Shown here: one piece after another, positions 1 through 64,000 of the stretch | Position numbering within the stretch: position 1 is the stretch's first letter | How the letters are laid out: every line of letters begins with the position of its first letter | NCBI GenBank assembly: GCA_046583315.1 | Contig: JAYGCN010000034.1 | Coordinates: forward strand, 1 to 64,000 | Source: Candidatus Hydrogenedentota bacterium | Lineage (GTDB): Bacteria > Hydrogenedentota > Hydrogenedentia > Hydrogenedentales > GCA-2746185 | Reading direction: 5' to 3' | DNA length: 64,000 nt | The notes under the pieces: generated by a model | The model's database searches: none | What the model saw: only the letters and a program-made list of their open reading frames with translations | Told to the model about the DNA's origin: nothing | Made by a program: the position numbers and the translations under genes

Positions 1-1185
1 AGCAGTTTTCACTTTCCTAATCAGTGCTCATCTGTGCAATCTGTGGACAAAATAGCAGCTTTCGGTTTCGCCCCCTGTGTTAACGGGACCACGAAACGGG
101 GTTCCTTCCCACAACGGCACACCTACACCGATCCCACTCGAAATTACGTGGTCACGGTAACGGCCTTTTATCCCAATGGACGACGAGACGTCGCGACGAT
201 CACGATCCCCTTCGTCGAACCCCGACTTCAGCCGGTCGCGCTCCCTCAAAACCTGAGGGTGTCCATTCCGGCAAAATCGCTCCCGGAGCATTCCACTCTC
301 TAGTCCTCACAGCCGGACCTGCACCCCTTTTCCGATGCCTACTTCACCAAAACACCCCGCGAGACCATCGAATATATACTGAGCGTCCCCGCAACCATTC
401 TGTTTAACCTTGTAAACCAGGATGTCGAACAACCCCATGGCCATTTTAGGCAAGTGGTGCTCCATTCACCGTCTATGGGAGACGCAGGGGCGTTGTGGTT
501 CCTGGACCCACCCACCGTTGCAGCCGGCGGCTCCATTATGGCCGAACCCGTTCAATATTCCTCGTTGTTTCATGAACTCGCACACAATATGACGCTGAAT
601 ACCCCTTCCGAGTGCATTTACGGAGGCAAAATTGATGGCCAGGCCAACACGATTTACTCGGAAACATTGGCGCAGATTTTTCAACACGTCACCGCATTCG
701 AAGTGATCCGCCGTTCCCGAGAATTCGGGATTCCCAGGGAACTCGCACTCGATATTGATCGCAATGCGCGAAATTCAATGGCGAACATCACGAACTCCTA
801 CAACCGTTACATCGTCAACGGAATGCCCTTCTCCACATGGAACGATGCCGCTACTCCCGAAGACGAATCGTTTGATACCTTTATGACGGTCGCGTACACA
901 TTTTTTCAGCTCACCGATCAGTTAAAGGTCGAAGCAACCATTCCTGTCCGGCGCATGATGTACTTGCTGCAGCACTTTGACGAGCAACTCAAGGGATTAT
1001 ACGACCAACAACACAACACGCCCAAGGCTTCAGCGTTCCGCTCAACATTGCTGATTGCCGCGATGTCCTATGCATTTCAAACCGATCTCCGAGAAAATTT
1101 TCGGGTCCTTAATTTCCCGATCAGCGATCCCGTTTACCGACTGCTCATGGCACGGGTACGCGACGCGACGAACCAACCTCAATGA
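1..1185 (+). pseudogene. Zn-metallopeptidase (HEXXH, gluzincin-like) with N-terminal PKD-like segment; one in-frame TAG at 301-303; 5' end outside window
   Basis: ORFs 34..303 and 454..1185 share a frame, and 304-453 is open (SSQPDLHPFSDAYFTKTPRETIEY...). Motifs FHELAHN and YSETLAQ; HTYTDP-x-YVVTVTA resembles a PKD strand. Confidence 0.55.
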
Positions 1186-1191
1186 TATGCT

Positions 1192-2778
1192 CTAGTGATC
1201 CGCATACTCTTCTCGAAGTGTTTCCAGCGTAATGTAGCGAACGCGTAATTCGCAGGGCGAATTTTCCGCCAACGACTTTGCCTTAAACATGTAATCATGT
1301 CCCGGCTCGAATACGAATTCGCGTTGGTAATAAGGAGGATCCTCAAAGAAACTGGTGCGGGGATACGAATCCCCGTCGCGATACACGTCAACGCGCGTAT
1401 TGGGCCGCGTGATTCCCTGCGGAAAATCCCAACCCACGACCAAAAAGCGCTCCTTCGCCCTAACCTGCAACGATTCATCGTCAGCACCAAGTGAATGCCA
1501 CTCCAATTCCTTGAACCGATAACCTGCAGGAATGCCGTTTTTGATCGCCGCATCCAGTCGGTCAAATAACAAGTTCTTGTTTTGCGTCCTACTGGTCCGC
1601 GAACGCGCATTCGCCGTCAATGCCTCTTGCCTTCCTTCAATGTATTTCTGCTGCCCCGCGATTTTTCGCCCCTGAAGCTCAAGTGCGGAAATTTGTGCAC
1701 TGTATTCGTTACGTCGCGCCTGTTCCTGTGCGGATATCCTTAAAGCCTCATTGGAAACCTGGGGCCGGCGACCGGAACTTGTGGTGTTTAGTATCACATC
1801 GTAGTTTCCCCTGGTGCTAACCATAATGGTTCTAGACGGTCCTCTAATGATTCTAGAGTTTCCGGTCGAGTAGTTCTGGGCAGGGGGCTTCACTCGGGAA
1901 ATTCGGTCGCGCTCAGACTGATAAGATTTCGTGATGTTCTCCGAATTCAATCGCACGTCGTCGTCCAACTGACGCTGCCTGTCGGACAGTTTGGTTCTAC
2001 TATTCGATAACTGCGACACCGCACTATCGGTCCTGGAGCTACGCTCAGCAAACACACGGTTTGTGTTGTTGCGGTAATTCGCGCGTGTCTCTGAGGTCAA
2101 CTCAGACCATCGTTCAGCCATGGCGTCGAATCTGAGCGCGTCGACGATTTCTCGATATGGAATCGCCGCATGTCCCGGTATCACCAGACGCCGATCATTG
2201 AGGGTCGATTTCCGCTCCTGGTTTTTCTTCGACCCTTCTGCTCGAGCAAGCTTATTACTCCCCCTTCTCCACAACCCCAGACCCGCTTCTTCTGCTTCTT
2301 TCTCAAGAGCTTGATACGCAGCATCATCAGGTGCCAGAAACCGATCCCACGGGATGACCCCCGCAGCAATCATTTCCGCAGCGACATCGTGAGGCGCATA
2401 GAAACGAGCATAACTGAGGCCGCCGAATTCTCGTTCGATTCGAAACCGAAGCGTGGTCGATTTGACCTGTTCCTTGAGAAAATCACGGGCAATTTTTCTT
2501 TCAGACACCGAAAGCCCCGTAACATCAACGCCGTAGAGCATGATGTTTTGCGTCACGCCATCAACTTCGAGCGACAGACAACCCGAAGCGACCACTGACC
2601 TGAACGTACATGGTGAGGTGTCCGGCACCATCTCAGGCAAAATTGATTCCGCCTCCACTACCGGCTCCGCACAGTACACCGTCGGCGACGACAAACAGCA
2701 TAGAAACGTCGCCAAAACAAAATACAAGGTATGCCCAACGATACTGGATCGGAATTCCTTCATGGCCTTCTCCACCAT
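1192..2778 (-). CDS. Exported thermonuclease (SNase)-fold protein with long coiled-coil and C-terminal extension
   Basis: N-terminal hydrophobic signal; LYGVD...ARDFLK...EMIAAG...YQALEKEAEEAGLGLW follows the SNase pattern; helical Q/R/S-rich middle. Confidence 0.6.
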   Translation of the reverse strand: MVEKAMKEFRSSIVGHTLYFVLATFLCCLSSPTVYCAEPVVEAESILPEMVPDTSPCTFRSVVASGCLSLEVDGVTQNIMLYGVDVTGLSVSERKIARDFLKEQVKSTTLRFRIEREFGGLSYARFYAPHDVAAEMIAAGVIPWDRFLAPDDAAYQALEKEAEEAGLGLWRRGSNKLARAEGSKKNQERKSTLNDRRLVIPGHAAIPYREIVDALRFDAMAERWSELTSETRANYRNNTNRVFAERSSRTDSAVSQLSNSRTKLSDRQRQLDDDVRLNSENITKSYQSERDRISRVKPPAQNYSTGNSRIIRGPSRTIMVSTRGNYDVILNTTSSGRRPQVSNEALRISAQEQARRNEYSAQISALELQGRKIAGQQKYIEGRQEALTANARSRTSRTQNKNLLFDRLDAAIKNGIPAGYRFKELEWHSLGADDESLQVRAKERFLVVGWDFPQGITRPNTRVDVYRDGDSYPRTSFFEDPPYYQREFVFEPGHDYMFKAKSLAENSPCELRVRYITLETLREEYADH

Positions 2779-2901
2779 TCAACTACACTTCACAGTATCA
2801 CACTATCGCGCAGATCTGGGTATTTTTGACATTAAGGATACAGAGAATTTTTCACCTCTCGGATAAGCAATGAAAGCCGCTATCCGATGAGGAGAAAACG
2901 A

Positions 2902-3475
2902 CTATAACCGTCTCATTCGCACGATATTCCCTCCCCATTTTCGCCCCCCGACATGCTGAAGTTCATTCATCAATTCCGTGTAAACTTCCGCCTCACCAAC
3001 CGAGCGTGCCAGCAATGCTTTAGCCAATTTATACATCAACACCTCATCACAATAGCTTGGATGCGCCCCTAACCGATCATACATGTCGTACTCTGAATTG
3101 ATCGTGGCAAAATAAGGAAGTACCACCTCCCCCACGATCCGAATGAGCTCTTCCGAGACAATCGTCGTGCACGACCACCATGTGTCCTTGCCATCCATGA
3201 GGTCCCCAAATTCGATAGCGAAGCTGAGCGAAGGGTTCCTCGTAGAATGGGGGCGCGGGACGTTCCCACTGAAGCGTGTATATCTCAGGGCTTAGAATAC
3301 CCAGATTGAGCGTGAATTCGATTTGATCATCGCTTGGCGCGGGTCGCGATTGGACTTCCAAAACATCAACCAATCGCGCTCGCGATCGATTCCAGACCAC
3401 GCCATGGCGCGCAAAACTCGCCTCTTGTAACACTGATCCAATAGCGCGCCCAACACACCTTTCAATTTCGTCCAT
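2902..3475 (-). pseudogene. DUF4304-like immunity protein, frameshifted near 3210
   Basis: Removing one T from cga-att-tgg-gga joins ORFs 3077..3475 and 2902..3198 as ...QLRYRIGDLMDGKDTWW...; FTLNLGI motif; GAGGGG RBS before ATG 3475. Confidence 0.6.
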
Positions 3476-3479
3476 TCCA

Positions 3480-3800
3480 TTTCCCCCTCACTAAATTCGA
3501 CTGGCGGTTCATAATACAAGATCTGTACGGCCTGTCCCGTCACTGCTTCGTATCGCGCCTTCTGACGTTTCCCCGCCGCACGCCCCGAAGGCGAATTCGG
3601 TTTCAATTCAAGTATCGTCCCGTTCGCCGTTACCGCATCGGGCACGTGCCTAGCGCCGTACTGATCCACGAACACGGGGTTCGATTTCCACCCCTCGCCC
3701 TGTTCCTTGACGTAGTTCCCAAGTGCCGCGTGCATGCGTTGTTCATACACCCGTGATTGCGCAAAACGGTCGTCTTCTGTCACGCCGTGTTCAAGCCCGC
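3480..3800 (-). pseudogene. Orphan polymorphic-toxin C-terminal nuclease domain (PD-(D/E)xK, Tox-REase-9-like)
   Basis: QRMHAA...HVPDAVTANGTILELKPNSPSGRAAGKRQKARYE within ORF 3292..3906; no convincing start; ORF runs into the downstream immunity gene. Confidence 0.6.
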
Positions 3801-4073
3801 CATAGGGTTTTACTGCTTCGCGGCAAACCCCGCAGGCTGAACACAGGACAACCGCCTCGGCACTTTCGTAGGGGGCACTGCTCACGAAGTTCCCGATACG
3901 TTGCACCGATAAGGAGGATACAGATCCACATCCGTAGCACTATGTTCGTCACTCCAGACCAATCAATACACCCCGTATATCCAGCCCCTATTCGAAGATT
4001 TACTGTACTAGTCTTACATATAATACACTGATCGATGGAGACGTTTCAAATGAATCGGGATACGGTTATGGTG

Positions 4074-4111
4074 AAACAAAAAAGGCCCTCCCGTAATCCT
4101 GGGAGGGCCTT
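4074..4111 (-). terminator. Rho-independent terminator of hppA
   Basis: AAGGCCCTCCC-gtaatcct-GGGAGGGCCTT 11-bp stem followed on the minus strand by TTTTGTTT. Confidence 0.85.
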
Positions 4112-4134
4112 GATGACCTAGTCTGTTGTTGCGC

Positions 4135-6180
4135 TTAGAACAGCGGTGCAAGCACGAGTGCGATAACGCACATGAGTTTGATGAGTATATTGATGGATGG
4201 GCCAACAGTATCTTTCAACGGGTCACCCACGGTATCACCCACGACAGCCGCTTTATGCGCTTCGGAGTTTTTACCGCCGTAGTTGCCGTCTTCGATAAAT
4301 TTCTTGGCATTATCCATCGCGCCACCGGAGTTTGCTGTCTGAATACCGAGCATGACACCAGAAATGATGGCACCGACGAGCATACCGGCGAGTCCTGCAC
4401 CACCGAGGATGAATCCAGCAGTGATGGGGAATGTAACCGCGAGTACCCCGGGAAGCATCATGCCTTTGATGGCACCCTGTGTAGCGATATCCACGCACTT
4501 TTTGCTATCCGGCTCCACACCTTCTTTACCGTCACGCAGACCGGGAATGTCGCGGAACTGACGACGCACTTCTTCAATCATCATGTTCGCGCAATTACCC
4601 ACCGCCCGGAACAGCAAGGAGGAGAAGAGATAAGGAAGCATCCCCCCGACAAGCAATCCGGCCAGAATTTTTGGATCAAGCAGGCTCACGTCTGCGGGTT
4701 GAAGTCCGGCGCTGAACATGAATGCGCTGAGAAGACCGATAGCTGCGAAGGCCGCGGAACCAATCGCGAATCCCTTACCAATGGCTGCAGTGGTGTTACC
4801 CACAGCGTCGAGATTATCCGTAATTTCACGTACTTTCGGGTCAAGCTTCGCCATTTCAGCGATACCACCCGCGTTATCGGCGATGGGACCGTAGGAGTCC
4901 ACGGCAACAATCATACCGGTTGTTGCGAGCATACCGACAGCAGCAATCGCGATACCGTAGACACCGCAGAACTGGAAGGCGAGAACAACGGAGACGGCGA
5001 GAATCAATACCGGCATCGCAGTACTCTGCATGCCTACTGCCGTACCTTCGGTAATCGTAATCGCAGGTCCCTGTTCGCAACCCTTGGCGATTCGTTTCAC
5101 CGGAGCGAATTTTGTGGATGTGTAGTATTCGGATACCAACCCGATAAGCGAACCGGAAACGATACCCATGACGCATGCGGCGAAGGGGCCCCACCATTCG
5201 TAGGTGACGTCACCGAGCGTGAAAGGCATGCCCTGCGTTTTCGCGTAGATACCAGCACCGACGATCGTCAGTCCAGCACTCAGATACGTACCGTTCATCA
5301 GCGCACCTTGAGGATTCGCGCTTGCGAAAATCTTCACGTACATGATGCCAATGATAGAAGCGAAAATTCCGATGGAGGCGACGATGAAGGGGAAGGCGCG
5401 AAGGTAATCAGCGGCTTCAGGTCCGAGTGTCAAGGACGCTGCGGCAGCAATCGCGAGGCTGGCGATGATGGACTCAACATAGGACTCCAGCAAGTCAGCA
5501 CCCAGTCCAGCCACGTCACCCACATTGTCACCCACGTTATCCGCGATAACGGCAGGGTTACGGGGATCGTCTTCAGGGATACCGGCTTCAACTTTACCAA
5601 CCAAGTCAGCACCCATGTCCGCACCTTTGGTGAAGATACCACCACCGGAACGGGCAAACAGTGCAACAAGCGAAGCACCCATCGCGTAACCATTCACGAT
5701 TTCGGTGTCGCCTTCGAATACTCTGTAGACGATGGCCAGACCACCAAGAGCGATACCAACCACGGCCATGCCCATCACAGCACCACCGGAGATGGCCACG
5801 TCGAGCGCTTTGGTTACGCCGCCGGATTCAGCGGCTGCAGCCGTGCGGGAATTTGCCCGGGTGGCAATTTCCATACCCACGACACCGGCAACACAACTGG
5901 CAATGGCACCGGCAGCGAAGGCTACCGCAGTCCGCCAACTCAAGTTAACATCGTCAAATATGGTACCGATCGCGACAAGTGCTCCGGCAACGATAACGAC
6001 AAAGGTAAATATGTATGCATATTCACGTTTCAGGAAAGCGCGTGCACCTTCCTGAATCTTTACCGACAAATGTGCAGTCAACTCGTTGCCTTGCGGCTTG
6101 GAGAGGACATACCGTGCCAGGTAGGCCACGAAGGCCAGCGAAACCGCGCTGGCAATAAGTGAAATAATTAGAAAACCCAT
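4135..6180 (-). CDS. hppA: Membrane-integral K+-dependent cation (Na+ or H+)-translocating pyrophosphatase
   Basis: GGIFTKGADMGADLVGKVEAGIPEDDPRN, DNVGDNVGD, GNTTAA (Ala form, K+-dependent), GDTVGDPLKD. Confidence 0.95.
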   Translation of the reverse strand: MGFLIISLIASAVSLAFVAYLARYVLSKPQGNELTAHLSVKIQEGARAFLKREYAYIFTFVVIVAGALVAIGTIFDDVNLSWRTAVAFAAGAIASCVAGVVGMEIATRANSRTAAAAESGGVTKALDVAISGGAVMGMAVVGIALGGLAIVYRVFEGDTEIVNGYAMGASLVALFARSGGGIFTKGADMGADLVGKVEAGIPEDDPRNPAVIADNVGDNVGDVAGLGADLLESYVESIIASLAIAAAASLTLGPEAADYLRAFPFIVASIGIFASIIGIMYVKIFASANPQGALMNGTYLSAGLTIVGAGIYAKTQGMPFTLGDVTYEWWGPFAACVMGIVSGSLIGLVSEYYTSTKFAPVKRIAKGCEQGPAITITEGTAVGMQSTAMPVLILAVSVVLAFQFCGVYGIAIAAVGMLATTGMIVAVDSYGPIADNAGGIAEMAKLDPKVREITDNLDAVGNTTAAIGKGFAIGSAAFAAIGLLSAFMFSAGLQPADVSLLDPKILAGLLVGGMLPYLFSSLLFRAVGNCANMMIEEVRRQFRDIPGLRDGKEGVEPDSKKCVDIATQGAIKGMMLPGVLAVTFPITAGFILGGAGLAGMLVGAIISGVMLGIQTANSGGAMDNAKKFIEDGNYGGKNSEAHKAAVVGDTVGDPLKDTVGPSINILIKLMCVIALVLAPLF

Positions 6181-6275
6181 AACTGTTTTTGAACTCCTAT
6201 GCTTTCGTTAATTTTATCGTAATTTAGTATTCATTCATTGAAAGCAGTTATACGAACTGCTTAGCCCTGAAATTT

Positions 6276-6992
6276 CTAGTCTGTCGATTCCACACCCTCC
6301 TGAATCAAGGCCTCTCGCGCCGCAGCCTGTTCCGCTTCCTTTTTCGAACGTCCACGGCCCCTTCCCCCCGATTTACCGCGGAGACGAACCTCTACTTCAA
6401 ATTCCATATCATGCGCCGGTCCTTCTTCAGCAACCACAGCAAATTCCGGCAACGCGATTTTGTTTTGCTGACAATAATTTTGTAACTGCGAACGATAATC
6501 CAGTCGTCGTGCCGAAGTGATTACCGCGTCGATGTGTTCAGAAAAGCAACGTCCGACAAAAGCGCGCGTCGCTTCCCAGCCGGCATCCAAATAGACGGCG
6601 GCAATAATCGACTCAACGCAATCCGCAAGCAAGCCTTCACGTTCACGACCGCCCGCGGATTCTTCACCTCGACCCAGACGGATCAAAGGACCAATATTCA
6701 ACTGTCTTGCTATCTCTGCGAGCGACGCTTTGTCAACGATTCGGGCACGCCATTGCGTGTATTCACCCGGCGTCCCCTCCGGCAATCTGGCCAGAAGTGT
6801 CTCAGAAACCGCTAATTCTAATGCAGCGTCCCCCAAGAATTCCAGCGTTTCGTAATGATTTCGATTGTCCGGCTCGTCATTGGTTATCGAAGCATGGGTC
6901 AATGCCCGGTCTAGAAGTGTCCAATTCTGGAAAGAAAGGCCTGATTTAGCAGCAAATTCGCGAAGACTCAGCCCACGAGCCTCATTATCCAT
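6276..6992 (-). CDS. rnc: Ribonuclease III
   Basis: ALTHAS, ETLEFLGDA signature, C-terminal dsRBD (GRSKKEAEQAAA). Confidence 0.95.
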   Translation of the reverse strand: MDNEARGLSLREFAAKSGLSFQNWTLLDRALTHASITNDEPDNRNHYETLEFLGDAALELAVSETLLARLPEGTPGEYTQWRARIVDKASLAEIARQLNIGPLIRLGRGEESAGGREREGLLADCVESIIAAVYLDAGWEATRAFVGRCFSEHIDAVITSARRLDYRSQLQNYCQQNKIALPEFAVVAEEGPAHDMEFEVEVRLRGKSGGRGRGRSKKEAEQAAAREALIQEGVESTD

Positions 6993-8229
6993 GGTACTTT
7001 TTCACGATCAAGGTTGCATTATGACCGCCGAACCCCAATGAATTGGACATCGCGATTTCCACCGCCGATTCCCGGGCTTCGTTGGCAACCAAATTCACCA
7101 TGCACTCTGGATCAGGCGTTTCATAATTGATGGTCGGTGGAATGATGCTGTCCCGAATCGACAATACACAGGAGATGCCCTCAATCGCACTTGCCGCACC
7201 CAAGAGATGCCCTGTCATCGATTTTGTCGACGTGACCAACGGCATTTCCTCGCCAAAGACGGTGTTGAGGGCTTTCGTTTCGCCGGGTTCATTCAGCTGT
7301 GTCGAGGTGCCGTGCGCGTTAAAGTAGGTGACATCGCCAGCGTCAATTCTTGATTCATCGAGCGCACTTTGCATCGCTTTTGCGCCACCCGAACCGTCCG
7401 CCAACGGCGCAGTCATGTGAAAGGCATCGCAGGATTCACCGAGTGCGCCGACTTCGGCAATGATGTTGGCGCCGCGGGCTTTTGCATGGGTTTCCGATTC
7501 CAGGATCAATATACCGGCACCCTCAGCCATCACAAAACCGTTTCGGTCTGCATCAAAAGGACGACTCGCCCGCTCGGGTTCATCGTTGCGATTGGAGGTC
7601 GCGCGCATCGCCGCGAATCCACCAATTCCGACTCCGCATATGGCTGCTTCGGCTCCACCGGCGACAACAACGTCGGCACGACCAAGACGAATAATGTCCG
7701 CGCCTTCACCGATGCAATGATTGGAAGAGGCACACGCGCTCACGATACATTTATTCGGCCCGCGCAATCGCAATCGAATGGCTACGTTTCCCGAACCGAG
7801 ATTGGCGACACCTTTGGGAATCATCAAGGGGGAAATCCGGCGAGGTCCGCCTTCATGCAATCGAATAACTTCGTGCTGAATCGTCGTAATCCCGCCAATG
7901 CCGCTACCAATGATGCAGCCGCATCGATCCCGGTCCAATTTGTCGCCCATCGACTCCAGCCCTGAATCGCGCCACGCCTGATCGGCTGCTTCGATCGCGT
8001 AGATGGAGTAGTCGTCTTGCCGACTCAGGTCTTTCGTGGAGAATCCTTCAGGAACGATTTCGCCCACTTCGCCCGCAATTCGAGTTTTGAAATCAGTGGC
8101 ATCAAAGTTCGTGATCGGGCCAATGCCCGACCGTCCATTGCACAAGGAATCCCAAAACGCGTCGACAGTGTTGCCAACCGGCGAAACAACACCCATCCCG
8201 GTGATTACGACTTTTGTATCCATAAACAC
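6985..8229 (-). CDS. fabF: 3-oxoacyl-ACP synthase II
   Basis: VVITGMG, SACAS catalytic Cys, NAHGTST, KSMTGHLLGA, SNSLGFGGHN. Confidence 0.95.
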   Translation of the reverse strand: MFMDTKVVITGMGVVSPVGNTVDAFWDSLCNGRSGIGPITNFDATDFKTRIAGEVGEIVPEGFSTKDLSRQDDYSIYAIEAADQAWRDSGLESMGDKLDRDRCGCIIGSGIGGITTIQHEVIRLHEGGPRRISPLMIPKGVANLGSGNVAIRLRLRGPNKCIVSACASSNHCIGEGADIIRLGRADVVVAGGAEAAICGVGIGGFAAMRATSNRNDEPERASRPFDADRNGFVMAEGAGILILESETHAKARGANIIAEVGALGESCDAFHMTAPLADGSGGAKAMQSALDESRIDAGDVTYFNAHGTSTQLNEPGETKALNTVFGEEMPLVTSTKSMTGHLLGAASAIEGISCVLSIRDSIIPPTINYETPDPECMVNLVANEARESAVEIAMSNSLGFGGHNATLIVKKYHG

Positions 8230-8286
8230 GTCAAATAGATTCCAAAGTTACGACCATGTCAGAAGAAAAGCGGGCTATTGAAAATT

Positions 8287-8318
8287 TCCCCGGTTCAGCT
8301 GTCGGGCCAAACCGGGGA
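8287..8318 (-). terminator. Hairpin between acpP and fabF (partial terminator or mRNA stabiliser)
   Basis: TCCCCGGTT...AACCGGGGA inverted repeat with a short T-run downstream on the minus strand. Confidence 0.4.
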
Positions 8319-8359
8319 GAAATCTATAGTGAAGCGCACAGAGTGCGCTAACGATTAAT

Positions 8360-8599
8360 TTAGGAAACTTTACTTGAGATATAGTTCACCGCATCTCCAA
8401 CGGTCTCAATGGAATTCGCTTCATCGTCGATATCAATATTGAATTCTTCTTCAAGAGCCATCAGCAATTCCGTCACATCCAGGGAATCAGCACCCAAATC
8501 ATCAATGAATCGCGCTTCCAGTGTCACTTCTTCTTCAGTTTTTGAAAGTCGCTCGACAATTACTTTCTTTACAGATTCTTCTACATTAGCCATATGCAT
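8360..8599 (-). CDS. acpP: Acyl carrier protein
   Basis: DLGADSLD phosphopantetheine motif; upstream of fabF. Confidence 0.95.
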
Positions 8600-8665
8600 C
8601 CATCTCCTTCTTAGAATTTCATGAAACCACCCCGGACACCATCGTCTGGTCGTCCATGCGACGGA

Positions 8666-8694
8666 ATTATAGCAAGCCCGAACAGGGAATCCAA
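8666..8694 (-). promoter_or_regulatory. Sigma70-type promoter for acpP-fabF-rnc
   Basis: Minus strand TTGGAT-17 bp-TATAAT with TGn extension. Confidence 0.6.
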
Positions 8695-8791
8695 GCTGTT
8701 TGGCACTGGTCGTTTACGCCAAATCTTGATGACTCCCCGGTCAACACAATCTGCCTCCAGAGCAATATCCCCCAAACGAAGCAATAGTTCC

Positions 8792-10606
8792 CTAACGGGA
8801 GCGACCACCCTCAGCACCCGGCCCATCCGCCGTAGCAGGAACCAGTGGCGGCAGGGCTTCCGGCAACACCCCATGCGCCTTCTTCCACATCAGAAAGCCT
8901 TCTACCAGCATCCAGAACTGGATCAATTCGATCAGCAGGCCAACGCCCACCAGCAGCCAGTTCTCTGCCCTAACCCACCCAGCGATATTCATCCACATCG
9001 CTACGGCAGGCAAAATCACCATCAACACCCCGGGAATCACGAGAAAAGCAATCGGTTTTGAATGACGAATTAAATAGAAGGCGATCACCATGAAGGCCAA
9101 GCCCGCGAGCAACTGATTCACCGCACCGAACAATGGCCAAAGTATCAACCCCCCCGACCCCGGACCCGCTGGCCCGGGAATCAGCGCCACAGCCAGCCCG
9201 ACCACGACGGCGGTTGTCGTCGCAACATGCACATTTTTCAGTGGCTCGAAATTGAGCGCGCCACCCATTTCCTGAATCACGTATCGCTGCAAACGCGTCG
9301 CCGTGTCCAAGGTTGTCATCGCAAAACACGCGACCATCACTGCCACCACACCGATGCTCAATTCCAGACTCAGACCCAACGCGCTGATCATGTTAGCACC
9401 ACCCACAATAAACGCGCCCACTTTCGCACCGAGTCCCATCGCCGCCCAGGATTCGCCGTACACATGTTGCCACGCCGCCGAACCCGTCAACATCGTACCG
9501 GTTGTCGCGTCCGTAATGCCCATGCCTAGTCCTGCACAACACGCAAGGATAACGATGACCGCCAGTGCGCCTTCGAGCAACATAGCACCGTACCCCACAT
9601 ACTGCGCGTCGGCTTCCGTCTCAAGTTGCTTCGAGGAGGTGCCTGAAGATACCAGGCAGTGAAATCCCGATACGGCCCCGCACGCGATGGTTATGAACAG
9701 GAACGGAAAAATCGGAGGCGCGTCACTCGGCGGATTCATGTTGATGGCGGGCGCCGCGAATTCGGGGTGTGCAACCAGGAGACCAAGGCATAACAAAACG
9801 AGAGCGACGACCAACTGATGCGAATTGATAAAGTCACGGGGTTGCAACAATACGCCCACTGGCAACACGCTGGCGATATAACAGTAGACGAACAATATCG
9901 CGGTCCAGATCACGACAGGAGACGCCAGTTTGTCGAAGTACGTTTCTGCATTCTCCGGGCTCGGAATCGAGAATTGCAGGGCTTCGTAGGTAACGCCAAG
10001 ATACACACAGACGTACAACAGCGCCAAGGCGATCAGCGATGGGACGAGTAAACCCCCTTTCCCGCGCTTCATATAAACCCCAAGCAACAACGCCAGCGGC
10101 ATCGCCACCCACACCGAAAGTACACTTTCTGGATACAGCGAAAAAATTGTTGCAATCACCAGACCGAACACCGCCAGCACTATCGATAGCGCCATAAATA
10201 AAATGACCAGAAACAAAACGCGGGCGCGATGCGAAATCATCCGGGCAGCCACTTCGCCTATAGTCTGCCCCCTCGAACGCATCGAAATAATCAGCGCACC
10301 GAAATCATGCACGGCCCCCACAAATATTGATCCCAGCACCACCCACAACAAGGCCGGCAACCATCCCCAAAACACCGCAATCGCAGGCCCCACAATCGGA
10401 CCCGTTCCGGCTATGGATGTAAAGTGATGCCCAAACACCACCGAACGTTTCGTCGGCACATAATCGACACCATCCTCCAACTCATGCGATGGCGTCAGCG
10501 CTTCCGGATCCAGATTGAATATCTTGCGTGCCAGGTACCGCCCGTAAGTGTTGTACGCCAAAATAAACGCGAAAAATGAGGCTATTGCCACGAATATGGT
10601 CATCAT
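8792..10606 (-). CDS. cstA: Carbon starvation CstA-family transporter
   Basis: TPSH-EDGVDYVP, GHHFTSIAGTGPIVGP, TIACGAVSGFH, TTLDTATRL; AGGAGAG RBS before ATG 10606. Confidence 0.92.
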   Translation of the reverse strand: MMTIFVAIASFFAFILAYNTYGRYLARKIFNLDPEALTPSHELEDGVDYVPTKRSVVFGHHFTSIAGTGPIVGPAIAVFWGWLPALLWVVLGSIFVGAVHDFGALIISMRSRGQTIGEVAARMISHRARVLFLVILFMALSIVLAVFGLVIATIFSLYPESVLSVWVAMPLALLLGVYMKRGKGGLLVPSLIALALLYVCVYLGVTYEALQFSIPSPENAETYFDKLASPVVIWTAILFVYCYIASVLPVGVLLQPRDFINSHQLVVALVLLCLGLLVAHPEFAAPAINMNPPSDAPPIFPFLFITIACGAVSGFHCLVSSGTSSKQLETEADAQYVGYGAMLLEGALAVIVILACCAGLGMGITDATTGTMLTGSAAWQHVYGESWAAMGLGAKVGAFIVGGANMISALGLSLELSIGVVAVMVACFAMTTLDTATRLQRYVIQEMGGALNFEPLKNVHVATTTAVVVGLAVALIPGPAGPGSGGLILWPLFGAVNQLLAGLAFMVIAFYLIRHSKPIAFLVIPGVLMVILPAVAMWMNIAGWVRAENWLLVGVGLLIELIQFWMLVEGFLMWKKAHGVLPEALPPLVPATADGPGAEGGRSR

Positions 10607-10676
10607 GTCTAAATTCTCTCCTTTCGTCCAAGCACGCTCTCCAGTATATACACAACCCAAACCCATTTTCACCGCC

Positions 10677-10743
10677 TTACCTTTCTTTTAGAAAAAAGAA
10701 AGGCAAGACCAAAGAAAAGTCCTGCCGAACGGTAAATTGCCAG
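10677..10743 (-). repeat. Short palindromic dispersed element, copy 1
   Basis: Minus strand ...GGCAATTTACC...CTTTTCTTTGGTCTTGCCTTTCTTTTTTCTAAAAGAAAGGTAA; similar to 31916-31967. Confidence 0.55.
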
Positions 10744-10799
10744 ATGCTTTGCAGCTTCATTGGGTTGAATAATGGCTGCATGGGCATTACACTGCTCGA

Positions 10800-11579
10800 A
10801 TGAATTCACTTGCAAATAAAGTCGTGGTGATCATCGGCGGCACGAGTGGTATTGGCCTCTCCGCAGCAAAGGCGTGCATCGCTTCCGGGGCGAAGGTCGT
10901 CGCTACGGGCGTCGGAGACTCCGTCGATTCGGCGAAAAAGGAACTAGGCACCGATGCCGTGGTACTGGATGCGGATACCACTGATCCAGGCTCCTCTGAC
11001 AAAGCCATCTCCGTAGCCATCGACACCTTCGGCGGCTTCGATGCCCTATACCATGTCGCGGGTGGTAGCGGACGTCGCTTCGGTGATGGTAAACTCCATT
11101 CCGCCACGGACGAAGGAATCCAAAAAACGCTCGAACTCAATCTCACTTCCGTTCTTTATTCCAATCGTGCCGCCCTGCGCTATTTCATCGAAAACAAACA
11201 AACCGGGACCATCGTAAACCTCACTTCCGTACTCGCCTCCTCCCCCAGTCCCGAACACTTCGGCACCAGCGTCTATGCCACTGCCAAAGCAGGTATCATC
11301 GGTCTCACGAAGAACTTGGCGGCTAACTACGCATCCGCAAATATTCGCGTAAACGCAATTGCCGCTGGACTCGTCGACACACCCATGTCATCCCGCGCTC
11401 AAAGTGACGCGACCATCATGGATTACATCAAAAACAAACAACCTCTCGACGGTGGCCGCATCGGCACACCCGAAGACCTCGACGCATTGGTCGTTTACTT
11501 GCTCTCCTATGAATCTCGCATCGTCACCGGTCAAGTCATCGCTGTTGACGGCGGTTGGTCCGTCAGCGAAGGCCACTAA
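10800..11579 (+). CDS. SDR-family oxidoreductase
   Basis: GGTSGIG, YATAK, NIRVNAIA, VDGG. Confidence 0.92.
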   Translation: MNSLANKVVVIIGGTSGIGLSAAKACIASGAKVVATGVGDSVDSAKKELGTDAVVLDADTTDPGSSDKAISVAIDTFGGFDALYHVAGGSGRRFGDGKLHSATDEGIQKTLELNLTSVLYSNRAALRYFIENKQTGTIVNLTSVLASSPSPEHFGTSVYATAKAGIIGLTKNLAANYASANIRVNAIAAGLVDTPMSSRAQSDATIMDYIKNKQPLDGGRIGTPEDLDALVVYLLSYESRIVTGQVIAVDGGWSVSEGH

Positions 11580-11580
11580 G

Positions 11581-12486
11581 GTGCCGGACGAAGAGTATAT
11601 TCTCGGCGTTGATATCGGCGGCACGCAAATCAAGATCGTTCGTGTGACCGCACAAGGCGCGCTCTTCGATACCCATCACGTGGACACGAATGACGATATC
11701 AACGATTGGCCCAAGTATGTTCGAAACACTGTAAACGAAGTTACTGCGCTACATTCTCCACCGACGCGCATCGGCATCTGCGGTCCAGGTCTCGCGGCAC
11801 AGGACAACCGCTCCATCGCCTGGATGCAAGGTCGGATGAAATCGCTGCAAGGGGTTGACTGGACCGATATCTTTGAATCGGAGACGCTAATCACCGTGTT
11901 GAACGATGCCCATGCCGCACTGCTTGGCGAACGTTGGGTCGGTCCCGCTGCGGGGTTCCAAGATCTCATCATGCTCACCTTGGGCACCGGAGTTGGCGGT
12001 GCAATCATGGTAAACGGAGAAATATTACAAGGGGCCAGCGGTCGCGCAGGACATCTCGGCCATATCAGCCTCAATGTACATGGAGAATTGGATATCGTAA
12101 ATACACCCGGCAGCCTTGAAGACGCCATCGGCAATTGCACGATAGAAAAACGCAGCAACGGTCGCTTCACCTCTACCCACGATCTCGTCGATGCTCACGC
12201 GAAGGGAGACAAAGAAGCGACCCGCGTCTGGCTCGAATCAGTTCACCATCTCGCCTGCGCTCTGGTATCATTCATCAACATTGTCGATCCGGAAATCATC
12301 CTGCTCGGCGGCGGCATCGCGCGCACGGGCGAATTGTTACTCAGCCCATTACGCGAAGAAATGGACAAACTCGAATGGCGGCCCTTCGGTGAAGAGGTCT
12401 CCATCGTACTCGCAAGCCACGGCGATCTCGCAGGGGCCTACGGCGCAGCATATTTTGCACTTCATCACGGAAAGGAATCCACATGA
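11581..12486 (+). CDS. ROK-family sugar kinase
   Basis: GVDIGGT, NDAHAALLGE, LTLGTGVGG, AGHLGH; GTG start 1 bp after the SDR stop. Confidence 0.9.
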   Translation: MPDEEYILGVDIGGTQIKIVRVTAQGALFDTHHVDTNDDINDWPKYVRNTVNEVTALHSPPTRIGICGPGLAAQDNRSIAWMQGRMKSLQGVDWTDIFESETLITVLNDAHAALLGERWVGPAAGFQDLIMLTLGTGVGGAIMVNGEILQGASGRAGHLGHISLNVHGELDIVNTPGSLEDAIGNCTIEKRSNGRFTSTHDLVDAHAKGDKEATRVWLESVHHLACALVSFINIVDPEIILLGGGIARTGELLLSPLREEMDKLEWRPFGEEVSIVLASHGDLAGAYGAAYFALHHGKEST

Positions 12487-13268
12487 CGCCCAGTGAAGAC
12501 TATTTATCAAAATGTTCCGGCATATTGGAATCGGTTCAGGGGCAATCCAAAGGAATCCACCAAGCTGCCGACTGGTTCGCGGACACCATCCTCGCCGGAC
12601 GCATGGTTCATGTCTTCGGCTCCGGCCACAGCCGCATCATGGTCGAAGAAATGTGGCCGCGCTACGGCTCCTTCCCCGGCTTCAATCCCATCGTCGAACT
12701 CTCCCTCACCTTTCACAACCTCGTCGTCGGTGCCAACGGACAACGCCAGGCCATGTTTCTTGAAAACGTCTCAGGACTCGCCGAACGCATTCTCCGAAAC
12801 TTCGATCTCAGCGAAATCGACTCCGCCCTCATCATCTCCTCCAGCGGTTGCAACATCGTACCCATCGAAATGGCCGAGGGGTTTCAGAAAGCCGGCATCA
12901 AAGTCGTCTCCATCGTCACTCAGGCCCACTCGGATGCCTCGACATCGAAAGACCCGCGCGGCAAAAAGCTCACCGATTTCTCCGACCTCGTCCTCGATAC
13001 CGGGGCACCCTCGGGCGATGCAATGACTACCATAGACGGCCTCGAATCGCCCGTCGCGCCCGGCTCCTCGGTCGGCGGCTGCATGCTCATCAACGCCATC
13101 AAAGCCGAAGTCGCTGAACGACTCACTGCAGCAGGCCAACTCCCAAAAGTGCTCACCGCCGCCTGCAACGTCGGCACCGAAGAAGCCACTCGACTCTTTG
13201 AGGCCGCCTACGACGAACACGGACGCCGCCTCGCTAAACTTTATGAATCCCTCGGAGAAAACGAATGA
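12483..13268 (+). CDS. SIS-domain sugar isomerase-like protein
   Basis: VHVFGSGHS, IISSSG, VLDTGAP-GDA; ATGA overlap. Confidence 0.85.
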   Translation: MTPSEDYLSKCSGILESVQGQSKGIHQAADWFADTILAGRMVHVFGSGHSRIMVEEMWPRYGSFPGFNPIVELSLTFHNLVVGANGQRQAMFLENVSGLAERILRNFDLSEIDSALIISSSGCNIVPIEMAEGFQKAGIKVVSIVTQAHSDASTSKDPRGKKLTDFSDLVLDTGAPSGDAMTTIDGLESPVAPGSSVGGCMLINAIKAEVAERLTAAGQLPKVLTAACNVGTEEATRLFEAAYDEHGRRLAKLYESLGENE

Positions 13269-14308
13269 ACGAACGCCCCTTACGCACCACGGTCATCGGC
13301 AGCTACCCCTTCCCCGGCTGGCTCGAATACGCTACGGGAAATCTCGACGACTTCGGCTACGCTGACCTCGAGGAAATGATTGACGACGCGGTCACCGTAG
13401 CCATTGCAGACCAGACTCGCGCGGGACTCGATGTCATCACCGACGGCGAACAAACCCGCCTCGATTTCAACCTCTCCTTTTATGGCTTCCTCGAAGGCAT
13501 CGACCTCGAAGGTGCCTCCCCGCGACTCCACGGTCCCCCCGCGCACGATCAACGCGGCAAACACGAAATCACCGGAGACATCACAGCCCCTAACGGCCTC
13601 GGCACGGTCGAAGATTTCGAACGCTTCAAACGTCTCGCGCCCACAGGCGAAAACGCCCCAATCCGCAAAGCCAGCGTACCCGGCCCCTTCACCATGAGTG
13701 GTCGACTCCTGCCCAATGCGCAATACAAAGACCGCTACGCCATCACCGAAGCCCTCGTGCCCATCATCCGTCAAGAACTCGCCGATCTGCTCGAAGCAGG
13801 CTGCACGGAAATCACCGTCGATGAACCGTCCATGAGCTGTTATGGTTACAAAGAAGACACCAAACGTTTCGTAGATATCTACAACCGCACCGTCGAACCC
13901 ATCGTCGGCAAATGCAACCTATCGACCCATCTCTGCTTCGGTAATTTCAAGGGGCACGCAGTCGGCCGGCGAAAATACGCTCCCCTCTTCCCCGATTTCC
14001 TCGACATGCACGCAGACGAAGTCCACCTCGAAATGGCCAGTCGTGAATTCGCCGAGCTCGACGTCATCGCCGAGGTCGCCAAAACGAAACACGTCGCCAT
14101 CGGCATCGTCGATGTAAAAAGTTACTACATCGAATCCGTCGCGGACATCGTCGAGCGCGTCAAACGCTGCCTCGAACATGCCCCCGCCGAAAAACTCTCC
14201 TTCGCACCCGACTGCGGACTCAGCCAGACCGCGCGGTGGGCTGCAAAACAAAAAATGAACAACATGGTCGCGGGTGTGCACGAAGTACGCGCGGAGCTGA
14301 GCCTGTGA
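13265..14308 (+). CDS. Single-barrel cobalamin-independent methionine synthase-like (MetE C-terminal) Zn enzyme
   Basis: TTVIGSYP, GLDVITDGEQ-R, VDEP, HLCFGN...E...APDCG Zn ligands; no N-terminal barrel. Confidence 0.88.
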   Translation: MNERPLRTTVIGSYPFPGWLEYATGNLDDFGYADLEEMIDDAVTVAIADQTRAGLDVITDGEQTRLDFNLSFYGFLEGIDLEGASPRLHGPPAHDQRGKHEITGDITAPNGLGTVEDFERFKRLAPTGENAPIRKASVPGPFTMSGRLLPNAQYKDRYAITEALVPIIRQELADLLEAGCTEITVDEPSMSCYGYKEDTKRFVDIYNRTVEPIVGKCNLSTHLCFGNFKGHAVGRRKYAPLFPDFLDMHADEVHLEMASREFAELDVIAEVAKTKHVAIGIVDVKSYYIESVADIVERVKRCLEHAPAEKLSFAPDCGLSQTARWAAKQKMNNMVAGVHEVRAELSL

Positions 14309-15144
14309 TACCTCCTGCAAAAAAAGACGACGAACTTCTGATGGATATCGCCACCGCCCGCGAAGAAAAAGACGCCCTGCACATATGGTGGCTCGGACAA
14401 AGCGGCTTCCTCGTCGAATACAACGGTACCACTGTGCTCTTCGACCCCTACCTCTCCGATTCGCTCACCCGCAAATACGCCGACACCAATAAACCCCACG
14501 TCCGCATGACCGACCTCGTCGTTGACCCCGCCAAACTCACCGATATCGACGTCGTCACCTCCAGCCACAACCACACCGACCACCTCGACGCAGAAACCCT
14601 CAGTGCACTCTTCGACACCAACCCCGACATGGCCTTCGTCATTCCCGAAGCCAACCGCGCCTTCATCGCCGACCGACTTCAACGCGATGCAGACGCCCCC
14701 ATCGGACTCAACGACGGTCGATCCGCCAAGGTAAACGGAGTCGAATTCTTCGGCATCACCGCCGCCCACAACGAAATCTCCCGCGACGACCACGGCCACT
14801 CCCACTTCCTCGGCTATATCGCGAAAATCGGACCCTGGACCCTCTACCACTCCGGCGACACCCTTCTACACGACGGCCTCGAAGAACAACTCAACGCCTT
14901 CGACATCGATGTCGCCTTCCTGCCCATCAACGGCAACCTGCCCGAACGCCGCGTCGCCGGAAACCTCGACGGAGACGAAGCCGCACAACTCGCCCACGAC
15001 ATCGGCATCGCCCTCGTCATCCCCTGCCACTACGGCCTCTTCGAATTCAACACCGCGAGAACCGAACCCTTCGAACGAGCCTGCACCAAACTCGAACAAG
15101 AATATGAAATTCTGGAAAATGGCGAACGGGTGACCTTGGAGTGA
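14305..15144 (+). CDS. MBL-fold metallohydrolase (UlaG/lactonase-like)
   Basis: WLGQSGF, SHNHTDHLD, AHN, YHSGDT, IPCHY; GTGA overlap. Confidence 0.88.
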   Translation: MIPPAKKDDELLMDIATAREEKDALHIWWLGQSGFLVEYNGTTVLFDPYLSDSLTRKYADTNKPHVRMTDLVVDPAKLTDIDVVTSSHNHTDHLDAETLSALFDTNPDMAFVIPEANRAFIADRLQRDADAPIGLNDGRSAKVNGVEFFGITAAHNEISRDDHGHSHFLGYIAKIGPWTLYHSGDTLLHDGLEEQLNAFDIDVAFLPINGNLPERRVAGNLDGDEAAQLAHDIGIALVIPCHYGLFEFNTARTEPFERACTKLEQEYEILENGERVTLE

Positions 15145-15253
15145 CTAGAGTCCTTCATGAGATAAATAATATGGAGCTGGGATTGAATATATTGCTAGCT
15201 AGTTTTGTATTCTTTGCGTCATCAGAACCTAACCCTTAAACGGAGACTCGAGC

Positions 15254-15667
15254 ATGACAGAAATTTTCATTGTTTCGCTTGCGGCTGTGGTTTTTATATC
15301 CTTTCCTATACTCATCATCTGGTACATAGTGCGCTTTCGAAGGAAACTCACTCTGTTTCGCACTCGTTTGGAAATGGAATCCGGGAACAATCCAGTATAT
15401 GAATCCGATAATGCCATTTACCGGCCAGCTAACATCCGTATTTCAGTATATGAGACATTCTGTGTCTGTTACGGTGAAGCTTTCGAATACACAGCTATAC
15501 GAGAAATTGTCATGCAGAAACTCTTAGGGTCAGTCATAGTAACTCTAAGGTTTCGTAAACGAAATCCAGATTTCACATACATACTCATGTCAAACACAGA
15601 TTTGGCCAAAAAGTATATCGATTATATACTTCTACAAACGCCCTCAATCGTGCTCAAACATATTTGA
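15254..15667 (+). CDS. Hypothetical AT-rich protein with N-terminal TM helix
   Basis: 137-aa ORF filling the gap; GGAG RBS; visibly more AT-rich than neighbours. Confidence 0.5.
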   Translation: MTEIFIVSLAAVVFISFPILIIWYIVRFRRKLTLFRTRLEMESGNNPVYESDNAIYRPANIRISVYETFCVCYGEAFEYTAIREIVMQKLLGSVIVTLRFRKRNPDFTYILMSNTDLAKKYIDYILLQTPSIVLKHI

Positions 15668-15694
15668 GCACACAGCAACAAAAGGAGCCGAACC

Positions 15695-16504
15695 ATGAAC
15701 ACATACAAAGACACCACCGCCCTCATCACGGGCGCATCATCCGGAATCGGCGAGGAATTCGCGAAGTTGCTTGCGAAGGTCGGAGCCAATCTCATCCTTA
15801 CGGCGCGATCGACCGACAAACTGGAGGCCTTGCAGAAATCGTTGAGCGACGCGCACTCGGTCAAGGTCGATGTCATCAGCGAGGACTTGAGCCAGCCGGG
15901 TGCCGCGACGAAACTGCACCAGGAAATCGTGACTCGCGGGCTGCATGTCGACCTGCTCATCAACAACGCCGGCTTCGGCAAGTGGGGCATGTTTCTCGAC
16001 TTCGATACCGACTGTTACAACGAGATGCTCAACCTCAACATCAATTCCCTCATCGAACTCTCGCACCTTTGCTTGCCCGCCATGCTCGAAAAAGGAGACG
16101 GCGGCATCATCAACGTCGCCTCCACCGGAGCCTTCGTCCCCTTGCCCTATTCCGCCGTCTACGCCGCCACCAAAGCCTGCGTACTCAGCTTCTCCGAAGG
16201 ACTCTACGGAGAATGCCAGGGAAAAGGCGTTCACGTGATGGCCCTATGCCCCGGCGGCACCGAAACAGCATTCGCCTCCGTCGCCAACGACTCCGTAGAT
16301 CTCTCAGGCGCGAAATGGGACTCCGCCGAATCCGTCGCGCAAGATGGCCTGGACCAATTCTTGAACGGAAGATCCTGTTACATCTGCGGCAAGAATGGCA
16401 ACGCCGCTTTCCTCCCGCGAATCCTCAGCCGCGAACGCGTCATCAAAACCACCAAAAAAATGTGGGGCGGCATGCTCAAAGATCGCGGAATGAAAATTGA
16501 TTAA
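15695..16504 (+). CDS. SDR-family oxidoreductase
   Basis: ITGASSGIG, NNAGFG, YAATK; AAGGAG RBS. Confidence 0.92.
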   Translation: MNTYKDTTALITGASSGIGEEFAKLLAKVGANLILTARSTDKLEALQKSLSDAHSVKVDVISEDLSQPGAATKLHQEIVTRGLHVDLLINNAGFGKWGMFLDFDTDCYNEMLNLNINSLIELSHLCLPAMLEKGDGGIINVASTGAFVPLPYSAVYAATKACVLSFSEGLYGECQGKGVHVMALCPGGTETAFASVANDSVDLSGAKWDSAESVAQDGLDQFLNGRSCYICGKNGNAAFLPRILSRERVIKTTKKMWGGMLKDRGMKID

Positions 16505-16618
16505 GTTGTTTAACATAAATAACTTACGACAATATTCGTCAACTGAATACCTATTGTTTCCCGAGCCCGCTTTGGCTCAACACGCAACACATCGCCCAGT
16601 AGTTAGATTGGGGACACG

Positions 16619-17011
16619 ATGACTATCAATACCATCTCGGCGTGGGTCGCCATATCGGGCTTCACGCTCATGACCGTGTTTCAACTGGCCCTGGCTGCCG
16701 GAGCACCATTGGGTGAAGCCGCCTGGGGAGGGCAACACCGTGTCCTGCCAACGAAACTACGCATCGGGAGTGCCGTATCCGTCGGAATCTTCCTCCTCGG
16801 AATCGCCTGCGTCCTCGAAACGGCTCACATCGCGACCGTACTCAACGCCCCCGCATTGTGCCGGGTGGTGGTCTGGGGCCTAACAGGATTAACCGCCCTG
16901 AGCACCGTGGGCAACGCGATGTCTACCAGCAAACTCGAGCGCGCCATCATGACAGCAGCCTGCCTGACCATGACAGCAGCCTGCCTGACCATGTTGCTCA
17001 CCTCCAAGTGA
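16619..17011 (+). CDS. Small four-TM membrane protein
   Basis: FQLALAAGAPLGEAAWGGQHRVLP-LR conserved-looking motif; hydrophobic helices. Confidence 0.7.
   Translation: MTINTISAWVAISGFTLMTVFQLALAAGAPLGEAAWGGQHRVLPTKLRIGSAVSVGIFLLGIACVLETAHIATVLNAPALCRVVVWGLTGLTALSTVGNAMSTSKLERAIMTAACLTMTAACLTMLLTSK
16948..16993 (+). repeat. Perfect 21-bp in-frame tandem duplication
   Basis: (CATGACAGCAGCCTGCCTGAC)x2+CATG, giving MTAACLT MTAACLT. Confidence 0.9.
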
Positions 17012-17069
17012 CAGCGAATCAGAATATTAATTTGGGATTTCATATGACTAAATGCGCGAAGGCAGGCGA

Positions 17070-18173
17070 ATGAATACACGAGTCATCGGATTCGACCTCG
17101 CCAGAGCCTTGGCTATATTCGGCATGGTGCTCGTAAACTTCAAGGTTGTCATGGGCGCGAGCACCAACGGGAGTGACTGGCTGATTTTCACGATGGGACT
17201 GTTGGACGGTCGCGCGGCGGCTACTTTTGTCGTTCTTGCCGGCATCGGAATTTCATTGTTGTCCAAATCCGCACGCGACAGCGGCGACCCGGTGCGACTC
17301 CGACAAACGCGCACTACCCTGCTCAAACGTGCCCTCTTTCTTTTCGTGCTCGGCTCCCTCTACACCTCCATCTGGCCCGCAGACATCCTGCATTTCTACG
17401 GCATATACATTGCCATTGCTGCTTTTCTTTTTGCCGCACCCACGCGCCGACTCTGGGCCATCGCAGTGTCACTCACATTCGGCTTCGTAGTGCTCGTGCT
17501 GACCCTAGACTACGAAAAAGGCTGGGATTTCGAGACGCTGGAGTACGCGGGTCTCTGGACACCCTCCGGGATGATCCGCCATCTCTTTTTCAACGGCTTC
17601 CACCCGACCATTCCCTGGTTAGCCTTCTTGTTGGTCGGAATCATACTGGGCCGACTCAACTGGAATAATTCAGAGATGCGGCGTCGAATATTCGTGATCG
17701 GCGCAAGTGTCGCCCTCATCACCGAAGCAACGAGCGCCGCCTTGGTCGCCGTTGTGTCACCGGGCTCAACCGGTGAAGAACTGGAAATTATCACGGCTCT
17801 ATTCGGAACCGCACCGATGCCTCCGATGCCCCAATACATCCTCGCCGGTACAGGAACCGCGTGCGCGCTCATCGCAGTCTGCGTTTCGATAGGGCAGCGT
17901 TTCCCTGATGCAGCGTGGTTACGTCCCTTCGTTTCAACCGGCCAAATCGCCCTAACCCTCTATGTCGCCCACGTCTTTATCGGAATGGCCACACTCGAAA
18001 CGCTCGGCCGACTCGAAGACCAACCACTTCCCTTTTCTGTATTGGCATCATTCCTATTTTGTGCCTTCGGAGTTGCATTCGCCTGGCTCTGGCGCCTACG
18101 CTTTTCGAGAGGCCCCATCGAACTTGCTATGCGAAAAATTACGGAGGTGAACGCGCGAAATACTATCGACTAA
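17070..18173 (+). CDS. DUF418/HGSNAT-like multi-pass membrane protein
   Basis: RVIGFDLARALAIFGM, GRAAATF, DILHFYG, GQIALTLYVAH, RGPIE. Confidence 0.85.
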   Translation: MNTRVIGFDLARALAIFGMVLVNFKVVMGASTNGSDWLIFTMGLLDGRAAATFVVLAGIGISLLSKSARDSGDPVRLRQTRTTLLKRALFLFVLGSLYTSIWPADILHFYGIYIAIAAFLFAAPTRRLWAIAVSLTFGFVVLVLTLDYEKGWDFETLEYAGLWTPSGMIRHLFFNGFHPTIPWLAFLLVGIILGRLNWNNSEMRRRIFVIGASVALITEATSAALVAVVSPGSTGEELEIITALFGTAPMPPMPQYILAGTGTACALIAVCVSIGQRFPDAAWLRPFVSTGQIALTLYVAHVFIGMATLETLGRLEDQPLPFSVLASFLFCAFGVAFAWLWRLRFSRGPIELAMRKITEVNARNTID

Positions 18174-18218
18174 ACGATCACGATGCAAGGTTTTCCAAGT
18201 ATTGAGCGAAGATTGATC

Positions 18219-19925
18219 CTACTTCATCTTATACATCTCGTAGGTTTGCGGCCCCGTCACACCGAAGCAATAGGGCAACGAGGCGTAGGGAAGACCATAG
18301 AATCCGGCACCCGTATCGTCATCAAAAATCGAAATCCACGGCGCGCCGCTCATTTGGTAAACCTTCGACTCCAAAGCCCGTTCTTCCGGAATCTTGTTCG
18401 TAAGACGACGCTGATCCCAGATCAGAATCACGTCACCGGCTTCGATAGGTTCCAGCGCAACGTTCACCGCCTCAAAATATCCTGGATCGCCCAACTCCCC
18501 CGTGATTTCAGAAAAATCCATGGGAGCGTATCCCGCTTCGTGCATGTAATACTGAAACCCAAGGTGCCCGTCATACCATACCGTACCCGACACTCCGCTC
18601 ACCTCCGCATCAACCTGTTCCGCGAATTCCCGCGCCGTGCCCGCAAAACGATAGTCTCCCAACGTGACCAAGAGAGAGAGCACGCCTGCCACACATAGGG
18701 GCACGCCCAATCCCACGCGCCCCCAACGTACACCCCCCGATAAATCGATGCGGCGCACCACCAGAATGCCCACCGCAGGTACCATAGGCAGTAACGAGCG
18801 CGCATTCACCACCCAGTTCACGAAGCCTGAGAATATGAAAATGCCACCCACCAACAACAGCAGCGTGAGAGACTCAGCATTTCGTTCCCGCCACAGATCG
18901 GAAAAGGCCAGTATGAAAAGATAGATGCCACCCGTGGCATAGAGTACGACCTGAAAAGCGAATCCCAGACGTATTCCATCGTCGTTGTACATCGCGTAGG
19001 CATCGTCAAATCCGCCCATGACGAACATCGCTGTCGCAAGCACGAAGAACACACCCAACACGAACAACCCGAGACGCCGTCCTTTCGTAAACGGTAGAAA
19101 CAACAACGCCGACAGATAACATCCCCCCGCGAAACTCAGCGGCACAATCACACTCTGCATCAATGTGCCGTGCGATGCATGCGACGTATGATACGTACTG
19201 TACAAAATTATCTCGCGAATAAAACTTTTCTCATACTGGATATACGCCACGAGATCATACGCGGCCAGCATCAGACACGGCACAAAAAACCAGAATAATT
19301 TGAGAGATGTTTTTCGTTCGCGCACGATCGTATACGCCACTAACAACGGCAACACCGTCACCGCAATAAACTTGACCATCACTCCAGCGCCAATCAAGAA
19401 TACCGACGCGAACAAGTGCCCCTTCTTGCCCGAATCCAGTCCCCGCACCCAATACACCATTGCCCACACATAACACGCCAGCATCATGGGCTCACACATC
19501 ACGTTCGAAGACGACACCAGAAACCCCGGTGTCAAAACCGCAATACCCGTCGCCAAGAGAGGCCGTCCACACAGACATTCCGCCAACCGATAGATCCCCA
19601 ATGCCGCCAACGATGCAGGCAAGAGCATCGCTACGTGCATCACCGGTTCACTCCATCCAAAAATGAGCGCCACCACCGCCAAATAATACGAAAGCCCCGG
19701 CGGATTCTGATTAAACGCGTAGACCCACTCAGACCGTCCCGTCCAATTCATCTCGAATCCATAAAAATCCAGGGGGTGCGCGAGAATCTGCTCAGCGATC
19801 AGCAGATACACCGTGTCATCAATGTGATAAGCCTTGTTGATGAACGGCAGCAATAAAACGACCGGCAACAGCGCGGCTACCCAGGCTTCCCATGGCGCGC
19901 GCGCATCTTCTACCGAATCACTCAC
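18219..19925 (-). CDS. GT-C fold (ArnT/PMT-like) membrane glycosyltransferase
   Basis: Acidic first loop HIDD, NPPGLSYY, many TM helices, MCEP, VKF. Confidence 0.75.
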   Translation of the reverse strand: MSDSVEDARAPWEAWVAALLPVVLLLPFINKAYHIDDTVYLLIAEQILAHPLDFYGFEMNWTGRSEWVYAFNQNPPGLSYYLAVVALIFGWSEPVMHVAMLLPASLAALGIYRLAECLCGRPLLATGIAVLTPGFLVSSSNVMCEPMMLACYVWAMVYWVRGLDSGKKGHLFASVFLIGAGVMVKFIAVTVLPLLVAYTIVRERKTSLKLFWFFVPCLMLAAYDLVAYIQYEKSFIREIILYSTYHTSHASHGTLMQSVIVPLSFAGGCYLSALLFLPFTKGRRLGLFVLGVFFVLATAMFVMGGFDDAYAMYNDDGIRLGFAFQVVLYATGGIYLFILAFSDLWRERNAESLTLLLLVGGIFIFSGFVNWVVNARSLLPMVPAVGILVVRRIDLSGGVRWGRVGLGVPLCVAGVLSLLVTLGDYRFAGTAREFAEQVDAEVSGVSGTVWYDGHLGFQYYMHEAGYAPMDFSEITGELGDPGYFEAVNVALEPIEAGDVILIWDQRRLTNKIPEERALESKVYQMSGAPWISIFDDDTGAGFYGLPYASLPYCFGVTGPQTYEMYKMK

Positions 19926-20761
19926 TTCGCATCCAGCGCCAAACGGCTATCTTTGGAGTCTCCTAGCAACACGCGCGCCTTGGCACGTTCAACATACAGT
20001 TGCCGATTCGGACGCGCCCTATCAAGACGACGCTCCAACTCCTCCAGCGCCGCTTCTGCATCCGCATGCTGATTCGCGTATTCACCCATCGCGCGATACG
20101 TCTCCGCACGACGCAATAGCCACTCTGCTTTGTAACGCCCCCTGCCTAAATGCGAATTGATCCGTTCCAACGCCTCCTCGAATTTCTCAGCATCCCTCAA
20201 GGCGTCGATCAATTCCGATTCCAACACCACTGCCGAGTTATCCGAGTACGCCTTACGCAAATCATCAACACGCGCATCTATCTCGCCCAATTCGTTCTGA
20301 ATCCGACTCCATAACAACACACAACCAAGGTCTTGTCGTCCGGCAACACTGATTTTCGAAACAGAGATCCGCGCTGAATTCCAATCCCCTTCAATCGCGT
20401 GAGACTCCGCGCGCAACCGGTAGAATTCATTGCAAAAGTCGACATCCGAAGTTCTATTCAAACCCGACTCAATGACATTGAATGCCTCATGTATTTGCTC
20501 ACGATGAACAAACATCTGCGCCAAAGCGATGTACGCGGGCACGTATTCCGGGCTCAACTCCAAAGCCGCACGCAAATCCTGCTCAGCGCGAAGATGATCG
20601 CCGACTACGCGATATTCGAGTCCACGGTCCACCAGCAATCGCGCCTTCGCCTCCTCTTCAATTCGATGGGTCAAGGCATCAATCACGTCATTTGGCGAAT
20701 CATGACCATAAGTCACGCCAGCAGTGAGTAGCATCATTATGCAAATCGCGTATCGCTGCAT
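19922..20761 (-). CDS. Secreted TPR-repeat protein
   Basis: Signal peptide then HDSP; TPR-like helices (AEQDLRAALELSPEY). Confidence 0.8.
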   Translation of the reverse strand: MQRYAICIMMLLTAGVTYGHDSPNDVIDALTHRIEEEAKARLLVDRGLEYRVVGDHLRAEQDLRAALELSPEYVPAYIALAQMFVHREQIHEAFNVIESGLNRTSDVDFCNEFYRLRAESHAIEGDWNSARISVSKISVAGRQDLGCVLLWSRIQNELGEIDARVDDLRKAYSDNSAVVLESELIDALRDAEKFEEALERINSHLGRGRYKAEWLLRRAETYRAMGEYANQHADAEAALEELERRLDRARPNRQLYVERAKARVLLGDSKDSRLALDAK

Positions 20762-22233
20762 TATTCATGCTGCCAGGGATTTTCAACACGTTTCACTTCC
20801 ACTTTGCCCTGCTTTACGATACTGAACACATCGCGAATCACTTCTTTACGATTGATCATGTGCCCGAGCAGCGTATCGCCGTCTACGTCCAGAATCACCG
20901 AGCCGTTCTCCACGATGATCTCGCGCATCACCGGCATCGTACCCGAACGTCGGACCCCGGCACCGCCGTGACCCGTAACAATCTGAATCGTCCCCTCATG
21001 CGGATTCAGTCCCGCGCTCTTGCGATACGCGCCATCCCCATCCGGGTCGCCATCCCCATCATCCAGAATCACGCCCTCGGCAACGGTCGGCGTAGCATAC
21101 GCGCCATCCATCAACATCGAGCGCTCGTAAATATGCGAATGCCCGGTCAGCACGATATCGACGCCGCCGTCTTCAAGAATCGGCATAATCTCCTCACGCA
21201 TTTCGATGAGTTGCCCTTCCCCGTCACTGTCATGCGAACCCTTCGTGTACGGCGGGTGATGCCAGAATGCGATCAACCAATCCGCCGTCGCCTGATTCAA
21301 GTCTTCGCGCAGCCACTGTGCCATGGGACCGCTGCTCTTACGATTCAAATCATGGGAATCGAGACACACAAAATGAATGCGTCCCACATCGAAAGAATAA
21401 TACGCTTCCGTGCCCGACGCCACGCCCCCCGCTTCCGCCTGAGTCGGCAACACGTAAGCATCGTAATATGGCCCCTTGCCCGTCATACCGCGCGACGTAT
21501 GCCCTTCATGATTCCCCATCGATGGCCAGACCACCATTTGACGAAGTTGCTCGGCATAGATGTCGAAAAATGCGCGCTGAAATTCATAATTCGCGCCATC
21601 GGTGTATGCCATATCCCCAACGTGAATATACAGGTCCAGTGGCCGCTTCGTATCCACTGTAAAAGCGAGCATCGCATCACGCACCTGACGTTGCGGTCTA
21701 CCCACCGTTCCCGAATCTCCCACCACCCAGATACGCGTATCCCGCGCGACCCCGACAGTCGGAGAGGTCGTAAAGCGATGAGTCCTGTCCTTTCCCGCGA
21801 GTAGTTCATCTCCATCATAAATACCATAAAAATACGTACTATCCGCCTCAAGACCAGCGATTTTCACCTCATACTGGTAAATATTAGCCTCACCCGTCGG
21901 ATCATCCCTGCGACTCGGATTGCGCTCCTTGCGCTCCTCATCAGTTTCCCGATGAATGAATTTGGCGCCATCAACCGAGACATCCGAAGATACACGCAAC
22001 ACGACATCCGACTCGCTGCTGGCGGATTTCAACGAACGAAGTCGTGCGCCATACCGTACCACCGGATCAATCCGGCCCCGAGTGCGCCATACCACTACAA
22101 TTGAATCCGAAGTGACGGATTGCAGATAGGGCTCACGAACCAAGACCGCGTCCGAAGCATATACGCGACACCCACTTGCAATCGAAACGGAGGTCGCAAC
22201 GAAGGCGATCCATAGTTTTACGTGAATTGACAT
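20761..22233 (-). CDS. Secreted purple-acid-phosphatase-type metallophosphoesterase with FN3-like N-terminus
   Basis: EPYLQ, GDSG, GDMAY, GNHE, HHPPY, GHSH; GGAGAG RBS before ATG 22233. Confidence 0.9.
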   Translation of the reverse strand: MSIHVKLWIAFVATSVSIASGCRVYASDAVLVREPYLQSVTSDSIVVVWRTRGRIDPVVRYGARLRSLKSASSESDVVLRVSSDVSVDGAKFIHRETDEERKERNPSRRDDPTGEANIYQYEVKIAGLEADSTYFYGIYDGDELLAGKDRTHRFTTSPTVGVARDTRIWVVGDSGTVGRPQRQVRDAMLAFTVDTKRPLDLYIHVGDMAYTDGANYEFQRAFFDIYAEQLRQMVVWPSMGNHEGHTSRGMTGKGPYYDAYVLPTQAEAGGVASGTEAYYSFDVGRIHFVCLDSHDLNRKSSGPMAQWLREDLNQATADWLIAFWHHPPYTKGSHDSDGEGQLIEMREEIMPILEDGGVDIVLTGHSHIYERSMLMDGAYATPTVAEGVILDDGDGDPDGDGAYRKSAGLNPHEGTIQIVTGHGGAGVRRSGTMPVMREIIVENGSVILDVDGDTLLGHMINRKEVIRDVFSIVKQGKVEVKRVENPWQHE

Positions 22234-22345
22234 TACAACTCTCCAACGGTTAGAAATTATGTTCAATACAAATGTTATCGGATAATGACCGCACTTGTCA
22301 CCTCAAAAGGTTTTTGAGGAAACATAAAAAATACCCGTGCCGACC

Positions 22346-22374
22346 TTGTCTGACCAATATTCGTTAGCTATAAT
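22346..22374 (+). promoter_or_regulatory. Sigma70-type promoter
   Basis: TTGTCT-17 bp-TATAAT, ~40 bp upstream of ATG 22417. Confidence 0.65.
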
Positions 22375-22416
22375 ATAGGGTTCATTATCCGACCCAACAG
22401 GAGCCATCAAGATCCA

Positions 22417-24267
22417 ATGCGTAACAGTGCAAGCATGATTATGTCGCTTGAGGGGATCAACCGAGCGGTTTACAAGATAGCAAACGAACTGGCACAGAAT
22501 AGCCGTTCGGGCCTCACCGTGCGTTTTCTCTCCAAGAAACTCGAGTTGCCCCTGGAAGAAATCGAGTATCTCATCGATGTTCATCACAAGCTGCTCTACA
22601 CCGATCTGACGAAAATCAAACTGCCCAACGAGGGACTCACCGCCGTTAAACGTATCGCCGAAGGACTCGAAAATCACGGAGACGTACCCTCTTTGTTCCA
22701 GAAAATCAAACAGCTCTCCTCCCACGATTTCCGAAGACTCGAAGAGCAAATCGACGTAGAACTGGGCACCAAAAAAGCCGTCGGCGAATACATCATCGAC
22801 AATTTCTACAAAAACCCCGAATCCATCATGCAATATGTTGCCTCCCACGGCTTCTCCGAGATTGCCGTCGAGGTCTTCGATATTCTCTGGCAATCCAAGG
22901 ACGGCGTCATGCCCGTCTCCAGCATTCGCACCGCACACGGCGGAAGCGAATTTGAAGTCGAACAGGCCCTGTGGGAACTCTTCCGCGGCATGGCCCTGTT
23001 CGAAATGTTTCGATACGACGCGGAAGATCGCCTGATACGTCGGGCAGGCTTACTCACCGAGCTTCGACAATTACGTGACCAACAAGACAACGCGGATTCG
23101 AAAAAGACCGCACTAAAATCGCTCAAAGGATCTCCAGGAGACAGCTCATGCCGTGAGCTTGAAATGACCGAGGTCTTGTGTCAACTGGTCGCCACCATTG
23201 CAGCGAAACCCGTCCGTCTGCGCGGCGACGGCGAACTCTTCCGCGAAGATTTCCGTCGCCTGAGCGATTGCATTCCTCAAAATGCAAACCCCTCCCTCGC
23301 CGCATCTCTCTGGGCCGCCGAAGGCATCGGTTGGCTCGAGCGAATTGACAACGAACTCTACGCAGGCGAATTGGACGCACTCATCAAAGTCGATTATGTT
23401 GATCGGCACCAGCAACTATGCGAATGGTTGCTCAATACCGGCGACGAACTTACCGCGCGACGTCTTCTCACCCAACGACTCGACGATCTCGAAGAAACCG
23501 CATGGTATCCCATCCGCGATTTCATTCAATACGCTATCGCCAAACACGAAGAACTCGATCCACCCATCCTCAAACTGCAAAACGGCGAATACCAATACGT
23601 CAGCCCTGGCATCGCCTCAAATCTCACCACCATCCTGGAACGCTCCCTCGAAGAATCGCTCTACTGGCTGGGATTGATCGAAACAGCAAGCGACGGATTC
23701 GACGATTACTTCCGCGTGACACCGCTGGGACGCACCATTCTCGGCCAGCAGAATCTCGACGCACTACGCGACAACCATGCCAAAGCCAATCGTGAAATCG
23801 TTGTGCAACCCAATTTCGATATCGTCGTACCCAGCAAAGACATGGATGCCCTGCTCACCGTGCCCCTTGACCAGTTTGCCACACGCCAATCCACCGGCCA
23901 GGCCACCGTCTACCTACTCACAAAAGAATCCTTCACGCAGGCCCTGCAAGACGGCCACGACGGAGACGGCTTCGTCGATTTCCTGCTCTCCTACAACCGG
24001 GGCGGCACATTACCAGCCAACGTAATGATGACCCTCGAAGACTGGCGCGGCGGACTCCGTCACCTGCGCATCCGAACCATTCAAGTACTCGAAGTCGACG
24101 ACGCACTCGTCATGGCCGACCTTCAGCACCGTCGTAAATTCAAGAAATTCCTCAAACCAATCGACCCTAATCAATTCATCGAATACTCCGATGTGGACGT
24201 CGAAGACCTCACCAAGCAATTGGAAAAAGACGGATTTATCGTCATCTCGGATGATCCCCCCGAATAA
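22417..24267 (+). CDS. Helicase-associated (Helicase_C_3/XPB-associated) domain protein without a helicase motor
   Basis: C-terminal VVQPNFDIVV...YLLTKESFTQAL...LPANVMMTLEDW; no Walker motifs seen. Confidence 0.7.
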   Translation: MRNSASMIMSLEGINRAVYKIANELAQNSRSGLTVRFLSKKLELPLEEIEYLIDVHHKLLYTDLTKIKLPNEGLTAVKRIAEGLENHGDVPSLFQKIKQLSSHDFRRLEEQIDVELGTKKAVGEYIIDNFYKNPESIMQYVASHGFSEIAVEVFDILWQSKDGVMPVSSIRTAHGGSEFEVEQALWELFRGMALFEMFRYDAEDRLIRRAGLLTELRQLRDQQDNADSKKTALKSLKGSPGDSSCRELEMTEVLCQLVATIAAKPVRLRGDGELFREDFRRLSDCIPQNANPSLAASLWAAEGIGWLERIDNELYAGELDALIKVDYVDRHQQLCEWLLNTGDELTARRLLTQRLDDLEETAWYPIRDFIQYAIAKHEELDPPILKLQNGEYQYVSPGIASNLTTILERSLEESLYWLGLIETASDGFDDYFRVTPLGRTILGQQNLDALRDNHAKANREIVVQPNFDIVVPSKDMDALLTVPLDQFATRQSTGQATVYLLTKESFTQALQDGHDGDGFVDFLLSYNRGGTLPANVMMTLEDWRGGLRHLRIRTIQVLEVDDALVMADLQHRRKFKKFLKPIDPNQFIEYSDVDVEDLTKQLEKDGFIVISDDPPE

Positions 24268-24381
24268 ACCTCCCCGGGATACCTCACTGCGCTGCAATGT
24301 AGACCATCACCCGACCAATTTGTTATGCTCACCGCAGGGAATGGGGGCCTGACCGCTCCACTAAAACCAGTGAGGAACTCC

Positions 24382-25473
24382 GTGTACCCAATCGCCGCGT
24401 TAATAGAATTCCCCGAACCCAGCGCAATGGCGTTGTGGGGTCTCGCAATCGCTGTCCTGCTCCTCATCGCCATATTCTATGGCAACGTATACTTCAAGCG
24501 CACCACACAGACCAGGAATCTCGAAAGAGTCCAATCCAACGCAATCGACGACATCTACGAGGACAAAAAGCTCAGTGACGAAGAAATACGCCTGATGAAC
24601 GAAGTCCTGGATCGCCACGTGCAGGACAACCCTTTGCGTTCCGTCACCACACGCGACGGATTCGGAGAGTGCGTACGTCGGGAAATTGATCGCGTCAATG
24701 AGTTTGGCGCACCGGGAGATGTCCAGATACTTGGCGTGAAACTCAGAGACATTCGCACCGCATTAGGTCTCGATTACGTACCCATCGGAAAACCAATTTA
24801 CTCCTCCAGAGAATTACACATAGGACAGATTATCAGCATCACCCCGAAGGAGGAAACGAATGCCAAGAAAACCCGAATGGAACTTCGCAACATCGATGAA
24901 GCCTATCTTTACCTTTCTCCCGAAAAACGCGGTGCGCCCCTAAAATTCGTTGACGGAACTCAGGTGCAATGCGAACTTTGGCGCGACGAAGACGGGTGCT
25001 ACACTTTCGATTCCCGCATCGTCTACTACGGTACCGAACATGCCGAATGGAGGCTCGCACACAATGCGGCAAAGATGGCACGAACACAGGCCCGTGAACA
25101 TTTCAGGATGCCCTTCCAACAGACCGCGACCATCGGAATCCTCAACGCATCCAAAGATGAGGACATCACGTACCTCAGCCAAAGCCGTGACGTCGCACAA
25201 CTGCGCGGCAAAATTACCAGCCTTAGCGCCGGAGGTTGCGCAATCGTCTTCCAGCAACCTATCGCCCGGAACATTCTGCTGCGCGTCGAAATTGAACTCC
25301 CCGATCATCCCCCAATCTCCGTCGTGGCCAAAATCGTGGCGACAAGCAATATCTCCGGCGGGCGATGCCTGATTCGCACCCGTTTTCTCGATATTTCCGA
25401 GGAAGAACGCGACCTCATTTCACGCCATCTGCTCCACAAACAACAAGAAAATCTCGCAACAAAACTCCCCTAA
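24382..25473 (+). CDS. Membrane-anchored YcgR/PilZ-domain protein
   Basis: N-terminal TM; QAREHFR (RxxxR) and SLSAGG; GTG start after GAGGA. Confidence 0.75.
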   Translation: MYPIAALIEFPEPSAMALWGLAIAVLLLIAIFYGNVYFKRTTQTRNLERVQSNAIDDIYEDKKLSDEEIRLMNEVLDRHVQDNPLRSVTTRDGFGECVRREIDRVNEFGAPGDVQILGVKLRDIRTALGLDYVPIGKPIYSSRELHIGQIISITPKEETNAKKTRMELRNIDEAYLYLSPEKRGAPLKFVDGTQVQCELWRDEDGCYTFDSRIVYYGTEHAEWRLAHNAAKMARTQAREHFRMPFQQTATIGILNASKDEDITYLSQSRDVAQLRGKITSLSAGGCAIVFQQPIARNILLRVEIELPDHPPISVVAKIVATSNISGGRCLIRTRFLDISEEERDLISRHLLHKQQENLATKLP

Positions 25474-25492
25474 AAAGGCAATTTCACTTTAG

Positions 25493-26197
25493 ATGTTCAA
25501 GAACGCACTAAGCCACGTACAACACAACTACCAAGCCCTTCTCATTTACGTGGGCATCACGGCCGGCTACTACGCACTTAAATTGGGCATCGAGACCTGG
25601 CCCGGGCTTGACTTTTCCCAAGACAACATGGAAACAATCGAAACACTCTATCTCGTGGTCAGTGGCCTTGTCTCTTCTGCCGTATACGCCGTCGCCCAGA
25701 CAATCGCATTTTTAAAAATGGGCGAGAATATCGAAAGACCCGTCTGGAAGGCATCAAGCAAACCCGGTGCCTTCGTGCGATTCTGGGCCTTCTGGTTCTC
25801 CATCAATCTCATCATCCTCTCCACGCTACTCATCATCGCTATCCTGCCCATGGAGTCAAGCACTCAAGCGTCGCTCCACCTGTTCTGGCGTTTCGGCCAA
25901 ACCGTTCTGCTGCCCTTTGGGGCCACTACCATGTTCTACGGCAGCACCACTCGAAACGAAATGAAACTGGCCGGATACAGCATGATTGCCCAACTGCCTG
26001 CCTACGCATTGATCTGTTTTATCGGCCTGTGTGTTGAAGTAACCCTGGTCGGGATGCAAGACGGCCTACCCACTCAGGCCCTACCAGCACTCGCAATCAT
26101 CGACAGCTATGCCGCCTGCTTTATCTTCGCCTACAGCTGGGAAATCTGCCGCAAACACCGCGAAGAAGAAGAAAACATGGACGATCTCGATTTCTAG
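25493..26197 (+). CDS. Hypothetical multi-pass membrane protein
   Basis: About six hydrophobic segments; operon-like spacing. Confidence 0.7.
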   Translation: MFKNALSHVQHNYQALLIYVGITAGYYALKLGIETWPGLDFSQDNMETIETLYLVVSGLVSSAVYAVAQTIAFLKMGENIERPVWKASSKPGAFVRFWAFWFSINLIILSTLLIIAILPMESSTQASLHLFWRFGQTVLLPFGATTMFYGSTTRNEMKLAGYSMIAQLPAYALICFIGLCVEVTLVGMQDGLPTQALPALAIIDSYAACFIFAYSWEICRKHREEEENMDDLDF

Positions 26198-26206
26198 GGC
26201 CCCATC

Positions 26207-27499
26207 ATGAGTGAGACAACCCACACGATTCCCTACGGCGACCAACAACTACCCGTCAATCTGCCCGGCGCGACCTACCTCGACACCCTCGACATCCACC
26301 CCAGCGAAGCCATCAACGATTGTGCCACTACACTCAAAGACGCGCTTCAATCCCCCATAGGCATGCATGACCACGCACTCGCCGATTTCTCTCCGGAAAG
26401 CACCGTCGCCATCGTCGTATCAGACTCGTTTCGACAAACACGCATCGCTCGCTTGTTGCCGACCCTCATCGAATCCCTGACCGCGCGCGCCATCCCCATC
26501 GAAAATATCACGATCACCTTCTCTACCGGCACCCATCGCGGACCAACCGACTCCGAAGCCACCGCAATTCTCAGCCACGACATCGCGCAACAATTCCACG
26601 GTCGCCTATTCAACCACGATGCCACCGACACAGCCAATCTTGTCGCAATCGGAGAAACGTCACGCGGCACCCAGGTGTCCGTCAACAAACGCGTCCACGA
26701 ATCCGACCGCATCATCCTCACCGGCAGCGTCGTCCTGCATTACTTCGGCGGATTCGGCGGCGGTCGTAAATCAATGGTACCCGGTCTCGCATCAATCGAG
26801 ACGATTGCCCAGAACCACGCCATGAATCTGCACCCCACCAACGACACCCTCGACCCCCGCGTCGCCATCGGTCAATGCGAAGGAAACCCCGTCGCCGAAG
26901 ACATGCTGGAAGCCACGAAACTCTCCCACGTCGATTTCATCATCAACACCGTGATCGATCGCGACAACGAAATCATCGGACTCTTCGTCGGCGATCTGGA
27001 AGCCGCCCACGAACTGGCCTGCACCTTCGCCCAGAAAACATTTGTTGCCCCGATCCAGAAAAAGGCCGATCTCGTCATCGCCGCATCCCCCACCTCCAAA
27101 AATTTCGTGCAGACCCATAAAGCCCTCTTCAATGCCTATCAAGCAATCCATCCCCAAGGACGCATCATCTTGCTCGCCCCATGCCCCGAAGGCCTCGGCG
27201 GCGAACAATTCGAGAAATGGCTTCGACTTGGCGATAGAGCCTCCATCATCAGCGCCCTCCGCAAACAAAGCGAAATAAACGGCCAGACCGCCCTCTCCAC
27301 GCGCGAAAAAGCCCCGCTTAGCTACCTCGTATCAACCCTATCCCAACAAAACGTCGAGTTACTCGGAGCCCATCACGCCGACTCGCTCGATACAGCGATA
27401 CTGGCGGCATTAAGCGGTCTCGCCGCGCAGGGCATCAAAAACCCCACCTGGCGCCTGATGCCCTCGGCCGCCTATACCGTGCCTCTTCACACCCTCTAA
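26207..27499 (+). CDS. larA: LarA-family nickel-pincer-dependent racemase/epimerase
   Basis: GTHR, HYFGGFGGGRKS, NH, VQTHKAL, CPEGLG. Confidence 0.85.
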   Translation: MSETTHTIPYGDQQLPVNLPGATYLDTLDIHPSEAINDCATTLKDALQSPIGMHDHALADFSPESTVAIVVSDSFRQTRIARLLPTLIESLTARAIPIENITITFSTGTHRGPTDSEATAILSHDIAQQFHGRLFNHDATDTANLVAIGETSRGTQVSVNKRVHESDRIILTGSVVLHYFGGFGGGRKSMVPGLASIETIAQNHAMNLHPTNDTLDPRVAIGQCEGNPVAEDMLEATKLSHVDFIINTVIDRDNEIIGLFVGDLEAAHELACTFAQKTFVAPIQKKADLVIAASPTSKNFVQTHKALFNAYQAIHPQGRIILLAPCPEGLGGEQFEKWLRLGDRASIISALRKQSEINGQTALSTREKAPLSYLVSTLSQQNVELLGAHHADSLDTAILAALSGLAAQGIKNPTWRLMPSAAYTVPLHTL

Positions 27500-27518
27500 A
27501 TCCTTTATCGACGGTCAG

Positions 27519-27548
27519 TTGACTCAGATTCCACTCCTTTGTTACACT
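27519..27548 (+). promoter_or_regulatory. Sigma70-type promoter for yceD-rpmF-plsX-fabD-fabG
   Basis: TTGACT-18 bp-TACACT with TGn. Confidence 0.5.
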
Positions 27549-27585
27549 ATGCGCCGTTCCGTGTTGCTTTGAAGGTTGTCGTCCC

Positions 27586-28218
27586 GTGGGTAAATTTGAG
27601 ATTCCGATTGTAAGTATCCCAAGGAAATCCCCGCTCGCCGTTGACGAAGTGGCCGACGCCGTCGATTTGATTGGCCAAGATACCGACCCCGGTTTTCTCA
27701 CCCGTATTCGAATCAACGGAGAATTGTCCGCAATTCATAAAGATTTTCTGTTTCAAGGGAGCGTCACCGGGATTTTCGAATGCCCCTGCGATCGATGCCT
27801 CGAACACGCTGAGGTGAATGCATCCGTTGGAGTTGCGTGGCTGTTCGAGCCCGACGTAACACCGGACGCGCTCGAAGAATTTGCGAAGTCTGACGATACG
27901 GATGAAGAAGAGATGGAGAATGAAGACGGCGAAACCCTTGATGGCGAAACCCTTGATGAGGAAGAAGCCGGACAGATACGGTACTACAATGGTGATTGTG
28001 TCAACCTCGCCCCCCATGCGTTGGAGGAAATGGTGATGGCCGCACCAACCAAGTTTTACTGTGGCGACGAGTGCAAAGGCTTGTGTCCACAATGCGGAAT
28101 AAATTTGAACACCACGTCGTGTGCGTGTGTAGATGAAAACAAAGAAACGAACAACTCAGGACTCAACGCATTGAAGGATTTATATCCCGATTTGCCATCC
28201 AATACTTCGGAGGAATGA
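27586..28218 (+). CDS. yceD: DUF177/YceD protein
   Basis: CDRCL, C-x3-CKGLCPQCG-NLN; upstream of rpmF; 15-bp duplication (DGETL x2) at 27928-27957. Confidence 0.9.
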   Translation: MGKFEIPIVSIPRKSPLAVDEVADAVDLIGQDTDPGFLTRIRINGELSAIHKDFLFQGSVTGIFECPCDRCLEHAEVNASVGVAWLFEPDVTPDALEEFAKSDDTDEEEMENEDGETLDGETLDEEEAGQIRYYNGDCVNLAPHALEEMVMAAPTKFYCGDECKGLCPQCGINLNTTSCACVDENKETNNSGLNALKDLYPDLPSNTSEE

Positions 28219-28221
28219 ACC

Positions 28222-28404
28222 GTGCCAGTCCCAAAACGTAAAACGGGAAAAACCAAACGCAACATGCGTCGCTCCCACCATGCCATGAAGGCACCCAATC
28301 TCACCGAATGCCAGAGCTGCGGCGATCGCATCGTGCAACATCGCGTATGCCCCAAGTGTGGTTATTACAACACGCGCACGGTCCTCAACGTAGACGACGA
28401 CTAG
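28222..28404 (+). CDS. rpmF: 50S ribosomal protein L32
   Basis: PVPKRKT...RRSH, CxxC/HRVCPKCGYY. Confidence 0.97.
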   Translation: MPVPKRKTGKTKRNMRRSHHAMKAPNLTECQSCGDRIVQHRVCPKCGYYNTRTVLNVDDD

Positions 28405-28437
28405 TCAAATCCACGTCAGACCGATCCGGGAGAGCCG

Positions 28438-29472
28438 ATGCGAATCGTAGTGGATGCTATGGGGGCCGACAACGCACCTTTTCCAGAAGTGGAAGGGGCG
28501 GTCGAAGCCAGCTTGCTTGACGACATGGAGATTATCCTTGTCGGGGACGAAGCTGTACTCACCGCCGAACTCGCCAAACACACCAAACACGGCAATATCC
28601 GTATCGTACATGCCTCAGAACGCATCGAGATGCACGACACCCCGATGATCGCTATCCGAAAAAAGAAAGGCTCCTCTCTGCACGTCGGACTGCGTCTTCT
28701 CAAAGAGGGGAAAGCCGACGCCTTCCTCAGCGCAGGCAATACCGGTGCCGTCATGATGGGTTCGCGCGTAATCCTCGGCCCAATCCAAGGCGTAGCACGT
28801 TCCGCCATCTGCCAATCCCTGCCCACCATGGACGGCAGTCGCGTCGTCATCCTCGATCTCGGAGCCAACGTCGACTGCACCGCCGAACACCTCTCTCAAT
28901 TCGCTGAAATGGGCCAAGTATTTGCGGAACTCACCCTCGGCATCGAAAACCCCAAGGTCGGCCTCATCAACATCGGCGAAGAGCAAGCCAAAGGCAACGA
29001 CATCGCCAAAACGGTTCATCGCAACCTCACCGCCGCCGAACACATCAACTTCATCGGCAACGTAGAACCCAAAGCCCTCTTCACTGGTAGCGTTGACGTC
29101 GTCGTGTGCGACGGATTTATCGGCAACATCATCCTCAAGACCACCGAATCCGTAGCAAGCCTCATGAAACAAATCATCAAGGAAGAACTCAAAAGTACAT
29201 GGCTCTCCAAGCTCGGAGCACTGCTCAGCATCGGGGCATACAAAAACGTCAAAAAACGTTCCGATCCCAATGAACAGGTCGGCGCACACTTGCTCGGCGT
29301 CAACGGTATCGTCGTCATCCTCCACGGCTCCTGCACCGCCGTCGGCATCAAAAACGCCCTGCTCGGCACACGCGAAGACTTCAAACTCGGCCTTAATCAG
29401 CACATCCGTACCGGCATCGAAGAACTCCGCGGTGATGTCGAACGAATCGCCCAATCCGAGTCCAACGAGTGA
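28438..29472 (+). CDS. plsX: Phosphate acyltransferase PlsX
   Basis: VDAMGADNAP, SAGNTGA, LDLGAN, DGFIGN. Confidence 0.95.
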   Translation: MRIVVDAMGADNAPFPEVEGAVEASLLDDMEIILVGDEAVLTAELAKHTKHGNIRIVHASERIEMHDTPMIAIRKKKGSSLHVGLRLLKEGKADAFLSAGNTGAVMMGSRVILGPIQGVARSAICQSLPTMDGSRVVILDLGANVDCTAEHLSQFAEMGQVFAELTLGIENPKVGLINIGEEQAKGNDIAKTVHRNLTAAEHINFIGNVEPKALFTGSVDVVVCDGFIGNIILKTTESVASLMKQIIKEELKSTWLSKLGALLSIGAYKNVKKRSDPNEQVGAHLLGVNGIVVILHGSCTAVGIKNALLGTREDFKLGLNQHIRTGIEELRGDVERIAQSESNE

Positions 29473-30362
29473 GTTTGGCCTTTTTATTCCCCGGCCAGGG
29501 CAGCCAAACACCCGGCATGCTCAAAGATTTCTACGAAACGTCCCCACTAGCCCGCGCCGCTATTGATGAGGCCACAGCCATTCTCGGTGAAGACTTCCTC
29601 GACACCATGTTCAATGGCCCCGACGACGCACTACGCGACACACGTATGGCCCAACCCGCACTCGTCACCGCTGGCATCGCCATCGCCGCGCACCTGAAGT
29701 CCCTGAACATCTCCCCCGCCCTCTGCGCCGGACACAGCATCGGAGAAATCGCGGCCCTCGCAGTAGCCGAAGTATTCTCTCCCGTAGATGCGATTCGTAT
29801 CACACAAGAACGCGCACGCCTCATGGCCGAAGAATCCCCTGAAGGCACCATGGCCGCGGTAATAGGTCTCGCACCAGACGCGATAGAAAATGCCTTGCCC
29901 GGGGGCGCAGAGATCGCCAATTTCAATGGCCCCCAACAAACCATCATCTCGGGGACCATCGAAGGCATCGAGGCAGCAAAGGATACCTTGAAGGAAGTCG
30001 GAGCCAAAAGCGTCATCCCACTCAACGTATCAGGCCCCTTCCACTCATCCTGCATGAACGCTGCATCGGAAAAATTCAAACACTTCCTCGATGATTTCAC
30101 TTTCACCGCACCCACCTGTACCTTCGTATCCTCAGTAACCGGCAAAGAAGAGTCTGACGCCGACACAATCAAACAGCTCCTGTGGAAACAACTCTACTCC
30201 CCCGTACGATGGACCGAAACCATGGAAACCATCGGAGCCGTGGACGCGCTCGAAGCTGGACCCGGAAACGTGTTGCAGGGCATCGCACGTCGTATCGAAA
30301 ACGCGCCATCCATCTCAGCATCCAGCACACTTGACGACATCGCGTCGATTCAGACAAACTAG
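29469..30362 (+). CDS. fabD: Malonyl-CoA:ACP transacylase
   Basis: FPGQGSQ, GHSIGE, VSGPFHS. Confidence 0.95.
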   Translation: MSLAFLFPGQGSQTPGMLKDFYETSPLARAAIDEATAILGEDFLDTMFNGPDDALRDTRMAQPALVTAGIAIAAHLKSLNISPALCAGHSIGEIAALAVAEVFSPVDAIRITQERARLMAEESPEGTMAAVIGLAPDAIENALPGGAEIANFNGPQQTIISGTIEGIEAAKDTLKEVGAKSVIPLNVSGPFHSSCMNAASEKFKHFLDDFTFTAPTCTFVSSVTGKEESDADTIKQLLWKQLYSPVRWTETMETIGAVDALEAGPGNVLQGIARRIENAPSISASSTLDDIASIQTN

Positions 30363-30390
30363 ACACAACATCTAACCAAACGGGGTACCC

Positions 30391-31137
30391 ATGAGCCAAT
30401 TCACCGATAAAGTCGTACTCGTCACCGGAGGCACCCGCGGCATCGGATGCGCCTGCGCCGAAGCCTTCGCTAAAGAAGGCGCCAATGTCGCCATCTGCGG
30501 CCGCAGTCAGGATTCCACCGAACAAGCGGCCGCCGAACTCAGCCAAGCCACCAACGGCACCGTAAAAGGATACGCCTGCGACATCGGCAACTCCGGAGCC
30601 GTCAACGCGCTCATCAAATCCATCGCCGAAGACCTCGGCCCCATCACTATCCTCATCAACAACGCCGGCATCACCAAAGACGGCCTCATCATGCGCATGA
30701 AAGACGAAGCCTGGTCCCAAGTATTCCAGACCAACCTCGACGGCACCTTCTACACCTGCCGCGCCGCATCCCGAGGCATGATGAAAGAACGCTTCGGACG
30801 CATCATCAACCTCTCCTCCATCGTCGGCATCCGCGGACAAGCCGGACAAACCAACTACTCCGCCGCCAAAGCAGGCGTCATCGGATTCTCTAAAGCCCTC
30901 GCACAAGAACTCGCCTCCCGAAACATCACCGTCAACGTCATCGCACCCGGATACATCCAAACCGACATGACCGCCGACCTCGGCGAAGAAGCCCACGAAG
31001 CATTCCTCAAACAAATCCCGGCAAAACGCGCCGGCACCCCCGAAGACATCGCCCAAGCCGCACTCTTCCTAGCCTCAGACGGCGCCGCCTACATAACAGG
31101 CCACGTCCTAAGCATAGACGGCGGTTTGGGAATGTAA
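30391..31137 (+). CDS. fabG: 3-oxoacyl-ACP reductase
   Basis: TGGTRGIG, NNAGITKD, GQTNYSAAK; follows fabD. Confidence 0.95.
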   Translation: MSQFTDKVVLVTGGTRGIGCACAEAFAKEGANVAICGRSQDSTEQAAAELSQATNGTVKGYACDIGNSGAVNALIKSIAEDLGPITILINNAGITKDGLIMRMKDEAWSQVFQTNLDGTFYTCRAASRGMMKERFGRIINLSSIVGIRGQAGQTNYSAAKAGVIGFSKALAQELASRNITVNVIAPGYIQTDMTADLGEEAHEAFLKQIPAKRAGTPEDIAQAALFLASDGAAYITGHVLSIDGGLGM

Positions 31138-31274
31138 CCTCCCCTCTTCGCAAACTACGAACATAGAGGTTACCCGAAGATCGAGAACCTTTGTACTGCA
31201 ACACGATCAATCTCACATCGAAAAGTGCTCGACGTTACCTAAACACCTGAGGCGAACTGAAAAGGAAAGGTACG

Positions 31275-31643
31275 ATGATACATCCCTTAATATTCGCTGC
31301 TCCCTGTGCCGTGTTTGAGATAGTAACGTTCTATTGGTGGCATTGGCCATATAGACACTTGTTACCTGAGCGATTTCGCAAGCTTCTACTTTTCAAGGGA
31401 TTCATGAAAGGAATCACCCTTGTGATCCTTACCTGTTTAGTTGCGCTGTATTCCCTACCACTCGCCTGGCTATACGCCATCGCCCACACCTTGTTTGGTA
31501 TCGCATTCCACGTGCTCTGGTGTCGAAAACGAGCCATCAATCCGATTACGGTTCAACCCCGAAGGGAATATGTACTGGCGACGACAGCTTGGGTAGATCG
31601 ACTTGTGAAATTGGAAGAGGCTAGGCAAAACGCAAAGAATTGA
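31275..31643 (+). CDS. Hypothetical membrane protein
   Basis: 122 aa, hydrophobic, AAGG RBS, H-x-x-WC-x4-INP motif. Confidence 0.55.
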   Translation: MIHPLIFAAPCAVFEIVTFYWWHWPYRHLLPERFRKLLLFKGFMKGITLVILTCLVALYSLPLAWLYAIAHTLFGIAFHVLWCRKRAINPITVQPRREYVLATTAWVDRLVKLEEARQNAKN

Positions 31644-31851
31644 CCTCCAATACCCCGACAAACGACAGGACAATCGCGGCGGCTATCCACAGCTACCGAT
31701 CTTGGATGGATTAGGTGCCACTCAATCCGTGTCAATGCCTTTTCTATTTGCCTTGATCGCGGACGGCCTTCCGCGAGGAACAACTATGAAGATGACAAGC
31801 TTCCTTGAAAGAATGGGGTGGCGCCAATAAAACTGATTTACCCTTTGAACG

Positions 31852-31884
31852 AAAAAGCCCGGCCTGCGTCTCCACAGGCCGGGC
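31852..31884 (-). terminator. Rho-independent terminator downstream of prpC
   Basis: GCCCGGCCTG-8 nt-CAGGCCGGGC stem followed by TTTTT on the minus strand. Confidence 0.75.
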
Positions 31885-31915
31885 GAAAATTCTCATCACC
31901 ATCCTGAAATGCTTT

Positions 31916-31967
31916 GGCATTTCCCGGCTTTTCTTTGGTTACTTTCTTTTCTCGAAAAGAAAGTAAC
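31916..31967 (+). repeat. Short palindromic dispersed element, copy 2
   Basis: GGCATTTCCCGGCTTTTCTTTG then perfect GTTACTTTCTTTTC-TC-GAAAAGAAAGTAAC palindrome; related to 10677-10743. Confidence 0.6.
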
Positions 31968-33088
31968 TAGCGGTCACCGATTGCAGGTACCGGTCGTTCC
32001 TTCGGGCCGGTGTAGATGCTGAGCGGACGGTAGATGCGGTTGTCTTCGGTTTGTTCGATGATGTGCGCGGCCCAGCCGGTGACACGGGACGCTACGAAGA
32101 GCGGCGTGTAGAGGTCAAGCGGGAGATCCAGCAGGAAGTAGGTCAATCCGCAGGGATAATCCACGTTGGGGAAGATTTTCTTCTCATTGACCATTGGTTC
32201 CTTGATGGCGTCGTAGATAGCCATCCAGTTTTGTGCGCCCTTTTGTTCGGTCAGCTTCCGCAGTTCCGCTTCCAGGATTACCGCGCGGTGATCGCCGTTT
32301 TTATAGACGCGGTGGCCGAAGCCCATGACCTTGTCCTTACGCTCAAACGCCGTGCTCAACCATTCACCCGCTTCTTCAGGCGTCTTGAACCGTTGCAGCA
32401 TTTCCATCGCGGCTTCATTCGCACCACCGTGCAACGGACCCTTCAGCGCGCCAATCGCTCCGACTATCGAAGATGTCATGTCAGACATCGTCGACGTAAT
32501 CACGCGTCCGGTAAACGTCGATGCATTAAAATCATGTTCCGCATAGAGTACCAGCGTAAGATCAATCAAACGTTCCGCCAATGCATCCGGCACTTCACCA
32601 TGCGACTGATACAGAATCTGTGCGGCATGCGACAAGCCCGGTTTCGGGTCCAGCGGCTCATTACCATTCAGCAAACGATAGCGTGCAGCGATAATCCCGG
32701 CTATTTGCGCCGTCAACCAGATGGCCCGCTGACGTTGCGTATCGGAATCTTCACCATCGGTCGGGTCAAAATGCCCCGCATACGAAACCATGCTCCGCAA
32801 CACATCCATCATCGGCGTATCATTCGGAATCTTGCGCAACGCATCAATAATCGCGCCATTCAGAGGACGATATTTTTCCAGCGACGCGTTCAGCTCATCA
32901 AGCTGAACCTGATTCGGCAAATACCCAAACAGCAGCAGATACGCGACTTCTTCAAAGGTCGAGTTCTGCGCCAAGTCTTCAATCGCATATCCACGATACA
33001 GCAACACACCCTGATCCACACACGCGATAGACGTTTCACCGGCGATCACTCCGGCCAATCCCGGACTAAATGTTTGTTCTTCTGACAT
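31967..33088 (-). CDS. prpC: 2-methylcitrate synthase (citrate synthase family)
   Basis: EHDFNASTF, GPLHGGANE, GFGHRVYK, PNVD; downstream of prpB. Confidence 0.9.
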   Translation of the reverse strand: MSEEQTFSPGLAGVIAGETSIACVDQGVLLYRGYAIEDLAQNSTFEEVAYLLLFGYLPNQVQLDELNASLEKYRPLNGAIIDALRKIPNDTPMMDVLRSMVSYAGHFDPTDGEDSDTQRQRAIWLTAQIAGIIAARYRLLNGNEPLDPKPGLSHAAQILYQSHGEVPDALAERLIDLTLVLYAEHDFNASTFTGRVITSTMSDMTSSIVGAIGALKGPLHGGANEAAMEMLQRFKTPEEAGEWLSTAFERKDKVMGFGHRVYKNGDHRAVILEAELRKLTEQKGAQNWMAIYDAIKEPMVNEKKIFPNVDYPCGLTYFLLDLPLDLYTPLFVASRVTGWAAHIIEQTEDNRIYRPLSIYTGPKERPVPAIGDR

Positions 33089-33130
33089 ATCTTTCTCTCT
33101 CCTTCTTGGTATGAATCAATGAAACTTAAA

Positions 33131-33994
33131 CTAACCAATGGGTGTATCGACTTTTCCGCCGTACCCCAATAAATCATACAATTCCTGACGCGTCTGCATT
33201 TGGTCGAGTGCCCCTTCGTTCGAGCCCGTCTCCTTGATAATCTGTAACACATTCTCCATCGCCTTCATCGCGGTGCGCTGTAAGGTGACAGGGAAAATAA
33301 CCATGTTGTACCCCATCGCGCCGAACTCATCAACCGACAGATACGGCGTCGTTCCAAATTCCGTCATGTTCGCGAGCAGATAAGTATCCAGTTCCTTCGC
33401 GACCCGTTCGAATTCCTCGGCACTGCGCAGCCCTTCCGGAAAAATCGCGTCCGCACCCGCTTCCAAATACATCTGCGAGCGGCGAATCGTCTCATCCAGG
33501 TCAACCACGCCACGCGCATCACACCGCGCCATGACAATGAAGTCGTCCGACGTCTTCGCGTTCACCGCAGCTTCAATCTTCACGCAAAAATCTTCCGCAG
33601 GCACCAATTCCTTGCCAGCGAGATGGCCGCAACGTTTTGGGAACACCTGGTCTTCGAGATGAATCGCGCTTACGCCAGCCTGTTCCAATACCTGCACCGT
33701 GCGCGCCGTATTCTCTGCTTCACCATACCCGGTATCCGCATCAGCCAATATAGGAATCGTCGTCGTGCGCGCAATCGCCGCAGAATGGGCCTCCGACTCC
33801 GAAAGCGTCGACAACCCCGTATCCGGCATGCCTACGACACTATTCGCCAGAACCGCGCCCGATAAATACATCGCCTTGAAACCCATTTGCTCAATCAACT
33901 GTGCACTCAGCGCATTAATGGCACCCGGCATAGACACACATCCCGCGTCCAGCAAAGCACGAAAAGCAGCTGATCGTTCGGCAGAAGAAAGCAC
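33131..33994 (-). CDS. prpB: Methylisocitrate lyase
   Basis: YLSGA, DADTGYG, EDQVFPKRCGH, NMTEFG; GTG start at 33994. Confidence 0.92.
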   Translation of the reverse strand: MLSSAERSAAFRALLDAGCVSMPGAINALSAQLIEQMGFKAMYLSGAVLANSVVGMPDTGLSTLSESEAHSAAIARTTTIPILADADTGYGEAENTARTVQVLEQAGVSAIHLEDQVFPKRCGHLAGKELVPAEDFCVKIEAAVNAKTSDDFIVMARCDARGVVDLDETIRRSQMYLEAGADAIFPEGLRSAEEFERVAKELDTYLLANMTEFGTTPYLSVDEFGAMGYNMVIFPVTLQRTAMKAMENVLQIIKETGSNEGALDQMQTRQELYDLLGYGGKVDTPIG

Positions 33995-34140
33995 GTTACT
34001 ATTCCCTTTGAAAATACTCGAACAGAGGCCTAACAGAGGCTTATAGGATGCCAATCTACCATAGGCAATGTCAAGAAGAGGGCCAATATCCATTGACAAA
34101 ACCAATACTAGGTATTGGGCGTTATTGCCCTATTCGTTTC

Positions 34141-34614
34141 CTAGGGTGATACCAATCCGAACTGTCGATAGTGGTGGTTATTGTGTACGCCATGCGCGTG
34201 CGCCCAACGTCGAAGCGGCACATGGCCGAGCAACGGATGAATGTGTTTCTCCTTAAGATGGGCGGCGCAATACAATACGAAGTCCTGCATTGCGTTCAAC
34301 AGTTTCCCCTGTTCCTCGGAAAAACTCCCAACGTCATCCGAGATAAACATCGGTAACGACTTCAATTTACCCTTCTTCCAGATAGTGAATAAATCGAAGA
34401 AAATCCACCCCGCCACATCCCGAATAATCGGAGGCGCGATCAACGTCATCTCATTATCCGGATCATCCAGCGAGAGCTCAATCGTACGCCGCAGATGCCA
34501 CATCATCGGTTCCACCGACATCTCCCCCCACAACCGATCCGTATCCGCCCTCAACGCCTGCACGTTCTCCTGATGATACGCAAGATTCTCTAGGGTCAAA
34601 TCTAAAATCGCCAC
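34141..34614 (-). CDS. DUF1569/DinB-like protein
   Basis: WGEMSV-x-MMWH, HPLLG, HNNHHYRQFG. Confidence 0.8.
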   Translation of the reverse strand: MAILDLTLENLAYHQENVQALRADTDRLWGEMSVEPMMWHLRRTIELSLDDPDNEMTLIAPPIIRDVAGWIFFDLFTIWKKGKLKSLPMFISDDVGSFSEEQGKLLNAMQDFVLYCAAHLKEKHIHPLLGHVPLRRWAHAHGVHNNHHYRQFGLVSP

Positions 34615-34634
34615 AGTGCAGCCTCCCTACTCGA

Positions 34635-34919
34635 TTAGACTTCCGGATTATGAATGACTTTCTTCCAACGCGACGCCTTCACCGATGAAAACAGTCCCGC
34701 CGTGACATACGGGTCATTCTCCATATACGCCTCCAGCGCCGCATCATCTTCACAGTCAATAATAATGACGCTTCCGTTCATCGTCTCGCCATCTTCGGCA
34801 AAGGTCGGTCCTGCGGTAAATACGTTAAAATCCGCAATATAATCAAGATGCGCCTGACGGTTCGCCATGCGAATCTCAAGACTGTCCGGTTTATCCTCAC
34901 ACTGTATACAGTAAAGCAT
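34635..34919 (-). CDS. YciI-family protein
   Basis: R-AHLDY, AGP, GSVII, DPYV. Confidence 0.88.
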   Translation of the reverse strand: MLYCIQCEDKPDSLEIRMANRQAHLDYIADFNVFTAGPTFAEDGETMNGSVIIIDCEDDAALEAYMENDPYVTAGLFSSVKASRWKKVIHNPEV

Positions 34920-35072
34920 GTTCTCTCCTTCGTTGAGATTGCTCCTTTGTCAGCCCAGACTCTAACACAGCGATCTGGTGTTCGCATAACACCCCAATTG
35001 TATGAAACTACGAAGTATGATAGTCTGGTAAACTTTCCAAAGCGACAACACGACCGGAGTAACCAAGCCACC

Positions 35073-35633
35073 ATGGGGCTCACCATAGAATCCTGCGAGA
35101 TACCCGATATTCTCGAAGTCACCTCAGACCTCTTTCCCGATGACCGCGGCTATTTCACCGAATTTCACAACGAGGCCGCTCTTCGTGATTCCGGGTTTGA
35201 GCATACCTTCGTCCAGGACAACCTCAGCCGCTCCTCCAAAGGTGTGCTCCGGGGACTCCACTATCAGCTCAATCCCCACGCCCAAGGCAAACTCGTCCGC
35301 TGCATCACCGGAGCCATCTTCGACGTCGCCGTAGACATTCGCCAGGGATCCCCCACCTATGGCCAACATGTCACACGCGAACTCAGCGCCGATCAAGGCA
35401 ACGCATTATGGGTGCCCGAAGGATTCGCCCATGGTTTTCTTTCCCTGCAGGATGATACCTTCGTCATGTACAAATGCACGGCTGGCTGGGCCAACGGGGT
35501 CGAACGAACCATTCGCTACGACGATCCCGCTCTGGAAATCACATGGCCATCGGAACCCACGCTCGTAAACGCCAAAGATCTCGACGGAAAAACACTATCC
35601 GAAACCGAAAACAACTTCACTTTCAAATCATAA
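35073..35633 (+). CDS. rmlC: dTDP-4-dehydrorhamnose 3,5-epimerase
   Basis: DDRGYF, FVQDN-S, LRGLHYQ, GFAHGF. Confidence 0.95.
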
Positions 35634-35652
35634 CGAACAAGGATATAGCCCT

Positions 35653-36546
35653 ATGAAAGGCATCGTGCTCTCCGGCGGCGCAGGATCGCGACTCCACCCG
35701 CTCACCCAAGTCATCAGCAAACAGTTACTACCCATCTACGACAAACCGATGATTTACTATCCGCTCAGCACGCTGATGCTCTCGGGTATACGCGACATAC
35801 TCCTGATTTCCACACCCGAAGATCTCCCCCTCTTCAAGCGACTCTTCGGCGATGGCCATCAACTCGGCATCAAGATGTCCTACGAAGAACAAGCCAAGCC
35901 GGAAGGCCTCGCCCAAGCCTTCACGATCGGCGAAGAATTCCTTGCCGGAGAAGCCGCATGCCTCATTCTCGGTGACAATATTTTCTACGGACACCGCATG
36001 ACCGAGACTCTCGTCGGCGGCTCCATGCTCACCGAAGGCGCGCTCATCTTCGGTTACTACGTCAGCGACCCCGAACGTTACGGCGTCGTTGAGTTCGATG
36101 AAGCGGGCAAAGCCGTCGGCCTCGAAGAAAAACCCGAGCACCCCAAAAGTCACTACGCAATCCCCGGACTTTACTTCTACGATTCAGACGTCGTCGAAAT
36201 CGCCAAAAAACTCAAACCCAGCCCCCGCGGCGAATACGAAATCACCGACCTAAATCGCGTCTATCTCGAGCAAGAACGCCTGCATGTGCAAGTGCTCGGA
36301 CGCGGCACTGCCTGGCTCGATACCGGCACCAATCGCAGCCTCATGGAAGCCTCCCAATTCGTGCAATCAATCGAAGAACGCCAAGGTCTCAAAATCGCCT
36401 GTCTCGAAGAAATCGCTCTCCTGCAAGGCTGGATCAACGCCAAAGACGTAGAATCCATCGCCACCGGCATGGGAAAAAGCGCCTATGGGGCCTACCTCAA
36501 CCAACTGATCACTCGCTATAAAAACGAGGGGATCATTCCCGAGTAA
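35653..36546 (+). CDS. rmlA: Glucose-1-phosphate thymidylyltransferase
   Basis: [27 protein letters not shown]. Confidence 0.96.
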
Positions 36547-36644
36547 ACCACATAATCCCTCAGCCCATGGAACTTCTCAGATGAATTTCGCATCTACTAT
36601 CTAGTAAGGTACCCAATCACAACGAATTCAAGGGGGTTTCACCC

Positions 36645-37655
36645 GTGCGACAAAGCCATTTCCGCTGTACCGCTCTACTGCTCACCGTCATACTCGCCTT
36701 TAACAGCCAAGCACAAGACGTCGAACCCTGCGCTGCCTTCCCAGGAGCCTTTGACAACTATGAAGACTTCGTATTCACGAAGCTTGATGCCGACGGAGAT
36801 CTCGACGATGATGGACTCCCCGAACAAGCCTCACTCGCGCTGATCGAAGCCGTCGCCTGCATCGATACCACCTCCGATATGAATGATGCGACATTCAACG
36901 CCTACAACATGAACCTTGCCGTCTTCGATCTGGAAGTCGACGTTAATCACCTGCTTCCCTATCGCAACACCATTGCCCTGCTCATGCTGATCGGGGCCGA
37001 CGTGCAAGTCCAACTCAATGCAGCATTGCATGGCGTACTTCTTGGTACCTACGAAATCGTGCAATGTGACGGGGCCGAATGCACACCCGACCCCATTCCA
37101 GAAGTCGACGCATCCGTAGCCCTAATAACACGTTCCGTTGTAACCCGTGCCACAAACGAACCCTACTCAGGCAGCGGTAACCTCGATCAAGACGGCACGG
37201 ATAACGCCACTGAATATTCCAACGTGATAAGCCAGGGAGGTCGCACCCACGACTTCGTCGTAGCCGCCACCAGTCCCAATCTCAACGGTACCGAAGAAAT
37301 TCGCAATCCCGGCGGTTCTAGCAGAGGCGGATGCTTCGTGGCAACCGCCGCATACGGCACGCCACTCGCCAGTGAAATCGATACCCTGCGCATCTGGCGC
37401 GACGGCATGTTACTCGACAACGCATTGGGAACCGCATTCGTGGACACCTACTACCGACTCAGCCCTGCACTGGCCGATGTGATCGCCACGCGCCCCGTAC
37501 TAAAGAACAGTGCACGAATCGTTCTCTATCCCGTCGTGTGGACGCTTCAATTCCCCGCGCTCGGCCTCGCCACTATTCTTATAGCCCTTGCATTTACAGG
37601 TTATTTCATCCTGAAAATATTCATTAAGAGCACGAAACGAGGAGTACAACGATAA
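36645..37655 (+). CDS. Secreted acidic protein with DxDxDG motifs and C-terminal CFI-box-CTERM domain
   Basis: Signal peptide; DADGDLDDDG, NLDQDG; GGCFVATAAYGTP...LRIWRD...FVDTYYRLSP, TM helix, basic tail. Confidence 0.8.
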   Translation: MRQSHFRCTALLLTVILAFNSQAQDVEPCAAFPGAFDNYEDFVFTKLDADGDLDDDGLPEQASLALIEAVACIDTTSDMNDATFNAYNMNLAVFDLEVDVNHLLPYRNTIALLMLIGADVQVQLNAALHGVLLGTYEIVQCDGAECTPDPIPEVDASVALITRSVVTRATNEPYSGSGNLDQDGTDNATEYSNVISQGGRTHDFVVAATSPNLNGTEEIRNPGGSSRGGCFVATAAYGTPLASEIDTLRIWRDGMLLDNALGTAFVDTYYRLSPALADVIATRPVLKNSARIVLYPVVWTLQFPALGLATILIALAFTGYFILKIFIKSTKRGVQR

Positions 37656-37746
37656 AATAGCGAAGGTTCTTGATGTTTGAAATGGAACTGTTTAATATAA
37701 AACGTATATTATACTCCCAAACAGTATTCACACAGACGGAGCCGAC

Positions 37747-40227
37747 ATGCCCAACAAGCCAGATTCCAGTTCATTCTCTCCCATTGCGCGTATATATGAC
37801 GCAACCGTGCTCAAATATCCGCTCATTGTTCTACTGTTAACCGTCATTTTGACTGGCTTTTTCGCCTATTACTCACGCGACTTTCGATTGGATGCCTCCA
37901 GCGACGCCATTGTCCTCGAATCCGATCCCGACCTTCGGTATTACGATGATACCCGCGATTTATTCGGCTCCGACGACTACATCATCATCACAGTAACTCC
38001 ACCCGACGGTCTAAGCCTCATGGACGACGAAGTCCTTACCCCCCTCAAGGCCATGGTTGCCGAATTCGAAGCCCTGGACGACGTAAAATCCGTCACCAGC
38101 ATCCTAAACGTCCCCCTGTTTCACAGCCCCGACATTCCGCTCATGAAACTTTTGGGCAGTTTTCTAGTAGGCGACCCCGCATACCGAACTCTCGAAGAAG
38201 ATGCCGAGCGGGACAAAGTGCTCGCCGAACTGACCACGAGCCCCCTTTACAGCAACTACCTCATCGCCAAGGACGGCACGACGACGGCCGTGCAAGTAAC
38301 GTACAACGATCACCCAGAAGAATTCAGAGAACTACTTGCCAAGCGTACCGCGCTCAAGGATAAACGAAGAACCGAAGCGGGTCTCACATCCGAAGAGAAA
38401 TCCGATCTCGCCAAAATCGAAACAGAATACAAACCGATGTACGAAGACCTAATCGCGCAAAACAGCGAATCAATCGTAGCGACACGTGAAATCGTAGCCC
38501 GATACGGGCACATGGGCGATCTCCACATCGGCGGCGTCCCGATGATCATGGCCGACATTATCAGTTACGTTGAACAGGACATGCGCACCTTCGGGGTCAG
38601 CATCATCATCCTCGTGCTCATCGTACTTACCCTTCTCTTCCGTAATGTCCGGTGGGTGATACTCCCAACTCTCGTGTGTATTCTCACCGTTCTCTTTATG
38701 TTCGGTTACCTCGGATTCACACGCTGGAACGCAACCATCGTCACCTCCAATTTCCCATCCCTCCTCTTCGTAATAGCCCTGGCCGACGTACTCCACGTCG
38801 TCGTTCACTACCGCGAACTACACTCGCGCAACCCCAAAACCTCAAAACGCGAACTCATCCTTCAATCCGCTCGCGACGTCGCCGTACCGTGTTTCTACAC
38901 CTCCGTGACCACCATCGTGGGATTCGGTAGCCTCATCGTCAGCGGTATTCGCCCCGTAATGGATTTCGGTATCATGATGGCCATCGGGGTTGGACTCGCC
39001 TACACCATCTGCTTCGTATTCTTCCCGGCCGCACTCATGCTCTTCCCAAAAGGCGATCCCCCTCCTCAAAAGCTCGGCGAGCTCAAAGATTCACCCCTCA
39101 TGTTCTTCGCACGATTCTCCGAAAAAAACCGTATACTCATCTACGTTGTGAGCATTGCTGTATTTCTGATCGGCCTTATCGGTGCACAAAGAATTCTCGT
39201 CGAAAACAGATTTATCGATTACTTCGCCAAGGACACCCCTATCTATCAAGGGATGACCGTTATTGATAGAGAACTCGGCGGCACTACCCCGCTCGAAGTC
39301 GTATTGGTCGCGGACGAAGACGGCTACTGGATTAAGCAGGAAAATCTCGACAAACTCGCCGAAATTCACACATGGCTCGCCGACCTCCCCCAGACCGGAA
39401 AGGCCATTTCTCCTCACACACTCATCCAAATGCTGGAAAAAACGTATGAAGGAAAGCCTATTCCATTGCCCTTACTAATAAGAATCCTCGACGGGCTGCC
39501 AGACGACATCAGCCAAACAGTCGTCTCACCCTACCTCACCGAAGATCGCCGTCAGGTGCGTATCTCAATGCGGGCGAAGGAATCAGACACGTCCCTCAAC
39601 CGCAAAGACCTAATCGCGACCATTGACGAGTACTTCGCAACCGACCCCGTATTCGACGGGATCGAACCCCACGTCACAGGAATCTTCGTCCTCTACAACA
39701 ATCTACTCCAAAGCCTTTTTACCAGCCAGATTAAATCCATTGCCACCGTATTCTTCATCATCTGGCTCATGTTCGTGGGCCTCTTCCGTTCAATCCGCAT
39801 TGCCACCATAGCCATCATCCCCAACATTCTCCCGGTTACCCTAATCCTTGGCATCCTCGGATGGACCGGAACCCCGCTCGACCTGATGACCATCATGACC
39901 GCCGCCATCACACTCGGCATCGCGGTCGATTTTGCCATTCACTACATTCACCGCTTCAAACACGAGTTCGCAGATAACGGCAGTTACACCGAATCCATGT
40001 ACCGCACCCACAACTCCATCGGTCGTGCGATGTTCTTCACCACAATTTGTATCATCGCCGGATTCTCACTGCTCACCATGTCCAATTTCATACCCAGCAT
40101 CTACTTCGGAATCTTCACATCACTCGCCATCACTGTCGCCTTCCTCGCCTCCGTCACCCTGCTACCGCTCCTGCTCATCGCCTGGAAGCCTTTGGGCCCC
40201 GAAGGCAACGGTACCGCTACCGACTAG
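37747..40227 (+). CDS. MMPL/RND-superfamily transporter
   Basis: Two-repeat RND topology; TTIVGFGSL, GIAVDFAIHY. Confidence 0.9.
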   Translation: MPNKPDSSSFSPIARIYDATVLKYPLIVLLLTVILTGFFAYYSRDFRLDASSDAIVLESDPDLRYYDDTRDLFGSDDYIIITVTPPDGLSLMDDEVLTPLKAMVAEFEALDDVKSVTSILNVPLFHSPDIPLMKLLGSFLVGDPAYRTLEEDAERDKVLAELTTSPLYSNYLIAKDGTTTAVQVTYNDHPEEFRELLAKRTALKDKRRTEAGLTSEEKSDLAKIETEYKPMYEDLIAQNSESIVATREIVARYGHMGDLHIGGVPMIMADIISYVEQDMRTFGVSIIILVLIVLTLLFRNVRWVILPTLVCILTVLFMFGYLGFTRWNATIVTSNFPSLLFVIALADVLHVVVHYRELHSRNPKTSKRELILQSARDVAVPCFYTSVTTIVGFGSLIVSGIRPVMDFGIMMAIGVGLAYTICFVFFPAALMLFPKGDPPPQKLGELKDSPLMFFARFSEKNRILIYVVSIAVFLIGLIGAQRILVENRFIDYFAKDTPIYQGMTVIDRELGGTTPLEVVLVADEDGYWIKQENLDKLAEIHTWLADLPQTGKAISPHTLIQMLEKTYEGKPIPLPLLIRILDGLPDDISQTVVSPYLTEDRRQVRISMRAKESDTSLNRKDLIATIDEYFATDPVFDGIEPHVTGIFVLYNNLLQSLFTSQIKSIATVFFIIWLMFVGLFRSIRIATIAIIPNILPVTLILGILGWTGTPLDLMTIMTAAITLGIAVDFAIHYIHRFKHEFADNGSYTESMYRTHNSIGRAMFFTTICIIAGFSLLTMSNFIPSIYFGIFTSLAITVAFLASVTLLPLLLIAWKPLGPEGNGTATD

Positions 40228-40236
40228 CAGTCTCAC

Positions 40237-41883
40237 ATGGTACGCGTATCCGACATAAAATTACCCTTCGACCACGCCGAGGATGACCTCCGCTCCGCGT
40301 TAATCGAACGACTTGGCATCCCAGGCGGAGATCTGCTCGAGTACACCGTCTTCCGGCGCGCCACCGACGCCCGCAAACGAGATGCCATCTACTTCGTATA
40401 CATGCTCGATGCCACGGTACGCGATGAAAACGCCTGCGCAGAACACCCTCACATCCAACCGACCCCTGACATGGAATACCCCTTCGTCATTCCACCCATA
40501 GACGCTGCCCCTGCGTCCACTACCTCCGAATCCCGCCGTCCCATCGTCGTCGGCCTTGGTCCCTCCGGCATGTTCGCCGCCCTGTTACTCGCGCAGATGG
40601 GCCTGTGCCCAATCGTCATCGAACGCGGCAAAAAAGCCCGCGCCCGTGCACAAGATGTATTCGGATTCTGGCGCAAGAACGAATTCAATCCCAGTTCCAA
40701 CGTGCAATTCGGCGAAGGCGGCGCCGGAACCTTCTCCGATGGCAAACTCACCACCCGCATCAAAAACGAAAACAACCGCGTACGTAAAGTCCTCTACGAA
40801 ATGGCCAAAGCCGGTGCCCCCGAAGAAATTAGGCATCTCGCGAAACCCCACATCGGCACCTACAAAATCATCCGCGTCGTACGTGCACTGCGCGCCGAAA
40901 TCATCCGACTCGGCGGCGAAGTTAGATTCGAGACCCAAGTCACGGATCTCCACATCGATCATGGTCACATTCGCGGGGTTCGGCTCAGCACAGGCGAACA
41001 ATTGGATACCGACCACCTCATCGTCGCCATCGGTCACAGCGCGCGCGACACCTTCAAGATGCTCTACGACCGCGGCGTACACTTCGATGCCAAACCCTTC
41101 TCCATCGGCGTGCGCATCGAACACCCCCAGTCGCTCATCGATCAATCCCAATTCGGGAAATTTTCAGGCGACAAACGACTCGGAGCCGCCGACTACAAAC
41201 TCGTGCACCATTGCAGCAACGGCCGCGGTGCCTACAGCTTCTGCATGTGCCCCGGCGGCACCGTAATCGCCTCCGCTTCTGAACCCGGACAAGTCGTCAC
41301 CAACGGCATGAGTTATTACTCCCGTAGCCTGCCCAACGCCAACAGCGCGCTGGCCATCGACATCTCCCCGGCCGATTTCGGAGACACTCACCCCCTCGCC
41401 GGCGTCGAATACCAACGAATCTGGGAAAAGAAAGCCTACGCCGCCGGTGGATCAAACTATTTCGCCCCCGTCCAACGTATCGAAGATTTCCTCGCGAAAC
41501 GTCCTACCAAAGAACTCGGAGATGTGCAACCCGCCTACACCCCGGGGGTCACGCCCGCCGACCTCAGAGATTGCCTGCCCGACTACATCACCGAAGCCAT
41601 GCGCGAAGCCATCCCGGCCATGGACCGAAAACTCCGCGGATACGCCATGCCAGACGCCATCCTCACGGGAATCGAAACCCGGACGTCGTCCCCCGTGCGC
41701 ATCAGACGCGGCCCTGATTTCCAAAGCATCTCCATTCGCGGACTCTACCCCGCCGGTGAAGGTGCCGGATATGCCGGTGGTATAATGTCCGCCGCAGTCG
41801 ACGGCATCAAAGTAGCCGAAGCCGTCGCGCGCAACCTCAACGCCATGGAGGTGGACGATGGTTCAGTCCCGGAAAAAGCGTAA
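40237..41883 (+). CDS. Uncharacterised FAD-dependent oxidoreductase
   Basis: VVGLGPSG, GEGGAGTFSDGKL, SFCMCPGG, GEGAGYAGGI. Confidence 0.9.
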   Translation: MVRVSDIKLPFDHAEDDLRSALIERLGIPGGDLLEYTVFRRATDARKRDAIYFVYMLDATVRDENACAEHPHIQPTPDMEYPFVIPPIDAAPASTTSESRRPIVVGLGPSGMFAALLLAQMGLCPIVIERGKKARARAQDVFGFWRKNEFNPSSNVQFGEGGAGTFSDGKLTTRIKNENNRVRKVLYEMAKAGAPEEIRHLAKPHIGTYKIIRVVRALRAEIIRLGGEVRFETQVTDLHIDHGHIRGVRLSTGEQLDTDHLIVAIGHSARDTFKMLYDRGVHFDAKPFSIGVRIEHPQSLIDQSQFGKFSGDKRLGAADYKLVHHCSNGRGAYSFCMCPGGTVIASASEPGQVVTNGMSYYSRSLPNANSALAIDISPADFGDTHPLAGVEYQRIWEKKAYAAGGSNYFAPVQRIEDFLAKRPTKELGDVQPAYTPGVTPADLRDCLPDYITEAMREAIPAMDRKLRGYAMPDAILTGIETRTSSPVRIRRGPDFQSISIRGLYPAGEGAGYAGGIMSAAVDGIKVAEAVARNLNAMEVDDGSVPEKA

Positions 41884-42655
41884 AGACAAAAAGAAACTAC
41901 TCGGTAGCCACCAACGCAGCTGGATATGGGGCCGCCACGCCGTTTGCGAAATCCTCGAAGCCGGACGCTGGCCCATGAGCGAATTGTACCTGAGCGATCA
42001 ACTGGACCCCGGCGAGCAACAGGACGCAAAAATCCAAGCCGATGCCCTGGGCTACATGGTGCGCATTGAATCCCCGGACCGCATTCACGAACTATGCAAA
42101 ACAGGTGAACACCAGGGCTATCTCGCCAAAATGCTCGATTATCCCTACGCCGATCTCGAGGAAATACTGGCCAAACTCCAGACCAACACAAAAACCAATC
42201 CGATTCCGATATTCGTGATGCTCGACGGCATTCAAGACCCCTACAACTTCGGCGCGATCGTGCGCTCCGCAGAAGTCCTCGGCATCAACGGCTTCGTCAT
42301 CAGCGACACCAATCAAGTCGGCGTCACCAGCATGGTCGCCCGCAGTTCCGCCGGCGCCGTCAACCATTTGCCCATCGTGCGCACCGAAAATCTCCTCGCC
42401 GCCATAGAGACCCTCAAAAAATCTGGCGTGTCCGTCATTGGTGCATCCGAAAAAGGCGCCACCCCCCTCGACGAACATAATTTCGACTCACCAACACTAC
42501 TCATTCTCGGCAACGAAGGTAGTGGAATTTGCGAAGACCTGCTCAAACAATGCGATACCCGGTTAAGCATCGCCCAAACAGGAAAAGTCGGATCCTTGAA
42601 TGTTGCGGCGGCCGCAGCCATCCTATTCCACGAAGCCAGACGCCCACGCGGCTAA
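41858..42655 (+). CDS. rlmB: 23S rRNA 2'-O-methyltransferase (SpoU/TrmH family, RlmB-like)
   Basis: WGRHAV, HQG, DPYNFGAIVRS, GNEGSG, SLNVAAA. Confidence 0.85.
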   Translation: MVQSRKKRKDKKKLLGSHQRSWIWGRHAVCEILEAGRWPMSELYLSDQLDPGEQQDAKIQADALGYMVRIESPDRIHELCKTGEHQGYLAKMLDYPYADLEEILAKLQTNTKTNPIPIFVMLDGIQDPYNFGAIVRSAEVLGINGFVISDTNQVGVTSMVARSSAGAVNHLPIVRTENLLAAIETLKKSGVSVIGASEKGATPLDEHNFDSPTLLILGNEGSGICEDLLKQCDTRLSIAQTGKVGSLNVAAAAAILFHEARRPRG

Positions 42656-43512
42656 TCCTCTTCCTCCAGCATCGCTTCCCCCATCCTGACAATCGCCGCA
42701 CGCACCTCCCCTTCCGAATTCCACGGCAGAAAATGATTCTTCTCCTCCAGAATCACCGTCTCCAAAATCGACCCCTCCGGAAACATCCGTTCCATGTACG
42801 CCACATTCGCATACGGCACCAGCATGTCATCCGGCGCATGAAGTATCGTGACCAAACACTCAACCTGACTCAATAATGGTTCAAGCTTTTCCAATTCCGA
42901 CCGCATCGGTTTCAATTCGCGATTCGAATTCCGAAGCCCTTGCGGCACAAGATACGCCGTCGCTTTCCAATCCAACAATCGATTGTACCAATGCCATTTT
43001 TCCTCATCCGGATCCAACGATCCCGCCAGAATCACAATCCCCGAAACCCGCTCCGGATACTGCGCCGCCACCTGAGCAATAATCGGCCCGCCCAACGAAT
43101 GACCAATCAAAATAGGCCATTGCCCTCCTTGTTCCACCAAGAACGGCTCCAACGCCGCCGCATGATCCGCCAATGAATAAGCAGGTATTTTCGGCGAAGT
43201 CTGCCCGAAACCCGGACGATCAACCGAGATCGATTCATATCCTTCCATTGGATTGAGCAAGTATCGCTCGAAGGCCCCGGCATCGCCCGGCGTCCCATGT
43301 ACATAAATGAGCCGCGGCAAATCCGGGTCACTGACTGACTCCATCAAATAGCTGACCATCCACTGCGTTTCCGTATCCTGAATCGCCCGTGTGATGCCCG
43401 GATTTTCTTCGCCACCATTGTTGAAACGATCCCACACCTGCCAAAAAATCACATCCCCGGCAACAAGCAGCGAAAAAATAATCAGTACCACTTTCAAAAT
43501 CCAGCGCTTCAA
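42652..43512 (-). CDS. Membrane-anchored alpha/beta hydrolase
   Basis: N-terminal TM, HGTPG, GHSLGG, C-terminal D...NHF; TTGA overlap with upstream gene. Confidence 0.88.
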   Translation of the reverse strand: MKRWILKVVLIIFSLLVAGDVIFWQVWDRFNNGGEENPGITRAIQDTETQWMVSYLMESVSDPDLPRLIYVHGTPGDAGAFERYLLNPMEGYESISVDRPGFGQTSPKIPAYSLADHAAALEPFLVEQGGQWPILIGHSLGGPIIAQVAAQYPERVSGIVILAGSLDPDEEKWHWYNRLLDWKATAYLVPQGLRNSNRELKPMRSELEKLEPLLSQVECLVTILHAPDDMLVPYANVAYMERMFPEGSILETVILEEKNHFLPWNSEGEVRAAIVRMGEAMLEEED

Positions 43513-44312
43513 TCCGAGGTCTCCCGTAATCCCACGACACACGATTTCAACTCCGCCGCCAATATTTTCCTATCAGAAGACCTTTCCGTCGCGACCACAT
43601 CGCCAAAAGTAATCGTCACCCTCACACCGCGCATCCCCAGCAATCCAAACAGATGCGAAACAAACACATGGTCCTTCCAATACGCCACGTTCTCGTCAAT
43701 ATCAATCGCTCCATCCGCAGACGACCAGCGTATCCCCACCGGCATCGTCGCGATGCCCGTATCAATCGCCGACTGCAACAGCGATCCGTGAAATGGCAAC
43801 ACATCCCCCCCGCCCGAAGTAGTCCCCTCCAGAAATACGCACACCGAATGCCCCGCCAGAAGCCGAGCGCCGATTCGCTCGTTGACCTCCTGAATCGCCC
43901 GACGATTCCCGCGCGGAATCGACAGCTGCCGAGCTGCCACGAAGATATGCCCAATCACAGGCCACGTCTCCACTTCTGCTTTCGAGACGAAAAAAGTCCG
44001 AGCCACGCTGCCCAACGCCAATATGTCAATATACCCGATATGATTCGGCACCAGCAGAAGTGGCTTCTCCGGAACATCGCCGTGTACCGTGACATCCACC
44101 TTCAGCAACGCAATACAAGACTTCATCCACGCACACGACCTCGATTCCGCCCAAACCAACTGCTCTTCGTTGCTCAGACCACGAGCCTTCCACCGATAGT
44201 GAGCATAATGAGCCGCAGTGAACGCGACCAGCCGAGCCGACCTCCACGACGCAAGCAAGCGATTCGGCTTCTGCGTCACACGCGTCTCTCCGGCGCTATC
44301 CAAGACGCTCAT
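43509..44312 (-). CDS. PlsC/OlsA-like lysolipid O-acyltransferase
   Basis: NHIGYID (HX4D), FVSKAE, FLEGTT. Confidence 0.88.
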   Translation of the reverse strand: MSVLDSAGETRVTQKPNRLLASWRSARLVAFTAAHYAHYRWKARGLSNEEQLVWAESRSCAWMKSCIALLKVDVTVHGDVPEKPLLLVPNHIGYIDILALGSVARTFFVSKAEVETWPVIGHIFVAARQLSIPRGNRRAIQEVNERIGARLLAGHSVCVFLEGTTSGGGDVLPFHGSLLQSAIDTGIATMPVGIRWSSADGAIDIDENVAYWKDHVFVSHLFGLLGMRGVRVTITFGDVVATERSSDRKILAAELKSCVVGLRETSD

Positions 44313-45151
44313 TTTACGATGTCGAGCTGTGAAAATTTAATGTCGCGCGCATCAATAATCACCAGAAAGTCTACCGTTCCAAACGCGCGGTCAATTGCCG
44401 GCTCAGAAATCACCTTGGCCCCCAAATGAAGGTATGTTCGAAACAATTTCGGAAGAGGGATAGCGTCGCCTATTTCGGGGTCCAATTCTCGTGCAGCATC
44501 GCCACACCCATAGGCCTCCAGCGCAGACAAGTAAACAGAATCATCGAGATACCCCTTTTCGCGAATCGTTTTCAGCGCGCGCCACCCGTCATCCGGGTCC
44601 TGTGTCGTCAATGAACAACACCCAAAAAGATAATGCTGATCATACAGATTCATGTACGTACCGATACCCTGCCACAACCCGATAATCGCGCGCATCGAGC
44701 GATGTTCCGAAGCCAGACACGCCCGTCCCGATTCGAGGGCTCTGTCCAAACGCGACGCCATGCCCGACAGATCATATTCCATTGACGAGTAAAATCCGAT
44801 TCCTGCCTCCGCTTGTTTCGCCGTCTGAATCCGATACGTCCCGACCACGGTATGGCCCTTCAGCTCAATCAAAATCAAATGCGTCATCTGCGCATCATAG
44901 TCATCGCGATCCAGACCCGTCGCCGTCGAAGAATCCAGCCCCTCATCCAGTTCCAGATTAAACACTTCATAACGAAGCCGTAGCGCGCACTCCACCGCGT
45001 AATCCGACCGCGCAAAACCCACGCAATAGCGGTCCTTGTCCCCGACCGGTAACGAGAGCACATCCACCTCGCCCCAGAGTGACGAAAAATCGTCCACAGA
45101 ACGCAGCGGCTTCATGCTCAACGAGCGATCCGCAGAGGTTGCTTCAGTCAT
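44309..45151 (-). CDS. OlsB-like GNAT N-acyl amino acid synthase
   Basis: RLRYEVFNLEL, DRDDYD, VVGTYR, ESGRAC, LPKLFRTYLHLGA, PAIDRAFGTVDF. Confidence 0.88.
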   Translation of the reverse strand: MTEATSADRSLSMKPLRSVDDFSSLWGEVDVLSLPVGDKDRYCVGFARSDYAVECALRLRYEVFNLELDEGLDSSTATGLDRDDYDAQMTHLILIELKGHTVVGTYRIQTAKQAEAGIGFYSSMEYDLSGMASRLDRALESGRACLASEHRSMRAIIGLWQGIGTYMNLYDQHYLFGCCSLTTQDPDDGWRALKTIREKGYLDDSVYLSALEAYGCGDAARELDPEIGDAIPLPKLFRTYLHLGAKVISEPAIDRAFGTVDFLVIIDARDIKFSQLDIVK

Positions 45152-45177
45152 GTTGTTCTTCTCCCATTAAGACACAC

Positions 45178-46848
45178 TCAATGCGCCGTCGGATAATGAC
45201 GCGCCACACGATGATACTGCCAAACATCCTTCAAAAACGCGATGGGACGCATGGGGGCATGCCCTTCAGCCCGATTCTTGTCGCCAATCTCAAACAATAC
45301 CCTGAACTGCTCGAACAAGGTCGCATACGCATCGGTAATGGTCGCATTCGGATCCCAAATATGCGTCGCCTCGGCACCGGCGCCATTAATTTCAATGATA
45401 TGAAAATTCTCGCCCCGTCCCAACGATTCCTCATCCTGATAGCGAACATCAAAGCGTCCAAAATAAAAATCCGGTATCTCCTGTGCAATCGCGTCAATGC
45501 GTTCAACAAGCGCATCCGCCAACAACGCCGACCCATCACGAAAAATACAGCCCTGCTTGTGATTGCCGGCAAACACCAGCGGAAAATACTCGCCATCAGG
45601 CAACACCTCCACCAAGCGGTCAAAATGCCGCTGCTCAAACATCGAGGCCTTTATAGACGCACGCGGATCAGCCAAAATCAGTTCGTTCAGTGTATGCATA
45701 CCATCGCCCAGCACACCCGGAAAATCCTTCGCCGTAACCGACGTAATCATCCCTTTGTCCTGACCAGGCACGCGATGATACAAGAGCCCGACCTCAGATT
45801 CATGCGGCGATCGTTTCTGCAAACACACAGACGCGCCCTTCGGATACGCCTGTAAATAATCACTCAGCTCCGCATCATTATCGATCGGACGCACACCAAC
45901 TCCGCGCTGACCCTCATCCGGTTTCGCAACGATCGGGTAGTCAATTTCCGCACGCGCCAACGCCTCCTTCGCGGCAGTTAGCAGTTCTGAGGAATCCATC
46001 CCTTCCATCGGCACATCCAACCGCGCATGCGGCGCAACCCAATCCCGAATCGACTCCGGCAACATGTCCAGAATGTCACACTTCGACTCACGAATCATGC
46101 CGCCAGAATAAATAGACGGATTCGCCGCTGTAGGAAGCATGAGACTTCTGTACTTCAACGAGAGCCATCCATAATATACCGCAACGGGAAAATAGAATAT
46201 AATCGGATGAAGAAATTCGAAATTCGAGGCCACCGCCCCTTCCGAATCTCCAGCCGCTTCCTCCTCTTTCATCCGGGCCATTATGCGATGTTGCATAAAA
46301 ATGATCCACGCGATCAGGGCAAACACCGCAGGCCACTTCAACTGACCCAACAACGGCAACACGAACCCACCCAGCGTGGCAATCGCGCTCAACGCAATAA
46401 ACACCCATACCAACGAGGCCAACAAAGCTATCGGCAGATACCGCATCGGAGAAGCTTGAGCAATGCCCGCCGCAAGATTCGCCGGCAACCTCAGCCCAGG
46501 CACAAAACGCGATATGAAAACCGACGCCACAAGGTTACGCTCAAACCAGCCCCGCGCATTGTCCAGTCTGCGTTGCGAGACCCATCCCCACGCGACCGTT
46601 TTCGGACCCACCGCGCGCCCAATCGCGTACAATCCCCAATCGCCGATGCCAATGCCCAGCGAAAGCCCGACCAACGCCGTCATATAAAACATGTGATCTT
46701 CCGCCACCAGAACGGCGCACATAAGCAATGTCGGATCTTCCAGGACAAACGTACTCACCGCAGCAAGCGCCCCCTGCAGCCACGGCGTCTCCGACAAACG
46801 AATCAACGCGTCTTCAAACCAGGCTTCCACGAAGCTATCCGTCCGCAT
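45178..46848 (-). CDS. DedA/VTT membrane domain fused to an ATP-grasp ligase domain
   Basis: TFVLED, GD-x2-LY-x-GR, SRFVPGLR; then ANPSI, AKPDEGQRGVGV, FGRFDVRY, IIEINGAGAE. Confidence 0.85.
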   Translation of the reverse strand: MRTDSFVEAWFEDALIRLSETPWLQGALAAVSTFVLEDPTLLMCAVLVAEDHMFYMTALVGLSLGIGIGDWGLYAIGRAVGPKTVAWGWVSQRRLDNARGWFERNLVASVFISRFVPGLRLPANLAAGIAQASPMRYLPIALLASLVWVFIALSAIATLGGFVLPLLGQLKWPAVFALIAWIIFMQHRIMARMKEEEAAGDSEGAVASNFEFLHPIIFYFPVAVYYGWLSLKYRSLMLPTAANPSIYSGGMIRESKCDILDMLPESIRDWVAPHARLDVPMEGMDSSELLTAAKEALARAEIDYPIVAKPDEGQRGVGVRPIDNDAELSDYLQAYPKGASVCLQKRSPHESEVGLLYHRVPGQDKGMITSVTAKDFPGVLGDGMHTLNELILADPRASIKASMFEQRHFDRLVEVLPDGEYFPLVFAGNHKQGCIFRDGSALLADALVERIDAIAQEIPDFYFGRFDVRYQDEESLGRGENFHIIEINGAGAEATHIWDPNATITDAYATLFEQFRVLFEIGDKNRAEGHAPMRPIAFLKDVWQYHRVARHYPTAH

Positions 46849-47614
46849 CCCGCGCGATGACGGCTTCCGACTCCAACAGCAACGTTTCCACCACATCAGG
46901 GTGCAAGGTGTCGGGATGCGGATCGGACCAATACCGAAGCGTCAACTCGCCCTCCGCAGAAGGAATCTCCACCTGCGTCACACTTCGCGTCGCTGACCAA
47001 CTCCGTTTCATCAACGGCGACCAGTCCTCTCGACCCTCCTCTTGAATCAAATGAAATTTCGGCAGGTGATCAACCATTTGCTGCCCGGACTTTTTCCAAT
47101 CCTCGAACAATTCCTCGCGCCACGCCTTCACTTCCTTACTATCCCAACCCGAAGACGACCGCAACGTCCATTCCGTGCGCACATCTTGTTCAATCAACTC
47201 ACCCTGCCGCAGCCACGTCAAACACTTCCCAATACCCCCGCCGAAAATCAGCAAGTTGAATGAAGGATACTGCTCCGGATCAAGTTCCGTTGTCGCCCAG
47301 GCAATGGCCCGATCCACATCGCCACATTCCAACACCGCAGGGATAATCTCCCCCCGACTGCGATAACGACCCGTCGTATCCGGCAACAAGCTCTCCCCCG
47401 GCAAATAGGCGTTCAATAAACAGGCCACCACGCCAAAATTACTCGCACCCATCCAGGTACCGCCCTTTTCACCATCATGCGGCGCGATCCACTGCCCACC
47501 ACCCGGAATCGCATGAATCACCGGCGGCGTTTCCGGCGCACGATTCAACGCTTCATCCCGGTTCATCGTTGCCAATAATCGGCCCGACTCAAGCTGTACC
47601 GTCAACGTACACAT
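46835..47614 (-). CDS. NRDE/TANGO2-family protein (Ntn-like, Cys2)
   Basis: Starts MCT; literal NRDE motif; GGTW, LLN, SRG, FNL. Confidence 0.9.
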   Translation of the reverse strand: MCTLTVQLESGRLLATMNRDEALNRAPETPPVIHAIPGGGQWIAPHDGEKGGTWMGASNFGVVACLLNAYLPGESLLPDTTGRYRSRGEIIPAVLECGDVDRAIAWATTELDPEQYPSFNLLIFGGGIGKCLTWLRQGELIEQDVRTEWTLRSSSGWDSKEVKAWREELFEDWKKSGQQMVDHLPKFHLIQEEGREDWSPLMKRSWSATRSVTQVEIPSAEGELTLRYWSDPHPDTLHPDVVETLLLESEAVIARDADG

Positions 47615-47646
47615 GGTGGTATCGATTCCCTTCAGAGATGAACGGC

Positions 47647-48171
47647 TTAGCCGACTGCGACATTCCGATACGCTGCGGTAGAAAAGGCAAGGCCAATATT
47701 TGGCGACAATTCAACGCCACCCTGTTGGCAATAGAGGTTAATCATCGAAAGATGATGAATCATGTGACTAGAAATAAAGGTCAATTCACGCGCAGCACTC
47801 GAAGGGACTTCAATCTGAGCTTCGCCGATTGCGGGCAGCTGACGCACACGAACGGAGCGATCAATCTGACCCTCGCTCAATCCCGCCAAAGCATTCACTG
47901 CCTCCGTCAAAGCATCGCTCATTTCAGCGCGAGACAACTCCAGGCGTTCATCACGAGCGCGCGCATCATAATCAATCTCGCCCTGCTCAAGCCCCGCCAA
48001 AAAACAATGCACATGTTCGAGACCATGCCGAAGATGGCAACCGATCGAGTCATGGCTGTTACTCTTGTCCACATAAAGCGTGTCAGGAATTACCGCGACG
48101 GCCCGTGTACACCGCTCCAACACCTCAATGCATCCCACAACAGTCGGATGAACGCCTCGCTTGGCTACCAT
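47647..48171 (-). CDS. DinB/YfiT-like four-helix metalloprotein
   Basis: SIGCHLRH, IDYDARAR, RELTF-x-SHMIHH; GGGAG RBS before ATG 48171. Confidence 0.85.
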   Translation of the reverse strand: MVAKRGVHPTVVGCIEVLERCTRAVAVIPDTLYVDKSNSHDSIGCHLRHGLEHVHCFLAGLEQGEIDYDARARDERLELSRAEMSDALTEAVNALAGLSEGQIDRSVRVRQLPAIGEAQIEVPSSAARELTFISSHMIHHLSMINLYCQQGGVELSPNIGLAFSTAAYRNVAVG

Positions 48172-48413
48172 AAATGATCTCCCTATTTCGTACAATTCGA
48201 GTGTAACACACTTCTCAAAGACCGATAAAAAATTGACCTGCTGAAACATTACGCAACACCTACTCGTTTACATTCCTAAAAGGCTTCTAGTGGTGTCATA
48301 AAAGTGAAAGGACCCCCGTATTTATGCTATGATCGGGATTATTCGTAGTTAGTTATTTCGACCAATAAATACCCCCTGCGGTGTCAAACACCGGCAAAAG
48401 GAGCACCATTCCC

Positions 48414-49115
48414 ATGAAAAAAACGGCAATTCTGGCCTGTTCGCTAGCAATCACATTCACATTCTCCGCATGTTCCGAGGATGCCACCGAAAAATCCGAG
48501 CTTCCACTCCCCGAGGACGCCACCGAAATACTCGAACTTGAGCTGCCCGAGCCCTATTTCGGCGGAACGCCCCTGGACTATTTCGGAGCCAATCTTGAAG
48601 ATCCCAATTACAAGAAACGGCCCGATTTCATGGTCCCCGCAGGCGTTACAAACGTAGCCAAAGGCAAAACGGTTAGCGCCAGCACCGCCAAGCCTGAATT
48701 CGGCGAATTTTCCTTCCTCGTCGATGGCGACAAATCCTACGAACAAAAGAGTCTTCTCGGTCTCGCCGCTGGCGGACAATGGATTCAGGTTGATCTCGGT
48801 TCCGTTCACACACTCTATGCCCTGATGCTCTGGCACTTCCACGAAGGCGACCGCGTCTACTTCGATGTCATCGTAACCTCCGCCGACGATGCCGAGTTCA
48901 CCAAGAATCTGCAGACCATCTTCAACAACGATCACGACAACACCTCTGAAAAGGGCGCCGGCAAGGACAAAGAGTACATCGAATCCTACAAAGCCAAATT
49001 CGTGGACACCAAAGGCGTTACCGGACGGTACGTACGCTTCTACACCAAAGGAAACACCTCAGACGATTTCAATCACTACGTCGAAGTCGAAGTCTTCGGT
49101 AAACCTGAGAAGTAA
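48414..49115 (+). CDS. Lipoprotein with discoidin/F5-8-like domain
   Basis: Lipobox FSA-C; NVAKGKTV, LVDGD, WIQVDLG, RYVRFY, EVEVFG. Confidence 0.8.
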   Translation: MKKTAILACSLAITFTFSACSEDATEKSELPLPEDATEILELELPEPYFGGTPLDYFGANLEDPNYKKRPDFMVPAGVTNVAKGKTVSASTAKPEFGEFSFLVDGDKSYEQKSLLGLAAGGQWIQVDLGSVHTLYALMLWHFHEGDRVYFDVIVTSADDAEFTKNLQTIFNNDHDNTSEKGAGKDKEYIESYKAKFVDTKGVTGRYVRFYTKGNTSDDFNHYVEVEVFGKPEK

Positions 49116-49123
49116 CAATCGCG

Positions 49124-50674
49124 GTGACGCAACTCACTTCAATACAAATCAAAGCGCTCATTGTCCTGGTGGCAATGGGCGCTTTTTTCATTCGACTGCC
49201 CGAGCTCGACCTGCGCCCCATGCACGGCGATGAAGCCAACCAGGCCCACAAAACCGGCATCCTCATCGAAGAGGGAACATACATCTACGATCCCCACGAC
49301 CACCACGGCCCCACCCTCTACTACCTCGCCCGAATCGCAGCCTCCCTATCCGGACAAGACTCCTACGCCCAAACCAACGAGACCACCTACCGCATCGTGC
49401 CCGTCATCTTCGGTACCCTGCTCATTCTCGTCACATTGCTGCTCTACCCCGCCCTATCGCCTTTAACGCTCCTCTACTCAGCACTCATCGTCGCGGTATC
49501 CCCCGCTTTCATATTCTATAGCCGCTACTACATCCAGGAAACGCTCCTGGTATTCTTCACCCTTACCACAATCGGCTTCGGCTACCGATACCTGCGCAAC
49601 CCACGTCTCTCAACGGCCATCGGACTCGGGGCCTCCCTGAGCCTCATGCACGCCACTAAAGAAACCGCCATCATCGCCTACATCGCCATGGCCGCGGGAC
49701 TCGTCGCAACAGGCTGGATCTACCGGGAGTCGCGACTCATATCCGATTTTAAGAAAAAAACCTCGCGCAACCATCTCATCGCGGGACTCGCTATCGCCCT
49801 CGCCATCAACATCCTGCTCTTCACGGCCTTCTTCAGCAACCTGCGCGGCCCTCTCGACTCCATCCTCACCTACGGAAACTATCTCAAACGTGCCGACGGT
49901 GCAGGCTTACATGACAAACCCTGGCATTACTACCTGCACCTACTCTTCTACACCAACAAAGGCCCCCAATACTGGTTCAGCGAAGGATTCGTTGCCGGAC
50001 TCGGCCTCATCGGCATTGCCCTAAACATCTGGCTTGCCCGGCGCAAGAAAGTCTCCCCTCTAACCCTGTTCCTCAGCGTCTATACCCTCGCGATGATCAT
50101 CATCTACGCCCTTATCCCTTACAAAACCCCCTGGTCCATGCTCAGCTTTTACCACGGCCTCGCCCTCGTCGCCGCCATCACTTGTGCGAACCTCACCGCC
50201 TCAATTAAACCCCTCCCCATGAAAGCCACCGCAGTCATCATCATACTCGCCGCCATCATCCACCTTTCCTACCAGGGCCACATCGTCAACCGCGTCATCC
50301 CCGCCGATCCCCGCAACCCCTACGTCTACGCACACACCTCCACGGCCTTCATGAAAATGCCCCAACGCGTCGACGACATTCGCGCAGTCCATCCCAATCC
50401 CGAAGAGATGCGTGTCTACATCATTCAACCCGACGCCGACTACTGGCCGCTCCCCTTTTACCTGCGCAAACATCCCAACGTAGGATTTTTCTCCACCGTG
50501 CCCGAAAATCCCGACGCCGACATCATCATTGCGGCCCCCTCAACACGCACAGTGCTCGCCGAACGATTGAAAGACACTTACTTCACAGAAACCGGCGGTC
50601 TTCGCCCCTCAGTACTGCGCCACGTGTATATTCGACAAGATCTCTGGGATGCCTACATGGTCGATCGGCAATAA
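49124..50674 (+). CDS. TIGR03663/Agl23-like GT-C membrane protein
   Basis: RPMHGDEA, YDP-x2-HGP-LYY, YSRYYIQE, ATKE, YKTPW, NPYVYAHT, YWPLPFYLR. Confidence 0.8.
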   Translation: MTQLTSIQIKALIVLVAMGAFFIRLPELDLRPMHGDEANQAHKTGILIEEGTYIYDPHDHHGPTLYYLARIAASLSGQDSYAQTNETTYRIVPVIFGTLLILVTLLLYPALSPLTLLYSALIVAVSPAFIFYSRYYIQETLLVFFTLTTIGFGYRYLRNPRLSTAIGLGASLSLMHATKETAIIAYIAMAAGLVATGWIYRESRLISDFKKKTSRNHLIAGLAIALAINILLFTAFFSNLRGPLDSILTYGNYLKRADGAGLHDKPWHYYLHLLFYTNKGPQYWFSEGFVAGLGLIGIALNIWLARRKKVSPLTLFLSVYTLAMIIIYALIPYKTPWSMLSFYHGLALVAAITCANLTASIKPLPMKATAVIIILAAIIHLSYQGHIVNRVIPADPRNPYVYAHTSTAFMKMPQRVDDIRAVHPNPEEMRVYIIQPDADYWPLPFYLRKHPNVGFFSTVPENPDADIIIAAPSTRTVLAERLKDTYFTETGGLRPSVLRHVYIRQDLWDAYMVDRQ

Positions 50675-51424
50675 CTAGCGATACTGCCCCAACGACGCGC
50701 GCCCACGAATAATCAGCACCTCGCGAATCATGTCCAGCGAATCAAAAATGGCATGCACCCGCGTATCCAGCGAGTTCAGCCACCGTATCGGTACGTCCGC
50801 AATTCGATAGCCAAGCTTCCCCGCAATATACAACATCTCGCAATCCGCACCGAAGCCATCCGATCGCATACGACTGAAAACGGGCTCTATGCACGTCGCC
50901 CGAACGCCCTTGAATCCACACTGGGTATCCTTAAACGTGGTAAGCCCCAACAATCGCAACAGCAGGTTATAAATCCGCCCCATCGACTGACGATACAAGG
51001 GCTGACGAATCTGCACATCCGATCCCGCAATCGAACGCGACCCGATCACAATATCAAAGCCCTCTTCAAACTTCGGCCACAACTTCTCCACATCATCAAT
51101 CGGTGTCGAACCATCCGCGTCATAAATCAGCACAAACTCACCCGTGCAAAGCGGCCCTCCCACCCGCGTCGCATAGCCCTTGCCACGATTCGTCTCATAG
51201 GCATGCATGCGCACATCCGGGTACCCAGCCTCAACCGTCTCAACGGTTTGGTCCGTACTCCCGTCGCTCACAACCAGAATTTCGGCCCGATACGACTGCT
51301 TTGCAAAGTATTCCTGCAAAATATCCAGCGTACCGCCAATGCGTTTTTCCTCATTATAGGCCGGTATCAAAACGCTAATCTGTATCGAATCCTCGCTCAC
51401 GAAGGCCCCTTCTGCTACATCCAC
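50675..51424 (-). CDS. GT2 polyprenyl-phosphate glycosyltransferase (Dol-P-Glc synthase-like)
   Basis: IPAYNE, DGSTD, NRGKG, DADGS, DTQCGFK. Confidence 0.88.
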   Translation of the reverse strand: MDVAEGAFVSEDSIQISVLIPAYNEEKRIGGTLDILQEYFAKQSYRAEILVVSDGSTDQTVETVEAGYPDVRMHAYETNRGKGYATRVGGPLCTGEFVLIYDADGSTPIDDVEKLWPKFEEGFDIVIGSRSIAGSDVQIRQPLYRQSMGRIYNLLLRLLGLTTFKDTQCGFKGVRATCIEPVFSRMRSDGFGADCEMLYIAGKLGYRIADVPIRWLNSLDTRVHAIFDSLDMIREVLIIRGRASLGQYR

Positions 51425-51510
51425 ACCCCAAGAAAGCCGCGAATGTTCATCAAGCTTTACAAGAAGTTAAAGTTTACATAATTCCCCACCGCAAGGTACA
51501 ATGAATCCTA

Positions 51511-51537
51511 ATATTTCGACTGGCTTTGTCGATATAT
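51511..51537. promoter_or_regulatory. Candidate TetR operator in the divergent GT2/TetR intergenic region
   Basis: ATAT-t-TCGAC-N7-GTCGA-t-ATAT just downstream of TTTACA-18 bp-TACAAT (51473-51502). Confidence 0.3.
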
Positions 51538-51563
51538 GAATTACTCTTGGGAAGAACGCTGCA

Positions 51564-52256
51564 ATGACCGACAAACAATCACTACATCTGTATTCCGCCG
51601 ATGATTCAAGTATTCAGCCGCGACGCCTGCCCGTTCAGGCACGCAGTCGCGAACGTGTCGAACGCATCCTCGACGCTGCCGCACAGTTGCTCACCGAACA
51701 GGGATATAACTCCGTCAAGACCAACACCATCGCCAAACGTGCCGGCGTACCCATAGGCTCCGTCTACCAATTCTTCCCCAACCGCTACGCCATTTTCAAC
51801 GCGCTCGCCTCTCGATACCAGACACGCGTCGCCGAAATACTCTCCGAAAGCCTCAGCCCCGATGCCTTGCAAGATACCCCATGGGACGAAGCCCTGGCCT
51901 CGGTCATCGACGTGCTCGCCACCATGTGGCGCGAAGACTGGGCATTTCACTCCGTCTGGCTCGCCATTCAAAACACCGCAGAACTCCAGGAAGCCGATCT
52001 CCTCTTTCGCGAAGAAGTCATCGACAGCATTCTCGTCGCCTTCCTCAAACGCGTCATTCCCGGTATCGACGAGCACCAACAACAAACCATCGCACGTATC
52101 ATGTTCGAAACCACCAATCTCCTGCTCGATAATTCCATGCGACGCAACGCCAAACAAGACGAATTACTCGTGGACGAACTTAAATTCCTGCTCCACAGCT
52201 ACCTCTCTGCACACCTGACTTCCGCCTCCAACCTCAGCGACGAACCCCCCTACTAG
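51564..52256 (+). CDS. TetR/AcrR-family regulator
   Basis: QARSRERVERILDAA...IAKRAGVPIGSVYQFFPN. Confidence 0.92.
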   Translation: MTDKQSLHLYSADDSSIQPRRLPVQARSRERVERILDAAAQLLTEQGYNSVKTNTIAKRAGVPIGSVYQFFPNRYAIFNALASRYQTRVAEILSESLSPDALQDTPWDEALASVIDVLATMWREDWAFHSVWLAIQNTAELQEADLLFREEVIDSILVAFLKRVIPGIDEHQQQTIARIMFETTNLLLDNSMRRNAKQDELLVDELKFLLHSYLSAHLTSASNLSDEPPY

Positions 52257-52265
52257 GACTCACCC

Positions 52266-53120
52266 ATGCCCGACGCATCCCAACTCCCCTTTCTCCTCCA
52301 ACTTCTGGAGGACCCTTCCCCCATGGTACAGCGCGCTGTACGCGAAGAACTCAGCGAATTCGGTGATGACCTCGGACACCAGATTGAATCCATCTCCGAT
52401 TACGTCCGCCCAGAACATGTCGCCGTACTACGCGCTGCACGTCTCGATCAGCGACGCAACCAACTACTCACCGTATGGCCCTCCTGGTTCCCCATCGAAA
52501 ACGATTACATTCAGCTCGAAACCGCTCTGGAGCTGCTCTCAACCTACCTGCGTCCCAACACCAACATCGGAACACTCACCAATGGATTAAACCTGCTAGC
52601 CAATGAATTCCGCGCCATCCACACCAATGCCGACAGCTACGATCTCGCCAAATTCCTCTTTGAAACAAAGGGCTTCAAAGGCAGCCAGTCCAAATATTAC
52701 AGTCCCGAACGAAGCAACCTGCTCGAAACCATGCGCACCCACTCCGGCAACCCCATCAGCCTCACCTGCATCTTCATGCTCGTCGGCTACCGTGTCGGCA
52801 TCACCGTACACGGATGCAATTTCCCCGGACATTTCCTCGCCATGGCCGAAGTAGGCCACGAACTCGTTCTCATCGACTGCTTCAACGAAGGCCGCATCAT
52901 CACTCCATCCGCTTTCAAGCCAGATACCTCAACCATGCCCATCGCGCGACTCGAAGAGTTGTTACAGGAACCCGCCAACGCAGAAACCATCGTCCGGCGC
53001 ATCCTCAACAACCTCGTCAACTCATACACGCTCGAAGGCGACGACTCACGACGCAACCTCATACAAGAATTGCTCGACCTGCAGCGCAAGTGGATGATGT
53101 CCCCCGACGTCGTACGTTAG
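52266..53120 (+). CDS. SirB1/transglutaminase-like (Transglut_core2) protein
   Basis: YY-PERS-L, GNPISL, NFPGHFL, IDCFNEG, RILNNL. Confidence 0.8.
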   Translation: MPDASQLPFLLQLLEDPSPMVQRAVREELSEFGDDLGHQIESISDYVRPEHVAVLRAARLDQRRNQLLTVWPSWFPIENDYIQLETALELLSTYLRPNTNIGTLTNGLNLLANEFRAIHTNADSYDLAKFLFETKGFKGSQSKYYSPERSNLLETMRTHSGNPISLTCIFMLVGYRVGITVHGCNFPGHFLAMAEVGHELVLIDCFNEGRIITPSAFKPDTSTMPIARLEELLQEPANAETIVRRILNNLVNSYTLEGDDSRRNLIQELLDLQRKWMMSPDVVR

Positions 53121-53797
53121 TCCTGAACGAAATTCTCCCCGTCGAACCGAAAACCCTCTTCAGTAAATCCGTCGAAGTCTTTCAGCGATTTCACGTCGTT
53201 CTCAATCAGAAAGCGCACGAAACGCCCCTTGATCGCTTTGCCGAAATGGCCCGCCGATTTCTTGCCCCCCTGCACTTTGAAATCCACATGCACCGCCGCC
53301 TCATACCCATGCGCCTTCGCATAAGACTGCGACAGCAGCGACACTACCGGCCCGCCCTTCGCAATCACGCCGATTCGCGCAGTATTCTTCTTCATCCAAT
53401 ACCGCGCCAGCCAGGAATTCATCGGCATCTTATACTCGGGTATCCGTGTGGCTCCCGAAATCACGCCGAACAATCCCGACACCACATACAACCGCGTACA
53501 CGCCCGTTTTTTTGCCTTCAAGGTCGCGTAATCCAGATGCGTAAACACTACTCCCGTATAGCGCTCCAATGCCGGGACACAGCCTGCCTTCGCGATGGCC
53601 AGATTCCGTTTTCGCCACGCCAAAGCCTTCTCCGCATTCTTCACACCCACAAATTTACCAACATCCCCCTCAGGCAATGCACGCAAGTGTTTGAGTACCC
53701 CCTGACTATCCCCATAAAGCCCCGGATTCCATTTCTTGAAAGCCCTCGTACCCGCGACATCCGATTTCCCCTCACTCGGCGGCAACAATACAATCAT
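53117..53797 (-). CDS. yaaA: Peroxide-stress protein YaaA
   Basis: LLPPSEGK, ALERYTGV, SGLFG, KAIKGRF. Confidence 0.85.
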   Translation of the reverse strand: MIVLLPPSEGKSDVAGTRAFKKWNPGLYGDSQGVLKHLRALPEGDVGKFVGVKNAEKALAWRKRNLAIAKAGCVPALERYTGVVFTHLDYATLKAKKRACTRLYVVSGLFGVISGATRIPEYKMPMNSWLARYWMKKNTARIGVIAKGGPVVSLLSQSYAKAHGYEAAVHVDFKVQGGKKSAGHFGKAIKGRFVRFLIENDVKSLKDFDGFTEEGFRFDGENFVQD

Positions 53798-54129
53798 ACT
53801 TCCTCTAAACCTATCCGCATGCCAGCCAGTTGCGCCAAAGCCATTACCGTAAGCAGTAATAAAAAGTATCCTACAACCAATCCATATTGAGCCATCGCAA
53901 AACCCTTGTATTTCTCCGGCTCGCGACGCAGGTCGCGTTTCCCCAGATGTCCAAACAAAATCGCAACAGGAAAAAGCAAATAGAGAACAGTTAGGATCTG
54001 CAACAATTGAGCTCCGAAAAATCCCAAGATCGCAACATTCGCCGCAGCAAAGCTGATCACCGCGTTCCGGGAGTTACGCTTCTCACTCCCCGCCGCCGCC
54101 TTCACCAATATGTTCTTCTCATCATCCAT
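53794..54129 (-). CDS. DUF4190-like membrane protein
   Basis: AILFGHLG...YKGFAMAQYGLVVGY. Confidence 0.65.
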   Translation of the reverse strand: MDDEKNILVKAAAGSEKRNSRNAVISFAAANVAILGFFGAQLLQILTVLYLLFPVAILFGHLGKRDLRREPEKYKGFAMAQYGLVVGYFLLLLTVMALAQLAGMRIGLEEV

Positions 54130-54209
54130 AATCTGAGACACCAATCATGCCAAAAGAAACGCCCCGGACACAAAGTCCGAGGCGTTGTAGTTCGAATTGT
54201 ATCGTGGCG

Positions 54210-56858
54210 CTAAGCGTTCTTTTGTTCCAGGTGCAATTCACGCTTTTCGGACCAGGCACGAAGGTAATTAACCACCGGCGTGGCCACAAACAGCGACGAA
54301 TACGTACCCACCAGCACTCCCGCAATCAATGCCAGCGCGAAGTCGTTAATCTCGGGTCCACCAAAGATAAACAAAATAATCACAACAAACAAGGTCGTCA
54401 ACGAGGTCAGCAATGTCCGGCTCAGCGTACGGTTCACGCTCGTGTTCAACATATCGACGAAGTTCATGCCGCGCGACTTGTTCAATGCCAGATCTTCACG
54501 TACCCGGTCAAACACAACAATGGTATCGTTCAACGAATAACCAATAATCGTCAACAACGCCGCGACCACCGGTATCGAAATCTCCCGCTGGAACAACGCC
54601 AGAATCCCGATCACAATCAGCACGTCATGCACCAACGCCACAACAGCGCCCACCGCAAACTTCCACTCAAAACGGAACCAGAGATAGAGAATAATAAAGA
54701 ACAGCGCAAAGAAAATGGCATTAAACGCATCACGACGTAGTTGCGCGCCAACTGCAGGGCCAACCGTTTCCGAGCGTAAGACCTCCACCTTCTCGTTAAT
54801 ATCATTGGAGCTCACCGTGGACAACGCAGCAAGCGCTACCTGTACAGCGTCGGAAACCGAGGACCCGGCGGTAGCTTTCCCGGTCTCAGTGACCACTTCT
54901 GCTGTCTCTCCATCCTCTACAGGCGCTTCGGCTTCAGGAACTTCGCTCTGATCACCAATACGAATCAGAAAACGATTGCCTTCCGCCGAGTCAGCGTCAC
55001 GCGACTCCTGAACGATTGGAGATATAAAGTCAGCCTCATTCAAGGCCGTGCGAACCGCATTCACACCGATAGGCTCGTCAGACTTGATCGACACCCGTAT
55101 GCTCGTACCATTCGTAAAGTCCACACCAAAGTTGTCCTTGCCACGGGATGCAAAAATAACGACACCAACAAGGATCACCGCGATACTGACCATCGCTGCG
55201 ATACGGCGTCTACCCAGAATTTCAAATCTCGGCTCGCTTTTCAAAATACTAAGCATCGTAAAATTAGAAACCAGCTTCTTCTCGGCGATAAACTCAATGA
55301 ATGCGCGCGTCACGACCAGAGCCGCGAATACACTGCTACACACGCCGATGCTCAATGCGACCGCGAAGCCCTGTACCGGCCCTGTACCAAACTGGGTCAG
55401 CACCATCGCCGCGATAAGCGTTGTCACGTTGGCATCCCAAATCGCCGATGAAGCGCGCGCATAGCCGCCTTCAATCGATGCCACCAGTGATTTCCCCTGC
55501 TGAAGTTCCTCGCGAATACGTTCAAAAATAAGCACGTTGGCATCCACCGCCATACCAATCGTCAATATCAATCCCGCAATACCCGGCAGCGTCAATGTCG
55601 TGTTGAAATACGCAAAAGCGCCCAGAATAATCGTCGCGTTAATCAGCAGAGAAGCCACCGCGACCAATCCAGCGATGTGATAATAAATAACCATGAATAC
55701 AATGACGAGGGCCAAACCAATCACCGAAGAGGTCACGCCCTGCCTGGCCGATTCGCCACCAATCGTCGGCCCTACAATACCCGCGTAATCCTCGCGAGGC
55801 GTAACCGGCATTGAGCCCGAATTCAACGATATCGCGAGATCCTTCGCCTCGTCACCCGTAAACGTTCCCGAAATCGATCCACTCGCGCCAATGGCTTCGT
55901 TAATATTCGGCGCAGACATTACATTGCCGTCCAGCACAATCGCCAGGCTGCGTCCAACATTGTCCGCCGTCAACTGACGAAATATCGGGGCCGATTCAGC
56001 ATTAAACTCGAAAAGAATCATCCATCGGCCTGGACTCTCCGGATCCGGACGCGCCACGGAAGATTTAATGCCCTCACCCGTCATGCCTATCTCTGATTCT
56101 AGAACATATATCGAATAATTGGCTTCCTTGTCATAATCAGGAGGCGGGGGGCTAAATTCGATAATACGACCACCAGGAATCAAACCCGGCACATCAGCAG
56201 CCTGTTCAATCAACTCACGAACACGATCAATATCGTCCTGAGAAACACTGTAGTACGGGTTGTTGTACGTACGATTCTGAAGAAAAGGGATTAATTCATT
56301 CTCGAAATGGCGGTCAATATTGACTAGGATCTGCGTCGATTCATCGGGCCCAACGCCAATGTGAAACTCAAGCCGCGCCGCTCCAAAAATGAGCTCTTTG
56401 GCACGTTTGATATCCGATTGCCCCGGAAGCTGAATTTCGACCTGCTTGGGTCCCAAAGCCTGAATGGTAGGCTCCTGAGCATCAAACTGTTCTATTCGAT
56501 TGCGAATGGTCGCCAGGAAAATGTCCTGAACATCTGAATCCGTAAGGCCGCGCTCGATCGCCTCTTCATTCAATTCATCGAAACCCACAACCATGTGGAT
56601 ACCGCCCTGAAGATCGATACCCAGCGTGATCGACTGCTTGTTATCGAATTCGCTCCAGCGTTGGATTTTCCACTTGTAACGCTGAAAAATACTGACTTCC
56701 ATACCTGCGCGATCGTAATCTTCCTGAGCCCAGCGTTCGACGCGAGCGTCTTTCTCATCTTTCTCCAGCGAGTACCACCCTACAGTAGGCACCACATTCA
56801 CCACCGCAACCACAAGGACTGCAATGATTAACAAACTTCGATAAAAATGGTTCTTCAT
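54210..56858 (-). CDS. secDF: Fused protein translocase subunit SecDF
   Basis: LGIDLQGG, GMAVDANVLIFERIREE, GVDFTNG, GYSLNDTIVVFDRVRE. Confidence 0.96.
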   Translation of the reverse strand: MKNHFYRSLLIIAVLVVAVVNVVPTVGWYSLEKDEKDARVERWAQEDYDRAGMEVSIFQRYKWKIQRWSEFDNKQSITLGIDLQGGIHMVVGFDELNEEAIERGLTDSDVQDIFLATIRNRIEQFDAQEPTIQALGPKQVEIQLPGQSDIKRAKELIFGAARLEFHIGVGPDESTQILVNIDRHFENELIPFLQNRTYNNPYYSVSQDDIDRVRELIEQAADVPGLIPGGRIIEFSPPPPDYDKEANYSIYVLESEIGMTGEGIKSSVARPDPESPGRWMILFEFNAESAPIFRQLTADNVGRSLAIVLDGNVMSAPNINEAIGASGSISGTFTGDEAKDLAISLNSGSMPVTPREDYAGIVGPTIGGESARQGVTSSVIGLALVIVFMVIYYHIAGLVAVASLLINATIILGAFAYFNTTLTLPGIAGLILTIGMAVDANVLIFERIREELQQGKSLVASIEGGYARASSAIWDANVTTLIAAMVLTQFGTGPVQGFAVALSIGVCSSVFAALVVTRAFIEFIAEKKLVSNFTMLSILKSEPRFEILGRRRIAAMVSIAVILVGVVIFASRGKDNFGVDFTNGTSIRVSIKSDEPIGVNAVRTALNEADFISPIVQESRDADSAEGNRFLIRIGDQSEVPEAEAPVEDGETAEVVTETGKATAGSSVSDAVQVALAALSTVSSNDINEKVEVLRSETVGPAVGAQLRRDAFNAIFFALFFIILYLWFRFEWKFAVGAVVALVHDVLIVIGILALFQREISIPVVAALLTIIGYSLNDTIVVFDRVREDLALNKSRGMNFVDMLNTSVNRTLSRTLLTSLTTLFVVIILFIFGGPEINDFALALIAGVLVGTYSSLFVATPVVNYLRAWSEKRELHLEQKNA

Positions 56859-56903
56859 TAAGTTACTCCGGTGAAGCCTTCAAGGCGTTCAATTCGTCGT
56901 TGA

Positions 56904-57242
56904 TTACTCTTTCGCCTCTTTCGGCACCACATGCCCAATCGACGTGCGAAGAATTTCCAGTTTAACCATGGGGTCATCACTGACCTTCACGATGACGCTC
57001 TTCTCATGCAATTTCACAATCGTACCGCATAGGCCGCCCGAGCTGATCACGTCGTCACCCTTCGAAAGGGCCTCCAGCATATTCTTGCGCTCAGTATCCC
57101 GCTTGCGCTGCGGCGAAATTACCAGCATCCAGAAAATACCGCCTATCAGGAAGATTGGAAGAAACTGTATAAACGGGCCCAAACCTCCACCCGACTCACC
57201 AGCAGGCGCTTCCTGCACAATATGTATCCACTCGATCCACAC
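56904..57242 (-). CDS. yajC: Preprotein translocase subunit YajC
   Basis: PQRKR, L-KGD-V-x-SGG; between tgt and secDF. Confidence 0.92.
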   Translation of the reverse strand: MWIEWIHIVQEAPAGESGGGLGPFIQFLPIFLIGGIFWMLVISPQRKRDTERKNMLEALSKGDDVISSGGLCGTIVKLHEKSVIVKVSDDPMVKLEILRTSIGHVVPKEAKE

Positions 57243-57269
57243 GGTTCTAACTCCTTAAAATACTGGGGA

Positions 57270-59455
<2,186 letters not shown>

Positions 59456-59458
59456 AAC

Positions 59459-60832
59459 CTATTTCCCAATGCAAAACGAGTTGAAAATATGCCCTAAGAC
59501 TTCATCCGGAGTCGTCTCGCCGGTGATCTCGCCCAGTGCCGCCAGCGCGTCATCCATGTCAATGCTCATGAATTCCGGAGACGTATCGTAATTGCCTTGA
59601 AGCCGCTTAAGCGCCTCAATACCACGTCGCAAACTGTCCTTCTGATGCGCCCGCGTGATCATGCCCTGATCCGGCATAAATTCCTTGCCATCGCGCAACA
59701 AAACACCCAGCGCATGCTCCATCTCCGCCAAACCCGTCTCTTCCACGGCCGACACTTCGCAAACAGCGGTCACCTCGTCACGATAGTCCGACAAATCTGC
59801 AGATATCCCCAAATCAATCTTGTTCGCGATCAACATCGTAGGCACCTTCGCCGATAGTGCCTCGTCCAGAATGCGCCGATCTTCTTCAGACAACGGAGCC
59901 GATGCGTCCACAACAAACAAGACCACATCACTTTCCGACAACGCCACCCGCGCGCGATCCACCCCGATGCGTTCCACGTCATCATCCGTCTCGCGAATCC
60001 CGGCCATGTCCACCAGCTTCACCGCAATACCCTCGATACTGATCACTTCTTCCAACACATCGCGCGTCGTTCCCGCATGATGCGTCACGATGGCCCGTGC
60101 ATCGCGCAACAACGCATTAAATAAACTCGACTTGCCCACATTCGGCTTGCCCGCAATCACCGCCGATGCCCCTTCGCGATACAAACGCCCCGCATCCGCA
60201 TTCGCAAACAGAGACTCCATGCCCGCAAGCACCCCGTCGATTCTTGCTTTCAACTCAGGCGTGATCAGCTCAGGTAGATCGTCATCAGGAAAATCGACCG
60301 CCGCCTCAATATGCGCCTTGGCCAGCACCAGATCTTCACGAAACGCATGCAGTGTTTTTGACAATGCCCCCCGTGCCGCAGCCGATGCCGCCTTCAATCC
60401 CGCCTGGGTCATCGCCTGAATACGGTCCATCACCGCCTCAGCCTGCACCAAATCGATGCGCCCATTCATAAATGCCCGCTGCGTGAATTCACCCGGGCCC
60501 GCCAACCGTGCGCCGGCCTCCAACACTGCGGACAATATCGCTTGAAGAGGAGCCGCACCGCCATGCCCATTGATTTCAACGACATCTTCGGCCGTGTAAC
60601 TATGCGGACCGCGCATCACATGCACGAGCACCTCATCAACGGCCTCCTCGTTCACGCAAAACTCACCGTAATACACTTGGCGCGCGTCGCCGGAAATGTC
60701 CTTGCCCGTGGCCGACACGAAATAACCCCGCACCACATCCACCGCAGTCGGCCCGCTCACACGCACGATTCCAATCCCCCCCGCACCCGGAGGCGTAGAG
60801 ATTGCCGCTATCGTATCGGCATCAGACTGCAT
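59459..60832 (-). CDS. mnmE: tRNA modification GTPase MnmE
   Basis: DTIAAISTP, GKPNVGKS, GTTRD, NKID, FCIGK. Confidence 0.97.
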   Translation of the reverse strand: MQSDADTIAAISTPPGAGGIGIVRVSGPTAVDVVRGYFVSATGKDISGDARQVYYGEFCVNEEAVDEVLVHVMRGPHSYTAEDVVEINGHGGAAPLQAILSAVLEAGARLAGPGEFTQRAFMNGRIDLVQAEAVMDRIQAMTQAGLKAASAAARGALSKTLHAFREDLVLAKAHIEAAVDFPDDDLPELITPELKARIDGVLAGMESLFANADAGRLYREGASAVIAGKPNVGKSSLFNALLRDARAIVTHHAGTTRDVLEEVISIEGIAVKLVDMAGIRETDDDVERIGVDRARVALSESDVVLFVVDASAPLSEEDRRILDEALSAKVPTMLIANKIDLGISADLSDYRDEVTAVCEVSAVEETGLAEMEHALGVLLRDGKEFMPDQGMITRAHQKDSLRRGIEALKRLQGNYDTSPEFMSIDMDDALAALGEITGETTPDEVLGHIFNSFCIGK

Positions 60833-60883
60833 GATCGGTCTCGCTGGTTAGCCGCAAAGAGTTTTCAGGTACGGGATCGCGCG

Positions 60884-62359
60884 CTAGTCTTCGTCTTTCG
60901 CAGCGTCATCACCATCGGAATCAACCGTAGCAACGGCCTCGCCATCCTCGACCACTTCATCCGTCGTTTCGTCAGTCGTTTCGTCAGTCGTTTCGTCGGT
61001 CGTTTCGTCGGTCGTTTCGTCAGTCGTTTCGTCGGTCGTTTCGTCGGTCGATTCGTCAGTCGATTCGTCAGTCGATTCATCATCTGATTCGTCATCTGAT
61101 TCGTCAACCACTTCGTCAACCGACTCATCGCTCACATCAGACTCAACAACTTCCGATTCAGTAGGCTCAGCATCACTATCGGACGCTGCATCATCGTCGG
61201 AATCCTTGGACTCCACCTGGCCTTCATTGTTCGGCACAATCACCACACGTCGCAATGTCGATCCGCCCAAGCTAAACGTGCGAATTTCCTCGTCGTCTTC
61301 AAGAATCAGATGCACAATACGGCGTTCGTGGGCGTCCAGCGGTTTGATACGCATGCTGCGACCCGTTTCCTTGGCACGCGCCGCCATCGACAAGGCCATT
61401 TCTTCCAGCGTCTCGCGACGACGTTTCACATAGCCCTCAACATCAACGACAAGGCGATCCACAACATCATCCTCTTCACCCTTGAGGATGATACGGTTCA
61501 TAATGAACTGCAACGCTTCCAGGTTACGACCCTTGCGCCCGATCAATATCGCCGAATCTTCAGTCGCCACATCCAATACCAGATCCATCTCTTTGTTCAA
61601 CGAACTGGTCACCGTCGACTCCATGCCCATATTGCTAATGATTTCCTGCAACAACACCGCAGCATCCTTACCCAACGCCTCTGCCGCTACCGTATCGATA
61701 GGCGTCGTACGTTCGCGACGTTTCGGACGTGACTGCTTCTCCTGTTTAGGCTTACGCTCGCGCTGCGGACGCTTCTGATCGCGATTCTCATTTCGATTCT
61801 CTTTGCGATTGTTATTGCGTTTCGAACGATCTCCCCGTTGCCCACCTTCGTTACGTTGGCCCCGGCCTTCGGATTTTTTCTCCGAACGGTTTTCGTTACG
61901 ATTGCGATTACGACTCGGGCGTTCTTCACCCTTCTCACTCGCACTCGGCTCAGCACGATTGCCATCCACTTCCCGATTCCCGCGATTCTCGTTCTGGCCA
62001 CGACCTCGCCCATCGCGATTCTGGCGATCACCCCGACCACGGCTCCGGTTACGATTGCGATTCTGGCCCCGTCCATAATCAATCGGGCGTGCTTTGCGAT
62101 TCTCCGGGTCTTTCCCGCCAAAATCCTCGTCGATCATGCGGTTCCCTATATTGTCCGCCTCGTCGGCATAGCTGCCATCGTCCGACAGATGTTCTGCACG
62201 CACAATAACTTCTACCTCGCGGGCACCAATACCCAAAAATCCCTTACTACCTTCATCCCTGATTTCGATTTCCACTTCGTGCAGTTCGCAGCCAAGCTTA
62301 TCGAGTGCCTTCTGTATCGCACCCTGCCGTGTCGCTGCTGATGATTTTACCTGTCGCAT
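60884..62359 (-). CDS. jag: Jag/EloR (KhpB) RNA-binding protein
   Basis: Jag_N (KGFLGIG), KH ([13 protein letters not shown]), R3H (ERRIVH); long R/N-rich linker and acidic tail. Confidence 0.92.
60963..61118 (-). repeat. 12-bp coding tandem repeat, about 13 units
   Basis: + strand GTCGTTTCGTC(A/G) x7, GTCGATTC(G/A)TCA x3, TCTGATTCGTCA x2 and ACCACTTCGTCA; encodes [16 protein letters not shown]. Confidence 0.95.
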
Positions 62360-62481
62360 GATTCTTCTCTCCTGTTTCAGGCCAACACTGTGGCCAAGTC
62401 TGTGGCGATTGAAAATTGAATCGGTTGGCCAAAGAAGGGCCTCAGATTGTTACCGATTCACGCAGTTTTCTCTTGTTAACG

Positions 62482-64000
62482 CTATTTCTTCTTCTTCTTT
62501 TTATTGCGCCGTTCTTCTTTCGCCTGCTCTCGTTTACGTTCCTGTGCGCGCGTATAAAAATGCTGTTTGCGCTTTTTCCGAACGTCCTCCACTGTTTTTT
62601 TCTTCTTCTTTTTCACTTTAGCCGGAGCCGAATCGGATTCAGGATCCTTGCTCCGGTTAATGACCTGTTGTTGCACAATTCCTAGCACCGTACTGGTCAA
62701 AACATATAAATTGATGCCCGCCGAAAACGGATACGACACCACCCCGAAAAATATCGGCATGATCCGCATCATCATCTGCTGCTGCGGATTCTGCATCGCG
62801 CTCGACGAGTTCATCCGCATACTGAACACCATCGCAACCACCATCAAAAGCGGAAGGATATTCAGGTACTCGATATACTGCCCGACAAACGGAACACCGG
62901 ACAGAAACGGAAGATGGATCAACCGGTCCGGGAACGATAAATCATCAATCCACAGGAACGTTGCACCGCGCATCTCAAAGGCGTTCATGATCATGCGATA
63001 CAACGCAATAAATATCGGCATCTGCAAAAACATCGGCAAACAACCACCCAGCGGATTCACCCCACGCTCGCGAAACATCTCCATTTGCGCCTGCGCGAAG
63101 GCCTGTTTATCCTCCTGGCTATCCCCGTATTTTTCCTTCAGTTCCTTCAATTCCGGCTGCAGTGCCTGCATCGCCTTCATCGAACGCATACTCTTCAACG
63201 TCAACGGCAACATCACCAGCCGCACCACCAACGTCAAAAGGATGATCGAAACACCATAATTTCCAAAAAATCCATACCACCAATTCAGATTCGTCAGCAG
63301 CAACTTCGCAAACCAATCCAGAAAGTTAGGATAATCAAAAAACGTAAGCGCATTCGGCAAGGTCGGCCACGCCTTCGTCAATTCACTCAGATGCATCGGC
63401 CCCAGATAGACTTGGAACGAAGTCGAATGCGTCTCATTCGCAGCCACTTCAAAACGCGGCACCGTCACGCCGAATCGAACGTCTTCCTGCGTACCCGATA
63501 CCCAGCCGTCTACCGTGCCTTCATCGCCGCCATTGCGAAACGCCGCCAAAAAATACTTCGTGCGATGCCCAATCCAGTCCACATCCGACATGCGACGACT
63601 TTCGGCCATATTACCCGCCTTGGGCAGGTCATTCAGATACTGCTTCTCCGGCTCAGGCTCACCCTCCGGATTCCACAACACCGACGGCTTGAACAAACGC
63701 CCACTGCTCGGCGCATTCACCCCCGGTCCCCAATTCAGCGTATACGCCGGCTCCAAATCAAGCCCCAACAAACGCGAACGCGTCTCCAAATTGCGATACG
63801 AAATATCCACATTCAACACATGTGATTTCTCGCTGAACGAAAACGTCTTCGTCACTTCCAGCGAATCCGGCAAGGTCAAACGGAAGGTGATCGAATCAAG
63901 CGTCGTTTCCTGCACCTCGAAACGGCGAATATCCAGCGCGTCCCGAATGTCGCTATGCGTAAATCGCAACCCGAAGGGATACACCATATCCGTATCCGGC
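62482..64000 (-). CDS. yidC: Membrane protein insertase YidC (5' end outside window)
   Basis: YLGP, GNYGVSIILLT, LQPELK, NPLGGCLP, LWIDDLS-PD; Lys/Arg-rich tail. Confidence 0.96.
   Translation of the reverse strand, partial: PDTDMVYPFGLRFTHSDIRDALDIRRFEVQETTLDSITFRLTLPDSLEVTKTFSFSEKSHVLNVDISYRNLETRSRLLGLDLEPAYTLNWGPGVNAPSSGRLFKPSVLWNPEGEPEPEKQYLNDLPKAGNMAESRRMSDVDWIGHRTKYFLAAFRNGGDEGTVDGWVSGTQEDVRFGVTVPRFEVAANETHSTSFQVYLGPMHLSELTKAWPTLPNALTFFDYPNFLDWFAKLLLTNLNWWYGFFGNYGVSIILLTLVVRLVMLPLTLKSMRSMKAMQALQPELKELKEKYGDSQEDKQAFAQAQMEMFRERGVNPLGGCLPMFLQMPIFIALYRMIMNAFEMRGATFLWIDDLSFPDRLIHLPFLSGVPFVGQYIEYLNILPLLMVVAMVFSMRMNSSSAMQNPQQQMMMRIMPIFFGVVSYPFSAGINLYVLTSTVLGIVQQQVINRSKDPESDSAPAKVKKKKKKTVEDVRKKRKQHFYTRAQERKREQAKEERRNKKKKKK

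Follow-up and report, generated by a model that had tools for sequence, protein, structure and literature searches.

What do six tightly packed genes that combine ornithine-lipid-type acyltransferases with a DedA-fused amide ligase, a DinB protein, a TANGO2 homologue and a Ser hydrolase make together, and where would the amine for the ligase come from? The genes lie at 42652..48171, all on the minus strand, in a 64,000-nucleotide stretch of Candidatus Hydrogenedentota DNA (the window):

48171-47647, minus strand: DinB, 174 aa; ATG preceded by GGGAGA
47614-46835, minus strand: NRDE/TANGO2 protein, 259 aa; N-terminus Met-Cys
46830-45178, minus strand: DedA::ATP-grasp ligase, 550 aa in the database form; alternative ATG at 46848 gives 556 aa
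45151-44309, minus strand: OlsB-like GNAT N-acyltransferase, 280 aa
44312-43509, minus strand: OlsA-like PlsC-family O-acyltransferase, 267 aa
43542-42652, minus strand: alpha/beta Ser hydrolase, 296 aa; alternative start TTG at 43512

Operon architecture and conservation

All six reading frames are present at these positions, and the operon is real. The intergenic gaps in operon order are 32, -14 (or +4), 26, -4 and -34 (or -4) nt, which bears out the preliminary description of six co-directional genes with small gaps or overlaps, the largest gap being 32 nt. For the hydrolase, the TTG at 43512, preceded by GGGAGA and sharing 4 nt with the end of the OlsA gene, is the likelier start. The borders were also drawn correctly, as a divergent lipoprotein and a convergent rlmB: an F5/8-domain protein with a lipobox begins at 48381, and rlmB (41858-42655, plus strand; TIGR00186 score above cut-off) converges on the operon with a 4-nt overlap. 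A scan of the minus strand upstream of DinB gave no sigma-70-like site, and promoter and terminator counts were close to those of shuffled sequence. Pfam, profile searches and predicted structures upheld the domain assignments of all six genes, with scores above cut-off for TANGO2 (PF05742, 48 bits against 22.6), VTT in the DedA half (PF09335, 55.6 against 33.9), the Acetyltransf_5 GNAT domain of the OlsB-like protein (PF13444, 90 against 22.4), the OlsA-like protein (PF01553, 73 bits) and the hydrolase (PF00561, 80 bits).

The same six-gene order recurs in 6 of 8 Hydrogenedentota relatives, so the arrangement is not due to chance. Beyond Hydrogenedentota the parts are reshuffled or fused, and all six genes occur together at 8 of 125 ligase loci and at 1 of 44 evenly sampled loci. 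A gene-neighbourhood check thus supports the proposed co-conservation, but not the idea of the six-gene set as a fixed unit. At 113 of 125 loci DedA is a neighbour of the ligase, and at 31 of the 44 evenly sampled ones the two are fused. In many genomes the hydrolase forms the N-terminal part of a fusion with DedA, and the fusions found include several hydrolase::DedA::ligase proteins and one TANGO2::hydrolase::DedA::ligase, confirming a physical link among hydrolase, DedA and ligase. Genes for YHS, DoxX, ferric-reductase::Rieske and redoxin proteins also recur near the ligase. We consider it very probable that the six genes act together.

A predicted membrane-tethered amide ligase

The DedA half keeps its acidic re-entrant and RxxPGxR motifs (E31, D32, R108, P111, G112 and R114, each at a frequency of at least 0.95). 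The ATP-grasp domain has no Pfam match and was identified by profile search and predicted structure. Its best PDB profile matches are CphA2 (8fxh, E 1.6e-8), CphA1 and GshAB, and its AF2 model (pLDDT 94.1) aligns with LysX/ArgX (Z 15.0, rmsd 3.7, 224 aligned) and CphA2 (Z 13.6). Across 129 sequences, K104, R260, D262, E281 and N283 are conserved at about 100%; the nucleotide/Mg residues among them (the VAKP Lys, the Asp and the ExN motif, that is K104, D262, E281 and N283) reach a frequency of 1.00. The likeness to the ATP-grasp domains of CphA2 and GshAB and to the cyanophycin synthetase G domain extends from the best profile matches to a shared GDG lid insertion and the same fold, but the ligase is at most about 20% identical to these enzymes, lacks their partner domains and has instead a hydrophobic N-terminal helix and a DedA membrane tether. 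With 1670 representatives at 50% identity (E up to 1e-30), its family is a large one, whose carriers include Ideonella alba, Novosphingobium silvae, Blastomonas natatoria, Salinivibrio kushneri and Paracoccus denitrificans, and stand-alone homologues were found in Bacteroidota.

The ligase co-occurs with aminolipid synthases

The OlsB-like gene, the single PF13444-type hit in this genome, is overlapped by the OlsA-like gene by 4 nt, and the PlsC motif of the latter (N90-H91-x4-D96) is invariant in 40 sequences. The pair matches the two-step ornithine-lipid pathway of Sinorhizobium, Brucella and Rhodobacter, in which a GNAT N-acyltransferase (OlsB) is followed by a PlsC-type O-acyltransferase (OlsA). 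Compared with that pathway and the fused OlsF pathways, however, the operon has four extra genes, and the scores fall far under the curated cut-offs: the OlsB-like protein reaches 121 against 350 bits for NF052554 and 116 against 320 for NF052555, and the best NCBIfam matches of the OlsA-like protein, NF052553 (OlsA) at 127 and NF052552 at 104 against 300 bits, miss the cut-off as well. The first amino acid may for this reason be one other than ornithine. A second, separate PlsC gene of this genome lies on contig C285.

An even sample of 151 Acidobacteriota genomes (17 with the ligase, 134 without) upholds the lipid link: PF13444 (OlsB/OlsF-type) genes occur in 16 of the 17 ligase-bearing genomes and in 12 of the 134 ligase-free ones. 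They were likewise found in 9 of 10 further ligase genomes, most of which have no Ols gene at the locus; the exception, G510, is the Acidobacteriota exception too, and neither PF13444 nor GH3 was found there. Three Myxococcota ligase genomes without PF13444 all carry an OlsH-like GH3 protein, and at many loci OlsF fusions stand beside the ligase in place of OlsB and OlsA. By analogy with other ATP-grasp amide ligases, the enzyme probably acts on an aminolipid head group through an acyl-phosphate.

Neighbouring decarboxylases point to taurine or hypotaurine

A group-II PLP (CSAD-like) decarboxylase gene directly adjoins the ligase in 7 genomes (L026, L041, L044, L052, L115, L116 and L117), and six of these loci fall at four separate positions on the ligase tree. 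The L041 decarboxylase has CSAD as its best PDB matches (E 1.5e-82) and shares its F-x19-S-x-Y residues. In L041 and L044 a cysteine dioxygenase (CDO) gene separates the decarboxylase from the ligase; L115 and L116 have a CDO-like cupin fused to the decarboxylase. CDO with CSAD is described as a route to hypotaurine/taurine in Synechococcus PCC 7335 (Agnello 2013, as cited in PMC8153620), and here the same gene pair stands beside the ligase or fused next to it in other genomes. Because of these neighbours, taurine or hypotaurine seems a better candidate for the amine than an ordinary amino acid does; of the earlier proposal that the ligase adds a second amino acid or amine, the amide ligase is kept and the identity of the amine shifts. 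We regard (hypo)taurine as somewhat likelier than other amines in genomes with the CSAD-like decarboxylase. In this genome, where searches for a CSAD-type gene and CDO found none and DinB and NRDE occupy the operon instead, the chance of the same amine falls just short of even.

The decarboxylase evidence is itself uneven. Among the 15 top decarboxylases, the F-S-Y residues are complete in only 10 (L026 has F-Q-H and L052 W-S-C), CSAD is also a slow decarboxylase of Asp and Glu according to the cited section of PMC8153620, and a PF05995 match at E 1e-8 or better occurs in only 3 of 15 CSAD genomes. Of 80 metagenome loci retrieved by way of the decarboxylase, 13 showed F-S-Y and 5 of those carried a CDO as well; in no case did the fetched flank contain this ligase.

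DinB and NRDE as a candidate amine supply

Using a CSAD model built from six ligase-adjacent genes, we found a CSAD-type gene in 6 and the DinB clade in 11 of the 151 Acidobacteriota, all among the 17 ligase genomes (both in 1, neither in 1) and none among the 134 ligase-free ones. Across 85 ligase genomes, CSAD and DinB co-occur in 2, with CSAD only in 14, DinB only in 40 and neither in 29; the 80-genome set was hand-chosen. A tree-aware test of this exclusivity, with only 4 well-supported pairs, did not reach significance (median p 0.5), which means that the Fisher values make it look stronger than it is. CDO is not exclusive with DinB, which is present in 6 of 10 CDO genomes. Since DinB and NRDE behave as a pair that is nearly mutually exclusive with the decarboxylase, amine supply fits them better than the trimming or recycling that the preliminary description had assigned to NRDE. 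The two genes remain adjacent even when away from the ligase (G460, G461, G492). In Emticicia, a sigma-led operon of thioredoxin/peroxiredoxin genes contains a DinB-NRDE pair, and neither a ligase nor an Ols gene is annotated in it.

The DinB protein stays below the PF05163 gathering cut-off (20 against 23 bits), but its fold is confirmed by an AF2 model (pLDDT 96.5) whose best structure match is 6iz2 (Z 15.1, rmsd 3.2, 140 aligned). Nine residues are invariant in 50 sequences (R48, H49, R71, R128, E129, H136, H139, H140 and T165), including the His metal ligands of the four-helix fold (H49, H136, H139 and H140). Matches to EgtB/OvsA structures (Z 9.8-10.4) are lower than to generic DinB proteins, and an FGE-like partner domain is absent from the 174-aa protein. 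It belongs to a ligase-linked DinB/YfiT-fold clade, and its predicted role is thiol oxidation or some other step in providing the amine; OvoA is cited as a precedent for thiol oxygenation at a DinB-domain iron site (PMC8943887, relevant section).

In a profile search the NRDE protein matches human TANGO2 (8sv7/9bwa, E 7e-11), and its invariant residues (C2, N18, R19, D20, E21, R25 and R87 in 36 sequences) have as TANGO2 counterparts Cys2, Asn25, Arg26, Asp27, Arg32 and Arg88 (PMC13044924). Judged from family and residues, it is a TANGO2-family Cys Ntn-hydrolase. The cited parts of the same paper report that human TANGO2 binds CoA, and sulfate at Arg32/Lys56/Arg88; both Arg equivalents (of Arg32 and Arg88) are invariant in the same 36 sequences. 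Shewanella HtpA, whose gene neighbours one for a metal transporter and which the cited part of PMC10470608 presents as a heme carrier, shares PF05742 with human TANGO2 and the protein here, the catalytic and anion-binding residues being kept.

Comparison with cerilipin and Vibrio

The literature searched gave no paper describing this pathway, in line with the preliminary statement that no pathway of this composition has been characterised. Among the ornithine-lipid modifiers listed in the cited part of a review (OlsC, D, E and G), none is an amide ligase (PMC12971839). The same source describes taurine transfer to ornithine lipid in cerilipin synthesis by Gluconobacter cerinus as known and ATP-dependent, with the gene unknown, a chemistry that fits an ATP-grasp ligase. 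The relatives of the Komagataeibacter ligase number 1494; neither the best 120 of them nor 10 clusters included an entry named Gluconobacter, most rows being nameless. The ligase may accordingly work like the cerilipin enzyme without being that enzyme.

Going by annotation and by gene order, which in Vibrionaceae is DedA, ligase, DinB, NRDE, YHS, OlsF, V. cholerae VCA0646-VCA0651 may be the same module; it differs from the operon here in having OlsF and no hydrolase. VCA0646 is a proven OL synthase with a promoter of its own. In labelling with 14C-ornithine, the label was confined to ordinary OL and the origin (PMC12186959, sections cited). Regulation of the cluster and a colony cell-death phenotype have been reported, with the functions stated as unknown in the portion cited (10.1101/2024.09.23.614608).

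Proposed pathway and alternatives

Our leading though tentative reading is an operon for a taurine- or hypotaurine-capped ornithine-type (cerilipin-like) lipid, with the amine from DinB and NRDE. OlsB and OlsA would likely make an ornithine-type acyloxyacyl lipid, and the membrane-tethered ATP-grasp domain would likely couple taurine or hypotaurine to its free alpha-carboxyl group, DinB and NRDE furnishing the amine in place of the decarboxylase route. One possible source, which we think unlikely, is a CoA/pantetheine-type thiol, whose sulfur DinB would oxidise at His-bound iron while NRDE would cut the amide next to cysteamine. The lipid product would then be moved and remodelled by DedA and the predicted outward-facing hydrolase. 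The latter keeps S149, D239 and H270 in 98-100% of 46 sequences and, with a single N-terminal hydrophobic segment (residues 9-27), is predicted to be membrane-anchored and periplasmic. That DedA flips the product and the hydrolase removes or exchanges an acyl chain outside the membrane has about an even chance. The hydrolase was also compared with OlsI, an alpha/beta-fold O-acyltransferase, and missed the cut-off (NF052614, 18 against 385 bits).

The alternative that survives best, itself unlikely, is that the amine which the ligase attaches to the aminolipid contains no sulfur (an ordinary amino acid, beta-alanine or GABA) and that NRDE and the hydrolase trim or recycle the product. The ligase's nearest relatives by sequence, CphA and GshAB, join amino acids to peptide-like carboxylates; stand-alone ligase homologues exist in Bacteroidota; some adjacent decarboxylases lack the CSAD residues; and TANGO2 is said to resemble bile-salt hydrolase and acid ceramidase, both of which cut acyl amides (PMC13044924, cited part). 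Serine-glycine lipids also exist, and the cited part of the review names no serine-adding enzyme (PMC12971839). This explanation nevertheless leaves unaccounted for both the insertion or fusion of cysteine dioxygenase in the operons of four genomes and the loss of DinB and NRDE alongside the decarboxylase.

Rather improbable is a thiol/oxidative-stress module in which DinB, NRDE and the ligase recover over-oxidised thiols or produce a soluble sulfur metabolite, with the neighbouring, co-regulated Ols genes serving ordinary ornithine lipid. The recurring YHS, DoxX, ferric-reductase::Rieske and redoxin genes and the Emticicia operon speak for it, as do the V. cholerae genes, which fall alongside msrB, thioredoxin 2 and glutaredoxin in an RNA-seq table (PMC7600106, table cited), and the labelling result of PMC12186959, in which the only labelled spot was ordinary OL. 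It sits poorly with a ligase that is fused to DedA, often also to a lipase-like domain, and that is almost confined to genomes with an aminolipid synthase, whichever its type.

Least probable is that the ligase acts first, forming a soluble conjugate (such as ornithyl-taurine) for acylation by OlsB, or that some lineages cap another acidic lipid (glucuronosyl), as the divergent OlsB (121 of 350 bits) and, in two CSAD+CDO genomes that lack OlsB/OlsF, a GH3 gene next to those for UDP-glucose dehydrogenase and a GT4 glycosyltransferase might suggest. Taurine amides of glucuronosyl lipids occur in Hyphomonadaceae. Against this, the membrane tether and hydrophobic N-terminal helix suit a lipid acceptor, and V. 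cholerae OlsF alone yields plain OL in E. coli (PMC12186959, section cited).

Implications

On the reading of a taurine- or hypotaurine-capped lipid, the ligase family is a directly testable candidate, in harmless culturable carriers, for the missing taurine-ornithine lipid gene. Because the family is so large, a phosphorus-free sulfonolipid could be widespread and overlooked. That the operon pairs this orphan taurine-lipid ligase with an undescribed, decarboxylase-free route to hypotaurine/taurine through a stand-alone DinB and a TANGO2 homologue is unlikely as a whole. The near-exclusivity of DinB-NRDE and CSAD suggests, as a concrete hypothesis, what TANGO2-family hydrolases may act on; the substrate of TANGO2 itself is stated to be unknown, and the human TANGO2 disorder is reported to improve with vitamin B5 (PMC13044924, cited part). 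If the ligase and the CoA route through DinB and TANGO2 were both as proposed, the TANGO2 family would gain its first substrate and a link to vitamin B5 metabolism, and taurine-capped lipids would be common across bacterial phyla.

Operon layout and the six proteins

Open reading frame (ORF) and family scans placed six co-directional genes on the minus strand. Neighbouring genes are separated or overlap by no more than 34 nt, and the set is flanked by rlmB, which converges on it, and by an F5/8 lipoprotein gene, which diverges from it. The tight operon proposed in the preliminary description is borne out, its reading frames lying where expected. In 5' to 3' order the genes are:

48171-47647, minus strand: DinB protein
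47614-46835, minus strand: NRDE protein, a TANGO2 homologue
46830-45178, minus strand: DedA fused to an ATP-grasp domain (the ligase)
45151-44309, minus strand: OlsB-like protein
44312-43509, minus strand: OlsA-like protein
43542-42652, minus strand: hydrolase

The DedA fusion is better started at 46830 (550 aa, matching the database protein), and the hydrolase at a TTG at 43512 than at its start in the ORF list. Genome searches found one close copy of each of the six genes in the genome carrying the window (G000), where OlsB is the only gene of the PF13444 type (the OlsB/OlsF-type GNAT domain). Promoter and terminator scans gave counts not above shuffle levels. Divergent from the operon, 48381-51424 (plus strand) encodes the F5/8 lipoprotein, an Agl23-like PMT_2 glycosyltransferase and a glycosyltransferase-like ORF of 249 aa that matches nothing in Pfam or NCBIfam; this run also adjoins the operon in same-family genomes. 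At 36645-40227 (plus strand) lie a CFI-box-CTERM protein and then an MMPL/RND transporter.

The top NCBIfam models for the OlsB-like and OlsA-like proteins are Ols models, with scores well under half of the curated cut-offs; we predict that the two most likely act as OlsB and OlsA despite falling below equivalog scores. In the DedA fusion, the ligase makes up the last 350 residues. CphA2, CphA1 and GshAB come first in its profile search, its predicted structure (pLDDT 94) matches LysX/ArgX and CphA2, and its catalytic residues are invariant in the alignment, confirming the ATP-grasp assignment made at first sight. No Pfam family matches the ligase domain encoded here, and 8 of 43 members give a weak ATP-grasp match. 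The public annotation as a D-Ala-D-Ala ligase is rejected, Ddl matches being weaker than those to CphA. Hydrophobic segments and charges suggest that DedA has its N terminus outside the cell and its C terminus inside, so a fused hydrolase would be outside and the ligase inside.

The N-terminal Cys of human TANGO2, and the residues reported for its active site and its anion binding, are retained in the NRDE protein. The DinB protein has the DinB/YfiT fold, with four His and three Arg among its invariant residues, and the hydrolase carries a conserved Ser-Asp-His triad and a single N-terminal hydrophobic segment. Its identity as OlsI is ruled out by score; it also co-occurs with OlsA.

Conservation and reshuffling of the module

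The ligase was found in 10 of 41 sampled relatives. All eight relative loci that were fetched keep the order DinB-NRDE-DedA::ligase-OlsB-OlsA, with the hydrolase directly behind in six. In even samples the ligase occurs in 9/301 Pseudomonadota, 5/101 Myxococcota, 17/151 Acidobacteriota and 17/151 Verrucomicrobiota, each count including the ligase-bearing centre genome. Across 125 distinct ligase loci, a number that, like the tree, leaves out ligase fragments shorter than 280 aa (L117 and L118 among them) as well as four exact duplicates, the partners within 6 kb are DedA (113), OlsB/OlsF (70), DinB (62), NRDE (49), hydrolase (44) and OlsA (37). The 44 even-sample loci contain DedA in 38, DinB and hydrolase in 22 each, and NRDE and OlsB/OlsF in 19 each. 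Hydrolase::DedA::ligase fusions occur in 8 of 26 long homologues scanned, and one more has TANGO2 in front. Given these partner counts and fusions, the module is a reshuffled set, of which G000 has a full version. The co-conservation to be checked at the outset is supported, the five-gene order being kept among relatives; all six genes lie together in few loci (8/125 distinct loci, some on short contigs, and 1/44 even-sample loci).

Bacteroidota were covered by two plasmid loci and named proteins, and the genome searches score part of the first-look candidates, so that misses are possible. Five loci labelled Nitrospirales or Rhodothermaeota (L021, L046, L051, L075 and L077) share their contigs with genomes placed in the family of the window, and their labels therefore exaggerate the taxonomic spread.

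Link to aminolipid synthesis

In the Acidobacteriota sample, an OlsB/OlsF-type domain is present in 16 of 17 ligase genomes versus 12 of 134 others. Ten further ligase genomes, most without Ols genes near the ligase, contain such a domain in nine; the tenth, G510, is also the Acidobacteriota exception, and a genome search found neither an OlsB/OlsF-type domain nor GH3 there. Among five Myxococcota, two have PF13444 and the other three an OlsH-like GH3 protein scoring under the curated cut-off. Because of this co-occurrence, the ligase appears to supplement aminolipid synthesis, whichever of the three types a genome has.

OlsH-like GH3 genes of Myxococcota have as neighbours either UDP-glucose dehydrogenase and GT4 genes or else genes for an LPG-synthase membrane protein, an MMPL transporter and a further PLP decarboxylase (L263:753-4336, L264:622-4491, L265:2995-9801), possibly marking further lipid pathways. 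A stand-alone ligase clade adjoins an MTS-type methyltransferase on a Komagataeibacter plasmid (L100:5076-8014), together with a heme-oxygenase-like iron enzyme, and in Variovorax (L105:5634-8890), where the ligase is upstream of OlsB; this clade may make a different product.

Candidate amine and its source

A group-II PLP decarboxylase directly adjoins the ligase in seven genomes from three phyla. For the one in locus L041, the closest solved structures are those of cysteine sulfinic acid decarboxylase (CSAD) from mouse and human, which share its F-x19-S-x-Y residues. We take these to be the three selectivity positions, the CSAD and GADL1 residues being visible in the L041 comparison. Selectivity between CSAD and GAD is set by three positions, according to PMC8153620. 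In L041 and L044 a gene for cysteine dioxygenase (CDO) separates the decarboxylase from the ligase; in L115 and L116 the decarboxylase carries a fused CDO-like cupin. CDO and CSAD together lead to hypotaurine and taurine. Six of the seven loci are on the ligase tree, at four separate places (trees were built with FastTree), and DinB and NRDE are missing from the vicinity of the ligase in all seven. Counting against the taurine reading, the F-S-Y set is absent from 5 of 15 top decarboxylases, and the fetched flanks of 13 metagenome loci with F-S-Y decarboxylases, some with CDO, do not contain this ligase. Cysteate synthase beside CSAD-type genes was rejected: the sole PALP neighbour (L160) weakly matches cysteine synthase models and no cysteate synthase model. 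At the end of a contig (L117, G426:C254), the N-terminal half of a ligase is inverted relative to CSAD and DedA, likely a mis-assembly.

CSAD-type genes (E 1e-120 or better) occur in 6 of 151 Acidobacteriota, all six ligase-bearing, only one of these genes adjoining the ligase and being part of the search model. The DinB clade occurs in 11 of 151, again all ligase-bearing. One or the other is present in 16 of the 17 ligase-bearing Acidobacteriota, with both in one genome, and the remaining genome has the NRDE clade. NRDE itself, at E 1e-55 or better (a threshold chosen after the data were seen), marks seven genomes, all ligase-bearing; its pattern is less clean, four ligase-free genomes scoring 1e-41 to 1e-46. 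Among 85 ligase genomes, 80 of them hand-chosen, 2 have both CSAD and DinB, 14 CSAD only, 40 DinB only and 29 neither; this last third would import the amine or use another route. A tree-aware test of exclusivity, run without the long-branched L113 and with no row for G027 and G426, was underpowered and not significant. G000 has DinB and NRDE, and searches of its genome found no CSAD-type gene or CDO. Genome searches found no CDO in the majority of CSAD-type genomes. The idea that DinB simply stands in for CDO is ruled out, since 6 of 10 CDO genomes have DinB.

Further genes adjoin those of the module. On a Chondrinema plasmid (L262:6989-8931) a gene of this DinB clade is followed by one for a class-V PLP enzyme (SufS/PvdN type), a further neighbour linked to cysteine chemistry; in a single Verrucomicrobiia case (L096:5494-6237) a CoaB-type (PF04127) gene is immediately upstream of DinB-DedA::ligase-NRDE; and in one Thermoanaerobaculia locus (L048:6170-7735) an EgtB-like DinB_2+FGE gene is directly upstream of the operon.

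Proposed pathway and alternatives

Most probably, OlsB would acylate an amino acid, ornithine or one like it, before OlsA attaches a second acyl chain. The free carboxyl would next be phosphorylated by the ATP-grasp domain, held at the membrane by its tether, and joined through an amide bond to taurine or hypotaurine. The capped lipid, by now more anionic, would be carried by DedA to the other side of the membrane, where the hydrolase would take off or exchange an acyl chain. DinB and NRDE, which occupy the place held by CSAD elsewhere, are on that ground candidates for an amine supply that needs no PLP decarboxylase. A chemically reasonable version starts from CoA or pantetheine, in which the cysteine moiety is already decarboxylated: the thiol would be oxidised and the amide then cleaved. 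We consider this CoA route unlikely. OvoA is an earlier case of a thiol being oxygenated at the iron site of a DinB domain (PMC8943887), and human TANGO2 is reported to bind CoA (PMC13044924). Six loci, several Hydrogenedentota-type and one acidobacterial (L028, L031, L032, L039, L072 and L073), have, as the gene directly preceding DinB, a fusion of a ferric-reductase-like membrane domain with a Rieske domain, which could donate electrons to a DinB iron centre.

The core of the module is of a known kind. A taurine-capped ornithine lipid is also known, and PMC12971839 ascribes it to an ATP-dependent enzyme without an assigned gene. Among the close relatives of the Acetobacteraceae ligase (best 120 of 1494), no Gluconobacter name appears, which counts against the taurine reading. 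No paper on the present pathway was found in searches of main texts outside subscription journals; within that literature, the initial statement that no pathway of this composition has been characterised is upheld. In the accessible texts, a thiohistidine-dipeptide study with NHISS-linked ATP-grasps mentions no lipid, DedA or taurine (PMC13674229), the account of Shewanella HtpA gives no Ols or ligase context (PMC10470608), and ATP-grasp appears in PMC11631085 only in the reference list.

The module often takes in YHS-domain (seleno)protein genes (25/125 loci) and DoxX genes (21/125) as well (L041, L044, L080, L084, L085, L089-L091, L093, L097-L099, L104, L106-L110, L125, L129 and L142); neither was found in G000. 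On an Emticicia plasmid (L261:1733-8175), DinB-NRDE lies in a sigma-factor-led redox operon with a peroxiredoxin-like protein, thioredoxin, a glutaredoxin-reductase fusion and a GDCCVxC protein, and with no annotated ligase or Ols gene.

A V. cholerae cluster, presumed to be homologous to the module, also weighs against the preferred reading. One study reports that OlsF there, under its own promoter, gives ordinary ornithine lipid, and that label was found only in ornithine lipid and at the origin (PMC12186959). The cluster's genes, termed functionally unknown in a second account (10.1101/2024.09.23.614608), fall together with thiol-redox genes in a third (PMC7600106). Redox-type neighbours also recur beside module genes, and because of them the module may serve in thiol stress.

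Our preferred reading, a lipid capped with a sulfur amine, is tentative and in our judgement somewhat short of an even chance, all of its chemistry being inferred. The operon itself is real and conserved, and is predicted to modify an aminolipid.
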